DNA of 56,024 nucleotides from a virus. This document shows, piece after piece, positions 1 to 56,024 of the stretch. The position numbers and the translations under genes are program-made. The notes below the pieces were generated by a model. It saw only the letters and a program-made list of their open reading frames with translations, did no database searches and was not told the origin of the DNA. Location: positions 1-56,024 of IMG/VR virus record IMGVR_UViG_3300027904_000003; one strand, written 5' to 3'. How positions within the stretch are numbered: the first letter of the stretch is position 1; the number at the start of each line of letters is the position of its first letter.

Positions 1-126
1 CGCGGCGGCTAAAAGCTTCGGTCTGCGCAAAACGCGCCGCGGCGGCTAAAAGCTTCGGTCTGCGCAAAACGCGCCGCGGCGGCTAAAAGCTTCGGTCTGC
101 GCAAAACGCGCCGCGGCGGCTAAAAA
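1..126. repeat. 37-bp GC-rich tandem repeat array (unit CGCGGCGGCTAAAAGCTTCGGTCTGCGCAAAACGCGC), 3 full units plus a truncated fourth
   Basis: Units at 1-37, 38-74 and 75-111, truncated copy from 112. Nt 1-95 are identical to nt 55930-56024. Confidence 0.95.
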
Positions 127-142
127 CAGCTGAATTCAGCTG
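127..142. repeat. perfect 16-nt palindrome CAGCTGAATTCAGCTG directly abutting the 37-mer array
   Basis: Read directly; self-complementary over all 16 nt. Confidence 0.9.
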
Positions 143-190
143 ATATATTTTATTTAATGAGTGCCGCCTCAGCCAGTCAGTACACTACAT

Positions 191-219
191 AATAAACGGC
201 CTTACTAAGGCCGTTTATT
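191..219 (-). terminator. intrinsic terminator hairpin downstream of CDS 228..704
   Basis: AATAAACGGCCTTA / loop C / TAAGGCCGTTTATT gives a 14-bp stem with A/T-rich flanks. It sits 9 nt after the stop codon. Confidence 0.8.
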
Positions 220-227
220 GTATACAA

Positions 228-704
228 TTAATTATTAGTCATAAATAACTCATCATATGAAGTATTATACGAACCATCTGCACGATTAGCCTCTTCCCGT
301 TCATTATCTTGCCATAAGTCGTTTATTAACGAATATCCGTCTGCAAGAAAACTATCAGTCAAAAAGTCGCCACATATGTCCTCATAGTTTCTAACTGCCG
401 TGGCATATTGTTCAAAAGAACAATAGTTGTTGTGCTGCCGCGCCATTCTGCCATATACATCATACCATAAATTATTTTGAATAGGGCATACAATTGAAGA
501 ATGTAGTATAGTTACGTCGTCTTGCCAAACCTTTCTAGTTTCTTTATCCGCTTGTTCTAATTGGCGTTTCATTTCTTGTACTTCATCAATTGCTTGTTGA
601 AGGTTTTCAGTAGTTAATTGCGCATCGTCATCATAATAACCGTCATCCACATGCAACTTTAATTGTTCAAGAGCTACTTCTAATACTTTTAATTTCATAG
701 TCAT
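228..704 (-). CDS. hypothetical acidic early protein (158 aa)
   Basis: ORF with RBS GAAAGTAGG upstream of ATG. Preceded by the early promoter and leader copy at 741-815, followed by the terminator at 191-219. Confidence 0.8.
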   Translation of the reverse strand: MTMKLKVLEVALEQLKLHVDDGYYDDDAQLTTENLQQAIDEVQEMKRQLEQADKETRKVWQDDVTILHSSIVCPIQNNLWYDVYGRMARQHNNYCSFEQYATAVRNYEDICGDFLTDSFLADGYSLINDLWQDNEREEANRADGSYNTSYDELFMTNN

Positions 705-740
705 TACCTACTTTCTACGACTGTAAGTCGCCACATAATA

Positions 741-815
741 TTTGAACCTAAGTTCATACTAATATTATATCATATAATCGCGCGGTTGTACATATGTTTT
801 GAAAATTTATATCAT
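741..815. repeat. left arm of a ~76-nt inverted duplication (promoter plus leader module)
   Basis: Reverse complement of 1003-1078 with 2 mismatches. Confidence 0.9.
764..792 (-). promoter_or_regulatory. sigma-A-like early promoter: TGTACA-N17-TATAAT with extended TG
   Basis: Minus strand: -35-like TGTACA at 787-792, 17-nt spacer, TGATATAAT with -10 at 764-769. Confidence 0.7.
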
Positions 816-843
816 GACTGCATTGCTACAATCAGCCAATGTA

Positions 844-890
844 GTACCTACTAGACTGTGGACGTTGCTTGCGTGAGCAACGCCGCGGCG
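844..890 (+). repeat. 47-nt element X, copy 1 (GTACCTACTAGACTGTGGACGTTGCTTGCGTGAGCAACGCCGCGGCG)
   Basis: Identical to 2657-2703. Contains the hairpin GTTGCT-TGCGTG-AGCAAC. Confidence 0.9.
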
Positions 891-980
891 GCTAAAAGCT
901 TCGGTCTGCTCAGCTCGCTCCGAGGCGGCTAAAAGCTTCGGTCTGCGCAAAACGCGCTGCGGCGGCTAAAAGCTTCGGTC
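881..980. repeat. internal array of three degenerate 37-mer units between the divergent early promoters
   Basis: Core GGCGGCTAAAAGCTTCGGTC at 888-907, 925-944 and 961-980. The first unit carries the CTCAGCTCGCT variant also seen at 55900-55925. Confidence 0.9.
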
Positions 981-1002
981 AATACAAGCTATGTAGTAGC
1001 TA

Positions 1003-1078
1003 TATAAATTTTCAAAACATACGTACAACCACGCGATTATATGATATAATATTAGTATGAACTTAGGTTCAAATATTA
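1003..1078. repeat. right arm of the ~76-nt inverted duplication (promoter plus leader module)
   Basis: Reverse complement of 741-815 with 2 mismatches. Confidence 0.9.
1022..1050 (+). promoter_or_regulatory. sigma-A-like early promoter: CGTACA-N17-TATAAT with extended TG
   Basis: CGTACA at 1022-1027, 17-nt spacer, TGATATAAT with -10 at 1045-1050. Confidence 0.7.
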
Positions 1079-1113
1079 TGTGGCAGCTCTCAGCTGCAGA
1101 AAGTAGGCTAGCT

Positions 1114-1413
1114 ATGAAAAATAATTACAACAACGACATCAATTACAGCAACACATTGCATCGACATTACAATGAAGCATTTGCATTAGAAACTTTATTA
1201 AAAGCAATCAGCGACGCATTAGAGTACGACATGGCAGAAACAGATGCAAACAACTCAAAACCTGGTGAACAGATTACAATCAATGTAGCTGGTAAAGCAA
1301 TTGCATTTTATATTGGCGGAGTGCAGATTGACGCTTTGTATAACTTTATACAGTCTATTGCAGACGAAAACGGTTATGAAGTTGACTACAAAAATAGCAC
1401 TGTTCTAGAGTAG
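1114..1413 (+). CDS. hypothetical early protein (99 aa; start moved to the ATG behind the shared RBS)
   Basis: The tracked ORF 1057..1413 begins inside the duplicated leader. GAAAGTAGG then 6 nt then ATG at 1114 mirrors the RBS of the divergent gene 228..704. Confidence 0.7.
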   Translation: MKNNYNNDINYSNTLHRHYNEAFALETLLKAISDALEYDMAETDANNSKPGEQITINVAGKAIAFYIGGVQIDALYNFIQSIADENGYEVDYKNSTVLE

Positions 1414-1426
1414 TAAAGTAACACAA

Positions 1427-1452
1427 TAACACAGCGCCGCGGCGCTGTGTTA
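1427..1452 (+). terminator. GC-rich hairpin after CDS 1114..1413
   Basis: TAACACAGCGCC-GC-GGCGCTGTGTTA gives a 12-bp stem. The trailing T-run is weak. Confidence 0.6.
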
Positions 1453-1561
1453 CTTTAAGCCTAAGTACCGCTGCGGTCTACCCAGGCAGTGCTTCGCAAC
1501 GGCGACCAAGACTCAACGCATAAATTCGATGCAGCTACTTCACGGATTTTCTAAAAACCTA

Positions 1562-1590
1562 TGTACAGCTGCGCTTTTAAGTGTTATAAT
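1562..1590 (+). promoter_or_regulatory. sigma-A-like promoter: TGTACA-N17-TATAAT with extended TG
   Basis: TGTACA at 1562-1567, 17-nt spacer, TGTTATAAT with -10 at 1585-1590. Confidence 0.7.
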
Positions 1591-1693
1591 ATAAGTAGAG
1601 TCAAAAGTGCGTAGCACAAGAGACTACATAACGGCCGCAGGACCATATACCTGCAGATGACTGCAGCACTTGCAGTCAAGAGAGGAGTCTAAC

Positions 1694-2530
1694 ATGACTA
1701 CAGAAATGAACAGCTTATTCAACGAAGCAACAACAGAAGGCGCAACTAAGAGACGCTCACTAGAGGGCACCGCACAGCTCACAACACAGGCAATGCAGCT
1801 CTGCAACGACATCATCACAAAGGTCAACGATGACATCAGCAACGGTAATCTGCTCAGTTACAAAGAGTTACTTGCAGAGAGCAAAGCGTCACCTGAAGCA
1901 CTCGACAAACTCATCAACGAAACTGACGTCCTAGTGACCGCCGACGTTGAATGGTTGAAGGACCTTGATGAGCGCACAATCGATGGTATGCTCAAGAGCC
2001 AGCAATCTAAACGTAGCAGACTCAAAGGCAAAACAATGACAAGAGAAAACTACACATCAATGTTAACAGCGGCGCTCGCCGAACAACTCATCCGCAAAGC
2101 GTTTAACAAAACAAAAATGAGTGTACGCCGCAGCGCAGGGCCGCTCGTAATTACAGAAGACCTTTTAGCGCACTACGCTAACGACCAAGTAGACCTTCGC
2201 CGCGAGCTGCGTAACATTCAATCCAAGAAGTCAATCGCAAAAGCGAAAGATGACTTCAGCGAAGAGTCTGAGTACTGGCAATCGTTATTAGTCGCTGAAG
2301 AAGCCCTCAAGAGTGTTCGCATCGAAGGCGCCGTGACGCAGGGCAAAGTCATTGAAGTCGACACTACAAAACACAAGCTAATGGAATGCTTCGACAACTT
2401 GCCACAGGACCTCAATGATTATACTAAGAAGCAGTTAGTAGAGGTCTTGGAGTATATCCGCGGGTTAACTACTACTACTATTACAGAGGAAGCCAGCGAC
2501 ACGGAGGTAGCTGAAGATGCTGAGAACTAA
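1694..2530 (+). CDS. hypothetical early protein (278 aa); distant paralog of 54875..55429
   Basis: RBS AGAGGAG 7 nt before ATG 1694; the tracked start at 1670 lacks an RBS. Shares the motif LRxIQSKKS and a basic KxxLKxK segment with 54875..55429. Confidence 0.75.
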   Translation: MTTEMNSLFNEATTEGATKRRSLEGTAQLTTQAMQLCNDIITKVNDDISNGNLLSYKELLAESKASPEALDKLINETDVLVTADVEWLKDLDERTIDGMLKSQQSKRSRLKGKTMTRENYTSMLTAALAEQLIRKAFNKTKMSVRRSAGPLVITEDLLAHYANDQVDLRRELRNIQSKKSIAKAKDDFSEESEYWQSLLVAEEALKSVRIEGAVTQGKVIEVDTTKHKLMECFDNLPQDLNDYTKKQLVEVLEYIRGLTTTTITEEASDTEVAEDAEN

Positions 2531-2593
2531 TTGAATGAAGCCCGTGCCGCTGTAGCGCAAGAGTGGCTCAAGGATGAAGAGTAACTACAAACC

Positions 2594-2618
2594 AGAAGCT
2601 CTGCTTAGCAGAGCTTCT
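2594..2618 (+). terminator. intrinsic terminator
   Basis: AGAAGCTCTGC-TTA-GCAGAGCTTCT gives an 11-bp stem, followed by TCTTTAC. Confidence 0.75.
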
Positions 2619-2656
2619 TCTTTACTCTGCCGCGGCGCCTCAGCCGGTCTAGCGCG

Positions 2657-2703
2657 GTACCTACTAGACTGTGGACGTTGCTTGCGTGAGCAACGCCGCG
2701 GCG
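2657..2703 (+). repeat. 47-nt element X, copy 2
   Basis: Identical to 844-890, same orientation. Confidence 0.9.
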
Positions 2704-2993
2704 CTTTGTCGCCTCGTTGCTTTATCTCTTCTCAAGCTGGCTGAGGCGGCACTTCGTCCAATGGCTATCTGATATGTATGGCGGTTTCAGCTCATCACCG
2801 CCGCGACCCATAAAAGCGTTGGGCTCTACAAATTATTTTTTTTTTTGCCGCCCTACAAATTTAATTATTATTAATAACACACGATACGGCGATGCGGTGC
2901 CGAGCGCCTGATTACACCGTGGAAGGAACTGGATCCAGTTCTTTTCGCGCTCTTACATTTGAAAGTGTATTGGATCGTATTCCTTCTGATAAG

Positions 2994-3075
<82 letters not shown>

Positions 3076-3164
3076 CTTTCTTATTATTTTATTTAACATT
3101 CTTTCCATCTAGTCTCCTGTAACACCACCACTTTCTTTGTCTGTAGTTTTCTTTCCCACCATTT

Positions 3165-3352
3165 TTAACCTAACAACCTAACAACCTAACTTTTCGAAAC
3201 AATCTTAACAAACCTAACGTACCCTTTAATTTTTTTTTTTCGTTTTTTATTTTTATTTTTATAATTTTCAAAATGATTTAAACCTTTTGAAATAAGGGCG
3301 TTAATAAGTTAATAAGTTAAGAAATGTTAGGTTGTTAGGTTTGTTAGGTTAA
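3165..3352. repeat. CCTAAC-iteron inverted repeat (26/27-nt arms) around a 135-nt AT-rich core; candidate origin or architectural element (locus A)
   Basis: Left arm TTAACCTAACAACCTAACAACCTAAC at 3165-3190. The right arm 3326-3352 is its reverse complement with a 1-nt indel. An extra CCTAAC lies at 3214-3219. The core holds T12 and T-rich runs and TTTTCGAAA. Confidence 0.85.
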
Positions 3353-3417
3353 TTTTTAAATAAGCCCTATTTTAATGCCTTTTAGCGTATAATAAATATG
3401 AAAGGAGGTGCTTAATA

Positions 3418-3765
3418 ATGTCATGGAATCCAGACCCAAACACGGTAATGCCGCATGGGCGCGCGCCGAAGCGCAAAAGAAAATCAGGCCCGCGCGGCGC
3501 ATACTCGACGAAACATACTAATGATAAAGCTGCCGTACTACAGATATGTCCATGCTGTGGCGTACAAATGGCAAAGATTAGTAGTAAATACACTGACAGA
3601 TGTGTAGATTGTGGAAAGTTATATGGTAGATATGCAACTTACAAGTCTTTACAAAGAAAAGACTTCACAGCAGAACGTGAAGCCTTAGTAGATGGAATTA
3701 AAGAACGGTATAGTAGATACAAAGCAATGGGCTACAAAGTCCCACGCGACATTTATTGTGAGTAG
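3418..3765 (+). CDS. zinc-ribbon protein (115 aa), basic N-terminus
   Basis: Strong RBS GAAAGGAGGTG. Contains CPCC-x16-CVDC. Converges on the minus-strand operon. Confidence 0.75.
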   Translation: MSWNPDPNTVMPHGRAPKRKRKSGPRGAYSTKHTNDKAAVLQICPCCGVQMAKISSKYTDRCVDCGKLYGRYATYKSLQRKDFTAEREALVDGIKERYSRYKAMGYKVPRDIYCE

Positions 3766-4376
3766 TTGTCCTCATATTCGTAGAACTTAGCAAGAATTTG
3801 GTCAAGTTCTTGCTTATATTGTGGACTGTAAACAGGAAGATTTGTAGATACATCAACACCCAAGATTGGCCGATACTTAGCTTTAAGGTCTTCATATACC
3901 TCATCAAGATAGTAGCTCGGGTCTAACGCCAACTCAGTGATAGGCATGTCTAAGTAAGTTTGTAGTTCTTCAGGCACCGCGGCGCTTGACGCAGGCACAG
4001 GTAAGAGGTTTACATTGTAGGGTTCTTGAGCCTGTGCGAGTAGTTGAAACTTATCAAGTTGCGTCGCAAGAATCTGCTGAGAACTTGTAGATACCCCGCC
4101 TTTATTATTATTATTATGCCGTCCTTCACCGATGCGCGGAGGTCGAAGACCTAGCTTGCGCTGAAGCTCCCAGAGTTTTACTATACTTGTAGATTCCTCA
4201 AACTCCTCAGGACTGAGAGACTCCTTAGCATTGAGGTACTTGTAGCGCGAATTAACCTTCTCGCAATCAAGACACGTAGTGCTGCGGCCCTTACGGCCCT
4301 GGTAGTATTGACGGTATTGGTCGGCGAGGCGCGCCTCGCCGCACTGTTTACATAGCTTATATGATTGTTTATTCAT
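3753..4376 (-). CDS. zinc-ribbon protein (207 aa)
   Basis: N-terminal CKQC-x22-CLDC, the same module as 5219..5428 and 52125..52727. ATGA overlap with the upstream small ORF. Confidence 0.75.
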   Translation of the reverse strand: MNKQSYKLCKQCGEARLADQYRQYYQGRKGRSTTCLDCEKVNSRYKYLNAKESLSPEEFEESTSIVKLWELQRKLGLRPPRIGEGRHNNNNKGGVSTSSQQILATQLDKFQLLAQAQEPYNVNLLPVPASSAAVPEELQTYLDMPITELALDPSYYLDEVYEDLKAKYRPILGVDVSTNLPVYSPQYKQELDQILAKFYEYEDNYSQ

Positions 4377-4534
4377 TGATTGATTGCACTTCCTTTCATG
4401 TTAACCATAATTTGTAGAGCATTCCAACTCGAGTATTGTGGGTCTGGCTTGGCGTTCTTGCTAATGATTTCAATGTATGAGGCGCCGCACCACAGCATAA
4501 ATGCAATGCTGAGAATACAAACTGCAATCTTCAT
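4373..4534 (-). CDS. small membrane protein (53 aa), not in the ORF track
   Basis: RBS GGGAGGG 8 nt before the ATG. ATGA overlaps at both ends (translational coupling). Hydrophobic N-terminus MKIAVCILSIAFMLWCG. Confidence 0.6.
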   Translation of the reverse strand: MKIAVCILSIAFMLWCGASYIEIISKNAKPDPQYSSWNALQIMVNMKGSAINQ

Positions 4535-4947
4535 ATCTTATCCCTCCCTGAAATTGCTTGTAGAGCGCCTTGCTCAGCCATTGCTTGTGGAATGCCTTGC
4601 GCTTTGATTTGCTCTACCATCTGTAGAAACTCTTGGACTATGGCAACCTTATTGTCACTATCTGCAGAGTCTTCAATAGCACTTGTAGATTTCGTAATCA
4701 TAGCGCTCAGGCATCTATGGCATTTATTAATAACCGCGCCTTTGGCGCTGTGTCGCTTGGTCTGACTGTGCACACCAGTGGCCTGTAATACCTCATTATA
4801 CAACATACACGAATAGCCACCTTGGTTGTTAGTTACGCAGAAGCGGCAAGTCCGGTCCAGGTCAAGGCTGAGACCGGCCTTAGTATAGTAGTTACAATGA
4901 GGCCCAGCGCTGACTTGGCAGGATACGGTTGCTTTGATTCCTATCAT
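4531..4947 (-). CDS. hypothetical Cys-rich protein (138 aa)
   Basis: ORF in an operon with overlapping stop/start codons. Confidence 0.65.
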   Translation of the reverse strand: MIGIKATVSCQVSAGPHCNYYTKAGLSLDLDRTCRFCVTNNQGGYSCMLYNEVLQATGVHSQTKRHSAKGAVINKCHRCLSAMITKSTSAIEDSADSDNKVAIVQEFLQMVEQIKAQGIPQAMAEQGALQAISGRDKI

Positions 4948-5222
4948 ACGTTGCTCTCGCCTCCGTTCTTGGCTGTATATGTAGAGGTGGGAACAATTCC
5001 TATGTCTGAGAGATTAATCTCCTCTGCAACATCCTCGAATGTGAGCGAGTCGGGCAGTCCATAGCCGAGGCGCCCGCAGCGCTCAGAGCAGTAGAGGAGA
5101 CCTCCAGCTACCCAGATGGACTCGGTGCCGCTGTGACGCAGCGGCACGTGGCAGGTCTCACAGATGTCTTCAGTCTTGTAGATACCCAGGATGGTCTGGG
5201 CGAGCTTGTTCAGGTCTGTCAT
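4944..5222 (-). CDS. hypothetical protein (92 aa) with CxxC...CxxxC
   Basis: ORF coupled to its neighbours by 4-nt overlaps. Confidence 0.65.
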   Translation of the reverse strand: MTDLNKLAQTILGIYKTEDICETCHVPLRHSGTESIWVAGGLLYCSERCGRLGYGLPDSLTFEDVAEEINLSDIGIVPTSTYTAKNGGESNV

Positions 5223-5428
5223 GTCTTCATCATCTTCCTTTCCTTGAATCTGGCTTCATGGAGCCTTATGGTCTTGTAGCATGACTTACAGTCACGTCTG
5301 TAGCGGGTCTTACCGTAGTTGTCCTTACCATCTCTGTAGAACTCCTCGTTGGGGAGGAGTTCATCACATGCACCACATACACGGTGCGTATCTGTGTCGC
5401 GACTTGAGATGAAGAAGTCGTTAATCAT
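5219..5428 (-). CDS. zinc-ribbon protein (69 aa; start shortened from the tracked 5542)
   Basis: AGGTGGTGA then 6 nt then ATG at 5428. The upstream part of the tracked ORF is occupied, in another frame, by the better-supported gene 5421..5591. Contains CGAC-x22-CKSC. Confidence 0.6.
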   Translation of the reverse strand: MINDFFISSRDTDTHRVCGACDELLPNEEFYRDGKDNYGKTRYRRDCKSCYKTIRLHEARFKERKMMKT

Positions 5429-5591
5429 GTTCATCACCACCTGGCCTATCAAGTCTTGTAGATAATCCCTTGTCCCAGTGGCATGCTCTGTTGAAGCAAG
5501 CGTCGCACACATACGCCCAAGGTCCTGCAAGAGTCTTAGCATCCCGTGTAGCTACGTTATCTTCCTTGCATAACTGACACATCTCAAGCAT
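5421..5591 (-). CDS. small zinc-ribbon protein (56 aa), not in the ORF track
   Basis: GGAGGTGA then 6 nt then ATG at 5591. The start overlaps the stop of 5584..5919 and the stop overlaps the start at 5428. Sequence: MLEMCQLCKEDNVATRDAKTLAGPWAYVCDACF... Confidence 0.65.
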   Translation of the reverse strand: MLEMCQLCKEDNVATRDAKTLAGPWAYVCDACFNRACHWDKGLSTRLDRPGGDEHD

Positions 5592-5919
5592 TACTGCTCA
5601 CCTCCAACTCTTGAATTTCCAGTATCTCCTGACAATCCTTGGTGTAGATGCCAGTGCCGACTCGACATTCTTGAGGGCAGCGGTCATCGATGCATCTGAG
5701 GCCTGCCCAACCGCATTGCGGACACACCATGTCGTAGAGCCTGTTGAACTGGTGGGTACACCACTTGCGACACTCTCCAGCGCTCGTGGCGCTGTGGAGA
5801 TACTCACCAAACTCACGCGCATTATACACGTCCGTGTAATATACGAAGAATTCAGTGTCTGACTTCTTGGCAATGACGTATCCGCGTATACATTCTGCAT
5901 ATTTTCTCATATTACTCAC
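5584..5919 (-). CDS. hypothetical Cys-rich protein (111 aa)
   Basis: RBS GGAGGTGAG before the ATG. First gene behind the promoter at 5958-5986. Confidence 0.7.
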   Translation of the reverse strand: MSNMRKYAECIRGYVIAKKSDTEFFVYYTDVYNAREFGEYLHSATSAGECRKWCTHQFNRLYDMVCPQCGWAGLRCIDDRCPQECRVGTGIYTKDCQEILEIQELEVSSNA

Positions 5920-5957
5920 CTCCAGATATTATTGAGTATTTTTCAACTCTTACTTAT

Positions 5958-5986
5958 ATTATACCACGAATGTATGTAGTTGTACA
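5958..5986 (-). promoter_or_regulatory. sigma-A-like promoter: TGTACA-N17-TATAAT with extended TG
   Basis: Minus strand: TGTACA at 5981-5986, 17-nt spacer, TGGTATAAT with -10 at 5958-5963. Confidence 0.7.
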
Positions 5987-6005
5987 TAGGTAATGAAAAT
6001 TTGAG

Positions 6006-6062
6006 GGACGACTGCAAGACAAGGATTAATTATAGAATAATTTATTTGTCTTGCAGTCCTCC
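6006..6062 (-). terminator. long hairpin after the HD-domain gene
   Basis: GACTGCAAGACA at 6010-6021 pairs with TGTCTTGCAGTC at 6047-6058, with a 25-nt loop. The T-run on the minus strand is only weak. Confidence 0.45.
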
Positions 6063-6073
6063 TCCTAGAACAG

Positions 6074-7021
6074 TTAATCAGTAGAAAATAAGTCTCTAGT
6101 CCATTGAGGTTGTATGTGCGGCTTATTGTCAAGAGCCCAGATACGCTCTGTGAACATGGGCCCTTGGGGCTTTGTGGCGCGCAGAATCTCGGCGGCTGCG
6201 GATATGACATCTGCATGATGCACGATGTGGGCCTCGATACATGCAGGCGACACTGCGGCGCCGTGCTCAAGCTTCCCATGGTGCGCAAGGATGCAGTGCA
6301 TAAGCAGGCTAATCTTGTAGTTGCTCCCAAGCAGCTCCTCTGCAAAGTTACTTATGAAGTTAGCGCCCATGAACGTGTGGTCGTATAAAAGGCCTTCTGC
6401 AGTATGGTCTATAGTGACACCATCAATCTTGTAGCTGAATAGCTTACCAAGGTCGTGTAGTAGAGCCGCTGCAATACAGAGACTCTTATTAGCCTCAGGT
6501 ATGCATCCACAGATACTGCTTGCTATCTCTGCTGTCTCAAGGGTGTGTACAAGGGTTCCAGCAACGTAGGCGTGGTGTATCTTGATGGCCCCTGGGGCGC
6601 TGCGCCACTTGTCCTCGAGCTGATTGAAGACTTCAGAGGCTAATAGCTTCAGGTCAGGGTCGCTGATGAAACCTATCAGCTGTTGTGCATTATGCCACGT
6701 CTTATCGACGTCTACGCCTGACGTTGGCATGAAGTCTTGTAGAGCATACTCGTCACATGATGCAAGCTTGCTTATGTTCAGTTGCTTGGCGCCTTGCCAC
6801 TCAGTGACTTGCGCGGTGACGTTGAGGATTGCATTCTTGGCAGGGATGTTTCCACTGGACCAGTCCCAGTAGTTACCTGCAATGCTCTCTACACCGTCGA
6901 ACAAGTCGACTGTGAGGAATGGTTTCTTTGCTTTGGTTTCTCGTGCCGTCGCCGCAGTGACGACGAGAGGGAGTGTGGCTACATCATTGATGTTTAGTTC
7001 TGATAAGAATTTACGATTCAT
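6074..7021 (-). CDS. OB-fold plus HD-domain phosphohydrolase / nuclease (YhaM-like)
   Basis: N-terminal OB-like segment, then HHAYVAGTLVHT and LLHDLGK (HD motif) and HHG. Confidence 0.7.
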   Translation of the reverse strand: MNRKFLSELNINDVATLPLVVTAATARETKAKKPFLTVDLFDGVESIAGNYWDWSSGNIPAKNAILNVTAQVTEWQGAKQLNISKLASCDEYALQDFMPTSGVDVDKTWHNAQQLIGFISDPDLKLLASEVFNQLEDKWRSAPGAIKIHHAYVAGTLVHTLETAEIASSICGCIPEANKSLCIAAALLHDLGKLFSYKIDGVTIDHTAEGLLYDHTFMGANFISNFAEELLGSNYKISLLMHCILAHHGKLEHGAAVSPACIEAHIVHHADVISAAAEILRATKPQGPMFTERIWALDNKPHIQPQWTRDLFSTD

Positions 7022-7514
7022 ACTTTTTTACCACCTTTATATTTGGAATTGGTTCTGGTATTTCGTACTTGATAGCTAAGTTATCTATACTAGCTTTGTC
7101 CAGTAGTTCTACAACTTTCTTTGGAGATACGCGCTTAGGTCCTTTCTCAAATAGCTTGGCTCTATCTGCTGGCGCTAATGGGCCTGTAATCCTGTCTACC
7201 CACACGGTATTTTCTTCATCTACAAGCGGCATTGTTGCTGCTAACTCTATTGCATCTACCATGAGTTTTACAACTTCTTGTGCGGGTTGTAGCCACTTTG
7301 TACACGTCTTATCCATGTTGTACATTAGCGGTATTGATATATGCTGTTTATATGCTGGTATCCACTTACTCTTTTTGTATCTGTATTCAAACAAGCTTAA
7401 CATTATATAACGAAATCCGTCACGCGTTGCCGCGGCTACTCTTATAGTATAGCTTCGATTTTTCCGTACGCTACCAAGTACCTTATGATTATCCCATATT
7501 CGTTTTAAAGCCAT
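7011..7514 (-). CDS. hypothetical protein (167 aa); possibly a PC4/YdbC-like ssDNA-binding fold
   Basis: ORF next to the polymerase gene. The segment YTIRVAAATRDGFRYIMLSLFEYRYKKSKWIPAYKQHISIPL resembles PC4-type beta-sheet motifs (weak). Confidence 0.55.
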   Translation of the reverse strand: MALKRIWDNHKVLGSVRKNRSYTIRVAAATRDGFRYIMLSLFEYRYKKSKWIPAYKQHISIPLMYNMDKTCTKWLQPAQEVVKLMVDAIELAATMPLVDEENTVWVDRITGPLAPADRAKLFEKGPKRVSPKKVVELLDKASIDNLAIKYEIPEPIPNIKVVKKYES

Positions 7515-7520
7515 ATTATA

Positions 7521-9515
7521 TCACTCCTTATAGATATTAAAGACGTTACCGTTAAAGACATCATATTGTAGGTACGCCTTGTCCTTGGGTTCTTGGAAGT
7601 CTAACGTTGAGACTTCTTCTTTCTTACCCCAATGTGGTAAACCTTTTGCTACGCCAGCTGTTATTTTGCATCTAAAAGAGGTAAAGTCTGATAAGAGCCA
7701 CCGCAGCACAGGAATGTGGTCATGTTCATCCTTATGCACCATTAGTACAACTTCATCATGTACTATATTGATTAGCTTAGTCTTTAGACCATGATAAGAA
7801 ATATACTTAAACATATCTACAAGCTTGTGTTTAATGTAGTCTGCAGCACATCCTTGTATCAGAGCATTAGGAGCTTTGTAGCTATCATGCCTAGCTAAGC
7901 GACGCCTCCTACCGTAGAAGTTTTTAACGAACGCACGCATCTTGATAACTTCATGTACAGTAGCTATGAAAGGACGAGCTTCAGGTATCTGTGCGAAGTA
8001 GTTATTTTTAAAAGCTATAGTCTCTGTCATAGACATCTTAAGCATTGTTGCGGTGTGCTCATTACCTTGACCGTATATTAGCGCAAAGTTAGTTGTTTTA
8101 GCTTTAGCACGCTCTTCATCTGTGACATCTTTGATATCTTTATGGAATAGAATCGCCGCCGTGGCACTATGAATATCAAAATTGTTATTGATAGCCTCAA
8201 GCAAGCCTTTAGCTTGTGCATAATGAGCAAATAGCCTATATTCAATTTGGTCAAGGTCCATAAACCACAGACTATAATCATTATCAGGGATAAAACAACT
8301 TCTTATACGCGTATCAGTTTTAGGCAACGTTTGTAGAGCAGGCTTCGTTATAGACATTCTACCTGTTGTAGCTTCAGTTTGATTTATTGAGCTATGTACA
8401 CAATACTCAGCATCACGTTGACTATAAATACCGTTAGCATACGTTCCTAATAGTTTAAAGTTCTTTTTATACTCGAGAATCTTATTGACAATAGATATAT
8501 TATAACATTCTGCTAATGTGCCTAATACATCCTTATCAAGACAAGGATTACCTTTTTCAGTTTTAGGGATAATAGTAGAGTTTACGCCTAAATCTGTTAG
8601 GACTTTAAATAACTGCTGCGTTGAGTTCATATTAAACATTACACCAGCTTCAGCATAAACAGCTTCCTCTGCTTCATCGCATAACTTCTGAAGGGTAGTC
8701 TTTAAATCCATTTCATAAGTAGAGTCTATCTTCATTCCATAGCGCTCCATAGCATACAGGGCTACCATCAGCTCACATTCGTTTAAGTACAGTGCCTCAA
8801 GGTCGTCTTGCTTAAGCTTAGGATAGTCGTTCATGAATAGGTAATAACAGTTCTGAACATCTGCGTTAGCATAGGTGCTTAACAGTTGCTTGGGTATCTC
8901 GCGATAGTCATGAACCCTATTGATTTGCTTGTAGTTATCTACCATGTACTCAAATTTTGTTACACCCTTGCTAAGTTTCCTTGCTACATCAAGTAATGTA
9001 TAAGTACCACGGTTTTCATCTACTAACTTTGCTAGTACTACAGTATCATGCAAACGGCCCTTAATAGATAAACCGGCGTTAGCAAACATGTGCATATCAA
9101 ACTTTGTGTTATGCGCTATCTTGTCGATTGTTGGGTCTTCGAATAATGGCGCTAGCTGCTTGAATTTAGCGAAGTTATTTTCGAGACTGTCATAGATAGC
9201 ATAAGCATTAGTCCCATCGAAGATAGATATTTCAAATGGGTAATCCTGTGGTATAGCTGTCTTACCCGACCCGACCCAGCGCCTTACTACCGTTTTTGGT
9301 ACTAAGTGGGAAGAAGTATAATGTGGATGTGTTTCAGTATCAAATACTATATACTTTCTTCCATCAAGTTCAAATGGTTTGACTAACTTGAGTAGTGTCT
9401 TAGGGTCGGCTATCTCATAGAAGTTTTCTACTATATGGTCTTTAAACATCTCTTCGTTATAGACGAAGCCTAAACCGTTTTGTATGATAGGCCGTTTCTT
9501 TGCTTGGATTGGCAT
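7521..9515 (-). CDS. polA: family A DNA polymerase (Pol I-like) with 3'-5' exonuclease domain
   Basis: Motif A DLDQIEYRLFAHY, motif B RAKAKTTNFALIYGQG, motif C IVHDEV, N-terminal exo motif FDTET. RBS AAGGAGGAAAAG. Confidence 0.92.
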   Translation of the reverse strand: MPIQAKKRPIIQNGLGFVYNEEMFKDHIVENFYEIADPKTLLKLVKPFELDGRKYIVFDTETHPHYTSSHLVPKTVVRRWVGSGKTAIPQDYPFEISIFDGTNAYAIYDSLENNFAKFKQLAPLFEDPTIDKIAHNTKFDMHMFANAGLSIKGRLHDTVVLAKLVDENRGTYTLLDVARKLSKGVTKFEYMVDNYKQINRVHDYREIPKQLLSTYANADVQNCYYLFMNDYPKLKQDDLEALYLNECELMVALYAMERYGMKIDSTYEMDLKTTLQKLCDEAEEAVYAEAGVMFNMNSTQQLFKVLTDLGVNSTIIPKTEKGNPCLDKDVLGTLAECYNISIVNKILEYKKNFKLLGTYANGIYSQRDAEYCVHSSINQTEATTGRMSITKPALQTLPKTDTRIRSCFIPDNDYSLWFMDLDQIEYRLFAHYAQAKGLLEAINNNFDIHSATAAILFHKDIKDVTDEERAKAKTTNFALIYGQGNEHTATMLKMSMTETIAFKNNYFAQIPEARPFIATVHEVIKMRAFVKNFYGRRRRLARHDSYKAPNALIQGCAADYIKHKLVDMFKYISYHGLKTKLINIVHDEVVLMVHKDEHDHIPVLRWLLSDFTSFRCKITAGVAKGLPHWGKKEEVSTLDFQEPKDKAYLQYDVFNGNVFNIYKE

Positions 9516-9527
9516 TTCTTTTCCTCC

Positions 9528-9614
9528 TTATTTACATGGTGAGTGACCACAGTTAAGACAGATAAAGCATCCGCCTGATGGCACCATCTTTTCATCGCAT
9601 ATAGGGCATGTCAT
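9528..9614 (-). CDS. mini zinc-ribbon protein (28 aa), not in the ORF track
   Basis: MTCPICDEKMVPSGGCFICLNCGHSPCK. RBS GAGGTGA 4 nt before the ATG. ATGA overlap with 9611..9847. Confidence 0.5.
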   Translation of the reverse strand: MTCPICDEKMVPSGGCFICLNCGHSPCK

Positions 9615-9847
9615 TTTATCACCTCATAACTATACCGAATATAACGCGGGTTAAACGCTTTAGTAGGTGTGCGCCTTATTTTACCTAATTCTATAAGGTC
9701 TTCAAGCACAAAGCGTACTCTATTTTGATTAAGCTTTGCAGTCTCAGCTATTTTACTAACTGCTACAGTTTTGCCTTCGTGTGTTTTAACAGCATCTAAT
9801 ACTGTACACTGTTCTTCTGCAGTTGTTTCAATTCTGATTGTTGCCAT
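9611..9847 (-). CDS. winged-helix DNA-binding protein (78 aa)
   Basis: VSKIAETAKLNQNRVRFVLEDLIELGKIRR is a typical wHTH recognition-helix and wing pattern. Confidence 0.6.
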   Translation of the reverse strand: MATIRIETTAEEQCTVLDAVKTHEGKTVAVSKIAETAKLNQNRVRFVLEDLIELGKIRRTPTKAFNPRYIRYSYEVIK

Positions 9848-9959
9848 TTTCCTTCCTTCCTTTCATAAATAAGTAAAGTTGAATGATAGCTACAAGTAAT
9901 ATAAAGAAGCTAAAGTTTCCCAGTAGAGCTTCTGTTATAATATTTTTAAAAAACGTCAT
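9828..9959 (-). CDS. small membrane protein (43 aa), not in the ORF track
   Basis: GGAGGA then 5 nt then ATG. Hydrophobic core LLGNFSFFILLVAIIQLYLF. Overlaps the next start by 20 nt. Confidence 0.5.
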   Translation of the reverse strand: MTFFKNIITEALLGNFSFFILLVAIIQLYLFMKGRKENGNNQN

Positions 9960-9977
9960 TTATATCCTCCGTTACAC

Positions 9978-10025
9978 GTTCGTAATTAATCGACTATATA
10001 AAAACATATTAATTTAATTACGAAC
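9978..10025. promoter_or_regulatory. 12-bp inverted repeat GTTCGTAATTAA-N24-TTAATTACGAAC (candidate operator)
   Basis: Perfect arms at 9978-9989 and 10014-10025, in the gap upstream of the small-TM and wHTH genes. Confidence 0.5.
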
Positions 10026-10040
10026 TTGTTTAATGTAAAT

Positions 10041-10550
10041 TTACTTTATAATCATTCGACTTTTTAAATACTTTGTAATTATTTTAATATTTCCGTAAGC
10101 AGTTTGCCCTCTGTCATTATTTGTTTTGAATTTATGGTGCAAGTACCTAAATGGATTATGCTGAATACGTAGGTCTGTAGCGCATAATTCACAAGCAGGT
10201 ATTATATTCCATGGAGTATATTTACCACCATCCTCAAAACGAATAAAGAACTTTCGTACATCTATTTCTTGCTCTGTGCAGAGTGCACATTTATTAAAAT
10301 AATTACAGGCTTCTAACCAGTCCTCTTCAGTTAAAATTTGCATTGGTTGCTTATTACAGAGGGCTAGCCAATCATCAAGTTCTTGCTGTCGTTTCTGAGA
10401 GTGTTCTGCTGTGTTGTATCTCACCCAAGCATTTTCGCGTGCACGCAAAGCATCCTCAGAATAGTGCACTGCACGCTTTCCACATATAGGACAAGTAGAC
10501 CTCATAACTGGGTATTCCCAAGTACAGCGTTTACAAATCGTCGTATACAT
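10041..10550 (-). CDS. Cys-rich protein with N-terminal zinc ribbon and C-terminal HNH-like CxxC pairs (169 aa)
   Basis: CKRC-x11-CPIC; CALC...NIIPACELC. Confidence 0.6.
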   Translation of the reverse strand: MYTTICKRCTWEYPVMRSTCPICGKRAVHYSEDALRARENAWVRYNTAEHSQKRQQELDDWLALCNKQPMQILTEEDWLEACNYFNKCALCTEQEIDVRKFFIRFEDGGKYTPWNIIPACELCATDLRIQHNPFRYLHHKFKTNNDRGQTAYGNIKIITKYLKSRMIIK

Positions 10551-10992
10551 ACTTTACCACCGGTACATGATGTGGGACATGCATTAGCCTATTATATTCT
10601 TCACATATGCGCTTAAATATCGCCTCATCTTTTATATACTCTTCTCCACGTAGTTGGCATCTGCGCCATAACTCTTGCCACGGCGCCGTGCAATAAATTA
10701 GTATGCCGCCTTGCTGCGCTACCTTCCTTTCAAGCTCATACATTATAGGATAAGTTATAGGAGTCTCACCACGCATTACAGGCCCGTAGACCATATCGCT
10801 ATACCAAGCTCTGTCGAAGATTATATTCTTTGCAGACTTTAAATCTTGTAGATAAGTTCCAACCATTAAAGTCTTTTCTTCTTCAGTTCTTGGATAAGAT
10901 TTGCATATTAGCTTATACCCAGTTTGAGCCTCTAATTTTTTAGCAAGCATAGATTTACCAGCACCATCAGGACCTTCAAGAATTAGTACCAT
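10531..10992 (-). CDS. tmk: thymidylate (dNMP) kinase-like P-loop kinase
   Basis: LEGPDGAGKS P-loop and the FDRAWYSDMVYG (DRxxxS..Y) motif. Confidence 0.7.
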   Translation of the reverse strand: MVLILEGPDGAGKSMLAKKLEAQTGYKLICKSYPRTEEEKTLMVGTYLQDLKSAKNIIFDRAWYSDMVYGPVMRGETPITYPIMYELERKVAQQGGILIYCTAPWQELWRRCQLRGEEYIKDEAIFKRICEEYNRLMHVPHHVPVVKYVYDDL

Positions 10993-11182
10993 TAAATAGC
11001 ACCTCCATACCTATTGCACAATTAGGGCAGTAATTAAACCAATCATCACCATAGCGTTTAGTTAACCAGCCCTTTTCATCTGCATCATATTTAACATCAT
11101 AGAATGACTCGCCTTCTAATTGCTCGCTACCGCAGCTATCGCATATACATATAAATGCACCTTTACCAATTGATTCAATCAT
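10976..11182 (-). CDS. small zinc-ribbon protein (68 aa)
   Basis: CICDSC...CPNC. Confidence 0.6.
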   Translation of the reverse strand: MIESIGKGAFICICDSCGSEQLEGESFYDVKYDADEKGWLTKRYGDDWFNYCPNCAIGMEVLFNGTNS

Positions 11183-11960
11183 AAAGTAACGACCACCTTT
11201 CTTTTAATATGCTTGCTGGGCTGCTGTCCATAAAAGAATTTGTACAGCTCAGTGAGCCTTCTCTACATTTACCATATAAACAATCAGGACCAGCGTAAGC
11301 GAATTGCTCCTCACCATCTGCTGTATTAAGCAGCTCTTCCCAAATACGTAATGCTACAAACTGAGTCTCATTAGTATTTCTATTGCAAGACCGTGTTCTT
11401 ATAAAGTGCAGCCAAGACTCATGATTACCTTGAACTATCAAAATATTAGCTAAGCCCTGCGGCGCTATATAACCGGCTGTATCATTGTCTGTTACGTCTG
11501 CAAGTACCTTGTAATTATTCATAGCTGCTTCACAAGCATTAAGGTAGCTAAGCTCAAATATAGGACCCATAGCATTCTTAGCGTCTGTTTCTAATATAGC
11601 ATAAGGAACTACAAACTGAGCTTTATCAGAATAGTCACTGTATTGTAGAGACGCTGAGACGAATGTCATACCAACTTGATGTGTACGAGCTTGTGCTAAG
11701 AAGCGCCGCGATGCTCCAACAATCGCTACTGTAATAGGTGAGAAGCGCTTAATTGTAGAATGAGGTAATTGTAGAACTCTATCTGCACCAGGCGTAGTAC
11801 CATCCGGTCTTTTAATAGACACAGTAGTGTCATATAGCATTAATAACTCATTCATGCTTTTAATATTATGTCCGCGCTGCGTTAATTTTGCTAGAAACAT
11901 CATCATGCCTGAGGGGCAGTAGTGCCCCTCATGTAATACCTTTATCTCAATATTACGCAT
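11175..11960 (-). CDS. thyX: ThyX-family (flavin-dependent thymidylate synthase-like) protein with a divergent signature motif
   Basis: Alignable by eye to ThyX: H-S-T..K-R...SRRF..., NHESWLHFIRTRSCNRNTNETQ (compare N.RSL.NFL.LR....AQWEI). The canonical RHRxxSxxxxSxRY reads RTHQVGMTFVSASLQY. Confidence 0.6.
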   Translation of the reverse strand: MRNIEIKVLHEGHYCPSGMMMFLAKLTQRGHNIKSMNELLMLYDTTVSIKRPDGTTPGADRVLQLPHSTIKRFSPITVAIVGASRRFLAQARTHQVGMTFVSASLQYSDYSDKAQFVVPYAILETDAKNAMGPIFELSYLNACEAAMNNYKVLADVTDNDTAGYIAPQGLANILIVQGNHESWLHFIRTRSCNRNTNETQFVALRIWEELLNTADGEEQFAYAGPDCLYGKCREGSLSCTNSFMDSSPASILKERWSLLYD

Positions 11961-12186
11961 CTAAACTACCTCCAAGAACTTCATTGATTTCTGCTTGTTC
12001 GTCTTCACTAAGATTGCTCAGTAATTCCTGGAATACTCTCATGCAAAGCTGCATCGCCATACCCACTGTCAGTGCATCAGCATTGTAGTATATATGAGCA
12101 TCGCCGCTTTCTTCAGGAATAATAGCTACATAACTCTCGCTGCTAATTATTTCACCGTCTCGTTCTATTGTACACATCTGTTTCAC
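11953..12186 (-). CDS. hypothetical protein (77 aa)
   Basis: ORF coupled to its neighbours by short overlaps. Confidence 0.6.
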   Translation of the reverse strand: MKQMCTIERDGEIISSESYVAIIPEESGDAHIYYNADALTVGMAMQLCMRVFQELLSNLSEDEQAEINEVLGGSLDA

Positions 12187-12590
12187 CTCCCTGTTGATGC
12201 AAACGCCCCAGCGCCGCGTTGTCGAATATCTTCTGTTACAAAGTCCGCAAGTATAACTGGGGTTATAACAAGTTGACCAACTCTATCTCCAATATCTATA
12301 ACGAACGGCGTTGTAGATATATTAGATACTATTGCATGAATTTCACCGCGGTAGCCTGAATCGATAGGAGGTAATTCACATACAATTCCCTTAGTGGCTA
12401 AGCCACTACGCGGATATATACAACCCATAAAACCATCAGGTAATTCAAGGCCAAAGCCTAATGGAATTGCTTCTGTTGTATTAGGTTTTACTAACTTTTG
12501 TATGGGTGAATATATGTCTGCCCCTGCGTCATTCTCATGCGCTCGATAAGGAGCTTGCTTATAACCAAAATCTATTAGTTTTATTTTCAT
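12183..12590 (-). CDS. dut: dUTPase (trimeric type)
   Basis: AGADIYSP, RSGLATKG, IDSGYRGEI. Start moved to the ATG behind AGGAGGAG (MKIKLIDF). Confidence 0.9.
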   Translation of the reverse strand: MKIKLIDFGYKQAPYRAHENDAGADIYSPIQKLVKPNTTEAIPLGFGLELPDGFMGCIYPRSGLATKGIVCELPPIDSGYRGEIHAIVSNISTTPFVIDIGDRVGQLVITPVILADFVTEDIRQRGAGAFASTGR

Positions 12591-12784
12591 TGGTCTCCTC
12601 CTAAGTTGTAGCGCATCGGCCAAGTTTTCTTTCTATGCGTTCCTCTAAATTTATTTAATACTCGTTGAAACGCACCTCTAAGCTTGCATTGATAAGAACT
12701 CCAAGCTTCATTAACAAATTTTGATGCTTTGACTTTTTGCTTAAAAGCTTGCATTCTCATACGGTACCGTCTTAATCTTCTCAA
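12587..12784 (-). CDS. small highly basic protein (65 aa), TTG start
   Basis: ORF bridging exo and dut with 4-nt overlaps at both ends. Confidence 0.45.
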   Translation of the reverse strand: MRRLRRYRMRMQAFKQKVKASKFVNEAWSSYQCKLRGAFQRVLNKFRGTHRKKTWPMRYNLGGDQ

Positions 12785-13779
12785 TCTAACTTCACTCCTT
12801 TCACTGTCATAACTCTAAAGTCTATTTGCTTAAGACAAGCTTCGTATACGTCAGGAAAAGTTGTCTTAAGTACTGTAGAGTCTACACGCTTTTGGCTCCG
12901 CGGCGACCATTTAACCACATAGTCCTTAGTATAGCCTATTTCAGTATCTTGTAGCTTATCCTTGATTTTATTCTGAGCTTCCTCAAGGATATACTCAAGC
13001 TCTTTAATTTTGGCCTTTGTAGTGAAGATAGTCTCTACAATATCGTTTGTTACGTCATCTTCAAAAACTATCTCAGAGTTCTTAACAGCATTTTTGTAGA
13101 TACCGTTTACAAAATCTGTATCAGTTGCTTGCACCTCAGGCTCTTTAAGAGCTAGTACATGGTCAAACCAGAAAGCCTTAGCCGCTGGTATTATAGTTTC
13201 TTCAAGAAGCTTATCATCTCTGAAGACTTCGTAATGATAAAACTTATTACCACCTACTAAGCAGGCAAATGCACCCTTCTCAAGGCCCAGCACCCATAGG
13301 TACCATTGTAGTTGGTACATGTATGTTAGTAGAATTTCGCCTTCGTTCCATTCATCTTTCATGTATTCGCTTGTTGTCTTACATTCAAGAATGCCTATAG
13401 GATTTCCATCGTTATCTACTATGAGTCTATCGATATTTGCTAAGGCCCAGTCATGGTCTTTGTGTACTAATGATGCACTGATTGTTACAAGATTAGCCCC
13501 TGTGCGTCTCGCATACTCGCTTGCTACTACAGGCTCCAGTAAATGCCCGAAGTACATGCGCTCTTTAGAAGCAGGGTTTGGCTCTAGTGCTTCTTGATAT
13601 TGACCTGTTTTGCTAAAGTATACTTGCCGTGCTGAGGTGAACGGGCTCACACCAAGTATAGGTCCTATATCAGACCCTCCAATACCGCGAGACCGCGCCG
13701 CGAGCCATTCTTTTTCATTCGACTCTTGCCTTGATGTGTCGTGTATACGACAGTTTGTTAGTTTTTTAATTGCTTCCAT
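12781..13779 (-). CDS. YqaJ-type (lambda Exo-like) recombination exonuclease
   Basis: GIGGSDIGPILGVSPF signature and a PD-(D/E)xK-like DRLIV...ILECKT. Confidence 0.85.
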   Translation of the reverse strand: MEAIKKLTNCRIHDTSRQESNEKEWLAARSRGIGGSDIGPILGVSPFTSARQVYFSKTGQYQEALEPNPASKERMYFGHLLEPVVASEYARRTGANLVTISASLVHKDHDWALANIDRLIVDNDGNPIGILECKTTSEYMKDEWNEGEILLTYMYQLQWYLWVLGLEKGAFACLVGGNKFYHYEVFRDDKLLEETIIPAAKAFWFDHVLALKEPEVQATDTDFVNGIYKNAVKNSEIVFEDDVTNDIVETIFTTKAKIKELEYILEEAQNKIKDKLQDTEIGYTKDYVVKWSPRSQKRVDSTVLKTTFPDVYEACLKQIDFRVMTVKGVKLD

Positions 13780-14065
13780 GTCGACTCTCCTTTAATTTTG
13801 AATTACCGCCTATATAATAGCGGGCGTTTCCAAGCGTTACAAACGTCTCTTTGCTTCTATAAAAGCCTTCAATAATTACTTTTATAAGAAATTTATTAGC
13901 ATACATATGGATTATACTTTCAGAAAGTACTTTATAATGCTCATGAAAATAGTCAATGGCTTTATCCGCTTCATGCTCAGATACTACATCAACCATAATA
14001 AGAGATGTATAGCCATCACCTATCCGCTCAATAGTCTGTTCCTGAATAGAATTGTTCTCTTGCAC
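13766..14065 (-). CDS. hypothetical protein (99 aa), GTG start
   Basis: GGAGG then 6 nt then GTG. Confidence 0.55.
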   Translation of the reverse strand: MQENNSIQEQTIERIGDGYTSLIMVDVVSEHEADKAIDYFHEHYKVLSESIIHMYANKFLIKVIIEGFYRSKETFVTLGNARYYIGGNSKLKESRHGSN

Positions 14066-16991
14066 GCTTAACCTCCTCCTTTGTAATGTACCTTGTAGTT
14101 AAATCTTCGAATAGCGCGGTGCCTAATGGTAAGCGCCTATAGTCGCCATGACTTTTCTCTACAAGATAGTTATTAGTCATGAACTTAAGCAGCATACGTA
14201 AGTCATCTTTAGATAGCCCTGTGTAATCCTCAAGCGTAGCTCTACTAAAGTACGGTAATTGGTATAGAATCCTTGCCATCTCATTAACATCAAGTATAGG
14301 TAGAATTAAGAATGCCCTTCTAAGTTCCTCCATATTCGATTCACTTGAGTCAGTGGTAGCTTGTTCTTGTTCGCTAAGCTTATCATATCCAAAGCTCTTA
14401 GCAGAGTATAGCTCATTTAAAAAGCTAACTATAAACTCGACATGCTCAGGCAATACTATGATATTCTCATAGGTCTCGTCTGTAGATACCATACATGCCG
14501 CCGCGGCGATGGATAGACGTGCTATTTTAAGCCTTTGGTCTGCTGCTTCTACAACAGGTACTTTAGATGTGTATTGTGTTCCCATGGCTATGGCGTGCTT
14601 TAATATCAGAGCAGTTGCCTCATCAGTAATAGTAACATTTTCAGGACGTCTACTCCACGCCCATAATACACGAGTATTACAAGCATCTGAAGTAAAACGA
14701 TGTTGAACTTCTGGTATGTCCCTAAGCGACCTATTAACTAAGACTGGGTCAACATCACCTGATGCCACTGACATAGCTATGTCGAGTCGTCGTACATCCT
14801 CAGCTTTACCCATGAGCTTCAGCACAGCATTAACGCCATATGTCTCGCTATTAAGCTGTCTACCATTACGCGGGTTACTTATGAATATAGCCCGAGTTCT
14901 ACTTGTAGTTTCAGCTGTAATAACTCCTGTAGCTTTAGCCACTCCAGAACTTCTAACATCAGACATTAACGCTAAATCATCTTCGCTCAGCCCAGATAAC
15001 TCGTCTATAGTTATTAGCCCACCATCATTGAGTGGGAATGCACCCCATACAAGAAACCATCTTTTATTAGTCTGCTGCATGGAATAGACAAGACCTGTTC
15101 TCTTGGAACTTTCTCCAGAATGTAATTCGCCTAAACGGTAATGGGACATAAGGCGCTCTACAACAGTTGTTTTTGCCTGCCCAGAGTCTCCAATTATTAG
15201 TAGTTCGCCCCAGCCTCGTTTCACATACTGCTCTTGGAAGTAGAAGCTTAATACAGTATGATAGATAAGGTCAACCCCGATTGCTACATTGCGGCGCTCC
15301 CAAATGTATGTTACATTACGCTCTAAGTCTTTGTGTATAGTATCAAAACGTTCTTTAACTGTTCCAGATAGCTCTTGGAATAATTTAAGATGAGACAGAG
15401 TTTCTTCATTTAGCTCAAAGTCACTTATCATATCTTTTTCTGGGTAACTTCTATCAAATACTAATGAAGCTGCTTGGTTATGTGGGTCTGGCCATAAAAA
15501 GCCCGCCATGGTGTAGCGCTTATTAGTTTTAAGGTTATTGCCAATATAATATCCCGAACGTACTACATATTCGTGCTCTTTAGAAAAACCGAAGTTTGAT
15601 TCTGCCTTAGGTATAAGACGTAAATCTTCGATATTCATGAACTCTTTAATATGTAGCGATACATCGCCACATTTCTGGTTTATACCGAGCATCTCATATA
15701 TTGTAGCATCGCGCTGCTTCTCCGTACATTTGATTAAGCGCTGTAGTTCTTCGTCGCTAGATTGCATGACCTTAGTCAACTCTCCAGCATGCTTAGCAAG
15801 CGCACATTTATTGCATTTCTTATCCTCGCCTGCAGATTCACCGCATCTAACTACAAATACTTTTGGACATAGATATGGCGTACTATCTTTGCCACTTACC
15901 ATAACTGGAACGCGTAGGCGCTTGCCATGATACTGTGCATCTGAGCTGTGAGACAAGTGAACCTCAATAGCATCGTTTTCATCAGCTAACCTATCCTCTG
16001 TTATAGAAGCGTCTACATACGGTACAGCGTTATCTATCAAAGCTTGAAAGTCTTGAGCTGTCATTTTACATTGTACAAAGAAATCAGTTATATCACCTTT
16101 AGTAGGAAAATCATCAGGCCAACTAACTGTGTAAACATCTACAATATGATATAACTTCTCGCATATCTTCTTTGTAGCATTACGTCCAGCTTCATCATTA
16201 TCTTGCATAACGATAACTTTCTTTTTGCCTCTAAAAAGCTTAGTCCAATCTGGCTTCCATGTACCAGCGCCGCTTGTTGGACATGCCGCATGAAAACCAT
16301 ACTGCTCTGCCAATATAACGTCAAGCTCACCCTCAGCCCAAACGATATACTCAATCTCTGGGTCTATAACACGCTCTATATTAAATATACGTACTTCACC
16401 ATAAGAATTTTGTAGTTCATCTGTATAATTCAAAACTTTCCATTGGTCATCTGTAGAATTCCATTGATAAAGCCTAAAATTAGAAAGTACATTAAATTCA
16501 TCATAGATAGGAATCGTTATACGGTCACCATTCCAACCGAGCTGAAATCTACTAAGAGTTTCGTCTGATAACCCTCGCTTCTCTTTAAGCATCGTACGAA
16601 TAGGGCCAGTTAACTTAACTAAGTCTTGATGGTATGCTCGAGCTAAACCTGGGTCTATGTCTGGCCGTGTAGGCTTTGTACCATCAGGTCTTTCTATCTT
16701 CAACGCATCGCCTAATTGGAACCAAGCTTCTTCTGAACTACAATTATAGAGCAACTTGTAGATAGTATGTATGTTACCTTTAGTATGACAACTATTACAG
16801 TAATATACGCCCTTAGATAAGTTAACAGTTAGCGATGGATTATTATCAGATTGGGACTCATGTAAATGTTTGAATGGGCACTCAGCTTTTGCTTCTATGC
16901 CGCGGCGCTGTACATTTTTTAACTCATTTAAAAAGAATGCTTCATTATCTATTTCTGCGAGTATTCGCGTAGTGTATTCATTCCATTTCAC
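14028..16991 (-). CDS. DnaG-type primase (CHC2 zinc finger plus TOPRIM) fused to an MCM-like AAA+ helicase (987 aa)
   Basis: CPFKHLHE...PSLTV...YYCNSCHTKG; TOPRIM WAEGELD and QDNDEAG. MCM-like Walker A IIGDSGQAKTT, Walker B ITIDELS, sensor 1 SRTRAIFISNP, R-finger-like VRRLDIA. GTG start behind AAGGTGG. Confidence 0.85.
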   Translation of the reverse strand: MKWNEYTTRILAEIDNEAFFLNELKNVQRRGIEAKAECPFKHLHESQSDNNPSLTVNLSKGVYYCNSCHTKGNIHTIYKLLYNCSSEEAWFQLGDALKIERPDGTKPTRPDIDPGLARAYHQDLVKLTGPIRTMLKEKRGLSDETLSRFQLGWNGDRITIPIYDEFNVLSNFRLYQWNSTDDQWKVLNYTDELQNSYGEVRIFNIERVIDPEIEYIVWAEGELDVILAEQYGFHAACPTSGAGTWKPDWTKLFRGKKKVIVMQDNDEAGRNATKKICEKLYHIVDVYTVSWPDDFPTKGDITDFFVQCKMTAQDFQALIDNAVPYVDASITEDRLADENDAIEVHLSHSSDAQYHGKRLRVPVMVSGKDSTPYLCPKVFVVRCGESAGEDKKCNKCALAKHAGELTKVMQSSDEELQRLIKCTEKQRDATIYEMLGINQKCGDVSLHIKEFMNIEDLRLIPKAESNFGFSKEHEYVVRSGYYIGNNLKTNKRYTMAGFLWPDPHNQAASLVFDRSYPEKDMISDFELNEETLSHLKLFQELSGTVKERFDTIHKDLERNVTYIWERRNVAIGVDLIYHTVLSFYFQEQYVKRGWGELLIIGDSGQAKTTVVERLMSHYRLGELHSGESSKRTGLVYSMQQTNKRWFLVWGAFPLNDGGLITIDELSGLSEDDLALMSDVRSSGVAKATGVITAETTSRTRAIFISNPRNGRQLNSETYGVNAVLKLMGKAEDVRRLDIAMSVASGDVDPVLVNRSLRDIPEVQHRFTSDACNTRVLWAWSRRPENVTITDEATALILKHAIAMGTQYTSKVPVVEAADQRLKIARLSIAAAACMVSTDETYENIIVLPEHVEFIVSFLNELYSAKSFGYDKLSEQEQATTDSSESNMEELRRAFLILPILDVNEMARILYQLPYFSRATLEDYTGLSKDDLRMLLKFMTNNYLVEKSHGDYRRLPLGTALFEDLTTRYITKEEVKRAREQFYSGTDY

Positions 16992-17044
16992 TTATCAAAC
17001 CACCTTTTGAAATGATAGCGCGAGCGCCGCTCGCGCTCTGTACT

Positions 17045-17827
17045 TTAATACTCTACACTATCTGTATCAACAGGATGACTCGCCTCTGCGGCGCTTGTAT
17101 CCTCAGCCATGTCGTAGTTAAGCGTTTGTAAACTATTTCTAAAGCTATGATACAAAGAAGTAGCGTATTCACGGTCCTCATTACTTGTAGCACCAGCAGG
17201 CGACGCTGTGATGATGTACCATTCATTACCGCCCTTTGCCATAGTCTTTTCGTTAAGCGTATAGCCATAGTTAAACATATTCTGCATAGTAACTTTAGCT
17301 AAGCTATACAGCTTCTTGCCTTCATTGTAGTTAGTCTTTGCAAAGCTTAAAATGATAGGCATACGCTCGCCTTCAAAAAATCCAAAGAAATTAATATATT
17401 TCGTGCATTTCGGAAGAGCTTCCTTACCCTGCTTAGTGTTATCAAAATCACAACGCTTACAGGATGCACACAGTTGTCTGGAGCCATCAGACCTTTCGCC
17501 TACTTTGCCATCACGCGCGATACACAAAATACCGCCGCCTTCTGAGCGGTCACGCCAGTCTACATTGTTATTAAACTTGAAGACTGGAATAAATGTTTTA
17601 CCGTTATACTTTTCTTTAGTTAAAGAGTTGATTATATCGCCTTCATCAGCCTCCTTATCTTTGCGCTCAGGGCTTAAAGTCTGTATGACTTTAATCCGAG
17701 GCACAATCATGTCTGTCGGGTCCTCATCTTCAAAACCCAATGGTGCGTCTGTTGCTGTAGCAATTAACGAAGTATTCGTTGCTTCTACAACATCAGTTGT
17801 TGGTACTGCTTTCTTTGCTTCTGACAT
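17045..17827 (-). CDS. hypothetical replication/recombination-module protein (260 aa) with a 4-Cys cluster and acidic C-terminal tail; candidate SSB or annealing protein
   Basis: RBS AAGGAGGAAAC. CASCKRC...PKC. The tail ...AAEASHPVDTDSVEY resembles SSB-type acidic tails. The functional guess rests on position only. Confidence 0.5.
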   Translation of the reverse strand: MSEAKKAVPTTDVVEATNTSLIATATDAPLGFEDEDPTDMIVPRIKVIQTLSPERKDKEADEGDIINSLTKEKYNGKTFIPVFKFNNNVDWRDRSEGGGILCIARDGKVGERSDGSRQLCASCKRCDFDNTKQGKEALPKCTKYINFFGFFEGERMPIILSFAKTNYNEGKKLYSLAKVTMQNMFNYGYTLNEKTMAKGGNEWYIITASPAGATSNEDREYATSLYHSFRNSLQTLNYDMAEDTSAAEASHPVDTDSVEY

Positions 17828-17882
17828 CTTGTTTCCTCCTTTAAGTTTAAATAGTAGAAAAACATAAATTTTTCTTAATAAT

Positions 17883-17911
17883 ATTATATCATATTTTTTC
17901 GCGGAAGTAAA
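17883..17911 (-). promoter_or_regulatory. sigma-A-like promoter: TTTACT-N17-TATAAT with extended TG
   Basis: Minus strand: TTTACT at 17906-17911, TGATATAAT with -10 at 17883-17888. The -10 block ATATGATATAATATTA is shared with the promoters at 764 and 1045. Confidence 0.65.
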
Positions 17912-17920
17912 TAAAGTATA

Positions 17921-18088
17921 CTACGACTGACTGTTTTCTTCTACTAAATATTCCGCTAGAAGACTACTGGCTTCTTCTCTATCTTCAGCTGTTTCTGCTA
18001 GTAATAACGCATTCTGCGCTATTACTACGTTAAGCTGTTTGTTAAGCAGCAATAAGCAGTTTGTAATTGAATCCAAAATATCTTGCAT
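17921..18088 (-). CDS. small helical protein (55 aa), not in the ORF track
   Basis: GGAGGG then 6 nt then ATG. Starts 2 nt after the RNase H stop codon. Confidence 0.55.
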   Translation of the reverse strand: MQDILDSITNCLLLLNKQLNVVIAQNALLLAETAEDREEASSLLAEYLVEENSQS

Positions 18089-18090
18089 TT

Positions 18091-18756
18091 TTAGCCCTCC
18101 ATTCTATCTACAGCATCAACGCACTGTGTCGCCACTGCATCTGCTACAATATTAGATACTACAAAGTCTTTAAAGATTTTGTCATCTAACATAAAGCCAT
18201 TGTTTCTACAAGACAGTTCTTGAGCAGCATCTACTATATCTTGCTTAGTAGGTATCAGGCTATCATATTTCTCTGATACAGCTTTGCGCAGCAATCTCCC
18301 CGTCTTATCTTCTACTAGCAACTTTACAGCGGTTACTTTACCAAACGGTATTACGTGGCCTTTAATATGGTAGTAAGTAATTTCAGGCTTGCAATAGTCT
18401 ACATGCTCTTTAATAACTAGTAACAAATCCTTGTTTTTTACAGGCTCATTTGCTGCCGTAACCCAACCCTTCCTATCCCATGCATTAAGCCAGTCTTTTG
18501 TCATCATATTAAAGATATATTCTGAGTCAGTTATTATCTGTGCGGGTATATTACCATTTGCCACGTAGACTATTGCTGTAAGTAAGGCTGTTAACTCCCC
18601 ACGCTGGTTAGTAGAATTAAGCTCATAATTACTTCTTGTATCTGTTTGTAAGCATATACCTCGCTCGTCAAATAATTCTACAAATATTCCACCTGCTGAT
18701 AGACAATCGGGCGTACCATTTCTGCGACACGCTCCATCTATTGCTATTCTTAACAT
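18091..18756 (-). CDS. rnhA: RNase H (type 1) with a C-terminal extension
   Basis: IAIDGACRRNG (D), NQRGELTAL (E), ITDSEYI (D), HIKGH. Confidence 0.8.
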   Translation of the reverse strand: MLRIAIDGACRRNGTPDCLSAGGIFVELFDERGICLQTDTRSNYELNSTNQRGELTALLTAIVYVANGNIPAQIITDSEYIFNMMTKDWLNAWDRKGWVTAANEPVKNKDLLLVIKEHVDYCKPEITYYHIKGHVIPFGKVTAVKLLVEDKTGRLLRKAVSEKYDSLIPTKQDIVDAAQELSCRNNGFMLDDKIFKDFVVSNIVADAVATQCVDAVDRMEG

Positions 18757-18941
18757 GATTCAACCTCCTCGCATTCTGGGCAAATAGTAACATACAGTAT
18801 GTCGCTTTCACAACGCACTTCTATAGCTAATTCACTGCAAACCGTTTGCTCACATATTTCACATATTACATGTGAAGTGCAAAAAGCACACGGAGGATTA
18901 AGATGGCAGCAACATTGTTGTTCACAAAAATTACAAGTCAT
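18750..18941 (-). CDS. small Cys-rich (multi-CxxC) protein (63 aa)
   Basis: 13 Cys in 63 aa. Coupled to the ligase and RNase H genes. Confidence 0.55.
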   Translation of the reverse strand: MTCNFCEQQCCCHLNPPCAFCTSHVICEICEQTVCSELAIEVRCESDILYVTICPECEEVESC

Positions 18942-20325
18942 TGCTTTTATCCTCCTCTATAAATTGTTTAAATATTGGACAATTAAGTGACCGTTCGCCT
19001 GCTGCATTTCTAGATTCGCCAAATGTCTCAACTTCAATAAATTCACCTATATATTGCTGGGGTTCATTCCATATTTTTCTACGCGTAAACTCGTCAAATC
19101 CAGAGCCTACTCCAAGCTTATAGCCATCATAAATAACTATAAGCGCACCAAGCATACCTTCAAATTTACCAGTGCCTTCTACCATATCTACAACTTGTAA
19201 ACAGTGCGTTTCAGTATTCTTTACTTTAAGCAAGGTTTTAGACCTCTTTATCTCATATAATCCTGTAGCGATGTTAAGCATTACTCCCTCGCCGCCTGTG
19301 TTCCATATAGTAGCTACTATTGAAGCTACTTCATCCATGCTGCTAACCATTCCAAGTATAGGCACAAACTTAATGCGCTTAAAGACTACGTCATGAAGAC
19401 CGAAAGCTTGTGAGTACTCCCATACCTTATTTACATCATAGCCTAGGTTTGCTATGCTATTATGCTTAAATGTAGCGCCGAGGCGAAGTTTCCTATCTAA
19501 TGCGGTATGCTTGGAAGTGCCAGCATAGAACTGCTCAAGCGGCACCATGTCGAAGATATAGTAATCTAGCCCAGTCTTAACACCCTTACTATTAGCAATA
19601 GAGTTAGTAGCTTGTCGTAAGGCTATAGAATTCCTAAACTGACCACAAGCTAAAAGCTCCCCATCATACATACAGTTATCTGGTAGATGCGCCGCCTCGG
19701 CAGCCAACTCTAACAGGCCATCATCCTCGATGCCTGAGCGACTGAAGAATCTACAGGAACCATTCTCCTTGATGAGTATCCGCCGTATACCATCCAGCTT
19801 CTCTGTAACTATAGCCGGCCACTGTATTGTAGCTTTCTTATGGTCTACTCCTAACATGCACCCTACACGTGGTATGAAGTCGCTTCCGAATATAGCATTA
19901 AGACTCTTTACATCTAAGCCTATCTTTAAGTTCTGAGTTACAACAGCTTTAGCCATCTCAAATACCCAGTCTTCACCAGTATGTTGGGTTAACTGTGTGG
20001 TATAATATAAGTAGCGCGCTACCATCAGTACATCGTTATCAGTGCCAGTTTGATGGCCCCTTAAGTAGTGGATAATTTCTGTAGTGTCTATGCCCTCTGT
20101 TATGGAGCTAACAATTTTCATTGCTTTATTAAACTTTGCTTCTGATATACCAGTCTTAATATATGGATTGTAGATAAAATGCAACACTGTTTTTAAGCTT
20201 GGTAAATACTTGTTAGCAAACAAAATTGCTTTCTTATCTAAATATCCATTTGTATTATAAACTGCTTTTAGTATTCGAGCTATTTCAAGTTCATACATTA
20301 ACAATCTCCTCCAGTTCAAATTCAA
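18931..20325 (-). CDS. lig: ATP-dependent DNA ligase
   Basis: Adenylation motif I TEKLDGIR. Length and downstream motif pattern (EGVMLN, LLKVK) fit. Confidence 0.8.
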   Translation of the reverse strand: MNLNWRRLLMYELEIARILKAVYNTNGYLDKKAILFANKYLPSLKTVLHFIYNPYIKTGISEAKFNKAMKIVSSITEGIDTTEIIHYLRGHQTGTDNDVLMVARYLYYTTQLTQHTGEDWVFEMAKAVVTQNLKIGLDVKSLNAIFGSDFIPRVGCMLGVDHKKATIQWPAIVTEKLDGIRRILIKENGSCRFFSRSGIEDDGLLELAAEAAHLPDNCMYDGELLACGQFRNSIALRQATNSIANSKGVKTGLDYYIFDMVPLEQFYAGTSKHTALDRKLRLGATFKHNSIANLGYDVNKVWEYSQAFGLHDVVFKRIKFVPILGMVSSMDEVASIVATIWNTGGEGVMLNIATGLYEIKRSKTLLKVKNTETHCLQVVDMVEGTGKFEGMLGALIVIYDGYKLGVGSGFDEFTRRKIWNEPQQYIGEFIEVETFGESRNAAGERSLNCPIFKQFIEEDKSNDL

Positions 20326-20833
20326 TTTTTAATCTGTGCTTAAATACTTGTAGAGTATTGGTTACATAAGACTGAGATACGCCTATTTGCTTACTTAAGT
20401 CAGTTTTTTTAGCGCTATAGCCTGAGTCTCGCCACGCCTCTACTATAAGTTTTTGTTTTGCGCTTAATAAGTTAAGTTGCTCAGTTACTATTTCATCTAT
20501 TCGTTTTAAACGCATATTTCTTGACATCACTTCATCTGGTCCTTCGCTTACCATTAAGTTTTCAATATACTCGCCTCCTTCTTTATTTTTTGCGTGGTAC
20601 GATACTACTTCAAGCTTACTCTTTTTATTAAGAGTTCGTACGTAGCAACCCAAAGCATTATAGATACAAACAGTTGCATAAGTACTAAAAGCAATATTCT
20701 TACTACTATCGAATGTTTGTGAGGCACTCCATAGAGCTTCCATACCTAATGACTCTGCTTCAGGGTCATCGCTTAAATAATATTTATGTATTTGCGCCCA
20801 TACTAGTCCCTCATTCTTTTTTAGTATGTCCAT
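20291..20833 (-). CDS. sigma-70 family RNA polymerase sigma factor (regions 2 and 4)
   Basis: Region 2 pattern ...ALWSASQTFDSSKNIAFSTYATVCIYNAL..R. Region 4 HTH LSKQIGVSQSYVTNTLQVFKHRL. Confidence 0.8.
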   Translation of the reverse strand: MDILKKNEGLVWAQIHKYYLSDDPEAESLGMEALWSASQTFDSSKNIAFSTYATVCIYNALGCYVRTLNKKSKLEVVSYHAKNKEGGEYIENLMVSEGPDEVMSRNMRLKRIDEIVTEQLNLLSAKQKLIVEAWRDSGYSAKKTDLSKQIGVSQSYVTNTLQVFKHRLKIEFELEEIVNV

Positions 20834-21143
20834 TGCAAGCCTCCTGTATATACTTAGATACGTCTTCTATAGACTTACATACTCCACCTATAGCTCCGCA
20901 TTGAAGCATTTCTTTTATAAACAATTCTTGATGTGGCTTTGTAATACCGTTCTTTGCTTTAAGTTCTATAACTACAAAATGTCCTTTTACACATAGGAAT
21001 AAATCTGAATAGCCTTTAGCATACCTATCACAAATACGTAGTACCTTTATACCATTACGTTGTTGCGGTTTTAGCCACTCAATTACTTTTTTAAGTAGCG
21101 TACCTTCGTCTTCGTACTGGATAGATGGATAGAACATTTTCAC
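20811..21143 (-). CDS. VRR-NUC domain nuclease (PD-(D/E)xK)
   Basis: YSDLFLCVKGHFVVIELKAKNG matches the D...E-x-K core. GTG start 7 nt behind GGAGGTG. Confidence 0.75.
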   Translation of the reverse strand: MKMFYPSIQYEDEGTLLKKVIEWLKPQQRNGIKVLRICDRYAKGYSDLFLCVKGHFVVIELKAKNGITKPHQELFIKEMLQCGAIGGVCKSIEDVSKYIQEACNGHTKKE

Positions 21144-21258
21144 TATATCTCACCTCCAAAAACTCACCTTGCTGCAGCATCCAGTCATTAACTACATATG
21201 CTGGTATCTGCACTATTACATTTTGTGGATTTGTAACGATTACTTCTTTAAGCGTCAT
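21091..21258 (-). CDS. AbrB/MazE (SpoVT-AbrB) type small DNA-binding protein (55 aa), not in the ORF track
   Basis: VIVQIPAYVVNDWMLQQGEFLEVRYSENVLSIYPV matches the swapped-hairpin pattern v.IPa.....l..Gd.v.v....g.l.i.Pv. Overlaps the VRR-NUC start by 53 nt. Confidence 0.6.
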   Translation of the reverse strand: MTLKEVIVTNPQNVIVQIPAYVVNDWMLQQGEFLEVRYSENVLSIYPVRRRRYAT

Positions 21259-21517
21259 GGCTATCTACCTTCTCTCTAAATAGTGAGTCTAACTTACAGT
21301 TAGGACAAAGCACATATGTGTTAACTATCTTAGGGCTTGCTTGCCATTCTGTAAGTTTTGCTTTAAACTCATACTTACAATAAGTACAGACACATAGATA
21401 ATATTTACGCTCTTCTAAATCTCCCTCAAATATGAACTCTACAAATTCTGCAGATTTTTTACGCTTCTTATGACTTCTCTTGACAGTCTTAACGTGTAGC
21501 TCTATCATATCTCTCAT
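21248..21517 (-). CDS. zinc-ribbon protein (89 aa)
   Basis: CVCTYC...CPNC. Confidence 0.6.
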   Translation of the reverse strand: MRDMIELHVKTVKRSHKKRKKSAEFVEFIFEGDLEERKYYLCVCTYCKYEFKAKLTEWQASPKIVNTYVLCPNCKLDSLFREKVDSHDA

Positions 21518-23220
21518 GCTTGCAAGCCTCCTTTTAAATGATTAAGTACTGCTATACTTGCTTTACCTTTACCCTGAAGAACATCGCTATAAAGTATTTT
21601 ATCAATCGTACCTTTTGTTAACATAATGTAATAAGTACAATGATTAGGTTGACTTTTTATATCTCCATAAATGCGCTCCATACTTTGCTTGAATAATTCA
21701 TAACTCCAGTTAAGACTAAAGTATATGCTTGTGTAACAATTAGTTAATGTTAGTCCTTTGTCAGCTGATGCAGGATTTGCAACAAGGTATGGAATTCTAC
21801 CGGACTTAAAAAGTTTGATGGCATTATTTTTATCTTCAATACTAACCCCGCCATGGATAACTTTACAACGGTCGCCGAGGCGCTGCTGTATAAGCTCAAA
21901 TTCGATTCTGTAATTAGCCCAGATAAGCACTTGGGTTTCACCGATATTTGCAAGTAATTCATCAAGCTTGTCAAATCGGTATGTATCGAATAAATACCAT
22001 TCAGGGTCGTCTTTATCATAGAATTCATTCTCCTTTTTTGCTTGCGTATCAATTATAAATCCGCTAGTCAATTGATTCAATTTGTTTAACTTTGCCGCGG
22101 CACTTGGTGCAGCAATCTGTAGGCCTTCTTGTACATCTAAGTAAAGCTCATTTTTCAATTTATTGTAGTGCTTCTTAAGTTCAGAAGGTAAGGTCATTTC
22201 AATCTCTACAAATGTACGTCCTGGCGTATTTAAGACATCTTCTTTATCTATATAGATAGCATGCTCTTTAATCATAGAAATAAGGTGTTCTCGTTTATCT
22301 GGTTTAACTACAAGTTTTTCATACTGTGGATTATAACTTGTATTTATGAAGAAGTATTGCTTGAACTGTGTGTAAGATTGGGGCATACTGTAGTAATCAA
22401 TAGCTCGCATTTGCATGTAATATTCCCATTCGCCATTTGGAGCTGGTGTTCCTGATAGAAGATAAAATCGTTTTACTTTATGTGCGAAGTCTACTATTGC
22501 TTTAGATATTTTTGAAGAGTGACTTTTCAAGTCTGATGATTCATCTACTATTACGCCTGTGAGGTTGAGCTGTTCAAAGTATTCTTTGTAGCTAACAAAT
22601 GATTCTGTATTTGTAATAAATACATTAGCGTCAAATTGGATAGCTTTTATACGTTTATCTTTAGTTGGCGCCCAACAGTTGCAAATAGGCAAATCAGGCA
22701 TAAAGCGCCGCGCGTCCTCTAACCAAGCATTCTCTATTAATATCAGTGGACAAATAATTAACCACTTATTACCTGGATTAGCCTTAATGTCGTCATAAAT
22801 GATAGATAGACTCAATGGTGTCTTGCCTGTACGCGTGTCATAAAAGAAGCCATATCGGTCTCTATACTGAGCAATCTCGCGACCAAGCTGTTGGTGGCGC
22901 ATCAGCGTTAAATGAGGCGTAACTACAGGAGACTGTCTAGGACCTGACGCAAGTAAGTCCGCTACGTTATCCCTACTGATAATCTCTTGTAGGTATTGGT
23001 CTTGTATTTTTTGAGGTAGCGCTTGGTATGTATCTATATTTCTAAAGAGCTTAAGTATCTCAGGTAACTTATGCGCTGAGACCGTAAACTCTGTCTTTTT
23101 TCTATTTGTATGTACGGGATAAAAATCTACTAACTGTTCTTGCACATCACCTATAATAGTGATGCTATTAGCTGAGATATGTAACTTATTAGCTTTATCC
23201 ATTTTTACAACGTCACCCAC
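21514..23220 (-). CDS. SNF2-family DNA-dependent ATPase / helicase
   Basis: Motif I-like DTRTGKT, motif II VIVDESSDL, motif III LLSGTPAPN, plus a C-terminal helicase domain. The true start may be the ATG at 23202. Confidence 0.85.
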   Translation of the reverse strand: MGDVVKMDKANKLHISANSITIIGDVQEQLVDFYPVHTNRKKTEFTVSAHKLPEILKLFRNIDTYQALPQKIQDQYLQEIISRDNVADLLASGPRQSPVVTPHLTLMRHQQLGREIAQYRDRYGFFYDTRTGKTPLSLSIIYDDIKANPGNKWLIICPLILIENAWLEDARRFMPDLPICNCWAPTKDKRIKAIQFDANVFITNTESFVSYKEYFEQLNLTGVIVDESSDLKSHSSKISKAIVDFAHKVKRFYLLSGTPAPNGEWEYYMQMRAIDYYSMPQSYTQFKQYFFINTSYNPQYEKLVVKPDKREHLISMIKEHAIYIDKEDVLNTPGRTFVEIEMTLPSELKKHYNKLKNELYLDVQEGLQIAAPSAAAKLNKLNQLTSGFIIDTQAKKENEFYDKDDPEWYLFDTYRFDKLDELLANIGETQVLIWANYRIEFELIQQRLGDRCKVIHGGVSIEDKNNAIKLFKSGRIPYLVANPASADKGLTLTNCYTSIYFSLNWSYELFKQSMERIYGDIKSQPNHCTYYIMLTKGTIDKILYSDVLQGKGKASIAVLNHLKGGLQA

Positions 23221-23238
23221 CTTTTAAAGTTCTTGTCA

Positions 23239-23274
23239 AAGTATTACCACGACGAATTCGTCGTGGTAATACTT
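23239..23274 (-). terminator. perfect 16-bp hairpin (possible attenuator) between the first and second genes of the replication operon
   Basis: AAGTATTACCACGACG-AATT-CGTCGTGGTAATACTT, followed by only a short TTT on the minus strand. Confidence 0.5.
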
Positions 23275-23290
23275 GCAGAGAGAGGTATGA

Positions 23291-23665
23291 TTAGATTTCG
23301 TCTGAAATCTCATCAACGGTTTCGACTACTTCATCAAAGAGGTCGTCAGCGGGTTCTACAGGTTTAACCTTAGCGCCAGTGCGTTTTTCTTTTTCAGCGC
23401 GTGCCGCATCGGCGCGTGCTTGATTAGCTGCTACAGTTTCGTCGCTTGCGCCACGCTGTACTGCTTTGTACAGAACTGAATTAGCATTGATGATTTCGCG
23501 TTTGAGCTGTTCGTCAGTCATTTCCTCTAGCGCTATACCCGCTAATACGCCGCGGGGTTTTTTGTTCATAGGCGGCATCTCAATTTCTAAATCCAACGTG
23601 TCGCCAACATTCATTGCTAAAATGTCCTCTGTGATTTCAATACTTGCTTTGTAAGTTCTTGCCAT
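23291..23665 (-). CDS. hypothetical protein (124 aa) with an acidic C-terminus; first gene of the replication operon
   Basis: RBS AAAGGAGAAAC. Directly downstream of the promoter at 23721-23749. Confidence 0.7.
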   Translation of the reverse strand: MARTYKASIEITEDILAMNVGDTLDLEIEMPPMNKKPRGVLAGIALEEMTDEQLKREIINANSVLYKAVQRGASDETVAANQARADAARAEKEKRTGAKVKPVEPADDLFDEVVETVDEISDEI

Positions 23666-23720
23666 GATTTGTTTCTCCTTTCGACTAATAAAATTATTGA
23701 GTTTTTGTAACTCTCCTTAT

Positions 23721-23749
23721 ATTATATAGTAGAAATGCCCTTTTGTAAA
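23721..23749 (-). promoter_or_regulatory. sigma-A-like promoter: TTTACA-N17-TATAAT
   Basis: Minus strand: TTTACA at 23744-23749, 17-nt spacer, TATAAT at 23721-23726. Confidence 0.7.
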
Positions 23750-23808
23750 CCCCTAATCCCACGACATATCTACAAATCAATTCTCATTTGGCCTATTGCA
23801 GACTTTAT

Positions 23809-24010
23809 GAATTGTTAACCTAACTTTCCTAACAACCTAACTTAACCTAACTTTCTTAACTTTCCTAACGCTTCACGATTTAAAATTTTATATTCAGTTT
23901 TATTTTTCTAATATTTTGAAAAAATTTTTCGAAAATAAAAATTGAAAGCGTTAGGAAAGTTAAGAAAGTTAGGTTAAGTTAGGTTGTTAGGAAAGTTAGG
24001 TTAACAATTC
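23809..24010. repeat. perfect 64-nt inverted repeat built from CCTAAC/CTTAAC iterons around a 74-nt AT-rich core; candidate origin or architectural element (locus B)
   Basis: 23809-23872 is the exact reverse complement of 23947-24010. Each arm has six (C/T)TAAC-type motifs spaced 8-10 nt apart. The core contains TTTTCGAAAA. Confidence 0.95.
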
Positions 24011-24027
24011 AGATTGGTCAAGATAAA

Positions 24028-24054
24028 ACAGCACTGAACTTAGTTCAGTGCTGT
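24028..24054 (-). terminator. intrinsic terminator ending the upstream minus-strand unit
   Basis: ACAGCACTGAAC-TTA-GTTCAGTGCTGT, followed by TTTTATCT on the minus strand. Confidence 0.8.
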
Positions 24055-24063
24055 GATAATAAT

Positions 24064-24127
<64 letters not shown>

Positions 24128-24706
24128 TTAATCTATTATATAGACGCTGGCATTCCGAATAACACCACGCCGCAGTGCCTCATTATGACAAGGTATGTAG
24201 ATATCAATCTTGTTTCCCTTCACTACTCCGCCTACATCGTCGGCCCTTGCTCGCGCTCTATATACGGTCCCATCAGATAACTCAATGCGTAGGTATGTGC
24301 CAAGAGGAATCTTGCTTCTATCTACTGCTACTGTTATCCCTGCTTCGACGCGGCGGCCACTTGCTGTTATGCCGTTATCTTTACCGCAGCAAATAATACA
24401 ATGACAGTAGTGCGTTAGCGTAAAGTCTGTACCAAGTAATACGCCGTTTTCTACTGGCTCTCCTACATAAATAGGTGCTTCACTTCTTGTGTAGCTCCTA
24501 CTAACTGGTTGTGGGCGCTGAGTTATAGTTGGTTCTGGTTTAATGGTGGGCTCTGGCTCAACTTTGTTAGTCTCTGCTACAATGGTTGGTTCGGTTTCAT
24601 ACAATACTACAAGGTTTGTCTCTTTCTCTTCTACTCTACTCAGCAATACCAAACATCCAAATAAGCTCGCTATTAAGAGTATGGCTATTACTTTATGTAA
24701 TTTCAT
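24128..24706 (-). CDS. secreted or membrane-anchored 3D-domain cell-wall hydrolase (MltA/RlpA-like fold)
   Basis: N-terminal TM/signal segment VIAILLIASLFGCLVLL, a Pro/Thr/Glu linker, then THYCHC...GITASG...VAVD...ADDVGG..KGNKIDIY (3D-domain aspartates). Start set at the ATG behind AAAGGGGG. Confidence 0.75.
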   Translation of the reverse strand: MKLHKVIAILLIASLFGCLVLLSRVEEKETNLVVLYETEPTIVAETNKVEPEPTIKPEPTITQRPQPVSRSYTRSEAPIYVGEPVENGVLLGTDFTLTHYCHCIICCGKDNGITASGRRVEAGITVAVDRSKIPLGTYLRIELSDGTVYRARARADDVGGVVKGNKIDIYIPCHNEALRRGVIRNASVYIID

Positions 24707-24731
24707 TTTGAAATTACCCCCTTTCACTTAT

Positions 24732-24760
24732 ATTATATAATAAAAGTAATAAAAAGTAAA
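24732..24760 (-). promoter_or_regulatory. sigma-A-like promoter: TTTACT-N17-TATAAT
   Basis: Minus strand: TTTACT at 24755-24760, TATAAT at 24732-24737, about 20 nt upstream of the RBS. Confidence 0.6.
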
Positions 24761-24914
24761 TAATAACCGTGGTATACCTCTTAACTCGTAAAATACTCGC
24801 TATAAGCTCGTATTTCTTTTTTAATATAAAACCCTACCTTAAAATCTACGGACAAGTAGCGAGTAAGTAAATAAAATGAGAAGTACTGCATATCTACAAT
24901 ACTTCCCACTATCA

Positions 24915-25460
24915 TCAGGCTTCATGGTAGTCATTATAGCCTTGACTTCGTTCCTTCTCCTCGTATTCATCATGAATATTGTAGTAAGCCACTTGATAAC
25001 GCGATACGTGGTGATAGTCATAGTTAGCTAGGTCATACTCAAAGTGTGCTCTATGAAGTTCACGTATAACCTCAAATAAACAATCTATGTAATCGTATAG
25101 AGGCTTAGCTAACGGTCTATAACAAGCTGCTACTAACTCATTAGCAAGCTGGTGACCCTCGCTATACACCTTAGTAGTTGTATTCATAATACCAGCCATT
25201 GTAGAGCGTGGGCACAGCAGCGCAGAGACGTCTACAGAGCCCTTCTCAGGAACCATCTCAACACAAAACAAATCCCACATCTGACTGGACAATACATCTA
25301 CAATATTATTTGCTCTGCGGTAAAGGTAGCGTAAGCGTCTCTTCTCGCCTTGTAGGCCTGACATATGAGCCTTCATTGCTGCGCTACGACTCCACTGCGC
25401 CGCGGTGTCGAACAGATTAATAGCCCTTTGAATTATAAGCTGAATAGTATTAACTTCCAT
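24915..25460 (-). CDS. hypothetical helical protein (181 aa)
   Basis: ORF with RBS AGGAGGA before the ATG. Confidence 0.65.
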   Translation of the reverse strand: MEVNTIQLIIQRAINLFDTAAQWSRSAAMKAHMSGLQGEKRRLRYLYRRANNIVDVLSSQMWDLFCVEMVPEKGSVDVSALLCPRSTMAGIMNTTTKVYSEGHQLANELVAACYRPLAKPLYDYIDCLFEVIRELHRAHFEYDLANYDYHHVSRYQVAYYNIHDEYEEKERSQGYNDYHEA

Positions 25461-25470
25461 TATAATCCTC

Positions 25471-25689
25471 CTATAAGTTCATACTTGAATGGGGTCTTGG
25501 GTTACTTGTAGCGCTGCCTTCATGCTTCTCAGCACAGAGCCTAAGTATATCCATCAGCTTATGTACGGCTAGTAATTCACCTACTAATAATGGACTTGCT
25601 TCTACATGTAACTTGTCTAACCCAATATGCCACGCCGCTTCAGCGACCTTATATTTATCCCAGTAATATTTTGCATCATAAGTTTGCAT
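25471..25689 (-). CDS. hypothetical protein (72 aa)
   Basis: RBS AAGGAGG. Directly behind the terminator at 25710-25728. Confidence 0.6.
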   Translation of the reverse strand: MQTYDAKYYWDKYKVAEAAWHIGLDKLHVEASPLLVGELLAVHKLMDILRLCAEKHEGSATSNPRPHSSMNL

Positions 25690-25709
25690 TATCTAACCTC
25701 CTTAAAAGT

Positions 25710-25728
25710 AGGGCGGCATTGCCGCCCT
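25710..25728 (-). terminator. GC hairpin terminator
   Basis: AGGGCGGC-AAT-GCCGCCCT, followed by ACTTTT on the minus strand. Confidence 0.7.
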
Positions 25729-25735
25729 TTGTTGC

Positions 25736-26494
25736 TTAAGCGTAATCGCTGCGGCGTCTGAAGTCTCTACAAAGTACAAATTTACCCGCATTATTGTAGT
25801 AAAGTACAAAGCGGTTATTGTATGGACGACCTACACCAGGTACTGTAAATCGACCAGTAGAGAAATTTTTACCGTTAGCAATATTGCCATGTAAGTCAAG
25901 TACTACAGGTACTAAAACGCCATTCCTTTTATGGAATCCGCATCCAGCAAAATTCTGAGCTGGATATGCTGGGTCTTTAGGAATTGGCCCGTTGCCGCTA
26001 AAGTTTTCCTCAAACCCATCCATACCGCCTTCAACATCTAAGCTTTCAAGCTCTTCATGTTCACCAGTGATGGGGTCATCATGGTCACACCAGACCTTAC
26101 GAATAGTCTTAGTGTAATTCAGCCCCACCTCGCCGCGGAAGAATCCGCAAGGCTCAACGTTGATATAAGTGTCAAGACCACTTACTTCAAAGATAGGCGT
26201 TTCCCTATCTATAAGCAAAGTATAGTAGGTATTTGGCTCAAGACAATTCGTCGCTGCAGATATGATAAACGATTTCTTTTCGTTTACAACCGTTATAAGT
26301 TCAGGCGGGCAGCAGCCCTTCTTGCGCCATTCCTTATGCCATACTTCATCTGTATGGATAGTTAGTTCTGTAGTATCGAGACGTTTCATTTCTTTATTGA
26401 TTGGTGCAGGAAAGCCGTAAAAGTTAAAGCGCTCAGGCTTGCAACGACATCTACAGGCTCCCTTACATCCGCACCTATGTGTTACATCATACAT
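25736..26494 (-). CDS. hypothetical protein (252 aa) with a Cys-rich N-terminus (CGCKGACRCRCK)
   Basis: ORF with RBS AAAGGAGAATG. Confidence 0.65.
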   Translation of the reverse strand: MYDVTHRCGCKGACRCRCKPERFNFYGFPAPINKEMKRLDTTELTIHTDEVWHKEWRKKGCCPPELITVVNEKKSFIISAATNCLEPNTYYTLLIDRETPIFEVSGLDTYINVEPCGFFRGEVGLNYTKTIRKVWCDHDDPITGEHEELESLDVEGGMDGFEENFSGNGPIPKDPAYPAQNFAGCGFHKRNGVLVPVVLDLHGNIANGKNFSTGRFTVPGVGRPYNNRFVLYYNNAGKFVLCRDFRRRSDYA

Positions 26495-26620
26495 TAGTCA
26501 TTCTCCTTTTCAAATTATATTTGACGGAGAAAACCGGGCAACGGTTGGACGTCCAAGCGCAACCGCCGCCAGGCAGTCTGCGCCTATGTATACGCCATGC
26601 CCCGGGACATGGGAAACATA

Positions 26621-27220
26621 CTAATACGCGTAAGCGGGGTCAGCGCAATAAGGTTTCCAGTGAAAACGAAGATTAGCCGCTTCAGTGCGTAATGCATCTC
26701 TTTCATCTCTCACACGGTCGTACCTATCTTGCTCAATCTTTTCAAGTATGCGACGCTCACTCGCTGCTATTTCACTCTTAACTGCATCAACTTCCTTAAG
26801 TGTATCGTAGCGATTCCTGTCGCGCTCCCGCCCTGCTTCATAATGATTCTTATTCACAGTCTCAGACATCTTCCACATGTTGTCCTTCATTTCCATCTTG
26901 ATGTAGCCCTGTTCCTTCAAATCATCACGTGAGTGGTCCCACATTTTATAATCATCATAGCCTCTGTAACACGGTCCGCACTCCCCAGCGCCACTCATAG
27001 CCTTAGCGGCTACTAATGGAGCAATTGCGTTTACCCCAATGCCATCATCACGTTTACGGAAAAAAGCAAACGCAATAATTACAAAGACTATAAAGATAAG
27101 AAATGCCCACATGTACATAAAACCGTAAGCATGCCTATCATGTCCACCGTCACTCTCTTTTACGAAAACAGGATTAAACCCGCTTCCATGAGCTTGTGCT
27201 GCTGTAGTCATTTTATTCAT
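26621..27220 (-). CDS. single-pass membrane protein (199 aa) with a charged coiled-coil C-terminal domain
   Basis: TM segment FMYMWAFLIFIVFVIIAFAFF. RBS AAGAAAGGAA. Confidence 0.65.
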   Translation of the reverse strand: MNKMTTAAQAHGSGFNPVFVKESDGGHDRHAYGFMYMWAFLIFIVFVIIAFAFFRKRDDGIGVNAIAPLVAAKAMSGAGECGPCYRGYDDYKMWDHSRDDLKEQGYIKMEMKDNMWKMSETVNKNHYEAGRERDRNRYDTLKEVDAVKSEIAASERRILEKIEQDRYDRVRDERDALRTEAANLRFHWKPYCADPAYAY

Positions 27221-27274
27221 TTCCTTTCTTTATATAGTTTTAAATATTGAAACAGCCCGCGGCGCTGTAGCAAT

Positions 27275-27616
27275 TTACTGAATGAACCCATGATTCTTAC
27301 CCATATTTAAAAACCATTCTTCTATCTCATCATTTGATTTGTCTTGGAATAAAGGTATTTGGTCGCGTACCATAGAAAATCCTACTTCTTTAGCCTCTTC
27401 ATAGGATTGGCACTTTTTAAAATTGTTCCATACAGGGCTTTTGCCTTCTCTTAAATATTGCCCTAATTCAGGGCTAAGCTCTGGAGCTATTCTTGTCTCT
27501 ACTAAATCCATTATACCGAATCCAGACTGACTACGCGGAATCAGCTGGCTTATCATCGCCCACGCTCCCTTTGCTTTTACTGCTAGGCTTAGAATTCCCT
27601 TTAACATGTCCATCAT
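27275..27616 (-). CDS. hypothetical protein (113 aa)
   Basis: GGAGGAAG then 6 nt then ATG. The start lies 86 nt inside the upstream gene, in another frame. Confidence 0.55.
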   Translation of the reverse strand: MMDMLKGILSLAVKAKGAWAMISQLIPRSQSGFGIMDLVETRIAPELSPELGQYLREGKSPVWNNFKKCQSYEEAKEVGFSMVRDQIPLFQDKSNDEIEEWFLNMGKNHGFIQ

Positions 27617-28052
27617 TATTAGCTTCCTCCAGTTTCGTTAATTTTTCAAGAATTAAGTCAAGACGGCTATCTACTATGGTTTCTTCCTTCTCCTTAGGTT
27701 CTTCAGTGTCTCCGTTGACGTTGCCTGTCAATGTGCCGCTGAGCAGTTCCCAGTTACCAGAGAGAAGGTTTATCTGTCGTATGTAGATTTTACCCTCAGC
27801 TTCATTAATGAAGATTATAGAGTCACCGTCAGGATGTCTGGGGTACTTTGATAACTCCTTAAAGTCTGTTATATCTACACGTAGGGCATTATTCTGATTT
27901 GTAGATACATAGGTTGTCTTAGGTTGCTGTGGTGCTTGGTATACTGGTTCAGGTGGGCTTAATCTTTCTTCATATTTACGGCGCAGCGCCGCCTCGGCCT
28001 CACGCATCCCTTCGCTCATATACCGTTGGAAGTCATAATCATTACGCCACAT
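27531..28052 (-). CDS. hypothetical protein (173 aa; start moved to MWRNDYDF)
   Basis: AAAGGAGTGA then 5 nt then ATG at 28052. The tracked start at 28112 lies inside the terminator and promoter. Confidence 0.65.
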   Translation of the reverse strand: MWRNDYDFQRYMSEGMREAEAALRRKYEERLSPPEPVYQAPQQPKTTYVSTNQNNALRVDITDFKELSKYPRHPDGDSIIFINEAEGKIYIRQINLLSGNWELLSGTLTGNVNGDTEEPKEKEETIVDSRLDLILEKLTKLEEANNDGHVKGNSKPSSKSKGSVGDDKPADSA

Positions 28053-28076
28053 ATTTATCACTCCTTTATTACATAT

Positions 28077-28085
28077 ATTATACCA
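28077..28085 (-). promoter_or_regulatory. extended -10 promoter element TGGTATAAT
   Basis: Minus strand, about 25 nt upstream of the ATG at 28052. No good -35 is present. Confidence 0.5.
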
Positions 28086-28090
28086 TGAAA

Positions 28091-28123
28091 AGGCACTCAA
28101 TGTAATCTTCACATTGAGTGCCT
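28091..28123 (-). terminator. intrinsic terminator after CDS 28137..28688
   Basis: AGGCACTCAATGT-7 nt-ACATTGAGTGCCT, followed by TTTCA on the minus strand. Confidence 0.75.
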
Positions 28124-28136
28124 AAAGTATTCTTTA

Positions 28137-28688
28137 TTAAAGAGCTGTTTGTAACCTTGCTAATGCTTCGCTGTGCCAAACTTTAACAGTAGAATATTCT
28201 ATATTCAATTTTTCAGCGGCTTGCATAAGTGTCATATCTTCTATATAGATGTACCTTAGCAAATCTTTATGCTTTGGCTTTATCAGCATATTACTAAGTA
28301 AAGCTTCAAAATCATCTATACTACTTATCTTCTTTAGTTTATTCTTGCGTTCCATATGAGGTGACCATTGATAAATATCCGCGTGGTTGCTCATAATAAT
28401 TGCAGCAAAAATACTTAATAAAAGGCTTAAAGCAAAAGATACACTACAAACTAAAAATAATGTTGTAAAGATTGCAGTACACCATAAGAAACATAACTGC
28501 CATTCTTTATAGTGCTTTGCTTTCTTTATAAGCACCCTCACAAGCGTAAAGGTAATTAAAATACCAAGTATCTCTTCTATGCTACGACTTAAAAATTTGC
28601 CAGAGTAGTAGATTGTTACTGCTACTCCGGCATTGAATAAAATACTTGACCAGTGCCTTAATACTTTATTCGCCAGTTCTTGAATCAC
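28137..28688 (-). CDS. membrane-tethered HTH protein: about 4 TM helices plus a C-terminal sigma-70 region-4-like domain (183 aa, GTG start)
   Basis: TM segments in residues ~15-105. C-terminus KHKDLLRYIYIEDMTLMQAAEKLNIEYSTVKVWHSEALARLQTAL fits the region-4 HTH pattern. No SD precedes the GTG, and the start is overlapped by the small ORF 28666..28785. Confidence 0.65.
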   Translation of the reverse strand: MIQELANKVLRHWSSILFNAGVAVTIYYSGKFLSRSIEEILGILITFTLVRVLIKKAKHYKEWQLCFLWCTAIFTTLFLVCSVSFALSLLLSIFAAIIMSNHADIYQWSPHMERKNKLKKISSIDDFEALLSNMLIKPKHKDLLRYIYIEDMTLMQAAEKLNIEYSTVKVWHSEALARLQTAL

Positions 28689-28785
28689 AGATTAACCAAG
28701 AAATGGGATTGTTAGCTGCAACAGTCGTAGTTAATGCAGCCAGTGCCGCAGCACTTGCTGCTAATGTAACTAAAAGTTTTTTCAT
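28666..28785 (-). CDS. small secreted pre-peptide (39 aa), not in the ORF track
   Basis: MKKLLVTLAASAAALAALTTTVAA|NNPISWLICDSRTGE has a Sec-type n/h/c signal with VAA-N, leaving a predicted 15-aa mature peptide. AAAGGAGC lies 9 nt before the ATG. Confidence 0.5.
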   Translation of the reverse strand: MKKLLVTLAASAAALAALTTTVAANNPISWLICDSRTGE

Positions 28786-28791
28786 TTCGAC

Positions 28792-29325
28792 TTAGCTCCT
28801 TTCTATAAAGTAAATAATAGCATAGTTGGTGAATAGTACTGCAATATTAAAAGCTACTACGCTAATATTTCGCACAGTTATTGACTTTATTTTAGCTTCT
28901 TTATTGATATTCCAAATAGCGCAATAAAAGTTATAGAACTTTCTACAAGCTTTGTAGATTATAAATGGTATCATAACAGTAATACACTGAGCTATACAAA
29001 ATGCTATCCAGAAATTCTCTACCAGCATAAATGTAATAAGGCATATTACTGAAAGTAACGTCATGCAAGATAATACATAAATTGCATCAAGCCAGTAAGC
29101 CTTTCTACCATACAATAGTTTCAGTGCGGCAAATATCAATAAACTAAATATAGTATAGAGTATTATATTAAACTGAACTATCGCTACGCTAACTACAAAT
29201 GATAGAAAGACTAATAAGTATAATCTAAATAATCTTACGTAAAGCTTCTTAGTTAAAGCCAGCATCATCGTTATATAGAAGGCCTGCGGCGCGACGCCGA
29301 TTAGTACATTACATAACCAGCTCAT
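28792..29325 (-). CDS. polytopic membrane protein (177 aa, about 5-6 TM)
   Basis: Hydrophobic throughout. 4-nt overlap with the amidase stop codon. Confidence 0.7.
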   Translation of the reverse strand: MSWLCNVLIGVAPQAFYITMMLALTKKLYVRLFRLYLLVFLSFVVSVAIVQFNIILYTIFSLLIFAALKLLYGRKAYWLDAIYVLSCMTLLSVICLITFMLVENFWIAFCIAQCITVMIPFIIYKACRKFYNFYCAIWNINKEAKIKSITVRNISVVAFNIAVLFTNYAIIYFIERS

Positions 29326-30044
29326 TTGGGTATCTTAGCTTTAGCAGCTCTTACACACCATACTATTGTTCTTACATCGCGCTCGCTTAGCATAGGAGCA
29401 AATCCTTGGTCGCCGTAACTAACTATACCTAAGTCAATCGCCTCGCGTAGTTCATTCTCAAGACCATGCGGAATATTGCTATCTACAAATTGGTACTTTC
29501 TAACTAAATCTTCAGGCATTATAAAATCCTCCTTTTTATTATCATTAGAGCCTCTCGGCCTTAATGTCTTAAATTCATCTAGCGGGAAAAAGCGGCCCGG
29601 ACAAGAGTTAGCTTGTAGGTCTCTATGACCTACAATATTTTTTGCAGTTGGTACTTTTTGCTGCAACCATTGTAATAAAGCTACTCCTGCGTTAAACTGT
29701 GTATCAAGCATACGCTTAGTACTATTTGAACCATTTGGAAATCTTTCAAAATCTCCTTGGAACCCTACAGATATAACAGTATCATTACGATTCGCCACAC
29801 CAGCGCCTAAATTAAGCCCGCGGCCCTCATACACCGTACCATCAAACATTACTATATAGTTGTAGCCAATAGCTCTCCAGCCTTTTTGTATATGCCATCT
29901 CTCTACTTCTTTAATGGCCTGTACAGAAGTCATATTTGCTAATGAAGCGGCCCAGTGGTGCAGTGCTATAACTTTTATTTTTTCAAGTTTTAAAGGCTGT
30001 AAGGCCGCTGTAATTACTTGGTTAGGTATTTTAGCTATTTTCAT
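29322..30044 (-). CDS. endolysin: N-acetylmuramoyl-L-alanine amidase (Amidase_2/PGRP fold) with a C-terminal domain
   Basis: LHHWAA..., GYNYIV..DGTVYEGRG, GHRDL...SCPG. Confidence 0.88.
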   Translation of the reverse strand: MKIAKIPNQVITAALQPLKLEKIKVIALHHWAASLANMTSVQAIKEVERWHIQKGWRAIGYNYIVMFDGTVYEGRGLNLGAGVANRNDTVISVGFQGDFERFPNGSNSTKRMLDTQFNAGVALLQWLQQKVPTAKNIVGHRDLQANSCPGRFFPLDEFKTLRPRGSNDNKKEDFIMPEDLVRKYQFVDSNIPHGLENELREAIDLGIVSYGDQGFAPMLSERDVRTIVWCVRAAKAKIPK

Positions 30045-30381
30045 TATTTACCTCCTTCTTTTCATGGTACCTAATAGGTAGCGCTTTTAGTCTTTTAAAT
30101 ATTTCTGTAACAGTTCCGTTGCCGCCTAATGCATAATATGCTGTGTATAAATTTTCTACATTGCGAAGTTCATCTACATAAATGTAACCTCTTCCAACAT
30201 AGTGCTTACAAGTATTAAATAATCTGTCGTAAAGTAAAGCAATAACGCCTTCATGTATTATAACTTGTTTAGAAGTATGCTCTTGAACTTTTTTCAGTGC
30301 TTTTTTGAAGTAGTAACTGAATAAGCACATAAAACCACCGCAAACAAATTCTATCCAGTATTGTACGAAAAATTCATGCAT
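30031..30381 (-). CDS. putative holin (one N-terminal TM, 116 aa)
   Basis: TM segment WIEFVCGGFMCLFSYYF. Lies immediately upstream of and overlapping the endolysin gene. Confidence 0.5.
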   Translation of the reverse strand: MHEFFVQYWIEFVCGGFMCLFSYYFKKALKKVQEHTSKQVIIHEGVIALLYDRLFNTCKHYVGRGYIYVDELRNVENLYTAYYALGGNGTVTEIFKRLKALPIRYHEKKEVNNENS

Positions 30382-30392
30382 CGCGGCGCCTC

Positions 30393-31298
30393 CTAAACTT
30401 GGTTATGTTGAATGATGCTATTAGTTGGTGCAACATTAGGATTATAAGTATCTATTTTATTTCCTATAATTCTCATATGCGAAACGCCAGCATTTATATT
30501 AAGCGTTTTTATAATGTTTGCAGTTGCTAGTACATTTGTAACATTAGTTAAATTTACAGTATTTATTTCATTCATTGATAATTTTAAGCCTTCCATTATT
30601 TCTGCAGTATTCCTACCTGTAATAGTTATAGTTTCAATATCATTACCGTACATAGTATAACGAGGGCGCCCTGTAGTTATATCTGAAGTTGTTCCTATAA
30701 ATTCAACTATACCAATGTCAGAATTTGTTACTATGAATGACCCAGTATGCATAGTTAGCTTATTACCTACGAATACGTTATGTACTTTACACTCTTTAGA
30801 CCTTAAGGCCATACTATCAACTGATACATTATATAATTTGCACTCTGAAGGCCTTAAATCCATACCAGCAACTGATAAATTAGAAATAGCAACAAAATCA
30901 ACGTAACCAGAAGTATTTATAGCCTGTATAGTACCAAGACTAGTAGAATGCTCGCTAATGCCTTCTAAAGTTACTATACGCCTATTTATTACTATAACAC
31001 CAGGACCCCTATATTGACCTTCTCGCAATACTATCCTTCCGCCCACTGTAGGTAAAGAAGCAATGGCATTATTTATAATAGTAGCATCATTAACGCCTAC
31101 TCCACCCGGACTCAATACAATTGTCGCATTACCCGCACCACCTGGTATGCCGATTGGCCCCTGCTCACCCTGCGGTCCTATTTCGCCTTGTGGGCCTTGC
31201 GCACCTTGCGGCCCTATTTCGCCTTGCGGTCCTTGCTCACCCTGCGGTCCTATTTCGCCTTGCGGTCCCTGAACATTGCCTATCAATATTCTTTCCAT
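30393..31298 (-). CDS. collagen-like (G-X-Y) tail fibre protein with a beta-helix-like C-terminal region
   Basis: [24 protein letters not shown]... covers about 15 triplets (DNA 31143-31277), followed by repetitive V/I/N/T-rich segments. Confidence 0.75.
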
Positions 31299-31308
31299 AT
31301 CAATACCT

Positions 31309-31665
31309 CTATTCTACAAAAGTTATAAAAGGTTCTAATGAACCTATCTCTATCACAGATAACTCAATCGGTGAGTCGATTGGCAACGCTATTTTTTCAA
31401 CTTGTATGTCGACTTGCATTTGAGCTAATTCATTCATTTCAATCTGAAATACTTGCTTTTTATCCTCATCAATCACATATGAATTATCGTCCTTGATATA
31501 CCCGTACTTTTCTACAAGTTCTTGCTGTTTTTCGTTAAAGAAATCAACGTCTCCTTGTATTGTGTTTAGTAGCTTCTTTACCTTATAAGAAAGGAATAAA
31601 CTTATCGGGGTACTACTGACTTTATTTAGCGCTGGTACTGCATTAATTACTTGACTCAGTGTCAT
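31309..31665 (-). CDS. hypothetical tail-module protein (118 aa)
   Basis: ORF within the tail operon. Confidence 0.6.
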
Positions 31666-32005
31666 TCGATTCTCCTCCTGTAAATTTTATAAACAGCTTT
31701 AAACTTTCCATTTCAGCTGTTGACAAAAACGCTGAATTTATTATCGGTAACGTTATTATGTCATAGTGTATGTCAATAGACTTATCAAGTAATTCTTGAT
31801 CTGCATTATAGGCTTCGTCACCTTCAAGCCTTTCCCATATCTTACCACGTTTTTCTTGTAGGCCTTTAAAATATGGATATACTTGATTAACTAAAGGGTA
31901 TGCATTATCCCGCATATCATACGACTTATATATAATGAGTATTATAGGCCATACTTGCATTAAATCTCTATTAGTCATTTTTAAGGAAGCTCTCCTCTCA
32001 CCCAA
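31643..32005 (-). CDS. hypothetical tail-module protein (120 aa)
   Basis: ORF within the tail operon. Confidence 0.6.
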   Translation of the reverse strand: MGERRASLKMTNRDLMQVWPIILIIYKSYDMRDNAYPLVNQVYPYFKGLQEKRGKIWERLEGDEAYNADQELLDKSIDIHYDIITLPIINSAFLSTAEMESLKLFIKFTGGESNDTESSN

Positions 32006-33447
32006 AGATTAAATGGTAAATTTCTCCAGCCCCAAATAGGCGATTGATTAGGATGTACTCCAGAGATGCCTGTAATAATTTCTCTACGTGCGGTTAAATT
32101 AATTCTTATACCTCTTTGTTCTATAGGGCCAGTATTTACAACGCTTATATGGTGTATCATACATGTATACCGCCGTACATCATTTAAGCTACCGCCTGTA
32201 GGACCTGAAAACCGTAGTTCAACGTTAGGTACTATTATAGCGTGTACTTTACTAGCATCAGTAATACGTCCCCAGTCTAAACTTTCTAGTGGTAAAGTAA
32301 ATCTATCCATTATAAACCCTTCTGGCATATCATATGATTGCATATGAAAAACATTTGTATGTGAAACAAGATTACGCGTAGCTACATCATTACTAAGCCA
32401 ATGGGTATAAGATGCGTAAATGCCGCCCCTATTCATATGCATCTCTACCACTGGTCTACCAGCATTGTCATACTCAGCCTCATATGTCAAGCCTGTAGTA
32501 GGGTTTAGTCTAATTCTATTAGATGCCCCTAATGACCCTACACTAAGCGGTCTTTCAGTTATAGGGTCAAATAAGCGAAATAAGTCTATGCTACGCCCTG
32601 CTATTTTTACAAATGTAGAATCATTAGGGTCCTGTCTTATTTGTATATTATTTGTATTCAAGACTCCTGTAGTTATATTATTTCCATTTATAGTAGACTT
32701 GCCTGTCTGTGCTAAATCATTAAAAGTTACATAGCCAGTAAGGGTTATACTATTAGCTACTAATGTTGCGAAGCCTGGTGTCAATGTAAAGTTTGTTGGA
32801 TTAGTACCATTAACTAGCCATGTAACCCTACCACTAAAATTAAAGGTATTTGTAGCTGTATCAAACCACATCATCCTAGTGCCATCAAACCAGGTTTCCC
32901 ATGTATCAGAATTTATAACGGTTCTTGAAGGACCCCGTATTCCATCATCATCTCTGGTTATTACTAAGCCGTCCTGTTCTGTAACTTTAACGCCATAATA
33001 GAATCTATCTGTTTGTAAAAAATTATTTAAAGAGCGTTTCAATGACAATGATTTGAGAACTATATCAGTACTACTATATACTGTAATTGTAATGGACCTA
33101 AAAGCATCTGTGTCTTTCTGCATTACATAGGCAGGTTGTTCAAAAGTAATAAATGAACTTAACTTTTCACCTACCCTTATGATAGGACTCATAGACGATA
33201 CTGTCTCAGTACCTTGCACATAGTCAACGTCTATGCGAACAAATGAAGTACTGTTATTCCAACAATTATAATCATCTGTAGTTGACTCTAACCAAAACTG
33301 ACGGCCAAGTAAATTAGAACGATTAATAGATGTAAGAGTAATAGTAGCAGAACCATTAGCTACTATATGAAATTCACCATTTACTATAACTGAACCAGGT
33401 GAAACTATCCAGCCACTAATGGGTAAAAAATTATCGCCAAATTCCAT
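31981..33447 (-). CDS. tail tip / receptor-binding candidate (488 aa)
   Basis: Third gene after the tape measure. Called from size and position only. Confidence 0.5.
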   Translation of the reverse strand: MEFGDNFLPISGWIVSPGSVIVNGEFHIVANGSATITLTSINRSNLLGRQFWLESTTDDYNCWNNSTSFVRIDVDYVQGTETVSSMSPIIRVGEKLSSFITFEQPAYVMQKDTDAFRSITITVYSSTDIVLKSLSLKRSLNNFLQTDRFYYGVKVTEQDGLVITRDDDGIRGPSRTVINSDTWETWFDGTRMMWFDTATNTFNFSGRVTWLVNGTNPTNFTLTPGFATLVANSITLTGYVTFNDLAQTGKSTINGNNITTGVLNTNNIQIRQDPNDSTFVKIAGRSIDLFRLFDPITERPLSVGSLGASNRIRLNPTTGLTYEAEYDNAGRPVVEMHMNRGGIYASYTHWLSNDVATRNLVSHTNVFHMQSYDMPEGFIMDRFTLPLESLDWGRITDASKVHAIIVPNVELRFSGPTGGSLNDVRRYTCMIHHISVVNTGPIEQRGIRINLTARREIITGISGVHPNQSPIWGWRNLPFNLWVRGELP

Positions 33448-34971
33448 TTACTCAGCCCCTTCTAAAATCTTTTCGTTTAGCAATGTTACTTCGTTGCGGT
33501 AGCCTCCTGTAAAAGGACTGTTGATACGTATCACAATTCCTGTAAAGTCAAATTCAAACATAGGACTTACTAGCCGAACTTTATCGCCTATCTCTATAAG
33601 TGGGTTGCCTCTAACTTCTACGGTAACAGTAGGAACCTCTTCAGCTACATATGCTTCAAGCATTTGTTTATATATTTCAGCGCGCGGCGTATCTTGTATG
33701 TATCTATTCGTAACTTGCAATAAGCGCTCTGTATTATCAGTTAATTCTGTAGTTACCAAATCAAGAACTGTACCAACTACTCTGACATTAACGTCTACTT
33801 CATTACTTGTGTTAGCCCATCTAAAAGATATTCGATGTGTCCCAGCAGAATGACTAAGGAGCTGCGCTGTACTAGGTAATCTCTGAACAAATACTGTTTC
33901 AACATATACTACAGGATTCTGGTTAAACTCAAACTGATTTGTTTCTGTTGTGCCTGGTTCTATAGTAATATTTCTTAAATCCAGTAAGCTTTGATAATGT
34001 GATAGTTGAGGTAAGCTGTATTGTAGCGCCGTTCCATCAAATGTTTTAATAATAGACTGCGGTAGTGAAATACTCATAATTTGGTCATCCTCAGTCCATG
34101 TAGTGCGTAGAGGCACTTTAGCGCTTAAACGCTTTACTACAATATCGCCTTTTCTATCACAGTAACATATTGCAAATATGCTTTGGCACATTTCAGATAT
34201 AAACTCTGACGGGCTTCCTTCAATAAATGACCATGCAAGCATCTCATCAAATGTACTGTGAAATATAACAGAGTAGCCCATATTAGAAAAAGATTGACGC
34301 AGCGCTTCTTGTGTAGTAACATCAAATCTCGCATTAAAATCAGGTGTTGGCGCATTAAGTACTTTATAAAGTTTATCGTTAGCTTTAACATTTACTACAG
34401 ATTCTGTTAAGGCAGTAGTCCAGTCAGTTACATAAAATTCACCCTGTTGTATCCATTCTACTTCGCTCTTAAATGGATAATAGTATAAGCTACCATTTTC
34501 TATAATAAAAGGACTTGAAGCAAATTTCTCGGATTCAAAAAATAGTTTACCATTTTCTACAATAGTTCTAAACGGTATCTCCGCGGGAGCGCCTTCGAAA
34601 AATTCAAAGTATAATTTCCCATCTTCTATAAGAGGACTAAAAGTTATAAGGTCCCACTCTTCTAACCCTATTGTAGGGCGCATCCAAGGTATTATCTTCA
34701 TTCCTATTCTTATTTTACCGAAGTATGGACTTCTCTCATTTGAAGGCGAAAATATCTTATCTGTATTAAATAGAGTTATAGTAAATTCATTAGAAGATAC
34801 CATACCTAAAGGATTCTCAGATTCTACAAAGCCTTCTTCAAAGATAGTTCCTGAAATTAAGTAGTTATCTGGAGTAACAGCTAGAGGCTCTTTGTCAAAA
34901 TAAATGTCATAGCGTACTTCTAATTGTCTGGTCGCTGCATTGAAATCAGCATCAGTAGCCCTGCGTATCAT
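33448..34971 (-). CDS. baseplate / tail-associated protein (507 aa)
   Basis: Second gene after the tape measure. Called from position only. Confidence 0.5.
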   Translation of the reverse strand: MIRRATDADFNAATRQLEVRYDIYFDKEPLAVTPDNYLISGTIFEEGFVESENPLGMVSSNEFTITLFNTDKIFSPSNERSPYFGKIRIGMKIIPWMRPTIGLEEWDLITFSPLIEDGKLYFEFFEGAPAEIPFRTIVENGKLFFESEKFASSPFIIENGSLYYYPFKSEVEWIQQGEFYVTDWTTALTESVVNVKANDKLYKVLNAPTPDFNARFDVTTQEALRQSFSNMGYSVIFHSTFDEMLAWSFIEGSPSEFISEMCQSIFAICYCDRKGDIVVKRLSAKVPLRTTWTEDDQIMSISLPQSIIKTFDGTALQYSLPQLSHYQSLLDLRNITIEPGTTETNQFEFNQNPVVYVETVFVQRLPSTAQLLSHSAGTHRISFRWANTSNEVDVNVRVVGTVLDLVTTELTDNTERLLQVTNRYIQDTPRAEIYKQMLEAYVAEEVPTVTVEVRGNPLIEIGDKVRLVSPMFEFDFTGIVIRINSPFTGGYRNEVTLLNEKILEGAE

Positions 34972-35014
34972 AGCTATCTCCCCTTACTTTTATTATATGA
35001 TAATTAGTATCTTT

Positions 35015-35371
35015 TTATTGCTCTATTAAATTAAATTGAACGTGCTTCCAGACCCAGTTATCTGCGGCACCAGCTCTGTGCAATTCAGAAGGGATAGAAC
35101 CGCTGTATACTTCAATAATTTTGCTTGCCCCATTTTCTACATATTGTAATGGATAAAAAATATTTGGCGTATTCCAGGTTGCTTCTAAAATAGTGTTAAG
35201 TTCCTGGGCGCTGATAGCCTCATATGTAAAAAAGAATTTAAGCTTCTTAGCTATTAATGTTCCCATCATTTTAGCGCTACAAAGCCTCTCCATATCTGTT
35301 ACATTAAAACGGTCTATCTTAAAAGTTGTTGGATTCTTTATTGCTATTCCATTAACTATAAACTGTGACAT
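35015..35371 (-). CDS. short distal-tail-like protein (118 aa)
   Basis: Start abuts the tape-measure stop. Called from position only. Confidence 0.45.
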   Translation of the reverse strand: MSQFIVNGIAIKNPTTFKIDRFNVTDMERLCSAKMMGTLIAKKLKFFFTYEAISAQELNTILEATWNTPNIFYPLQYVENGASKIIEVYSGSIPSELHRAGAADNWVWKHVQFNLIEQ

Positions 35372-38300
35372 TATCGCCCCCTCCTTCCATTCTCTTGTAA
35401 TTGAATAATATTCATTTTTCTATTCAGTTCTCTTAAACTGTGCTCATCTGCTATTAAGGTGCCAACGTATATAGGCTGCAATGGTTGCGTTCCTGTCATA
35501 CTTGCTACTAGCGGCGCTAGTGTTTGCGTTAAACCATCTGCTACAGCATCTACAAATGGTTGCATGTATCTTGCATTTTCTAACGGTATAATAGCTTCAG
35601 CTTTGTTACCCTCAGCAAACCGTGCCACGTGTTCTCTATTGAAAACACCACCAGCGGCATGTCCTGCTCTAGGCTGTGTTACAGTTACTGCGCCACTGCC
35701 GCTAACATTTACGCTTGCTGTTTTGCCGCTCCATAGCGTACTCCACCATGTATTAATAGTAGTGCCTATAGAACGTATCCATGTACCTATATTAGTACCT
35801 AAGTCTGCAAACCAAGTTTTTAAATGCGTAAATGACTCTGATGTCCAGTCTGTTATTGTCTTGGTAACATCGGTTTTCCAATTAGTAAATGACGTCTTAG
35901 TATCGCTTACCCAGGTAGTAACACTAGTCTTTGTATCAGTTACCCAAGTACTTATGTCAGTTTTAGCGTCTGTAGCCCAAGTACTTATATTAATTTTAGC
36001 ATCTGTAGCCCAATTACGTATCTCAGAACCCCTATTGGTTGCCCAGAGACTTATACTTGTGCCAGTTGTAGTTGCCCATGTAGTTATCTTTTCTTTTGAG
36101 TCTGAATACCAGCTACCGATATTTGTTCTTGCGTCAGATGCCCAAGTACTTATATTAGTTCCGGCATTTGTCGCCCAGGTACTTATTTCTGTGCCGCGCT
36201 CTGAAACCCAGTTCTTAATACTAGTACCGGTTTCTGACGCCCAGTTAAGCGTATTAGTTCTAGCGTTTGTAGCCCAGGTACTTATATTAGTTCCAGCATT
36301 AGCCGCCCAAGTACGTATATCATTACCTCTAGTAGTTACCCAGGTTGAAATACTTGAGCCTGTATTAGTAGCCCAAGTTGAAATACTTGACCGAGTATTA
36401 GTAGCCCAAGTACTGATATTAGCTCTGGTTGTAGTCGACCAATTGCTAATATTAGTTCTGGTATTAGATACCCAAGTACCTATAGCTTCGCGTTTATCTG
36501 CGACCCACTCTTTAATTTCAGTTCCTGTATCCCGACCCCATTCTACAATAACTTCTAAAGTATCTTTACTCCATTCTACAAACTTGTCCTTTATCTTTCC
36601 AACCCATTCGTCTATATTTGGTAGCTTAGCTTTTATACCTTCTATGATACCGCTCATAATATCTTCGCCAATGGGCTTCATTTCTTTAGAGGGCGACTCT
36701 ATTCCAAATGCCCACTTAAAAGCATTGACAATACCATCTTTAATATCTTTAATCCAACTTAGTTTATCTTTTACTTTATTCTTAATGCCCTCTATAATTC
36801 CTGCAAAGATATTTTCGCCTATAGGCATCATTACTTTAGATGGCGAAGAAATTTCAAACTCATCCTCAACGCCTTTTATAAAAGGACTAACTATAAGCTC
36901 ATATATGCCAACTATTAATGACCATACTCCAGCAACAATACCTGCTATAATCCCTGTTACAATACCCATACCTATTCTAAACCAACCGTCGCCTTTATGC
37001 GGTACAAAGAACCCGCCTACAAATTCCCAAAGCGGTCCTAAGCGTTCAGAAACACGCGTCCACCAATCTGCAAACATTTGTCTTAAACGGCTTGCCGTCC
37101 AGCTATCTAAGAGGCCCTGTATACCATCAGTAACTGCTTGATCTAAGCGCGCCATTTGTTTGTGCACCCAGTTTCCCCACGCTTGTCCTACAGAGTCATT
37201 TTCTTCGTCTCCAAATATCCATTCTAATCCTAATAAAGTAATGATACCGCCTAATGTAAAGCCAATAATAGCACCGTATGGACCGCCTAATGTCCAACCT
37301 AGTTTAGCTGCTAGTATTGCGGGCCCTAGCGCTCCAAGAAGTTTATCCTTTATATCTAACTCTTCACCTCTGCCATCTTTACCAAACATAGAAGCAAAAC
37401 TTGCAATTGTTAAAAACCCAGCAGCTGCTATATGGACTGTGCCTAGCATAGCGCCAACGCCGCCCTTTAAAAATCCAAAACCAGCACCAGTAATGCCCGC
37501 CCATAACATGCCTTCAAATATGTCGCGCCAATTTATACCTTTTTCAAAAATACTCTCTATGCTCCAAGTCACCTTTAAAACGCCAGTTAATATACCTATA
37601 GCAGCTAAAGCGTTAGGCAGCGCTACAGCAATAGAGCCTTTAAGAAGACTTCCTAAAACTACTGAAGTTATTGTTAGCGGAATCCATTTCTTTATAGCAT
37701 CCCATATAGATGTAGCAAACTCTCTACCTACTTCATCCATATCAGGAATCTCAGGCGTAGGAATAGCTGCGCCTGATGGGAACCAGTCCTCAGGGTCAAA
37801 TCCCTCAAACCCAGCGCCACCGCCTCCAGCTGAAGGCTCATTGAGTTTAAATACTTCGTCAAATGTTAATAAGGACTTTGCCGCGGCTCGCGTAGCTTTA
37901 CCTGTAGACTCTGCTAAATCATCCATAGCGCCCGCTGTATCGCCAAGTCTTTGATTAAATAAATCAAGGTCTGCCGCTCTTTTCTTTTGCGACGGTAAAA
38001 ATAACTTATCAGGGTCTGTGCCACCAATCTTAGTCATTTGCTTAAATATATTTGAAACTGCGGCTCCTACCTTGTTAAATCCACCCGCTAACGCGGCTAT
38101 AGCTGCCGCAAGACCAAGCACTATTTTCATAGGCAATGTTAATGCTACAAGCGCAACTTTCAGTGCTACCAATGCTTTTATTAAAGAATGTATAGCTATA
38201 GCTGCTTTAACAAAGACATACACTGCTGCTACTTTAGTTAAGTAAGCTAGCCAAGCAGCGCCAGCTGCAATAACTACAATTGTTAATGCTTGCATAACGT

Positions 38301-39423
38301 ATTTATTTTTTGTAATAGCTTCTAATAAGCCCGTCAAAACTTGTATAACTATTAGAATAACTGGTGCAAACATATTAAATAATTGCATGATAGCATAAAG
38401 TAGATATTTAGTCACTCTACCGACAGAGCCAAATACAGACTTAAATGTTTCCCAAAAATTTAGTAAGTTAGCGGCAAATGTTTTTACTTTACCTTGTAGA
38501 TGTTCTGGTACTAACTTTTCAAACATACCGCCTATGCCTTTTTCATCTAATACATGCCTAAGGCTTGTTAAGAAATCCGCTGTAGTGCGCAAAAAGCCTT
38601 TATATTTAATTGTAGCAGGAGTAAACAATGCAGAGAATATCATAGTAGCACTATCTCGTATTTTAGCTTCTAGTCCTTCTATAGTGTTCTCCATCTCAAA
38701 TAACAAATCGCCAAAGCGCTCATTAATGCCATCTACTATGGCGTTAATAGCCTTGCCAGCTGGGATAAATTCATTTGCAATATTTTTAAGTTGGTCCTGT
38801 GTCACGCCTAATTTTTCTTCAAGAATTTCAAAAACAGGAATACCCGCTTCTGCTAATCTGCGGAGCTCTCTACCAGTTATTCTTCCTTTTGCATTTATCT
38901 GCCCCAAAGCGGCGCTAATTTGTTGTATCTTCGATGCATCACCCATTGCAACAGCAGCATTCATAACTCCTGTCATTATGAACATTAAGTTCTTATATTC
39001 AAAACCATAAGCAAGCAATTGCTTCGCTGCTTTATCCATATCTTTAAACTCAAACGGTATGTCAGCTGAAAAATCTTTTAAAACATTTATGAAATTTTCT
39101 ACAAGACTAGTGTCACCAAAGAATTGTTTGTATGCGATATGAGACTTTTCTAACTGCTTAGTAAAATCAAATACAGCACCAGTTGCTCGTGTGATATTTT
39201 GAAACGCTGTATAAAATACTTTAGATACTAATATGCCCTGGACTATGCGCCGCGGGTCTTTAAAAGCTCCTGCAGGTCTTTTTTTCGCTACTACATCGCC
39301 TGCTAGTACGCCGCTATACTCTTCTCCAAATTGTTTTAATCGCGCAGAGGCTTTATCTAATCCCTTAGAAAAGTCTGATATGTCCGCTTTTATTGCTACT
39401 GATAAATCCGAAAACATTCCCAT
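35371..39423 (-). CDS. tape measure protein (1350 aa)
   Basis: Size, position after the G/G-T chaperones, central TM-rich region, and 24 Trp residues at an exact 11-residue period near the C-terminus. Confidence 0.9.
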   Translation of the reverse strand: MGMFSDLSVAIKADISDFSKGLDKASARLKQFGEEYSGVLAGDVVAKKRPAGAFKDPRRIVQGILVSKVFYTAFQNITRATGAVFDFTKQLEKSHIAYKQFFGDTSLVENFINVLKDFSADIPFEFKDMDKAAKQLLAYGFEYKNLMFIMTGVMNAAVAMGDASKIQQISAALGQINAKGRITGRELRRLAEAGIPVFEILEEKLGVTQDQLKNIANEFIPAGKAINAIVDGINERFGDLLFEMENTIEGLEAKIRDSATMIFSALFTPATIKYKGFLRTTADFLTSLRHVLDEKGIGGMFEKLVPEHLQGKVKTFAANLLNFWETFKSVFGSVGRVTKYLLYAIMQLFNMFAPVILIVIQVLTGLLEAITKNKYVMQALTIVVIAAGAAWLAYLTKVAAVYVFVKAAIAIHSLIKALVALKVALVALTLPMKIVLGLAAAIAALAGGFNKVGAAVSNIFKQMTKIGGTDPDKLFLPSQKKRAADLDLFNQRLGDTAGAMDDLAESTGKATRAAAKSLLTFDEVFKLNEPSAGGGGAGFEGFDPEDWFPSGAAIPTPEIPDMDEVGREFATSIWDAIKKWIPLTITSVVLGSLLKGSIAVALPNALAAIGILTGVLKVTWSIESIFEKGINWRDIFEGMLWAGITGAGFGFLKGGVGAMLGTVHIAAAGFLTIASFASMFGKDGRGEELDIKDKLLGALGPAILAAKLGWTLGGPYGAIIGFTLGGIITLLGLEWIFGDEENDSVGQAWGNWVHKQMARLDQAVTDGIQGLLDSWTASRLRQMFADWWTRVSERLGPLWEFVGGFFVPHKGDGWFRIGMGIVTGIIAGIVAGVWSLIVGIYELIVSPFIKGVEDEFEISSPSKVMMPIGENIFAGIIEGIKNKVKDKLSWIKDIKDGIVNAFKWAFGIESPSKEMKPIGEDIMSGIIEGIKAKLPNIDEWVGKIKDKFVEWSKDTLEVIVEWGRDTGTEIKEWVADKREAIGTWVSNTRTNISNWSTTTRANISTWATNTRSSISTWATNTGSSISTWVTTRGNDIRTWAANAGTNISTWATNARTNTLNWASETGTSIKNWVSERGTEISTWATNAGTNISTWASDARTNIGSWYSDSKEKITTWATTTGTSISLWATNRGSEIRNWATDAKINISTWATDAKTDISTWVTDTKTSVTTWVSDTKTSFTNWKTDVTKTITDWTSESFTHLKTWFADLGTNIGTWIRSIGTTINTWWSTLWSGKTASVNVSGSGAVTVTQPRAGHAAGGVFNREHVARFAEGNKAEAIIPLENARYMQPFVDAVADGLTQTLAPLVASMTGTQPLQPIYVGTLIADEHSLRELNRKMNIIQLQENGRRGR

Positions 39424-39525
39424 AGAAAAGCCTCCTTAACTTGTAATTTGTCCCTTAAAGTACGTATAAATATTTTTAATAATAATATACTACTTTTAAA
39501 TTACGAACATGTTTCGAGTAATTAT

Positions 39526-40169
39526 TTACCACCCTTTTATCTGGTCTATCATAGCTGTAGTAGGATTATTCATTTTAGTACTCTTACCACCATACATCTT
39601 TCTAGTAACGTCCTCATGTACGTCTAATTGTGCTTTATATTTACGCGGTGTCATAGACCAAATTTCTTTTTCTGTATACCCTAACCATACACGCCCAGTA
39701 TATAAAATGTAAGACCAATCCCAGTTGTCCTCTACAAATGGTCCTGGCCTTTCATTACTGGGCTCTATGCGTTTGGGTCGTTTTCAATAATCTCTACTAA
39801 TTCAGCTTTCTGTTTTGCTACTTCTGCGGCCTTTGCTTCTATAAATGCTGGGTCCGCACTATTCTGTGGCATATCATTAGTAAAAGCTTCTCCTAGCTTT
39901 TCCATCAAAGTTTGCATGTATTGTACATCTATAAGACTACCGACTTGCCGCTCTGTAATTTCAGGGTCGTCTTCTACGAAGGCTGCCCAAAGAACGCATC
40001 TCAAGGCTTTCATACTGCCTTTGTCTAACTCAGCAAAAGCTTTTTCTATAGAGCCATAGCGTTCTTCCAGTTCGGCCATAGCATTGAGCGTAAGTTTAAC
40101 TGTCCGCTCAACGCCGTCTAATAAAGTAATCTTAACAGCTTTAGATTTTACATCTTTTAAATTAGCCAT
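39526..40169 (-). CDS. tail assembly chaperone G-T fusion made by -1 programmed frameshift
   Basis: The -1 frame stays open for 81 codons past the slippery site and ends at 39526. The extension contains the WSMTPRKY motif typical of T domains. Confidence 0.75.
39765..40169 (-). CDS. tail assembly chaperone (G-like, 134 aa)
   Basis: Lies between the major tail protein and tape measure. LTLNAMAELEERYG pattern. Confidence 0.8.
   Translation of the reverse strand: MANLKDVKSKAVKITLLDGVERTVKLTLNAMAELEERYGSIEKAFAELDKGSMKALRCVLWAAFVEDDPEITERQVGSLIDVQYMQTLMEKLGEAFTNDMPQNSADPAFIEAKAAEVAKQKAELVEIIENDPNA
39771..39777 (-). promoter_or_regulatory. -1 frameshift slippery heptamer C CCA AAC
   Basis: Minus-strand CCCAAAC in X XXY YYZ phase, 2 codons before the G stop codon. 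Confidence 0.7.
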
Positions 40170-40194
40170 TAAGTTTTTCCTCCTTATACGAATT

Positions 40195-40821
40195 TTATGG
40201 GGATGTTGGTAACGTTGTATTCGGCATTTTAACTGCCGTAAACCATGTAGTAGCTAAGTTAGCTGGCGCGCCTGGCGTATCTTCATCTATCTCATATTTC
40301 CATGGGCGCTTCTTTCGAGCATTCGCCCCAGCGCCAATTGTAAACGCGTAAACGAGTTTAACAAATTGTCCTGAAATAGTATCTGTTTGGAAATTGATAC
40401 CGTCGCCCTTAGTTTCATTACTTTCCTCAGGTGAAACAAAGCGACCTTTGTAGAGCCAAACATACCGATACTTACCATTTGACTTTAAGGACCTAAACCC
40501 TATAGCTACATATGGCGGTACATCGTCTGCTGAAAATGTGATACCACCTTGCGAATCAACGGTATGCCCAAGCAGCGTTGCTTTGTCTTGTGCTGTCAAA
40601 TATGCTTGATTAATCTCAACATCTACGGCACCCATTGTAACAGCCGCTTCATACGGGCCATCATCAGCAAACAGCGTTTCTTGCGATGCATTAGGGTTTA
40701 CATTAATAGAAATAACACCAGGCACTCTTACAGGCGTTGCATATATAGGCGCCGCTGCTACTGTGTCCTCTGTTGTCATCAATGCATACACTAAGTTATC
40801 GCAACCAATTCTTACTGACAT
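40195..40821 (-). CDS. major tail protein (208 aa; start moved to MSVRIG)
   Basis: AAAGGAGGTAATAACT then ATG at 40821. The tracked N-terminal extension overlaps the upstream gene and has no RBS. Confidence 0.8.
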   Translation of the reverse strand: MSVRIGCDNLVYALMTTEDTVAAAPIYATPVRVPGVISINVNPNASQETLFADDGPYEAAVTMGAVDVEINQAYLTAQDKATLLGHTVDSQGGITFSADDVPPYVAIGFRSLKSNGKYRYVWLYKGRFVSPEESNETKGDGINFQTDTISGQFVKLVYAFTIGAGANARKKRPWKYEIDEDTPGAPANLATTWFTAVKMPNTTLPTSP

Positions 40822-40837
40822 AGTTATTACCTCCTTT

Positions 40838-41233
40838 TCAATCAATTGTTGTAGTGACTCCGATATTAAAAAAGTATACCGTACGTCCTGAATCATCTCT
40901 TCTAAGCAAGCCAGGAGATTGTCTAAGATATACTTGGCCCCAGCGCTGCTCAGTAAAGTGTATTTGTCTTGTTTCCTCTTCAGAAAACAAAACCTTATAT
41001 AATTCTTGTGCCTTTTCTCTTGCTTTATTAGCATCAGTAGAACGAACAAAAACTTGAACAGACCTATTAACAAGATGAGTAAAAGGTACCTGAGGGTCCC
41101 CAGCATACTCTACTAATACAACAGTATCATTTGGCTCCTCAGGAGAAAAATCCCGAAACGCATCGATGCCGTCCCCATCTATTAATTCTTTGCTTTGAAA
41201 GTATAGTAGTATATCTAATAATAATGGATTCAT
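40838..41233 (-). CDS. tail terminator / tail completion protein (131 aa)
   Basis: Position, and the pattern ...VVLVEYAGD...VQVFVRS... Confidence 0.5.
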   Translation of the reverse strand: MNPLLLDILLYFQSKELIDGDGIDAFRDFSPEEPNDTVVLVEYAGDPQVPFTHLVNRSVQVFVRSTDANKAREKAQELYKVLFSEEETRQIHFTEQRWGQVYLRQSPGLLRRDDSGRTVYFFNIGVTTTID

Positions 41234-41859
41234 CGTCTCTCAGCCCTTCTAATACGCCAAACTTCTGCGACTTCCTGTCGCCAAGTCATTTCACCATATG
41301 CTTTACGTCTACTTGCGGCGCTTCTAAGACGTTGTTCATTAGTAAAACTGCTAGGCGCCCATCCGCCATGCGCTAACATACGGTATATTTCCTGCTCTAA
41401 TGGGCCTTTATATTGTAGTACCTTACCAACTGAGCCATATAATAAAGCTTGTTTTGTTTGATAAATAAATGCACTCTCAAATTGTAATGCATATTCTCTA
41501 ATAGGGTCTTCAAGGTATTTAGCTTTACCTTCTTTATAATTAGCAGTGGTATCTTCATGAACCTTAACCATATACATAGAAGGTAAAAGACCCGTTATAG
41601 GGTTAACTGCTGTATCATTGCCATACCCTATTCTAGCCCAATAGCCAATCTTTGCTTTTTTCTTTACTACCTCATAAAAACCACTAGCAGCCAACGTCAT
41701 TGTACCCTTAGGAACTTGTATTTGACTTTCTTCCATAATTTCTTTACATGCAATATTAACAGATGCTTTAGAACCAGTAAATACATTTTCAATAATAGCT
41801 TGTACTCTATGCTCAAAAATATTAATATCTTTTCGACGAACATCTATTTTTACTTTCAT
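41230..41859 (-). CDS. HK97 gp10-like head-tail joining protein (209 aa)
   Basis: Position in the connector block, and the pattern IQVPKGTMTLAASG. Confidence 0.45.
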   Translation of the reverse strand: MKVKIDVRRKDINIFEHRVQAIIENVFTGSKASVNIACKEIMEESQIQVPKGTMTLAASGFYEVVKKKAKIGYWARIGYGNDTAVNPITGLLPSMYMVKVHEDTTANYKEGKAKYLEDPIREYALQFESAFIYQTKQALLYGSVGKVLQYKGPLEQEIYRMLAHGGWAPSSFTNEQRLRSAASRRKAYGEMTWRQEVAEVWRIRRAERR

Positions 41860-42176
41860 AGATACACAACCTTTATATCCTGAACACCGTCTCTGTAGTA
41901 AGCTGTAACAGCTCTTACAACCCGCTCATTTTCTTCAAAGATAATAGCATCTTGTTCCTTAACTACTGTACTACCTTCAACATAGAGCTGAACACCTGAC
42001 TTTATTTCTATGCCAACGTTATTTGCTATAGAGACTGCGTCAGCTTTAGGATATGCTTTAGTTTCAATCCATTCATCTTTATAAATAGGCGATCCAACAC
42101 CATCTCGTCTTATAAAAGGCTTAATAGTAATAGGTACATTTATCCATGGTCTCAGGCTATTGAACATAGTCAACAC
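41856..42176 (-). CDS. head closure protein (106 aa)
   Basis: Called from position and size. Confidence 0.4.
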   Translation of the reverse strand: MLTMFNSLRPWINVPITIKPFIRRDGVGSPIYKDEWIETKAYPKADAVSIANNVGIEIKSGVQLYVEGSTVVKEQDAIIFEENERVVRAVTAYYRDGVQDIKVVYL

Positions 42177-42552
42177 CTCTTAATGCAGGCCATGGTGTAT
42201 TGTTTTGCATACCTTTTCTAAAGATTTTAGGATAAGCTTGTTCAGCCATTGTAATTCCCGCAGACTTTAATGCAGCTTTATAAATTTCTGCTTGTTCCTT
42301 AAAGTATCTTAGTCGTTCAGTAGGGTCTTCTGATTGAGGGCCTAAGCTTCGTTTAATATCTCGCGCAAATATAGTAGCTGCATGAGAAAATAGCATTTGC
42401 CTAAGTCTATTTTCATTAGACCCATACTGGTCTATTAAAAATTGAATCTCTTCATCTTGCATTATAGGCGCTGATTCATCTGTGTCACCAATCAAGAACC
42501 TATAACGGTCTATCTCACTATCATTAGGATTTCCTGAATATGACCACGACAT
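42157..42552 (-). CDS. head-tail connector (gp6-like, 131 aa)
   Basis: YRFLIGDTDESAPIMQDEEIQFLI pattern, plus position. Confidence 0.45.
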   Translation of the reverse strand: MSWSYSGNPNDSEIDRYRFLIGDTDESAPIMQDEEIQFLIDQYGSNENRLRQMLFSHAATIFARDIKRSLGPQSEDPTERLRYFKEQAEIYKAALKSAGITMAEQAYPKIFRKGMQNNTPWPALRGVDYVQ

Positions 42553-42554
42553 AT

Positions 42555-42860
42555 CTACACCGCCTTAACAGATTTTTTAGCCTTTGTTTCTGTTTCTGTT
42601 TCTGTTTCTGTTTCTGTTTCTGTTTCTGTTTCTGTTTCTGTTTCTGTTTCTGGCCAATTAATATTGATATTATGACGGGCTTTCATATACCTAGCAATAC
42701 TTTCAAAAGTTTGCTCGTTAACTTCGATTATATTGCCTTCTTGGACTCTACGCTTGAAGCGCTTGATGCCCAATGGTTCTACAATCGAACCAGTTGTGTG
42801 CATACCTTTTTCATCGCGAAAAGCCCGCCTGACTATATAGAATATTTTCTTAGCTAACAA
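42555..42860 (-). CDS. hypothetical head-module protein (101 aa) carrying an (ET)11 repeat
   Basis: ORF directly after the capsid gene. The repeat is encoded by the hexanucleotide microsatellite. Confidence 0.65.
   Translation of the reverse strand: MLAKKIFYIVRRAFRDEKGMHTTGSIVEPLGIKRFKRRVQEGNIIEVNEQTFESIARYMKARHNININWPETETETETETETETETETETETKAKKSVKAV
42586..42651. repeat. hexanucleotide microsatellite (GTTTCT)11 inside a CDS
   Basis: Counted directly. Encodes (Glu-Thr)11 on the minus strand. Confidence 0.95.
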
Positions 42861-43824
42861 TATCCTGGAAGAATACGCCGAGGTCAGAGCTAATCATCTT
42901 ACAATCAAAAGCCATTTCCCCTTCGATACGTTCTGTACCGAGACCGAGCAAATCCATCGGTAACCTTACCATTCTATTGCCAAACGCGCCACTGCCTTCT
43001 AAGCCAGTCCAAGCGAATATATACCCGCCAGATGGTTTACGAAGAGCAGGTCTTGGTGCTGCATAAGTTAACAAGGCATGTTTACCCATAATGAATCCAT
43101 TATTTTCAGCAGCGCCTTTTCTTGCAGAATTAACTACCCCCCAAGCTACAAGTACCTTATCAACTTCAAACAACGTTGCAAGCAAGTCATTTGTTACGAT
43201 GCCTTTTTGAGTATACTTAATTCTATCAAGTATATCAGGGTGATTCTTCAGAGCATTAAACACAAACGGCGATAACACAAGCGTATTAGGACGATAGGCT
43301 GTTTGACTAGCCATCTCAACGCTTGCCCGCGTGAATACGCCAATAGGGTCAGACGCTTCATTATTAAAGTGGAGTACCGAACTTCCCGCGCCGTCTGCTG
43401 AACCTACAAGGTTTGTGCCCCAAAGTCCAGGTCTGAAGTACCGCGACGCCCAGTCAACCTCTCTTCTTATAAGCATCTTTTGTGTTATGAAGTCTGTTGC
43501 ATCCATATTTGCATCTAAAGGCTCGTCGTAATTCGCACGCTCCTCTGTTGTGATATCTTTATGGAATGCATGCTTACGGCAGTAGTAAGGGTCTTGTGCT
43601 TCAACACCGTAATCGCCGCCAGCTGACTCCGTCCCTGCGCCTCTTACACGCGCTTCATCACGCATGAAGTCTGCTCTACTATATTGATAGTAAACATCAG
43701 ATTGACGTTTTACTGGTACTATCGGGAATACTTTATCTGCAACAAACGCCGAAGCGTCTTGTAAATATGATACTGATATATTTGTTAGCGCTCTATCTAT
43801 ATGAGCATCTTGCATTTTAGGCAT
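42850..43824 (-). CDS. major capsid protein (324 aa)
   Basis: Lies after the scaffold and decoration genes. Size and strong RBS AAAGGAGGAGAAG fit. Confidence 0.75.
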   Translation of the reverse strand: MPKMQDAHIDRALTNISVSYLQDASAFVADKVFPIVPVKRQSDVYYQYSRADFMRDEARVRGAGTESAGGDYGVEAQDPYYCRKHAFHKDITTEERANYDEPLDANMDATDFITQKMLIRREVDWASRYFRPGLWGTNLVGSADGAGSSVLHFNNEASDPIGVFTRASVEMASQTAYRPNTLVLSPFVFNALKNHPDILDRIKYTQKGIVTNDLLATLFEVDKVLVAWGVVNSARKGAAENNGFIMGKHALLTYAAPRPALRKPSGGYIFAWTGLEGSGAFGNRMVRLPMDLLGLGTERIEGEMAFDCKMISSDLGVFFQDIVS

Positions 43825-43844
43825 TTACTTCTCCTCCTTTCATA

Positions 43845-44201
43845 TTATATCTTAACTGTTATAACTTGACCCGCGGCTGTGGCAGGCGTAATTGCAACGC
43901 CTACAGGATTTGTTGCCCCCACTATAGCTTGGCCGCTTGCGTTTGAAACTACATACACACCAGATGCAACCGCCGCGCCAGCTTCAACCATTACTAAACC
44001 ATCAATAATTTCTTGTACTTGTTCAGCATGAGGTCCAGTAGTTGTTTCATTTTGCGAAACACCTACTACAGGAGTAGTAGCATTTGCTAATACTGCATAA
44101 CCTTGTGCATTTACAGATACAAACCTTCGCCACGGAGTTGCTCCACCAGACGGTAGGCTCCATCGCATGTTTGGTATTTGGAATGGATTAATCATAGCCA
44201 T
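43845..44201 (-). CDS. head decoration / DUF2190-like protein (118 aa)
   Basis: Gly/Ala/Val-rich beta protein between the scaffold and capsid genes. Confidence 0.5.
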   Translation of the reverse strand: MAMINPFQIPNMRWSLPSGGATPWRRFVSVNAQGYAVLANATTPVVGVSQNETTTGPHAEQVQEIIDGLVMVEAGAAVASGVYVVSNASGQAIVGATNPVGVAITPATAAGQVITVKI

Positions 44202-44956
44202 TAGTTTGCACCTCCTTCAAGATACTCTTTATAGAGTTCCGGTTTACGCTTTACTACTTCAGCGATAGCTTTTTGCTTAGAAATATTTTCAGCTTTAGCG
44301 ATGTCTTCCGCTGCCGCTTCTATCTTATCCCAAGCATTTGTATTAGCGGTGTTTCCTCGCTTACCAACTTCTCCAAGTGTTACGCCCTCCAGCGCTGAGC
44401 TAACCGCAGTAAGTACATCTACCATTTCAGGCGTACTGCCCTTTAGAACAGCTACAAGAGTTTCCATAGGAACTGGTAAAGCTTTAAGTTCTGCCGCTTT
44501 TGCAACAGCTGTCGCGTGTACTTCAGCTTCCTTAGCTTTTAAGATTTCGCTTTCAGCGGCTTCTTTTTGAGCTTTCATTTTTTTAAACGCTATACGCGCT
44601 GATTCAGGCATTGATTTTAGCACCTCTTCCTCATCAAAGCCTGTTTTACAAGTTTTTTTGCCCTCTTCATCGGCTGCTTTCAAAGTTTCAATTTCAGTAT
44701 TAGCCTTAGCTAATGCTTCATTTATCTTTGCTATTTCAGCTGCTGAATCTTCTTTCATTTTAGCTACTTCAGCTTCTTTAGAAGCTATAGCATCTAAGAC
44801 TACTTTGGCATTTTCAGATGTCATCTTGGCCAAAATTTCTTCAAAAGTCATGATGTTCTCCTTTCTTTTATAAAATTCTATGAATGAAGCTGAATTAGCT
44901 CCTTCATCTACAAGGTCAACTCGGTCTATAACCAAGTCTTCAAGCAAGTTTGGCAT
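44201..44956 (-). CDS. scaffolding protein (251 aa)
   Basis: Ala/Glu/Lys-rich coiled coil, N-terminal VDLVDEGAN motif, and position. Confidence 0.6.
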   Translation of the reverse strand: MPNLLEDLVIDRVDLVDEGANSASFIEFYKRKENIMTFEEILAKMTSENAKVVLDAIASKEAEVAKMKEDSAAEIAKINEALAKANTEIETLKAADEEGKKTCKTGFDEEEVLKSMPESARIAFKKMKAQKEAAESEILKAKEAEVHATAVAKAAELKALPVPMETLVAVLKGSTPEMVDVLTAVSSALEGVTLGEVGKRGNTANTNAWDKIEAAAEDIAKAENISKQKAIAEVVKRKPELYKEYLEGGAN

Positions 44957-44998
44957 GTCCTCGCCTCCTATTTTTATTATATGTTTATTAGCAGCTTT

Positions 44999-45406
44999 TT
45001 ATATCTTTATACGATTAGCTTTCCCTTGGATGGAAAACATTTTGTAGGTACCATCTTTTACTTTTTCAAATACTGCTTCATCTGTTACCTTAACTGTTAT
45101 AAACCACCCTTCAGGTACGCAGCCTTCAGGTATACCGATAATTTTTTGCTTAGCTTTTGTAAATACAATTGATTCTACAACAACTCCTGTTGGATTACCT
45201 TTATGCATCTCTCCAGCGTCTTGATAATCCATCATAAATTGTATTGCTGCTTTTTCAAGTGTCTCAGGCATTATAACATCGTCTTGCCAATCTAACGGTA
45301 ACGAACCGTCTGAATTAATCGCTACATTAGCCCAGCCAGATACGAGACCTTTATCTGCGGCCTTTTTTATTTCAAAATTAATACCTACAGGTCTTTGCTC
45401 AGCCAT
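44999..45406 (-). CDS. XkdF-like putative prohead protease (135 aa; start moved to MAEQRP)
   Basis: CAGGAGGTAATCATA then ATG at 45406. The pattern GWANV...DWQDD..MPETLEKAA..FM...GEMH fits. Confidence 0.55.
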   Translation of the reverse strand: MAEQRPVGINFEIKKAADKGLVSGWANVAINSDGSLPLDWQDDVIMPETLEKAAIQFMMDYQDAGEMHKGNPTGVVVESIVFTKAKQKIIGIPEGCVPEGWFITVKVTDEAVFEKVKDGTYKMFSIQGKANRIKI

Positions 45407-46763
45407 TATGATTACCTCCTGTATATGCCATACCTGGTTCTGTAAATGCATTAGATATAGCTGTATCTATTTCTTCCCCTACTGACATAGTTGATTCGCT
45501 CATAGCTTGTGGTAGATACACGGATTCAAATACTTCTTGACTTAATGCAGGCATACCAAGTAGATGTCTGAAGTAGTTATGCATCTCAATATCACCAGCT
45601 ATATTTATGCCCATAGACCGTAACACTAATGCAAGCTCCCTAAGAGAAGGTTGCTGTATTTCATTAGGCACTATTTTTGGAAAATCTTCTATCTTAAAAG
45701 TATTGTACTTAAAAAGCCGTGGCACAGCTGTAGTATTAAACACATCCGCTATATTCAATAACTGTGCTTGTAGAGCAGCCGCTAGCATAGATTGCTTTGA
45801 CTCTGCTAATGCAAACGAACCAGCGCGTTGTCCAATCAGTATTATATCTGATAGCATAGTTATAGCAATTCTATTATCATAACGATTAATAGTCTCACCA
45901 ATATTTATTTGCCTTGATGATGAAGAAGTTAAAAGCTTAAGGTCCCATCCATGCGGTAACAAAAGCCCTTCTTCTGAGTCTCTACGAACAGAGGAGACTA
46001 CTTGTTCTGCTCTATTCCTTAACGCTACCATATAAGCATCTTCTTCATTCCATAAATCCATATCTGCAGGAGCCGTTAAGACTGGAAAGCCTGCTAAGTC
46101 ACGCTCTATACCTATGCCTTCAATTTCTTCAAAATGCTTTTTGAAGAACCAAGACCTATAAGCATTACGCAATAATGACCGTCCTTCTGGATTGTCTCTA
46201 CTAACTTTAGTTCTAAAGAGTAAAGCCTTTGACATAGGTATTTTAACTACCTTATTACCAACATCTGACTCTTGCGTTACGCTCTCTAGTACATTATCAG
46301 CAGTATAATTCCACTCTGCTATACTTCGTTGAGACCGTATGGGTAAGCAGCGCCACCCAATTCTGCCATCATTATACTTACTATAGTAACGTGGATTTGT
46401 TTCTTCTTTGCCTCTCCTAACCTTATAGACTATCTCATGCAGGCTAAATCCGTATGTCATCATAGAAAGTACTTCTGTAATGGTAGCGGCCCAGCTTACC
46501 TCCATATCATTCATACAGCTTTCAAGAAATTTAGCAGCAGCCAAATCTTCTTCAGACTTACCAGCCGCTTCTACAGACCATTTAGCGCCACGAATCAGCA
46601 TCTCTGCTAAGTAAAGTATCGAGCCTACAACTGAATCATTATCCGCCATTTCTTGGTATACTTTACCTGCACGAGGCCACCTAAGTTCTGGCAAAAATTC
46701 TTCATATATTTGCGACCCATATTTTTGTAAACCAGTTGTACCAAGAATTTTTAAATTCACCAC
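45399..46763 (-). CDS. portal protein (454 aa, GTG start)
   Basis: Size and position upstream of the protease and scaffold genes. Confidence 0.75.
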   Translation of the reverse strand: MVNLKILGTTGLQKYGSQIYEEFLPELRWPRAGKVYQEMADNDSVVGSILYLAEMLIRGAKWSVEAAGKSEEDLAAAKFLESCMNDMEVSWAATITEVLSMMTYGFSLHEIVYKVRRGKEETNPRYYSKYNDGRIGWRCLPIRSQRSIAEWNYTADNVLESVTQESDVGNKVVKIPMSKALLFRTKVSRDNPEGRSLLRNAYRSWFFKKHFEEIEGIGIERDLAGFPVLTAPADMDLWNEEDAYMVALRNRAEQVVSSVRRDSEEGLLLPHGWDLKLLTSSSSRQINIGETINRYDNRIAITMLSDIILIGQRAGSFALAESKQSMLAAALQAQLLNIADVFNTTAVPRLFKYNTFKIEDFPKIVPNEIQQPSLRELALVLRSMGINIAGDIEMHNYFRHLLGMPALSQEVFESVYLPQAMSESTMSVGEEIDTAISNAFTEPGMAYTGGNHNG

Positions 46764-46777
46764 TATACCACTTCTTT

Positions 46778-46930
46778 CTATAAGTGTACCGCTTTCTTAT
46801 GCTTCATTTCCGTAATTTCTTCAAATTCTTTTGCAGTAATATTTCCTAATTCTACCGCTCTTTTAACACGGTCTACATTCCAAGTGTTTTTGTTAAACCA
46901 ATCTTTAATTTGTTCAAACATTTTCGACAT
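46778..46930 (-). CDS. XkdX-like small protein (50 aa), not in the ORF track
   Basis: MSKMFEQIKDWFNKNTWNVDRVKRAVELGNITAKEFEEIT matches the XkdX pattern (...W...W....V...V..G.IT..EY.EIT). RBS TAAGGAGGAA. Confidence 0.65.
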   Translation of the reverse strand: MSKMFEQIKDWFNKNTWNVDRVKRAVELGNITAKEFEEITEMKHKKAVHL

Positions 46931-46951
46931 TATAATTCCTCCTTATATTTA

Positions 46952-47494
46952 CTATAGCTCTTCGCCCAAAACCATAGCAAGATACCCTATATCAGCTTCT
47001 AACTGCTCTAACTTAGTCGGCTCGTAAGGTATATCCTCAACGCTAACATTAATAATTAAATCACCGTAGGCTTCTATTACCGCCATGTAATTGTCGTATT
47101 CCTCTTGATTGTTCGCAATTACAAAGGTTTCAAGAGATGGTAACAACTTAGGTATCATTACAGGTAATATATTTGTTGCAATATACTCTCTGCGGTGCTT
47201 TCTGCGTTCTTCGATAGTCATATTTGGGTTTGAGAACAATGTCAATGTAGTGTCCTCTTCGTTGCCCTCTAATCTATCCCATATATTACAGAATATTTTA
47301 AGCTCGTTATAGTTATCATTTTCATATTCTGCGTTTACTAAGTAGGTATGAGGACTTTTGAGAAGTGCATTTACAATTCCTTGATGTGGGTACGTTTTAT
47401 CATCAAAATTATACAATGGGTCTGTGTTAATCCCATCAGGAAACTCCGAATGAAGTGCAGGATTTTGTTTTGTATAAGTTATTTTTTTTCTCAT
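46952..47494 (-). CDS. hypothetical protein (180 aa), possibly XkdW-like fibre accessory
   Basis: Lies between the fibre-like gene and the XkdX-like gene. C-terminal KLEQLEADIGYLAMVLG. Confidence 0.5.
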   Translation of the reverse strand: MRKKITYTKQNPALHSEFPDGINTDPLYNFDDKTYPHQGIVNALLKSPHTYLVNAEYENDNYNELKIFCNIWDRLEGNEEDTTLTLFSNPNMTIEERRKHRREYIATNILPVMIPKLLPSLETFVIANNQEEYDNYMAVIEAYGDLIINVSVEDIPYEPTKLEQLEADIGYLAMVLGEEL

Positions 47495-47509
47495 TATATT
47501 ACTCCTTTC

Positions 47510-49171
47510 TTAAATTATTAGTCTTATTACCTTTTGTCCCGTGGTATTTATAAATTCTAAATAATTTCTACCAAATTGGTCAACTGACGTATCACATGTT
47601 GTCCGCAACTCAAACATCTCGGCGGCGTTAGCGTTCGATAATATTACACATTTACTTCTTATATTTGTATTATATATTGTGGCGGTATAGTTAAACGCTG
47701 TATTTATATAATACGCATTGTCTGCTGTAGACCCACATATATTAAACATTGCTAGGTACATACTATTTACAATATTACAGTCAAAAATAAACATAATATA
47801 TGAATTTGAAGTATTAATAATATTTGAATTAAGCGCTACATTAATATTACATAAACACGCATTAACAGAAGACTTGCTTAACGTATTAAATATAGACCGT
47901 AATGTACCCGCTTTAATTGTGCTATTGATTACTGTGTTTATAAATACATCTGATACTCTATCCTCAATAATCACGTAATTTGAGCCTGTATATCCACATT
48001 CACTATTAACAATAATACCGCCCACGTTGTTATGAATTGTAGTAGATATAGGGTTTGTTAGTGTAATATCGTGACAACCCTCGCCTATTGTGATTTTTTT
48101 AGCAACTAATACACTGCTTGGGTCATCATAATATTGACCATCATAAAAACACAACACGATATTATGACTACCATCAAATCCGAATGTATTGCTTTTTTCG
48201 GATTGTGTTCTTAAAACACCGTTACCTATTTTTATATTTCCAACAAATGGTGCTAAATCTCCAATTAAGTTTGTAGGATATGGTTTACCGTGTCTATTGT
48301 CCATATTTAGCGTATATCTTTCAGCGTATTGATTATAAAAATTTGGCGGTGCTAAATTACTAACATTAAATGTTTGTTTTATATAAGTCCAAGACGGAAA
48401 AATAAAACTACTGCTATGCCACGCATTAAATGTAAACTTACCTAACCATTGTTCAACACCATTTGCTACGACCATACTAATTGAGTTATCTGCACTATTA
48501 GTAATTCTTTGCCCTACATAAACTGATATACCTGGAACAAACTCATTATTTGGCGCACCGTCCCATTTAAACCTTGCCCATAACATAGTACGCCAGTCTC
48601 CTGTAATATCTATATTACGTTTGGTGTCTATTCTTCGGCGAATAAATCCTCTGCGAGGTATGTCTTGGTCTTCGGGTACATAATCTCCGTAAGTACTCAT
48701 TGCTGTACGTATTTCTATTGTATCATCATCAAAATCATAATAAACAATATCTTCTGGAAATCCCCTGCTTGAACATATCGGCGCAAAAGTAGTGCTTGAC
48801 GTAGCTGTAACAACTAACATTTCATAACGTGTAGCAACTCGCGCGTCATCATCGCTTGTTGGATAATCTCCATCAAAACCTATATGCGGAATATCTGCAA
48901 ACTTAACTTTCCACGTGTAAGGTTGCAAGTATTTTGTTACATAGTTTGTAATACAATACTTTGCGCCGGGGATTAGTTTTCCTGCGTCTTTTAGTGCTTT
49001 GATTTCTTCATAGGTGCGTTCGAAGTAACTCTCTACATCGCCTCCGCCACTTCGTACTGAAAGCTCCTCAAGACTACGCGCCATGGCATCAACCCAAAAA
49101 CCAGTCTCCATAGGTTTAAGCTTTAAATTAGATAGAGTATTTTGTAATCTTTGTCTCCATGTTGTAGCCAT
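47510..49171 (-). CDS. fibre / beta-helix-like structural protein (553 aa)
   Basis: The C-terminal half is made of degenerate N/I/T/S-rich repeats (..NTVINSTIKAG.., ..NINVALNSNIINTSNS..). Confidence 0.5.
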   Translation of the reverse strand: MATTWRQRLQNTLSNLKLKPMETGFWVDAMARSLEELSVRSGGGDVESYFERTYEEIKALKDAGKLIPGAKYCITNYVTKYLQPYTWKVKFADIPHIGFDGDYPTSDDDARVATRYEMLVVTATSSTTFAPICSSRGFPEDIVYYDFDDDTIEIRTAMSTYGDYVPEDQDIPRRGFIRRRIDTKRNIDITGDWRTMLWARFKWDGAPNNEFVPGISVYVGQRITNSADNSISMVVANGVEQWLGKFTFNAWHSSSFIFPSWTYIKQTFNVSNLAPPNFYNQYAERYTLNMDNRHGKPYPTNLIGDLAPFVGNIKIGNGVLRTQSEKSNTFGFDGSHNIVLCFYDGQYYDDPSSVLVAKKITIGEGCHDITLTNPISTTIHNNVGGIIVNSECGYTGSNYVIIEDRVSDVFINTVINSTIKAGTLRSIFNTLSKSSVNACLCNINVALNSNIINTSNSYIMFIFDCNIVNSMYLAMFNICGSTADNAYYINTAFNYTATIYNTNIRSKCVILSNANAAEMFELRTTCDTSVDQFGRNYLEFINTTGQKVIRLII

Positions 49172-49174
49172 ATA

Positions 49175-49432
49175 CTACTCCCCCTTTAGCGCTCGTAATT
49201 CATCAAGTATTTCATCCAATCCATCTGCTGCAATTCTAATGCCTGACAGTTTTAACCCATCAAGAAAATCACCAAGTAAATGGTTTGCTTCATCTGCGCA
49301 TCTCTCTAGCACTCTTTCAGCATAATCTGCAGATATGCCAGAGTTAAGAATAGCACAATAATTAGCCAGTGCATTACTCTCTCCAGCAGCGCCGTCTCCT
49401 CCAAAAAATAAAATAGCTTTACTGTAATCCAT
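49175..49432 (-). CDS. hypothetical protein (85 aa)
   Basis: RBS AAAGGAGGAAAAG. Confidence 0.6.
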   Translation of the reverse strand: MDYSKAILFFGGDGAAGESNALANYCAILNSGISADYAERVLERCADEANHLLGDFLDGLKLSGIRIAADGLDEILDELRALKGE

Positions 49433-49453
49433 TTCTTTTCCTCCTTTTCTTAT

Positions 49454-51796
49454 TTAACTACTAAGTCTTTTCCAATAACTGCCGCCTGATTTTTTTAAGC
49501 TTGTTGGTACCCTTAAAAGTGTAGGACTTCTAAAATAATTAAACGCTCCAGAAAATGCATCTATAGTATCATCTTTGTGTCCATATGGAAACGTATCAGC
49601 CTCATCTAAAAATGCAAGTATATTTCTACATTTCTGAGATACCATTACTTTTCCACCTTGCGACGCGGCAGATGCAGTTCTTGCACGCTCAATCTTGGAA
49701 CCTGTGCTAGTCATTCCTTTAAAGTCATAACCAGCTACAACATTTCTTGCATAGTGGTCTATAGTTATGTCACCTGAACTACCGGGTTCTTTTTCCATCC
49801 TAATAGCTACAGAATAGCCATCGCTTTTTGCTGTTTCTTTTATAATCTTCTCAACATCATGTGGAGTCTTTTGAACTCTCACAATATCTTCAATCCAATA
49901 TATACCTTGATAATTAGCAAGTTTTAGACCAACAGTCCAGTCAGGGTCTCGCTTATCTCTTCGCCTCTTCTTTGAAGGGTCTGTTGAAGCTGTATCCCAA
50001 TAACGTACCCTTTGAGCGTTTCTCGGTACAGTATGCTCTGGCACTATCTCAAACCAATGTCTACTGAACATATCGCCAGATTCTTTAATCTCCCAGTTAC
50101 CATTAAGGAGCTGCTCTCTAGTAGTTGCGTCTAGTTCATTCAAAGACTCTATATAGGCAGCTGCATCAAGATGCGGATTATCATTAAGCCCTGCGCCTAC
50201 AAATATTCTACCTTTATCCGGTCCTTCTATAAAGAACCGTTGATAGTAATACTCGCCATATTCTCCGCCAGGATTAGCTGTGGCTCTAAATCTCAAAGGT
50301 ACATTCAGAGTTACTGGCTTGCGCAATCTACTAAACAAGTACCTGTAGTTGCTTGGGCTTATATGCGTTGTTTCATCCATGCCTATATATTGAAATTCAG
50401 CTCCTTGATATCTGTAACAATCATTATTAGACTCAAGATACCCAAAGTTTAACGTCGCACCAGATGCAAACGTATATTGTTTCTCCTTATCAGACCACTT
50501 AACTTCTTTATCTTCTACAAAAGGCATTAACCACTGTTTACTCATATCAATTAGTGCACCAGGCAAACTTAAATCCGCATATGTCTTACGAAATAATATC
50601 GCTGAGTAGCCTGGAATATCTACAAACTGTAGGGCAGCCATTAGCTGTGCGACAGAATTATGAGTCGGTATTAATGCTCTACCTGCTAAAAATAAGGAAG
50701 ACTTAGAATTTACTTTTATACACTGTACAGGAACGCTTTCTACTTCTCTTATTTCTTTAATATAGTGTAAATATTGTGTACCTCTAAATCCAGTTCGTTT
50801 TTGTAGCTTTAATTTTCTTTCTAACTTAAACATAGGTATTTCTGTAGTCCATTTTAAAGTATATTTGGTGGTAACATAATATTCTTTGCTATTAGTACAT
50901 GTTGCTATGCTACTAGTTAAAGAAACTTTTATTCCTAAAGAACGAACTAATTGTTCTATTTGTTTCATCAATGCTAAATCTGTCATACAAATAGAGCAAT
51001 AACCTTTATCAGAAGATGCATTACCATCAGTATCCATTAACCCCTGTAGTAACTCAAGCCTTTGCGCATAGCTTGCTAATAAATATTTATCAGGAATATG
51101 TTTATTAGCTAGTAATCTATTCTCTCGTAATAAAGGATACAAATTAGGAAGCACCCATACATTCTTAGTTTTAGTATACGCTGCAAATCCATCATTTTTA
51201 ATATATGAATAAATTTCATTATCTTGTGCAGCGCAGTCACCAGAATTCTTACACCCATCGCCTAGCCAAACACCTAATGTATACGGTGGAATAGGTAACT
51301 CATATTTTGTACCCTGTAAAGGCTTAGTAACTTTTATAGCATGTTTAGTTCTGCTGCCCATAGTATCTACTATTTCTTGTGTAGTCATTGTTTTATTACA
51401 GTCTCTATTTTGGTATTGATGCAACGTCCATAAATGGTCTGCGTCTGCATCTAAATACGTATTATTATCAAAATTTATCCTGTATATTTTATGACCATAC
51501 ATTACTTCTGATTTAGCCGTAACTTCACATAGAGCGCCCATTTCATCAAAAAGCTTGTCACCTACTTGTAAATCACCCATAGTAGACCATCCATTACTTG
51601 TAAGTATTTCTGTAGATAACGGTAACGCTTTCCCGCCTCCTGCTGCTCCACCATACAAAATCTCCTTAGTGTTATTCATCAATAAAAATGCAGTCTGCTT
51701 CGGCGTTGGTTTATACGGTATAAACTTAGTTAGCCGTGGCGTCAGCCGTCTCTGTAATTCATTAATGTTAACCTGACTCAAATCTACTTCGCTCAT
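49454..51796 (-). CDS. terL: terminase large subunit precursor (780 aa) interrupted by an intein
   Basis: Walker A is split: YGGAAGGGK / intein / SVAQLMAAL. Downstream are MDETTH (Walker B-like) and a C-terminal nuclease region. Confidence 0.9.
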   Translation of the reverse strand: MSEVDLSQVNINELQRRLTPRLTKFIPYKPTPKQTAFLLMNNTKEILYGGAAGGGKALPLSTEILTSNGWSTMGDLQVGDKLFDEMGALCEVTAKSEVMYGHKIYRINFDNNTYLDADADHLWTLHQYQNRDCNKTMTTQEIVDTMGSRTKHAIKVTKPLQGTKYELPIPPYTLGVWLGDGCKNSGDCAAQDNEIYSYIKNDGFAAYTKTKNVWVLPNLYPLLRENRLLANKHIPDKYLLASYAQRLELLQGLMDTDGNASSDKGYCSICMTDLALMKQIEQLVRSLGIKVSLTSSIATCTNSKEYYVTTKYTLKWTTEIPMFKLERKLKLQKRTGFRGTQYLHYIKEIREVESVPVQCIKVNSKSSLFLAGRALIPTHNSVAQLMAALQFVDIPGYSAILFRKTYADLSLPGALIDMSKQWLMPFVEDKEVKWSDKEKQYTFASGATLNFGYLESNNDCYRYQGAEFQYIGMDETTHISPSNYRYLFSRLRKPVTLNVPLRFRATANPGGEYGEYYYQRFFIEGPDKGRIFVGAGLNDNPHLDAAAYIESLNELDATTREQLLNGNWEIKESGDMFSRHWFEIVPEHTVPRNAQRVRYWDTASTDPSKKRRRDKRDPDWTVGLKLANYQGIYWIEDIVRVQKTPHDVEKIIKETAKSDGYSVAIRMEKEPGSSGDITIDHYARNVVAGYDFKGMTSTGSKIERARTASAASQGGKVMVSQKCRNILAFLDEADTFPYGHKDDTIDAFSGAFNYFRSPTLLRVPTSLKKSGGSYWKRLSS
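50657..51628 (-). mobile_element. 324-aa intein with a LAGLIDADG homing endonuclease domain; Ala1 and WCT signature (class 3)
   Basis: Residues 57-380 of TerL. N-terminus ALPLSTEILT..., block B DADHLW (Trp two residues after His), LAGLIDADG motifs LGVWLGDGC and LLQGLMDTDG, block F VQCIKV (Cys at the F:4 position), block G ALIPTHN followed by Ser+1. Confidence 0.85.
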
Positions 51797-51798
51797 TA

Positions 51799-52122
51799 CT
51801 ACTCACCGCCCTTACCTTTACCAAGGCGTTTCCACATATCATGAAAGGTCTCCCAACCAAACATCGCCACAAATGCAACTATAAACCCACCAATCACAGC
51901 CCCAATAACTTCATACCACACCACACTGTGTCCTACATAATCCGAGTAGCCGAAGAACGTCACCACAGCACTTGCTATAGACAGTCCAATAACCACAAGC
52001 TCAGGTGGTACATGCTCAGAGCCCGGTAGCTCCTTCAAGACCTCAGTCACCACACTCACCACAAAAGCCAGAGCACCTATGACAGTCAGCATCCCAGTTG
52101 TCAGCGCCACTACGTCAGTCAT
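51799..52122 (-). CDS. small membrane protein (107 aa, ~3 TM, holin-like topology)
   Basis: Three hydrophobic segments and a basic C-terminus KRLGKGKGGE. Confidence 0.6.
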   Translation of the reverse strand: MTDVVALTTGMLTVIGALAFVVSVVTEVLKELPGSEHVPPELVVIGLSIASAVVTFFGYSDYVGHSVVWYEVIGAVIGGFIVAFVAMFGWETFHDMWKRLGKGKGGE

Positions 52123-52124
52123 CG

Positions 52125-52727
52125 TTACTCGCCTCCCTCAGCAGCTGTTATCACAGTCCTCCACCTAAATATCCTATTAAGCCTCTCCTGCGAGAAGGTC
52201 GGTTGCTTCATCATCCACTCCTTGAAGTCCTCAGCCCCCTTGGAGCTATTACATGTTGCACACGCCGGCACTATATTAGCTTGCACAGTCCGCCCACCGT
52301 AACTACTAGGTGTGAGATGGTCCTTTGTCAAGCGTGAGCCACGTCGTGTAGTGCAACCGCAGTAAGCGCACTCGCCTCCGAAAAATATCAAGCACTCCTT
52401 CCACTCCTGATGCGTCAGCTCAGGATGGCCTTCGCCCCTGCGGCGCTGGCCGCCGAGGAATCCGCTAAAGCTCCTCTTGTGTAGGTTCTCACCGCGCCGC
52501 AGGTTATAACACACCTTACAGTCCTTGCGATAAACCACCTCACCATGCTTGTCTGTTCCGTTCTTAGCATAATGCTCTACAAGCTCCTTGTACTCCCCGC
52601 AGAACACACACCGTCGCAGCACCTCTGCCACGCCACCTGTGCGCTCCACCCTGTCCTCCGACTCATACGAACCAATCATCCGCTTCGTTCCTCTCGTACC
52701 CACTCCCGAGCACCTCCTACTCCTCAT
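52125..52727 (-). CDS. HNH endonuclease with an N-terminal zinc ribbon
   Basis: CAYCG...LTKDHLTPSSYGG...NIVPACATCNSSKG. Adjacent to the terminase genes. Confidence 0.85.
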   Translation of the reverse strand: MRSRRCSGVGTRGTKRMIGSYESEDRVERTGGVAEVLRRCVFCGEYKELVEHYAKNGTDKHGEVVYRKDCKVCYNLRRGENLHKRSFSGFLGGQRRRGEGHPELTHQEWKECLIFFGGECAYCGCTTRRGSRLTKDHLTPSSYGGRTVQANIVPACATCNSSKGAEDFKEWMMKQPTFSQERLNRIFRWRTVITAAEGGE

Positions 52728-52732
52728 ATCTA

Positions 52733-53728
52733 CTAGTCTTGTACTGTGTAGCCGCCCTGCTCCTCTACGTAAGTCGTCCCAGCGTCACTGTCAGGGTCTA
52801 GACCTAGCGTCAACTCACGCTCCGTTGTCAAGGTTGTCTCCTTAGCCGTCACTGTGGTGATGGAGCCCAGCGCTCCAGCCTTAAGCAGTATCTGCACCAC
52901 CTCGCCCAAGTCACCCTGCTCAGTAGCTTGCTTCTTCACTGCGCCGCTACCGTCTATATCTACAAGCATCTCATTGCGCGCTGTGGACTGAATCTCCGCG
53001 TCCATATGCGCCTTGCGCTCTAACTCGCTCATCGTCTTCACCAGACCGTTTATCTCGCTCGGCTTCAGCTCCTCTGGGTCTATCATGTCTATAGCTCTGG
53101 TGAGCTTGCTCCGCAGCGCCTTGGCCATATCTACATGTGCCTGGTTCATCGCCAGTATCTCGTCCCTGCGCTGCAGCAGCGTCACATCTTCACAGTGTTT
53201 AATCCAAGCTTGGAGTCTAGCCTGAAAGCTCCAGCGAGCGGCGATGGCTCTCACGGCATCCCGCGTACAGCACAGCTGCTCTGCAGCATCTTGATATGTA
53301 GGCCGCTTGCCTGGGTACGCATCCCGATACGTTATCCAGACTGTATACTCCCACTGGGTCTCACCCGGCTGGCGCTCCCAGAGATTGAGACCCGATGCAG
53401 CGGCCTGAGCTACAATATCTGTATGGTTCCTCGTATATGTGATTCTACAGTTGTAAGCCTTTACACAATCAACGCATAGGTGTGCATCAGTCTTATGCAT
53501 CTCGACGCCGTCGCGCCCGCACCTTCTACAGGTTGACAAATTAACTTCTTCAACCATGTTTTCGCCCTCACTATCAAACAAGTGTGGGCTCCACATCGCT
53601 GCTGCGCCGCTGGGGCTAATATTCCCAGATGTAGTTTCTTCTTCAATGTCCCAGCCTAAAACTGTTTCGCTTGTATCTACAATATCTGTTGGCTGTGTAT
53701 CAGCCGTATAATTGAGTAATACATTCAT
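52733..53728 (-). CDS. terS: terminase small subunit-like DNA-binding protein (331 aa) with a zinc ribbon
   Basis: First gene of the late operon. HTH-like PTYQDAAEQLCCTRDAVRAIAARWSFQARLQAW followed by a coiled coil. Confidence 0.55.
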   Translation of the reverse strand: MNVLLNYTADTQPTDIVDTSETVLGWDIEEETTSGNISPSGAAAMWSPHLFDSEGENMVEEVNLSTCRRCGRDGVEMHKTDAHLCVDCVKAYNCRITYTRNHTDIVAQAAASGLNLWERQPGETQWEYTVWITYRDAYPGKRPTYQDAAEQLCCTRDAVRAIAARWSFQARLQAWIKHCEDVTLLQRRDEILAMNQAHVDMAKALRSKLTRAIDMIDPEELKPSEINGLVKTMSELERKAHMDAEIQSTARNEMLVDIDGSGAVKKQATEQGDLGEVVQILLKAGALGSITTVTAKETTLTTERELTLGLDPDSDAGTTYVEEQGGYTVQD

Positions 53729-53892
53729 TTACACAACCCCCCTTACCTATTTATATTATACGTATTTTGCAGCTTTTTTAGGGCTATACATCGCGTGCTT
53801 GCTACTAGTACGTAATTTTTAACCCTTTATTTTATCTACAAGTTCTAGTACGGGCCTGCTACGAGTAAATTTATTTTGTTACATTTTATATT

Positions 53893-53916
53893 TTTATATA
53901 CGCGCGCGTATATAAA
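53893..53916. repeat. perfect 24-nt palindrome TTTATATACGCGCGCGTATATAAA
   Basis: Read directly; (CG)4 core flanked by AT-rich arms. Confidence 0.9.
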
Positions 53917-53966
53917 TTTTAATGATTTTTAATGCAGTAGCGCTGCGTTTATTCTATGCCAATTGT

Positions 53967-54046
53967 GCCGTATACTCATTACCTATAAGACAGCTTCTGC
54001 GCCACGGCCGTATACCCATTACCTATAAGACAGCTTCTGCGCCACG
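53967..54046. repeat. 40-bp direct tandem repeat x2 (GCCGTATAC[T/C]CATTACCTATAAGACAGCTTCTGCGCCACG)
   Basis: 53967-54006 and 54007-54046 differ at one position. Confidence 0.9.
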
Positions 54047-54145
54047 GCGCCAAAAGTACCCCATTTCTACTGTCTTAAAAATTTGAATTTTAATACTTCG
54101 TCTTAAAAGAATTCTTTTTATTTCCTATTGTTTTTCCTGCATTAA

Positions 54146-54187
54146 AATATAATGCCGTTGGCATTATATTGCAAAGCGTTGCTTTGC
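54146..54187 (-). terminator. two abutting hairpins (candidate early-transcript terminator)
   Basis: AATATAATGCC-GTT-GGCATTATATT at 54146-54170 and GCAAAGC-GTT-GCTTTGC at 54171-54187. Confidence 0.45.
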
Positions 54188-54265
54188 CTTAAAATTACTC
54201 GCTACGCTTCATAATTTTCTTATTCTTTTCTACGTATATTATATACAATTATTACTTTATCTTAT

Positions 54266-54454
54266 AAATAAATGGTTGAACTATATTCCTCTCCATAAAT
54301 ATTGCTGCGTGCAAAATTATATATTAAATAAGAAATGTTCCATTTCTTATTTAATATATAATTTTGCTTACCGAATATATTATCGCTTCGCTCAATATAT
54401 TCGTTATAAACGCAGCAATATTTATTCCGAGAAATATAGTTCAACCATTTATTT
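54266..54454. repeat. ~190-nt nested palindrome (22-bp and 14-bp outer stems enclosing a 27-bp-stem hairpin and a 10-bp-stem hairpin)
   Basis: Pairs: 54266-54287 with 54433-54454; 54297-54310 with 54410-54423; 54311-54337 with 54341-54367; 54372-54381 with 54394-54403. Confidence 0.9.
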
Positions 54455-54545
54455 CCAACTATTTCCTCTCCATAAACTTCCATTTAATTCCTACAATTTA
54501 TTTCCAACTATTTCCTCTCCATAAACTTCCATTTAATTCCTACAA
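54448..54545. repeat. 49-bp direct tandem repeat x2
   Basis: 54448-54496 equals 54497-54545 (TTTATTTCCAACTATTTCCTCTCCATAAACTTCCATTTAATTCCTACAA). A partial third copy TTCCTCTCCATAAA lies at 54287-54300. Confidence 0.9.
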
Positions 54546-54701
54546 TTCAATTTCAATTTCAATTTCATACATATCTTCTATACCATCTACCTCTTTATAT
54601 ACACAATCCAAATCCAACGCTAACAATACATCAAGCAATTTTTCCAATTCTTTTCTATCACCTCTAATTCGCACTACCTCATATTTAACCCAACTATACA
54701 T
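54540..54701 (-). CDS. small early protein (53 aa), paralog of 55441..55623; not in the ORF track
   Basis: AGAGGAGGTGGAAAGTAT then ATG. MYSWVKYEVVRIRGD...LLDVLLALDLDCVYKEVDG aligns with MIVHKYEIIGATF...LIKLVLDSLDVSYEVEE. Confidence 0.65.
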   Translation of the reverse strand: MYSWVKYEVVRIRGDRKELEKLLDVLLALDLDCVYKEVDGIEDMYEIEIEIEL

Positions 54702-54738
54702 ATACTTTCCACCTCCTCTCTTTCTTTAACCTACCCCT

Positions 54739-54767
54739 ATTATACACTACTTCTAACATCTTGTCAA
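54739..54767 (-). promoter_or_regulatory. consensus sigma-A promoter TTGACA-N17-TATAAT
   Basis: Minus strand: TTGACA at 54762-54767, 17-nt spacer, TATAAT at 54739-54744. Confidence 0.85.
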
Positions 54768-54830
54768 CCCTTTTTATATTACAATTATATTACAATTCCT
54801 ATTTCCATATATTACCAATTATCATACATA

Positions 54831-54863
54831 AAAATATATTTCATTTTACTGAAATATATTTTT
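54831..54863 (-). terminator. AT-rich intrinsic terminator after CDS 54875..55429
   Basis: AAAATATATTTCA-6 nt-TGAAATATATTTT gives a 13-bp stem ending in a T-run on either strand. Confidence 0.7.
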
Positions 54864-54874
54864 ACTTTCATTAT

Positions 54875-55429
54875 TCAATTTCCATTATCTTTAGCCACTT
54901 CAATTTCATTATTTACTAATTTTTCCAAACTTTCAATAATTACATTTTTATCCAAATCACCCGCGCCCTTCAATATATCAATAATAACTTGAACATCACT
55001 TTTTCTAACTAAACTTCCATCAATTTTATCAACAACCTTTTTTCTTTCATTCAACATTTTTTCAATTTCACACGCTTTTCTAAATTCATCATTATCCCCC
55101 TCTACTTCTGTTAACCATCTACACAAACTTTTTTTACTCTGAATACTTCTCAACGCCTTAATAACTTCTTCATAACTCAATTTACTAACATCATCAATAT
55201 CATAATTAGTTACACTCTTTTCCCGAGGCACCAACACCCCTCTACTTTCTTTCAACAATTGCTCATAATTCAAAATTTTATTTAATTCATCCTCATATCC
55301 TTTTTTACCTTTACATTTCAACAACCTACATTTCAAACTTTGCACCCTTTTTAATTCCGCAGCAATTTCAACAACATTACCATCAAATTTTTTAATAATT
55401 TCATTTACCTTTTTTTCCATTTCTAACAT
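54875..55429 (-). CDS. hypothetical early protein (184 aa); distant paralog of 1694..2530
   Basis: RBS AAAGGAGATG. Shares the LRSIQSKKS motif with 1694..2530. Confidence 0.7.
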   Translation of the reverse strand: MLEMEKKVNEIIKKFDGNVVEIAAELKRVQSLKCRLLKCKGKKGYEDELNKILNYEQLLKESRGVLVPREKSVTNYDIDDVSKLSYEEVIKALRSIQSKKSLCRWLTEVEGDNDEFRKACEIEKMLNERKKVVDKIDGSLVRKSDVQVIIDILKGAGDLDKNVIIESLEKLVNNEIEVAKDNGN

Positions 55430-55440
55430 CTCCTTTATTT

Positions 55441-55623
55441 TTAATACTCTATTCTTTCCTTACTTTCATACTTTTTAGCATCTATTATACAACTATTTGT
55501 ATACTCTTCAACCTCATAACTAACATCTAATGAATCTAATACTAACTTAATTAATTCAACATCTTTATCACCCTTTTTACACATAAACGTCGCACCAATA
55601 ATCTCATATTTATGCACTATCAT
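55441..55623 (-). CDS. small early protein (60 aa; start moved to MIVHKYE)
   Basis: AGAGGAGGTGGAAAGT then ATG at 55623, the same RBS geometry as its paralog. Confidence 0.7.
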   Translation of the reverse strand: MIVHKYEIIGATFMCKKGDKDVELIKLVLDSLDVSYEVEEYTNSCIIDAKKYESKERIEY

Positions 55624-55658
55624 ACTTTCCACCTCCTCTCTTTCTTTAATCTACCCCT

Positions 55659-55687
55659 ATTATACACTACTTCTAACATCTTGTCAA
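55659..55687 (-). promoter_or_regulatory. consensus sigma-A promoter TTGACA-N17-TATAAT
   Basis: Minus strand: TTGACA at 55682-55687, TATAAT at 55659-55664. Part of a ~120-nt block duplicated at 54703-54822. Confidence 0.85.
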
Positions 55688-55729
55688 CCCTTTTTATATT
55701 ACAATTATATTACAATTCCTATCTCCATA

Positions 55730-55866
55730 TATTACCAATTATCCAATATTACCAATTATCCAATATTACCAATTATCCAATATTACCAATTATCCAATAT
55801 TACCAATTATCCAATATTACCAATTATCCAATATTACCAATTATCCAATATTACCAATTACCAATT
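55730..55866. repeat. 17-bp tandem repeat (TATTACCAATTATCCAA), 7 full units plus a partial unit
   Basis: Units start at 55730 and recur every 17 nt. Each unit has two CCAAT motifs 8 and 9 nt apart. Only one unit is present in the duplicated block at 54810-54822. Confidence 0.95.
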
Positions 55867-55885
55867 GTTGCTATAGCTTGCCAAC

Positions 55886-56024
55886 GCTGCGCCGCGGCGG
55901 CTAAAAGCTTCAGCTCGCTCAGCTCGCGCCGCGGCGGCTAAAAGCTTCGGTCTGCGCAAAACGCGCCGCGGCGGCTAAAAGCTTCGGTCTGCGCAAAACG
56001 CGCCGCGGCGGCTAAAAGCTTCGG
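55886..56024. repeat. 37-bp GC-rich tandem array at the right end (one variant unit, two canonical units, 21-nt partial unit)
   Basis: 55930-56024 is identical to 1-95. The variant unit carries CAGCTCGCTCAGCTCGC, as in the internal array. Confidence 0.95.

What the first reader, a model, noticed from the sequence alone, without database searches (positions are those of the whole stretch)
28137..29325. Post-endolysin cassette: polytopic membrane protein, 39-aa secreted pre-peptide, membrane-tethered HTH; candidate peptide-signalling or immunity module
Directly after the amidase, three coupled genes follow.
1. A 177-aa protein with 5-6 TM helices.
2. An untracked 39-aa ORF with a clean Sec-type signal (MKKLLVTLAASAAALAALTTTVAA) that would release about 15 aa (NNPISWLICDSRTGE, with a single Cys).
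3. A 4-TM protein ending in a sigma region-4-like HTH. Its GTG start has no RBS and is overlapped by the peptide gene.

A secreted short peptide next to a membrane-bound transcription factor is the logic of peptide-sensing one-component systems. Phage communication systems such as arbitrium also use a short Sec-exported pre-peptide, though with cytoplasmic TPR receptors. The architecture does not match arbitrium, Agr (no AgrB His/Cys motif seen), Rgg/SHP or ComRS. If real, it would be an undescribed arrangement. Alternatives are a bacteriocin-like peptide plus immunity protein, or a superinfection-exclusion set. All functional readings are inference.
Basis: inference. Interest (0 to 1): 0.65.

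Follow-up and report, generated by a model that had tools for sequence, protein, structure and literature searches.

The report
Phage mini-Agr peptide cassette (AgrB–HTH fusion)
The three small genes after this phage's cell-wall-cutting enzyme are real and conserved, and the "membrane-tethered regulator" turns out to be a shortened AgrB-type peptide-processing enzyme fused to a DNA-binding domain, sitting next to its likely cysteine-containing substrate peptide: an undescribed compact cousin of the Agr quorum-sensing machinery.

Summary
Three tightly coupled minus-strand genes follow the amidase: a 177-aa six-helix membrane protein, a 39-aa ORF with a strong ribosome-binding site, and a 183-aa four-helix membrane protein ending in a sigma region-4 HTH. 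A strong terminator closes the operon.

- The 183-aa protein belongs to a family of about 92 sequence clusters. Its membrane domain matches Pfam AgrB in 34 of 54 members.
- The only invariant residues in that family are His59 and Cys66, with the same H-x6-C spacing as in a canonical phage AgrB.
- In all 13 independent related loci the same trio recurs, always with a tiny ORF ending W-hydrophobic-C-[DNS]-[STP]-x-x-G-[EQ]-stop.
- Only the window and one or two relatives carry a signal-like leader, so Sec secretion is not the conserved feature.

Best reading: a minimal AgrD-like precursor is processed, probably cyclised, by an AgrB(N-half)–sigma4 fusion, with an unknown six-helix partner. No AgrC/AgrA was found. 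The biological output (signalling, host interference or an antimicrobial) is inferred only. I found no description of this architecture in the searchable literature.

The parts
29322..30044 (-). Endolysin (N-acetylmuramoyl-L-alanine amidase). It is the upstream neighbour, and its stop codon overlaps the start of the cassette.
   Evidence: Pfam Amidase_2, E 1e-13; PHROG 822 amidase, E 2.5e-24. ATGA overlap with the next gene.
28792..29325 (-). 177-aa partner membrane protein with six helices. It has a conserved basic loop, Y131...W138-N...K145-x-K147-S148-x-T150-x-R152-N153, placed in the cytoplasm by the positive-inside rule. Function unknown; candidate exporter, scaffold or sensor.
   Evidence: Hydropathy and K/R distribution. 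Homologues P0003 and P0004 are 49% identical over the matched regions. A homologous gene sits directly upstream of the peptide in every locus examined; the nine-sequence alignment A6 has invariant K26, W138, K147, S148, T150 and R152. No hit in Pfam, NCBIfam, PHROGs, PADLOC or PDB sequences. hhalign against AgrB and AgrC is not significant. The AF2 model is unusable, pLDDT 49.
28796..28801 (-). Shine-Dalgarno sequence (AAGGAG) of the 39-aa ORF, 10 nt before its ATG.
   Evidence: Read directly from the sequence. Equivalent GGAGG-type sites precede the small ORF in most related loci, weaker in L004.
28666..28785 (-). 39-aa precursor peptide, a minimal AgrD-like candidate. Residues 1-24 form a hydrophobic, signal-like leader (28714-28785). 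Residues 25-37, NNPISWLICDSRT, form the core, with Cys33 at 28687-28689. The last two residues, Gly-Glu, are the putative two-residue follower.
   Evidence: The ORF and its motif W-hydrophobic-C-[DNS]-[STP]-x-x-G-[EQ]-stop are conserved in 14 peptides from 13 loci. Synonymous differences from L002 support translation. The motif is unique in the window. L021 carries two tandem paralogous copies.
28374..28688 (-). AgrB-like N-terminal domain of the 183-aa protein (residues 1 to about 105), with four transmembrane helices. The putative catalytic residues are His59 (28512-28514) and Cys66 (28491-28493), on the K/R-rich loop predicted to face the cytoplasm. Arg51 is the equivalent of AgrB R70.
   Evidence: A phmmer search of 1.84 billion representatives found 92 relatives. 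Pfam AgrB hits 34 of 54 members, several above the 23-bit cut-off. H59 and C66 are the only invariant columns. The position of R51 is R or K in 52 of 53 members. hhalign against phiCDHM1 AgrB gives E 5e-4 with H and C aligned. The AF2 model has pLDDT 92.5, with helices 13-32, 37-54, 63-81 and 85-98.
28140..28361 (-). C-terminal sigma-70 region-4-type HTH domain of the 183-aa protein (residues about 110-183), predicted to be cytoplasmic.
   Evidence: Pfam Sigma70_r4, 28.7 bits against a cut-off of 24.1. Weaker hits: DUF1492 and PHROG 36 'transcriptional regulator' (E 1.4e-9). NCBIfam sigma70-ECF, E 2.5e-7. Foldseek matches sigma region-4 (-35 binding) domains 3hug, 3vep and 8jzt at rmsd 1.2-1.6 A over 57-59 residues.
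28087..28123 (-). Intrinsic terminator that closes the late, lysis and cassette transcription unit: a 15-bp stem at 28091-28123 followed by UUUU.
   Evidence: The 71-nt stretch containing it folds at -25.6 kcal/mol, z-score -5.9, with 0 of 200 shuffles folding as well. A hairpin terminator follows the AgrB-HTH gene in nearly all related loci examined.
28077..28106 (-). Promoter-like site with an extended -10 (TG-n-TATAAT), overlapping the terminator. It would drive the next gene, 27531-28052.
   Evidence: Promoter scan: 10 of 12 matches plus the TG. The same terminator-plus-TATAAT layout is present in L003. Function is inferred.

Best explanation
The cassette is a compact Agr-type peptide-maturation module carried at the 3' end of a phage late/lysis operon.

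**Components**
- The 39-aa ORF is a minimal AgrD-like precursor. It has an optional hydrophobic leader, an aromatic/hydrophobic stretch, an invariant Cys, four polar residues, and a two-residue Gly-Glu follower.
- The 183-aa protein keeps only the first four membrane helices of AgrB. Its His59/Cys66 pair sits on the loop predicted to face the cytoplasm. AgrB's last two helices are replaced by a cytoplasmic sigma region-4 HTH.
- The 177-aa six-helix protein is an obligatory partner of unknown fold.

**Proposed mechanism (inferred)**
1. The peptide docks at the inner face of the membrane.
2. Cys66 attacks the bond before Gly-Glu and releases the dipeptide.
3. The peptide's own Cys resolves the acyl-enzyme into a roughly five-residue thiolactone, c(C-D-S-R-T) in this window.
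4. In this window the leader would then be removed after V-A-A.
5. The product leaves through the partner protein, or simply when the phage lyses the cell.
6. The fused HTH links the enzyme to transcription, through autoregulation or control of a phage or host promoter.

**Shown versus inferred**
- Shown: homology, the invariant catalytic-type residues, conserved synteny, peptide conservation, and operon structure.
- Inferred: catalysis, cyclisation, export, the DNA target and the biological output.
For: **The 183-aa protein is AgrB-like**
- It has 92 relatives at E<=1e-3 in 1.84 billion representatives.
- 34 of 54 full-length relatives hit Pfam AgrB, best E 5e-10. P0006, P0010, P0012, P0035, P0085 and P0099 score 26-29.6 bits against a cut-off of 23.
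- His59 and Cys66 are the only invariant columns. Every member that covers the domain has H-x6-C.
- hhalign against phiCDHM1 AgrB aligns H with H and C with C, E 5e-4.
- The basic residue equivalent to AgrB R70 is kept in 52 of 53 members. R70, G75, H77 and C84 are the residues reported as required for AgrB activity (PMC10196373).

**The peptide is conserved next to it**
- A tiny ORF with an invariant Cys followed by [DNS]-[STP]-x-x-G-[EQ]-stop lies directly upstream of the AgrB-HTH gene in 13 of 13 independent loci.
- Twelve of the 14 peptides have exactly six residues after the Cys.
- That spacing allows a five-residue ring plus x-Glu. In S. aureus, cleavage follows the fifth ring residue (M32|D33-E34), and D33 and E34 are essential.
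- Gly-Glu is kept even where those codons do not serve as the Shine-Dalgarno sequence of the next gene, as in the window and L014.
- L021 has two tandem paralogous peptides, which is typical of precursor genes.
- The canonical clostridial phage AgrD also has a signal-like hydrophobic leader.

**Structure, topology and operon**
- The partner gene is homologous in all loci.
- The K/R-rich loops place His/Cys, the partner's conserved loop and the HTH on the cytoplasmic side.
- The AF2 model is confident, pLDDT 92.5. Its C-terminal domain superposes on sigma region-4 structures.
- The cassette is co-transcribed with the lysis genes and ends at a terminator.
- Phage precedent: phiCDHM1 carries agrD-agrB-agrC immediately after its endolysin (PMC3901668).
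Against: - The window protein itself has no direct Pfam AgrB hit, even at E<=10. Its closest relative reaches only 15.2 bits. Membership therefore rests on transitive and profile evidence.
- Only the N-terminal half of AgrB is present. The C-terminal half, including the K129-131 loop reported as needed for AIP (autoinducing peptide) formation, is missing. Cyclisation may therefore not occur, or may need the partner protein.
- The follower is 2 residues instead of 14-15 and lacks the P-x-x-P/acidic recognition tail of AgrD.
- The putative ring is polar, unlike known AIPs.
- Two peptides (L004, L020) have only five residues after the Cys, and the L021 peptides end in Gly-Gln.
- The Gly equivalent to AgrB G75 is Lys in the window, and is Gly in only 30 of 53 family members.
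- No AgrC or AgrA homologue and no other receptor was found in the window.
- There are no experimental data. The host is uncultured (metagenome contig).
Confidence: 0.6

Rival explanations
1. A Sec-exported, signal-peptidase-cleaved linear 15-mer is sensed from outside by a membrane-tethered HTH one-component receptor, following arbitrium or Phr logic.
For: - The window and L002 peptides have an MKK n-region, a hydrophobic core and a conserved V-A-A cut site.
- The HTH is membrane-anchored.
- A chromosomal copy lies two genes from a Peptidase_S26 signal peptidase.
Against: - Ten of 13 related loci encode 13-25-aa peptides with no leader at all, so export by Sec cannot be the conserved step.
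- The conserved residues of the 'receptor' are a His/Cys pair on the loop predicted to face the cytoplasm. They are homologous to a peptidase active site, not to an extracellular binding loop.
Confidence: 0.1
2. Same biosynthesis, different output. The cyclic or processed peptide is an antimicrobial, a bacteriocin-like ribosomally made modified peptide, or an inhibitor of the host's or competitors' Agr receptors. The 177-aa membrane protein would provide immunity or export.
For: - A polytopic membrane protein invariably sits next to a small modified-peptide gene, which is the usual bacteriocin-plus-immunity layout.
- Chromosomal copies sit beside variable defence islands, QatB in L012 and CBASS in L013.
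- The module is made late and would be released at lysis.
Against: - There is no similarity to known immunity, ABC-exporter or defence families.
- This reading does not explain the fused DNA-binding domain.
- The peptides are very short and acidic, unlike typical bacteriocins.
Confidence: 0.12
3. The small ORF is mainly a regulatory leader peptide, acting through translational coupling, attenuation or ribosome arrest in the manner of TnaC, SecM or MifM. It would control translation of the downstream membrane-HTH gene and would not be a substrate.
For: - In most loci the peptide's last codons form the Shine-Dalgarno sequence of the next gene.
- In the window the next start lies inside the peptide ORF and has no Shine-Dalgarno sequence of its own.
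- Small hairpins separate the peptide and the downstream gene in L014 and L021.
- Conserved Trp...Asp...stop features recall TnaC (from my own knowledge).
Against: - Gly-Glu and the Cys motif are kept where no Shine-Dalgarno role exists, as in the window and L014.
- L021 has two tandem copies.
- The invariant Cys lies next to an enzyme whose homologues act on exactly such a Cys peptide.
- Coupling and substrate roles are not mutually exclusive.
Confidence: 0.08
4. The AgrB-like domain is only a membrane anchor or a regulated-release device for a RinA/ArpU/sigma4-type phage late regulator. The peptide and the partner protein would modulate its release or activity without forming any cyclic peptide.
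For: - The C-terminal domain gives weak hits to DUF1492, PHROG 36 and RinA-type regulators.
- The linker at residues 99-109 is the only low-confidence part of the model.
Against: - Absolute conservation of only His and Cys argues for catalysis rather than anchoring.
- The gene lies at the end of the late operon rather than ahead of it.
- The phage already encodes a sigma factor at 20291-20833.
Confidence: 0.05

Closest known systems
AgrB/AgrD of the staphylococcal and clostridial agr system (Pfam PF04647; membrane cysteine peptidase plus autoinducing-peptide precursor)
   Same: - A homologous membrane domain with the H-x6-C pair and the upstream basic residue.
- An adjacent small precursor with one essential-looking Cys and an acidic C-terminus.
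- Spacing compatible with a five-residue ring.
- In this window, a hydrophobic leader like those of clostridial AgrDs.
   Different: - Only four of AgrB's six helices are present.
- The C-terminal third is replaced by a sigma region-4 HTH.
- The precursor lies upstream rather than downstream.
- The follower is 2 residues, not 14-15, and has no P-x-x-P.
- The leader is absent in most relatives.
- A conserved six-helix partner has no counterpart in agr.
- There is no AgrC or AgrA.
The agr3 locus of Clostridioides difficile phage phiCDHM1 (agrD-agrB-agrC next to the endolysin; PMC3901668)
   Same: - Phage-borne Agr-type genes lie immediately after the lysis genes.
- No response regulator is present on the phage.
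   Different: - phiCDHM1 carries full-length AgrB, a canonical AgrD with a long follower, and a histidine kinase. They sit on the opposite strand, as a lysogenic-conversion cassette of a temperate phage.
- Here the genes are co-transcribed with the lysis genes, in a phage with its own DNA polymerase, primase-helicase and ligase. No integrase was detected among the ORFs scanned.
- The architecture is fused and minimised.
Arbitrium (AimP/AimR/AimX) and phage Rap-Phr peptide communication
   Same: A phage-encoded short peptide that could report previous infections. The window peptide has a signal-like leader.
   Different: - No TPR/RRNPP-type receptor was seen among the window ORFs scanned.
- The conserved element is a Cys motif next to a peptidase homologue.
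- Most relatives lack an export signal.
Membrane-tethered one-component transcription factors (ToxR, CadC, BcrR)
   Same: A DNA-binding domain is fused directly to a polytopic or bitopic membrane domain, so signal and DNA binding sit in one protein.
   Different: - Those proteins use winged-helix or XRE domains at the N-terminus. Here a sigma region-4 fold is C-terminal.
- The membrane domain here is homologous to an enzyme.
RinA/ArpU/DUF1492 sigma-like late-gene activators of Gram-positive phages
   Same: The C-terminal domain gives weak hits to DUF1492, PHROG 36 and TIGR01636, and has a region-4 fold.
   Different: - Those regulators are soluble, about 140 aa long, and are usually encoded ahead of the packaging genes (from my own knowledge).
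- This protein is membrane-embedded and encoded last in the late operon.

Membership tests
AgrB (Pfam PF04647, membrane cysteine peptidase) | Sequence match to the curated family model at or above its cut-off of 23 bits | tested here: inconclusive
   The window protein has no hit even at E<=10. Its 58%-identical relative in L003 scores 15.2 bits. More distant members of the same phmmer family score 26-29.6 bits, and 34 of 54 members hit at E<=0.01. hhalign of the family against phiCDHM1 AgrB gives E 5e-4.
AgrB (Pfam PF04647, membrane cysteine peptidase) | Catalytic His and Cys separated by six residues (S. aureus H77/C84) at the cytoplasmic start of the third helix | tested here: met
   H59 and C66 are the only invariant columns, in 53 of 53 members. 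They align with the H and C of phiCDHM1 AgrB. They lie in a K/R-rich loop. Residue roles are from PMC10196373.
AgrB (Pfam PF04647, membrane cysteine peptidase) | Equivalents of R70 and G75, which are required for peptidase activity | tested here: inconclusive
   The R51 position is R or K in 52 of 53 members (R in the window). The Gly position is G in 30 of 53 members but Lys55 in the window. There is a one-residue insertion relative to AgrB.
AgrB (Pfam PF04647, membrane cysteine peptidase) | Full six-helix architecture, including the C-terminal half with the K129-131 loop needed for AIP (autoinducing peptide) formation | tested here: not met
   Only four membrane helices are present (residues 13-98). 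The Pfam matches of most members cover roughly profile positions 22-112 of 185. Residues 110-183 form a soluble sigma4 fold.
AgrD (autoinducing-peptide precursor) | A conserved Cys (or Ser) in the core, five residues before the cleavage site | tested here: inconclusive
   The Cys is invariant in 14 of 14 peptides. Twelve of 14 have six residues after it, which is compatible with a five-residue ring plus a Gly-Glu/Gln follower. The cleavage site itself is not known.
AgrD (autoinducing-peptide precursor) | A charged C-terminal follower of about 14-15 residues with a P-x-x-P/acidic recognition motif | tested here: not met
   At most two residues (Gly-Glu) could act as follower, and there is no P-x-x-P.
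AgrD (autoinducing-peptide precursor) | An N-terminal membrane-targeting leader of about 24 residues | tested here: inconclusive
   Present in the window (24 aa) and L002, and as an atypical leader in L019. Absent in the other ten loci.
Complete agr quorum-sensing circuit | An AgrC histidine kinase and an AgrA LytTR response regulator encoded with agrBD | tested here: not met
   None lies in the cassette or its flanks in any locus. tblastn of phiCDHM1 AgrC against the window gives a best E of 0.5. Not every window ORF was scanned with profile models.
Sigma-70 region 4 HTH (PF04545) | A match above the curated cut-off, plus the region-4 fold | tested here: met
   28.7 bits against a cut-off of 24.1. 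Foldseek gives rmsd 1.2-1.6 A over 57-59 residues to sigma region-4 domains, with local probability 1.00. DNA binding was not tested.
Sec-type signal peptide | A basic n-region, a hydrophobic h-region and a small-x-small cleavage site, with the peptide exported and cleaved | tested here: inconclusive
   MKK, a 19-residue hydrophobic core (Kyte-Doolittle mean 1.92) and V-A-A are present in the window, and V-A-A also in L002. No SignalP was available, and most relatives lack the feature. A canonical clostridial phage AgrD leader looks similar.
Arbitrium (AimR/AimP) | A cytoplasmic TPR receptor (AimR) encoded next to the peptide gene | tested here: not met
   The neighbours are an AgrB-like/sigma4 protein and a six-helix membrane protein. 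No TPR family hit appeared.

The most novel reading that the evidence does not exclude
The AgrB(N)-sigma4 fusion could be both the maker and the sensor of the cyclic peptide. AgrB chemistry is reported to be reversible (from my own knowledge). If so, a thiolactone peptide released by earlier lysis events could re-acylate Cys66 in a newly infected cell and switch the fused DNA-binding domain. That would give apparently virulent Clostridia phages a self-contained, covalent, one-protein communication system that tunes late transcription or lysis timing, with no kinase or response regulator.
Probability: 0.1. Interest if true: 0.95.

Novelty: new variant of a known kind. Interest (0 to 1): 0.78.

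Why it matters
- Agr-type cyclic-peptide signalling is a central Gram-positive quorum-sensing system.
- In the literature I could search, the only described phage-borne example is phiCDHM1, which carries the canonical genes.
- This cassette shows that a stripped-down version recurs in uncultured Clostridia phages and in at least one Clostridia chromosome. It consists of half an AgrB fused to a DNA-binding domain, a 13-39-aa precursor with a two-residue follower, and an unknown six-helix partner. The enzyme family has about 92 clusters at 50% identity.
- If the enzyme is active, it defines the minimal requirements for AgrB-type processing.
- It would also provide a very small, genetically encoded route to cyclic peptides.
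- It offers a directly testable candidate for peptide communication, or host quorum-sensing interference, by gut phages that look lytic.
- It also shows that unannotated 13-39-aa ORFs next to lysis genes can be the key component of a system.

Tried and rejected
- **DNA search against GenBank phages:** no match for the region.
- **tblastn against GenBank phages:** only chance HTH hits for the 183-aa protein, and no match for two family members.
- **Word-indexed protein search:** the 183-aa protein found only itself. Searching again with the family profile added little.
- **IMG/VR scans:** nothing for the 183-aa protein, the 177-aa protein or the subfamily profile. The full family alignment was too diverse to derive a search pattern.
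- **GTDB genome scans:** the subfamily profile found nothing. P0112 found one Clostridia MAG.
- **Frameshift or sequencing-error fusion of the 39-aa and 183-aa frames:** rejected.
  - A stop codon lies two codons before the GTG.
  - The overlap contains no homopolymer.
  - All relatives keep two separate genes.
- **The 177-aa protein as the missing C-terminal half of AgrB or as an AgrC-like sensor:** hhalign E-values were 0.16-0.44, so this is not supported. It also has no His, so it is neither AgrB-like nor a CAAX/MroQ-type protease.
- **The 177-aa protein related to the AgrB-like domain of the 183-aa protein:** not supported.
- **Defence-system models (PADLOC):** no hit for either protein family.
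- **Structure prediction of the 177-aa protein:** No fold search was attempted on it.
- **The terminator palindrome as a conserved operator:** rejected, because the hairpin sequences differ between loci.
- **Solved AgrB structure:** no AgrB chain appeared among the PDB sequence or fold matches.
Full report
**1. Observation**

All genes in the region are on the minus strand.
- The amidase (29322-30044; Pfam Amidase_2, E 1e-13) is followed by a 177-aa ORF (28792-29325). The ATG of that ORF overlaps the amidase stop.
- Next comes a 39-aa ORF (28666-28785), preceded by AAGGAG at a 10-nt spacing.
- Last is a 183-aa ORF (28137-28688). Its GTG start has no Shine-Dalgarno sequence and lies 23 nt inside the 39-aa ORF, in the +1 frame. 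A TAA two codons upstream rules out a longer in-frame start.
- Hydropathy and the K/R distribution give about six helices for the 177-aa protein. For the 183-aa protein they give four helices plus a cytoplasmic C-terminus.
- The C-terminus of the 183-aa protein passes the Pfam Sigma70_r4 cut-off, 28.7 against 24.1 bits.

**2. Context**

- The window is essentially one metagenome contig, ENA ERZ27257344 k141_3231951. The gene caller there missed the 39-aa ORF.
- The contig is a phage with its own family-A DNA polymerase, primase-helicase, ligase, RecE-like exonuclease and a sigma factor. No integrase was found among the ORFs scanned. It has no DNA match in GenBank phages.
- The cassette is the last part of the structural and lysis transcription unit.
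- Immediately after the 183-aa gene there is a 15-bp-stem hairpin followed by UUUU. The stretch folds at -25.6 kcal/mol with z = -5.9.
- The hairpin overlaps a promoter-like site with an extended -10 for the next gene, 27531-28052.
- Nearly all related loci examined also end the cassette with a hairpin terminator.

**3. Relatives and the key reinterpretation**

- Word-indexed searches found nothing for the 183-aa protein. The 177-aa protein had two homologues, each 49% identical over the matched region.
- The contigs of those homologues (L002, L003) carry the same gene order: membrane protein, small ORF, then a homologue of the 183-aa protein. In L002 an amidase lies upstream.
- An exhaustive phmmer search with the 183-aa protein found 92 representatives at E<=1e-3. 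Most are 185-220 aa and match the membrane domain.
- Scanning these against Pfam gave AgrB (PF04647), profile positions about 22-112 of 185, for 34 of 54 full-length members. The best E-value is 5e-10, and several members score above the 23-bit cut-off.
- In the 54-sequence alignment the only invariant columns are His59 and Cys66. Every member that covers the domain has H-x6-C.
- A profile comparison with the annotated AgrB of phage phiCDHM1 aligns His with His and Cys with Cys, E 5e-4.
- Published work identifies R70, G75, H77 and C84 as the residues needed for AgrB peptidase activity (PMC10196373). The family keeps R or K at the R70-equivalent position in 52 of 53 members. It keeps Gly in 30 of 53, and the window has Lys there.
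- The window protein itself does not reach the Pfam model, so its assignment is transitive.
- AlphaFold2 with the family alignment gives a confident model, pLDDT 92.5. It has four membrane helices, a short lower-confidence linker, and a five-helix C-terminal domain.
- Foldseek superposes that C-terminal domain on sigma region-4 (-35 binding) domains at 1.2-1.6 A.
- No AgrB chain appeared among the PDB sequence or fold matches.

**4. The peptide**

I examined 13 independent loci. They include phage-like contigs, one chromosomal site in a Clostridia MAG, and one locus with a LexA-like repressor gene divergently upstream. In every one, a tiny ORF with its own Shine-Dalgarno sequence lies between the partner gene and the AgrB-HTH gene.

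| Locus | Peptide |
|---|---|
| window | ...NNPISWLICDSRTGE |
| L002 | ...SPISWVYACDSKEGE |
| L003 | MPIISWVFFCNSEEGE |
| L004 | MWSFFWVCDSDGE |
| L007 | MWDIPPIWSSFFFCDTVEGE |
| L011 | MNWDDFFGKFPLKCWGFFCNTEKGE |
| L012 | MPIFSTWFFCDTEDGE |
| L014 | MIISIAWFCDSADGE |
| L017 | MWSLWLFCDSDSGE |
| L019 | MTYVLGLCAAVGAMLLQRPWSWAGICDPADGE |
| L020 | MPPIDCLFWFCSTDGE |
| L021 (two tandem copies) | MIFSFFGFCDSESGQ and MIFSWWGFCDTVDGQ |
| L022 | MPVHSFLWFCNTEDGE |

- The conserved part is aromatic/hydrophobic-C-[DNS]-[STP]-x-x-G-[EQ]-stop.
- Twelve of the 14 peptides have exactly six residues after the Cys.
- Window against L002: of the 18 identical residues, 9 use different synonymous codons, and the indels are in frame.
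- The motif occurs once in all six frames of the window.
- Gly-Glu is retained in the window and in L014, where those codons are not the Shine-Dalgarno sequence of the next gene. The conservation is therefore at the protein level.
- Only the window and L002 have a classical signal-like leader with V-A-A. L019 has a hydrophobic leader without a basic n-region.
- The canonical AgrD of phiCDHM1 also starts with a signal-like hydrophobic leader. A "clean Sec signal" therefore does not separate this peptide from AgrD.

**5. The partner protein**

- The 176-186-aa membrane protein upstream is homologous in all loci examined. In the nine-sequence alignment, K26, W138, K147, S148, T150 and R152 are invariant.
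- The conserved basic loop is predicted to lie on the cytoplasmic face.
- It has no detectable relationship to AgrB, to an AgrC sensor region, to Pfam, NCBIfam, PHROG or PADLOC families, or to PDB sequences.
- Its AF2 model is unusable.
- It contains no His, so it is not an AgrB or CAAX/MroQ-type protease.

**6. Mechanism**

*Shown:*
- an AgrB-homologous domain with invariant catalytic-type residues;
- a fused sigma4 fold;
- an invariably adjacent Cys peptide;
- an invariably adjacent partner protein;
- co-transcription with the lysis genes, and a terminator.

*Inferred:* the AgrB-like domain removes the Gly-Glu follower and probably forms a thiolactone ring of about five residues.
- This is analogous to AgrB cleaving AgrD at M32|D33-E34, with E34 essential. 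The general scheme is in PMC8251862.
- The leader, where present, would be removed afterwards.
- Release would be by the partner protein or by phage lysis.
- The fused HTH would provide a transcriptional link.

*Weak points:*
- The C-terminal half of AgrB is missing, including the loop reported as needed for AIP formation.
- The follower is only two residues long.
- The putative ring is polar.
- Two peptides have five residues after the Cys.
- No receptor has been identified.

**7. Rival explanations**

- **A Sec-secreted linear peptide sensed by a receptor HTH.** The leaderless relatives and the enzyme-type conservation argue against it.
- **A bacteriocin-like product with the partner as immunity protein.** This is compatible with the biosynthesis but does not explain the HTH.
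- **A purely regulatory leader peptide.** The coupling is real, but protein-level conservation, the tandem copies in L021 and the adjacent enzyme argue for a substrate.
- **The AgrB-like domain as a mere anchor.** Conservation of only His and Cys argues for catalysis.

**8. Comparison and novelty**

- The cassette works like AgrBD, but it fails several membership features of canonical AgrB (six helices), AgrD (long follower) and the full agr circuit (AgrC/AgrA).
- The nearest phage precedent is the canonical agrD-agrB-agrC set next to the endolysin of phiCDHM1 (PMC3901668).
- Four full-text literature searches found no description of an AgrB-HTH fusion or of these mini-precursors.
- I therefore rate it a new variant of a known kind. 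Interest is high, because it offers a minimal, testable peptide-processing or communication module in uncultured gut-type Clostridia phages.

Noticed in passing
window 49454-51796 (-): The large terminase subunit (Terminase_6N/6C) carries an inserted Hom_end/LAGLIDADG_3 segment at residues about 245-307. This suggests an intein or a homing-endonuclease insertion in the packaging ATPase.
   Followed up: no
window 53730-56024: A long repeat-rich stretch with few ORFs at the contig end. It has tandem repeats of 40, 49, 17 (8.4 copies, 55724-55865) and 37 bp (55889-56024, running to the window end). GC content swings from 0.51 to 0.31, with GC skew -0.62. It may be an origin, packaging or regulatory region, or the junction of a circular assembly.
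   Followed up: partly
window 20291-20833 (-): The phage encodes its own sigma factor (PHROG 351, E 1e-13; a weak Sigma70_r2 hit). It could be relevant to what the sigma4-like domain of the cassette protein does.
   Followed up: no
window 30393-31298 (-) and 30031-30381 (-): A collagen-like (GPQGEI repeat) tail-fibre-type protein lies just upstream of the lysis genes. The 116-aa protein before the amidase (PHROG 4105, one N-terminal hydrophobic helix) is the probable holin.
   Followed up: no
window 24128-24727 (-): A second cell-wall-hydrolase-like gene with weak L-alanyl-D-glutamate peptidase PHROG hits lies outside the lysis module, in the region downstream of the cassette.
   Followed up: no
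L012 5382-7872 and L013 5382-7872: A chromosomal copy of the trio sits in a Clostridia MAG. On one side it is flanked by different defence islands in two samples: KAP NTPase/QatB/QueC/TatD in L012 and CBASS (SMODS, E2/ThiF, JAB, Cap15) in L013. On the other side are a 50-aa ORF and a Peptidase_S26 signal peptidase.
   Followed up: partly
L021 about 830-960: This relative carries two tandem paralogous precursor ORFs, MIFSFFGFCDSESGQ and MIFSWWGFCDTVDGQ, ending in Gly-Gln instead of Gly-Glu. A hairpin follows them, before the AgrB-HTH gene.
   Followed up: partly
window 28686-28689 (-): The GTG start codon of the 183-aa gene overlaps the codon of the peptide's invariant Cys (TGT-G). In relatives the enzyme gene instead starts 1-8 nt after the peptide stop in most loci, and about 50-70 nt after it in L014 and L021. 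The window arrangement therefore looks derived.
   Followed up: yes

Follow-up and report, generated by a model that had tools for sequence, protein, structure and literature searches.

A likely bifunctional class 3 intein in the Walker A motif of a Terminase_6-type phage TerL

Results

The analysed window (the whole stretch of 56,024 nucleotides of viral DNA) encoded a Terminase_6-type terminase large subunit (TerL) whose Walker A Lys and Ser were separated by an inserted segment. We considered it very likely that this segment was a bifunctional class 3 intein, that is, a splicing domain carrying a LAGLIDADG homing endonuclease. The features of the locus were as follows.

49454..51796, minus strand: ORF of 780 aa for the terL precursor, a single frame spanning both exteins and the intein (ORF list, Pfam)
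51629..51796, minus strand: part coding for the N-extein (aa 1-56), whose last residues are YGGAAGGGK (Walker A; alignment with intein-less alleles)
50657..51628, minus strand: intein of class 3 type, 324 aa (TerL aa 57-380), bearing an internal LAGLIDADG endonuclease (translation, PDB matches, model)
49454..50656, minus strand: C-extein coding part, aa 381-780 and stop (alignment with intein-less alleles)
50654-50656, minus strand: codon of Ser381, first of the C-extein; residue +1, Walker A Ser and putative second splicing nucleophile
51314..51628, minus strand: N-terminal splicing region, intein aa 1-105, with blocks A and B (ungapped alignment to MchDnaB1 and MsmDnaBi1)
51626-51628, minus strand: Ala1 of block A, equal to TerL Ala57
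about 51422-51463, minus strand: block B, containing His65 and Trp67
51434-51436, minus strand: His65 (B:10; codon coordinates)
51428-51430, minus strand: Trp67 (B:12; codon coordinates)
50774..51313, minus strand: homing endonuclease domain of LAGLIDADG type, covering roughly intein aa 106-285 (Pfam Hom_end, LAGLIDADG_3)
51254-51280, minus strand: LAGLIDADG motif 1, TLGVWLGDG, with Asp124 (sequence)
51101-51103, minus strand: block D lysine, Lys176 (alignment to PI-SceI)
51023-51049, minus strand: LAGLIDADG motif 2, LQGLMDTDG, with Asp201 (sequence)
50657..50773, minus strand: C-terminal splicing region, intein aa 286-324, with blocks F and G (alignment to MchDnaB1)
50720-50722, minus strand: Cys303 (F:4), proposed initiating nucleophile (aligned to C124 of MchDnaB1)
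50657-50665, minus strand: Thr322-His323-Asn324 of block G (aligned to T143-H144-N145 of MchDnaB1)

The terL precursor and the boundaries of the insert

The terL frame ran through 780 codons without interruption. According to Pfam, Terminase_6N was located at aa 398-583 and Terminase_6C at aa 599-753 of the ORF, and NCBIfam gave a below-cutoff match to the psiM2_ORF9 terminase domain. The insert began with Ala, ended with Asn and was placed between the Walker A Lys56 (residue -1) and Ser381, with LYGGAAGGGK and SVAQLMAAL as its flanks. The DNA at the N-extein/intein border read TTGTATGGTGGAGCAGCAGGAGGCGGGAAA/GCG. The initial annotation had described an insert of 324 aa at 50657-51628, and the translation of the minus strand (ALPLSTEILT...LIPTHN) agreed with this exactly. 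It had further proposed that the P-loop was split into YGGAAGGGK and SVAQLMAAL, and five intein-less alleles (P0021, P0022, P0024, P0031, and P0049; 455-458 aa, 78-79% identity) indeed joined there, reading YGGAAGGGKSVAQLM without a gap. Since these alleles connected Lys straight to Ser, K56/A57 and N380/S381 were the unique boundaries. The same alleles fixed Ala1 and hence the claimed lack of an N-terminal nucleophile, and they left no room for another boundary with Cys or Ser at position 1, the alternative that an alignment was meant to look for. Ser381 was invariant in the alignment that included the intein-less alleles (A1). Removal of the insert left a TerL of 456 aa, just as the annotation had calculated.

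Class 3 signature of the splicing domain

When the complete TerL protein was scanned with Pfam and NCBIfam, neither Hint nor Intein_splicing models matched, and the insert drew endonuclease models only; therefore, the class assignment was based on PDB sequence matches, alignments and a structural model. Three class 3 DnaB mini-inteins (6rix, 6riy, and 6bs8) matched the intein in a phmmer search of PDB sequences with E = 4e-19 to 7e-18, and both matched stretches corresponded to the N- and C-terminal splicing halves. Residues 1-68 of the intein aligned to MchDnaB1 and MsmDnaBi1 without gaps (29 of 68 identical), and residues 289-324 were identical to MchDnaB1 110-145 at 18 of 36 positions. In the ungapped alignment, H65 and W67 fell on H65 and W67 of MchDnaB1, C303 on C124 and T322 on T143, the roles of these residues being those reported for that intein (PMC7664689). 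C303 also aligned to C118 of MsmDnaBi1.

It has previously been reported that class 3 inteins are marked by the lack of an N-terminal nucleophile, a WCT triplet, and Ser or Thr at +1 (PMC2807308). Every one of these sequence features was found here. Namely, position 1 was Ala and not the Cys, Ser or Thr of class 1 inteins; Trp67 (B:12) stood two residues past the block B His65 (DADHLW); the block F sequence VQCIKV held Cys303 at F:4; and the block G sequence PTHN, with Thr at G:5 and the following His-Asn, preceded Ser+1. Residues H65, W67, C303, T322, H323, and N324 were invariant in alignment A2. Among 141 relatives, the class 3 signature residues were essentially invariant, residue 1 was Ala in most (Asp, Gly, Ser or Cys in a few), and Ser or Thr occupied +1 in all but a few.

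Ala1 is also common to KlbA inteins, and the N-terminal nucleophile is absent in both classes (PMC5222942), which could suggest a class 2 (KlbA-like) splicing route. We regarded this route as very improbable, since the WCT triplet, absent from class 2 (PMC2807308), was complete in the window's intein, and the inteins to which it was 44-45% identical had been shown to require their block F Cys. Moreover, Ser stood at +1, as it does in almost all inteins of class 3 (PMC5222942). In the sole intein of class 3 whose +1 residue is Cys, that Cys was no substitute for the block F Cys (PMC5222942).

Three positions of this class 3-type intein deviated from its characterised relatives. Position 48 was Ile, while MsmDnaBi1 has Cys48, any substitution of which abolished splicing (PMC6195587). 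Asn307, four residues past Cys303, stood where MP-Be DnaB carries Asp324, and the change of that Asp to Ala lowered splicing (PMC2807308). The counterpart of His328 of MP-Be DnaB was Ser. Since all three positions varied inside the close TerL clade, these deviations were probably tolerated.

Endonuclease domain, predicted fold and selection

The Hom_end and LAGLIDADG_3 models of Pfam passed their cutoffs within the insert, at aa 245-307. Both LAGLIDADG motifs were present and kept their acidic residues (LGVWLGDGC with D124, LLQGLMDTDG with D199 and D201). In alignment A2, G125, K176, D199, D201, and G202 were invariant and D124 was nearly so. Intein residues 176-242 aligned to PI-SceI 301-368 in the phmmer search of PDB sequences, which placed K176 on K301 and D201 on D326, both of them catalytic residues of PI-SceI. 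The AlphaFold model of the intein had a pLDDT of 93.2 and a pTM of 0.91. When this predicted model was searched with Foldseek, PI-SceI was the best whole-model match (TMq 0.75-0.78), and the class 3 DnaB inteins 6bs8, 6rix, and 6riy matched the predicted HINT part (TMt 0.77-0.90, probability 1.00). The splicing domain was thereby modelled with a HINT fold. Two readings of the initial annotation were borne out by these comparisons: the triad (Trp at B:12, Cys at F:4, Thr at G:5) was recovered in the ungapped alignment to MchDnaB1 and MsmDnaBi1, and the apparently intact endonuclease with both of its motifs agreed with the retained acidic residues and with the predicted fold matching that of PI-SceI.

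For the whole intein, pN was 0.27 and pS was 0.69; for its endonuclease part, compared with relative L004, pN was 0.30 and pS was 0.71. Because synonymous sites were saturated, dN/dS would be rough and only the comparison of pN with pS is meaningful, and this showed purifying selection on the whole intein as well as on its endonuclease part. The composition of the intein was distinct from that of its host gene, with a GC content of 32.5% (GC3 20%) compared with 39.8% (GC3 30%) in the exteins.

One could suppose that the insertion was dead, either within a terL pseudogene of a defective element or in a TerL that works with the insert in place. The silence of the splicing-domain HMMs would fit this, but we found it hardly credible given the 780 codons without a frame break, the catalytic residues that were all intact, and the purifying selection. 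In addition, the 56-kb phage contig looked like a complete genome: its termini overlapped by 95 nt, and its head and tail module was full. Judging from the P-loop structure, a 36-kDa insert at the Walker A Lys/Ser would be incompatible with nucleotide binding, and the same argument has been made for P-loop inteins (PMC6195587). The identical precursor protein was present in three contigs of the collection, two of which, of 55,914 and 32,186 nt, were from ENA and JGI samples. Since terL is essential and the same precursor recurred in these separate samples, we inferred that the intein must splice.

Proposed mechanism of splicing and homing

The chemistry and the DNA cleavage can be proposed from characterised homologues. 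By homology, the precursor TerL would be unable to bind ATP, its P-loop being interrupted. Cys303, positioned by His65, Trp67, and Thr322, would attack the Lys56-Ala57 bond and form a branched thioester with the N-extein. The hydroxyl of Ser381 (+1) would then accept the N-extein, which would yield the standard branched ester of block G, and Asn324 would cyclise with the assistance of His323, so that the intein would be freed. An O-to-N acyl shift would finally produce a normal Lys-Ser bond, restoring GAAGGGKS and an active TerL of 456 aa. During co-infection, the LAGLIDADG endonuclease (Asp124, Asp201, and Lys176) would cut intein-less terL at the same P-loop-coding site, and the repair that follows would copy the intein into the intein-less allele.

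Distribution among relatives

The distribution of the intein was patchy, with intein-bearing and intein-less terL alleles interleaved among close relatives. Some C-exteins were 95-97% identical between alleles of the two kinds, and in one such pair the identity fell locally within the 400 nt lying 5' of the junction, a pattern expected of a co-conversion tract. The DNA matches L017, L024, and L028 were rejected as chance matches.

It was also conceivable that the intein splices but that its endonuclease is inactive. It would then be a passenger inherited vertically, its patchiness being due to precise losses and recombination and not to ongoing homing. We judged this unlikely, although it deserved more weight than the class 2 route or a dead insertion. 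Endonuclease activity is unreadable from sequence, the nearest full-length relative of the window's copy shared just 65% identity with it, no very recent transfer was visible for this copy, and decay does occur in the TerL clade, since the LAGLIDADG motifs of relative P0013 were visibly degenerate (WLAAG and MDCIG). However, the two catalytic aspartates and the lysine of block D were intact in the window and fully or almost invariant across the family, the endonuclease part had the low pN relative to pS given above, and the close C-exteins of the two allele kinds, together with the identity drop in one pair, spoke against an inactive endonuclease. The bifunctional intein remained our preferred explanation.

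Two statements of the initial annotation needed revision. It had called class 3 inteins rare, whereas a phmmer search of 1.84 billion cluster representatives returned 3,445 matches to the intein at E <= 1e-30, and class 3 accounts for 287 of the 784 actinobacteriophage inteins in PhagesDB (bioRxiv 10.1101/2025.01.02.630785). Inserts of this kind at such a site were described as early as 2010 and abound in sequence databases; Tori et al. 2010 (PMC2807308), who defined class 3, had already reported members in the P-loops of phage terminase large subunits. The second statement, that the DNA came from a low-GC Gram-positive-type phage, was not established. The closest binned terL genes, which were on phage-sized contigs, gave conflicting bins, one assigned to Christensenellaceae and one to Bacteroidales. 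The GenBank phage exteins gave only distant tblastn matches (<=41%), from psiM2 and Gordonia phages.

Other states of the terL P-loop in relatives

Several observations concerned related terL genes and not the window itself. Some relatives carried a sister intein six codons upstream (YGG/D...THN/SAGGGKS). Frame-breaking inserts of 5 or 8 nt that included TAG stood in the same P-loop codons of at least nine contigs, which came from different samples. In each case, the TAG stop came right after a Gly or Ala codon, and a matching or near-matching codon was located 5 or 8 nt further on. When the short insert was skipped, YGGAAGGGK was exactly restored, and thus such genes would need a programmed short translational hop. 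A -1 frameshift was less likely, though conceivable at some of the short inserts; residues would then be added and, with variant V2, [AG]xxxxGK[ST] would be broken. Our opinion was evenly balanced as to whether the Walker A segment of this terL lineage was a hotspot of selfish and recoding devices, with the window in the "intein only" state and the short inserts decoded by a programmed hop. With the T4 gene 60 bypass and MobA as parallels, the short inserts could shield the site from a homing endonuclease, or they could instead throttle TerL synthesis.

There were also relatives with proteins that started at Met17 of the intein. A reassigned stop codon was rejected for them since the downstream frame differed and other stops followed, and a split intein was rejected since the N-extein ORF ended before the intein with no start codon after it.

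Discussion

For annotation, the 780-aa ORF is best treated as a TerL precursor with a predicted active form of 456 aa, whose splicing domain goes unflagged by gene callers and domain libraries. The window's intein leaves the knowledge of the splicing mechanism unchanged and adds a Terminase_6-type, non-actinobacterial case to the class 3 TerL inteins. Natural intein-less partner alleles are available, which should make splicing and homing assays easy. Inserts throughout the family preferentially followed Gly-Lys and preceded Ser/Thr, and this preference, seen even in dCTP deaminases (not P-loop proteins), bears on how these inteins switch host genes.

Comparison with known systems

The mycobacterial DnaB inteins MchDnaB1 and MsmDnaBi1 have solved structures, PDB 6rix/6riy and 6bs8, respectively, and a demonstrated class 3 mechanism (PMC7664689, PMC6195587, PMC5222942). 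The window's intein resembled them in its gap-free identity of 44-45% over the splicing blocks, the P-loop site after GK and before Ser/Thr, the His-x-Trp, VPVxC and PTHN motifs, and its predicted HINT fold; their Ala-Leu-Ala-Leu start was a further likeness. In contrast to it, they are endonuclease-free mini-inteins hosted by a cellular helicase and not by a phage terminase. MsmDnaBi1 also has a Cys48-Cys118 redox trap (PMC6195587), a switch that would be impossible in the window's intein because its position 48 is Ile. The founding class 3 intein, MP-Be DnaB of mycobacteriophage Bethlehem, is likewise phage-borne and has no nucleophile at its N-terminus; the WCT triplet is present, its block F Cys is obligatory, and its +1 residue bears a hydroxyl (PMC2807308). 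It differs in Pro1, Thr+1 and the helicase extein, and its Asp324 and His328 are Asn and Ser in the window's intein.

PI-SceI (the VMA1 intein, PDB 1vde/1lws) shares the two-domain architecture of HINT and LAGLIDADG, but it is eukaryotic, belongs to class 1 with Cys at positions 1 and +1, and has only about 15% sequence identity.

Among the terminase inteins, TerL1-c, -d, and -e of actinobacteriophages (Kelley et al. 2016, PMC5050341) belong to class 3, are located in the TerL ATPase domain, and mostly carry LAGLIDADG endonucleases. Representatives of the mycobacteriophage TerL inteins spliced and cleaved intein-less alleles (PMC5050341). However, their exteins are of the Terminase_1 type, their hosts are Actinobacteria, and their sites are in a helix (c and d) or in Walker B (e), whereas the window's TerL has a Terminase_6 extein and the classic Walker A Lys/Ser site. 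The TerL inteins of Escherichia phages MIZ4 (Krischvirus) and UE-S1 (Asteriusvirus) and of Acinetobacter phage TaPaz occupy the same Walker A site, with GK before and Thr after the insertion, although the TerL families (T4 gp17 type, jumbo phage) and the proteobacterial hosts are different. In GenBank, these genes are labelled only "terminase large subunit" or "intein-containing protein". Their products were 29-31% identical to the window's TerL in tblastn over the matched stretch, which covered the intein and part of the C-extein, and like the window's intein they had Ala1, His-x-Trp, Cys at F:4, THN and a LAGLIDADG domain.

Boundaries of the TerL intein

The large terminase gene (terL) and its domains were arranged as follows (nucleotide positions in the window, residues in the 780-aa ORF).

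49454-51796, minus strand: terL precursor ORF, encoding 780 residues
50657-51628, minus strand: intein, translated as 324 residues, ALPLSTEILT...ALIPTHN
aa 245-307: Hom_end and LAGLIDADG_3 (endonuclease families), the sole Pfam matches in the central part
aa 398-583: Terminase_6N (Pfam)
aa 599-753: Terminase_6C (Pfam)

The initial annotation had placed an insert at 50657-51628, and translation of the minus strand gave exactly the 324 residues that it had quoted, with LYGGAAGGGK on the N-terminal side and SVAQLMAAL on the C-terminal side. A search of a 5.8-billion-protein collection yielded about 20 long relatives (700-884 aa) as well as many proteins of about 455 aa that were 75-79% identical to the TerL flanks. 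Five of the short alleles read YGGAAGGGKSVAQLM in the alignment, with nothing between. Since the short alleles joined without a gap, the insert lay precisely between Lys56 and Ser381 and its boundary was unique, so that no alternative N-terminal boundary with Cys or Ser at position 1 was possible. Ser381 supplied the Ser that closes Walker A (GxxxxGK[ST]), so the ATP-binding loop was split, as had been proposed, and at its most conserved point. Removal of the insert left the predicted 456 aa, matching natural intein-less TerL proteins in length.

Assignment to class 3

When the intein was searched against all PDB chain sequences with phmmer, three chains labelled 'Replicative DNA helicase' scored best (6rix, 6riy and 6bs8; E = 4e-19 to 7e-18), and each aligned once over intein residues 1-68 and once over residues 289-324. 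Foldseek showed 6rix and 6riy to be the MchDnaB1 class 3 intein, and 6bs8 is the M. smegmatis class 3 DnaBi1 intein, which lies in the DnaB P-loop (PMC6195587). The catalytic set of MchDnaB1 comprises Cys124, His65, Thr143 and Trp67 (PMC7664689). Because the alignments were gap-free, His65 and Trp67 of the window intein corresponded to the same residues of MchDnaB1, Cys303 to Cys124, and Thr322-His323-Asn324 to Thr143-His144-Asn145. Identity to the class 3 DnaB inteins was 44-45% across 103-104 aligned splicing residues.

Class 3 inteins are defined by a position 1 without Cys, Ser or Thr, by the WCT triplet (B:12 Trp, F:4 Cys and G:5 Thr), and usually by Ser or Thr at +1 (PMC2807308; PMC5222942). 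Every part of this definition was present in the window intein (Ala1, Trp67, Cys303, Thr322 and Ser+1). The combination of Ala1, His, Trp, Cys, Thr-His-Asn and Ser or Thr was found in almost every one of the 141 relatives with a locatable intein, and H65, W67, C303, T322, H323 and N324 were invariant in a 20-sequence alignment (35-65% identity). The Ala at position 1 without an N-terminal nucleophile was confirmed by the fixed boundary, the WCT triad by the ungapped MchDnaB1 alignment and the invariance in relatives, and sequence comparison supported the identification of the TerL insert as a class 3 intein. A class 1 route was excluded by the fixed boundary, and a class 2 route by the WCT triplet and the homology to inteins with an obligatory block F Cys.

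By analogy with characterised homologues, Cys303 would attack the Lys56-Ala57 bond and form the class-specific block F branched thioester, after which the N-extein (aa 1-56) would pass to Ser381 as a block G branched ester. Cyclisation of Asn324 would then release the intein, and an acyl shift would join Lys to Ser through a peptide bond, which would leave Walker A intact. Before splicing, TerL should be incapable of ATP binding, which has also been argued for P-loop inteins (PMC6195587). The window intein differed from MsmDnaBi1 in having Ile at position 48, where MsmDnaBi1 has the essential Cys48 that forms a redox trap (PMC6195587), and from the MP-Be DnaB intein in having Asn307 in place of Asp324. 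Moreover, Ser311 stood where many relatives carried His. All three positions (48, 307 and 311) were variable in the close TerL clade.

Predicted fold and endonuclease motifs

An AlphaFold2 model built on the 20-sequence alignment had a mean pLDDT of 93.2 and a pTM of 0.91. In Foldseek searches of the PDB, the whole model matched the bifunctional inteins PI-SceI (TMq 0.75-0.78), VMA inteins and PI-PfuI, and the splicing domain matched class 3 DnaB mini-inteins (TMt 0.77-0.90). Lys301, Asp326 and Asp218 are active-site residues of PI-SceI. Intein residues 176-242 aligned with PI-SceI 301-368 (phmmer), which put Lys176 on Lys301 and Asp201 on Asp326; Asp124 was the counterpart of Asp218. Both LAGLIDADG motifs noted initially retained their acidic residues (TLGVWLGDG and LQGLMDTDG, with D124 and D201). 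In the family alignment G125, K176, D199, D201 and G202 were invariant and D124 nearly so.

Endonuclease decay did occur, though not in the window, since P0013, a relative with an intein at the same site, had lost both acidic motifs (WLAAG and MDCIG) and kept the WCT residues and THN. With the motifs of the window intein preserved, we considered it unlikely that its endonuclease is inactive. In the same clade, P0013 thus exemplified the point in the intein life cycle at which the endonuclease is lost.

Selection and possible mobility

The GC content was 32.5% (GC3 20%) in the intein versus 39.8% (GC3 30%) in the exteins and 39.4% in the whole window. Between the window and an intein-bearing relative on contig L004, the non-synonymous difference per site was 0.27 in the intein and 0.30 in its endonuclease part, and the synonymous difference was 0.69-0.71 at sites that were saturated. 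This contrast showed purifying selection on the whole intein, including the endonuclease part. The window TerL precursor was found residue for residue on three contigs, some from separate ENA and JGI samples, and was that of a propagating phage. A dead insertion was at odds with the evidence, because the frame was intact, the catalytic residues were conserved, selection was purifying and the genome looked complete, with a 95-nt terminal overlap.

The endonuclease would cut intein-less terL at the site encoding the P-loop and thereby spread the element. In a neighbour-joining ordering of C-exteins (aa 381-780), intein-bearing alleles were scattered among intein-less ones. C-extein identity was 97% between the relatives P0007, P0008 and P0010 and the intein-less P0031, and 95% between P0011 and P0025. 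The intein-less locus L022 and the intein-bearing L015 shared 85-89% nucleotide identity on both sides, but identity was 70-77% over the 400 nt immediately 5' to the junction, a dip that had the look of a possible co-conversion tract.

More than 100 of the 123 located relatives had the intein after Gly-Lys and before Ser or Thr, across TerL types, DnaB-like helicases and AAA ATPases. A related intein starting with Asp was located six residues upstream in P0016 and P0019 (LYGG|DV...THN|SAGGGKS), where the first loop Ala was replaced by Ser acting as the +1 residue; this was a second homing site, no more than about 18 bp away from the first. About 75 dCTP deaminases (among P0138-P0239) carried a full-length intein relative (33-39% identity, Ala1/WCT) at the non-P-loop site LEGK|SSLGRL.

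Genomic surroundings

Among the genes in the phage module of the window were terS, HNH, terL, portal, major head protein and tape measure. The two nearest terL genes from genome bins were each on a contig of phage size, one binned to Christensenellaceae and the other to Bacteroidales. Other features were as follows.

52733-53728, minus strand: small terminase (terS) candidate, GC 55-57% in a 39% GC genome
52125-52727, minus strand: HNH endonuclease, GC 55-57% in a 39% GC genome
46952-49432, minus strand: three ORFs between terL and portal (85 aa, 553 aa, 180 aa)
1-125, 881-980, 55889-56024, also 55724-55865 and 54447-54547: repeat region

An HNH gene was upstream of terL in the examined relatives too, usually two genes away. 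Neither the 553-aa nor the 180-aa ORF had a Pfam match, and the 553-aa ORF had no PHROGs match either. Since the portal gene directly followed terL in L004, L005 and L007, about 2.6 kb of low-GC DNA was extra in the window.

The exact 95-nt overlap of the contig ends made it probable that the genome was complete or circularly permuted. It consisted of a GC-rich 37-nt tandem repeat, CGCGGCGGCTAAAAGCTTCGGTCTGCGCAAAACGCGC, with 2.7 further copies at 881-980; repeats of 17 nt (8.4 copies) and 49 nt (2 copies) were nearby. This stretch may serve as an origin, a pac site or a regulatory region.

Relation to known systems

Mycobacteriophage class 3 TerL inteins have been shown to splice and to possess endonuclease activity, and the Lys|Thr position in the P-loop has been called the classic intein site (Kelley et al. 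2016, PMC5050341). Among GenBank phages, the same arrangement was present in Escherichia phages MIZ4 (SRQLGK|ALDVN...HIW...VKCIQV...PTHN|TT) and UE-S1 (RQMGK|ALANN...) and in Acinetobacter phage TaPaz (GSGK|AQPLY...). The view of class 3 inteins as rare was contradicted by the 287 reported from actinobacteriophages, where TerL and Cas4 carry most of them (2025 preprint, bioRxiv 10.1101/2025.01.02.630785), and by 3,445 proteins at E <= 1e-30 in a filter-free phmmer search of 1.84 billion cluster representatives. The kind is already known and abundant, and the window intein is an additional member. Its particular features were the Terminase_6-type extein and the uncultivated 56-kb siphovirus-like phage.

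A more surprising lead than the intein itself came from the interrupted P-loops of relatives. Nine related protein clusters began at intein Met17, because in the DNA a TAG within the Walker A coding segment terminated the N-extein ORF, and what followed was in another frame. The inserts were 5 or 8 nt long, with five sequence variants on nine contigs; the window terL had no such insert.

Inserts (bracketed) within the Walker A codons of terL in relatives

V1: GCA GCT[TAGCT]GGC; L015 (~2933), L018 (1064-1085, minus strand), L021 (~610); intein present
V2: GGT GCT[TAGCT]GCA; L016 (~790); intein present
V3: GGC GGC[TAGGT]GCT; L019 (~955); intein present
V4: GGC GGC[TAGTTGGT]GCC; L020 (~1430); intein present
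V5: GGC GGC[TAGGA]GCA; L025 (6790-6815), L026 (5939-5964), L027 (1795-1820), minus-strand matches; intein absent, different TerL lineage

In all five variants the TAG directly followed a Gly or Ala codon, a codon that was identical, synonymous or, in V5, near-cognate lay 5 or 8 nt further downstream, and skipping the bracketed bases restored YGGAAGGGK exactly. Judging from these codons, the arrangement looked like a programmed short translational hop, with a take-off codon, an A-site stop and a matching landing codon. The N-extein-plus-insert DNA of L015 and L021 was nearly identical and their inteins were divergent, so the insert had been kept through recombination. Known parallels are the bypass cassette of T4 gene 60, which moves with the homing endonuclease MobA and shields the site from it (bioRxiv 10.1101/2022.08.31.505936), and the terminase of Streptomyces phage Hau3 with its 7- and 10-nt bypassed inserts (PMC10732093).
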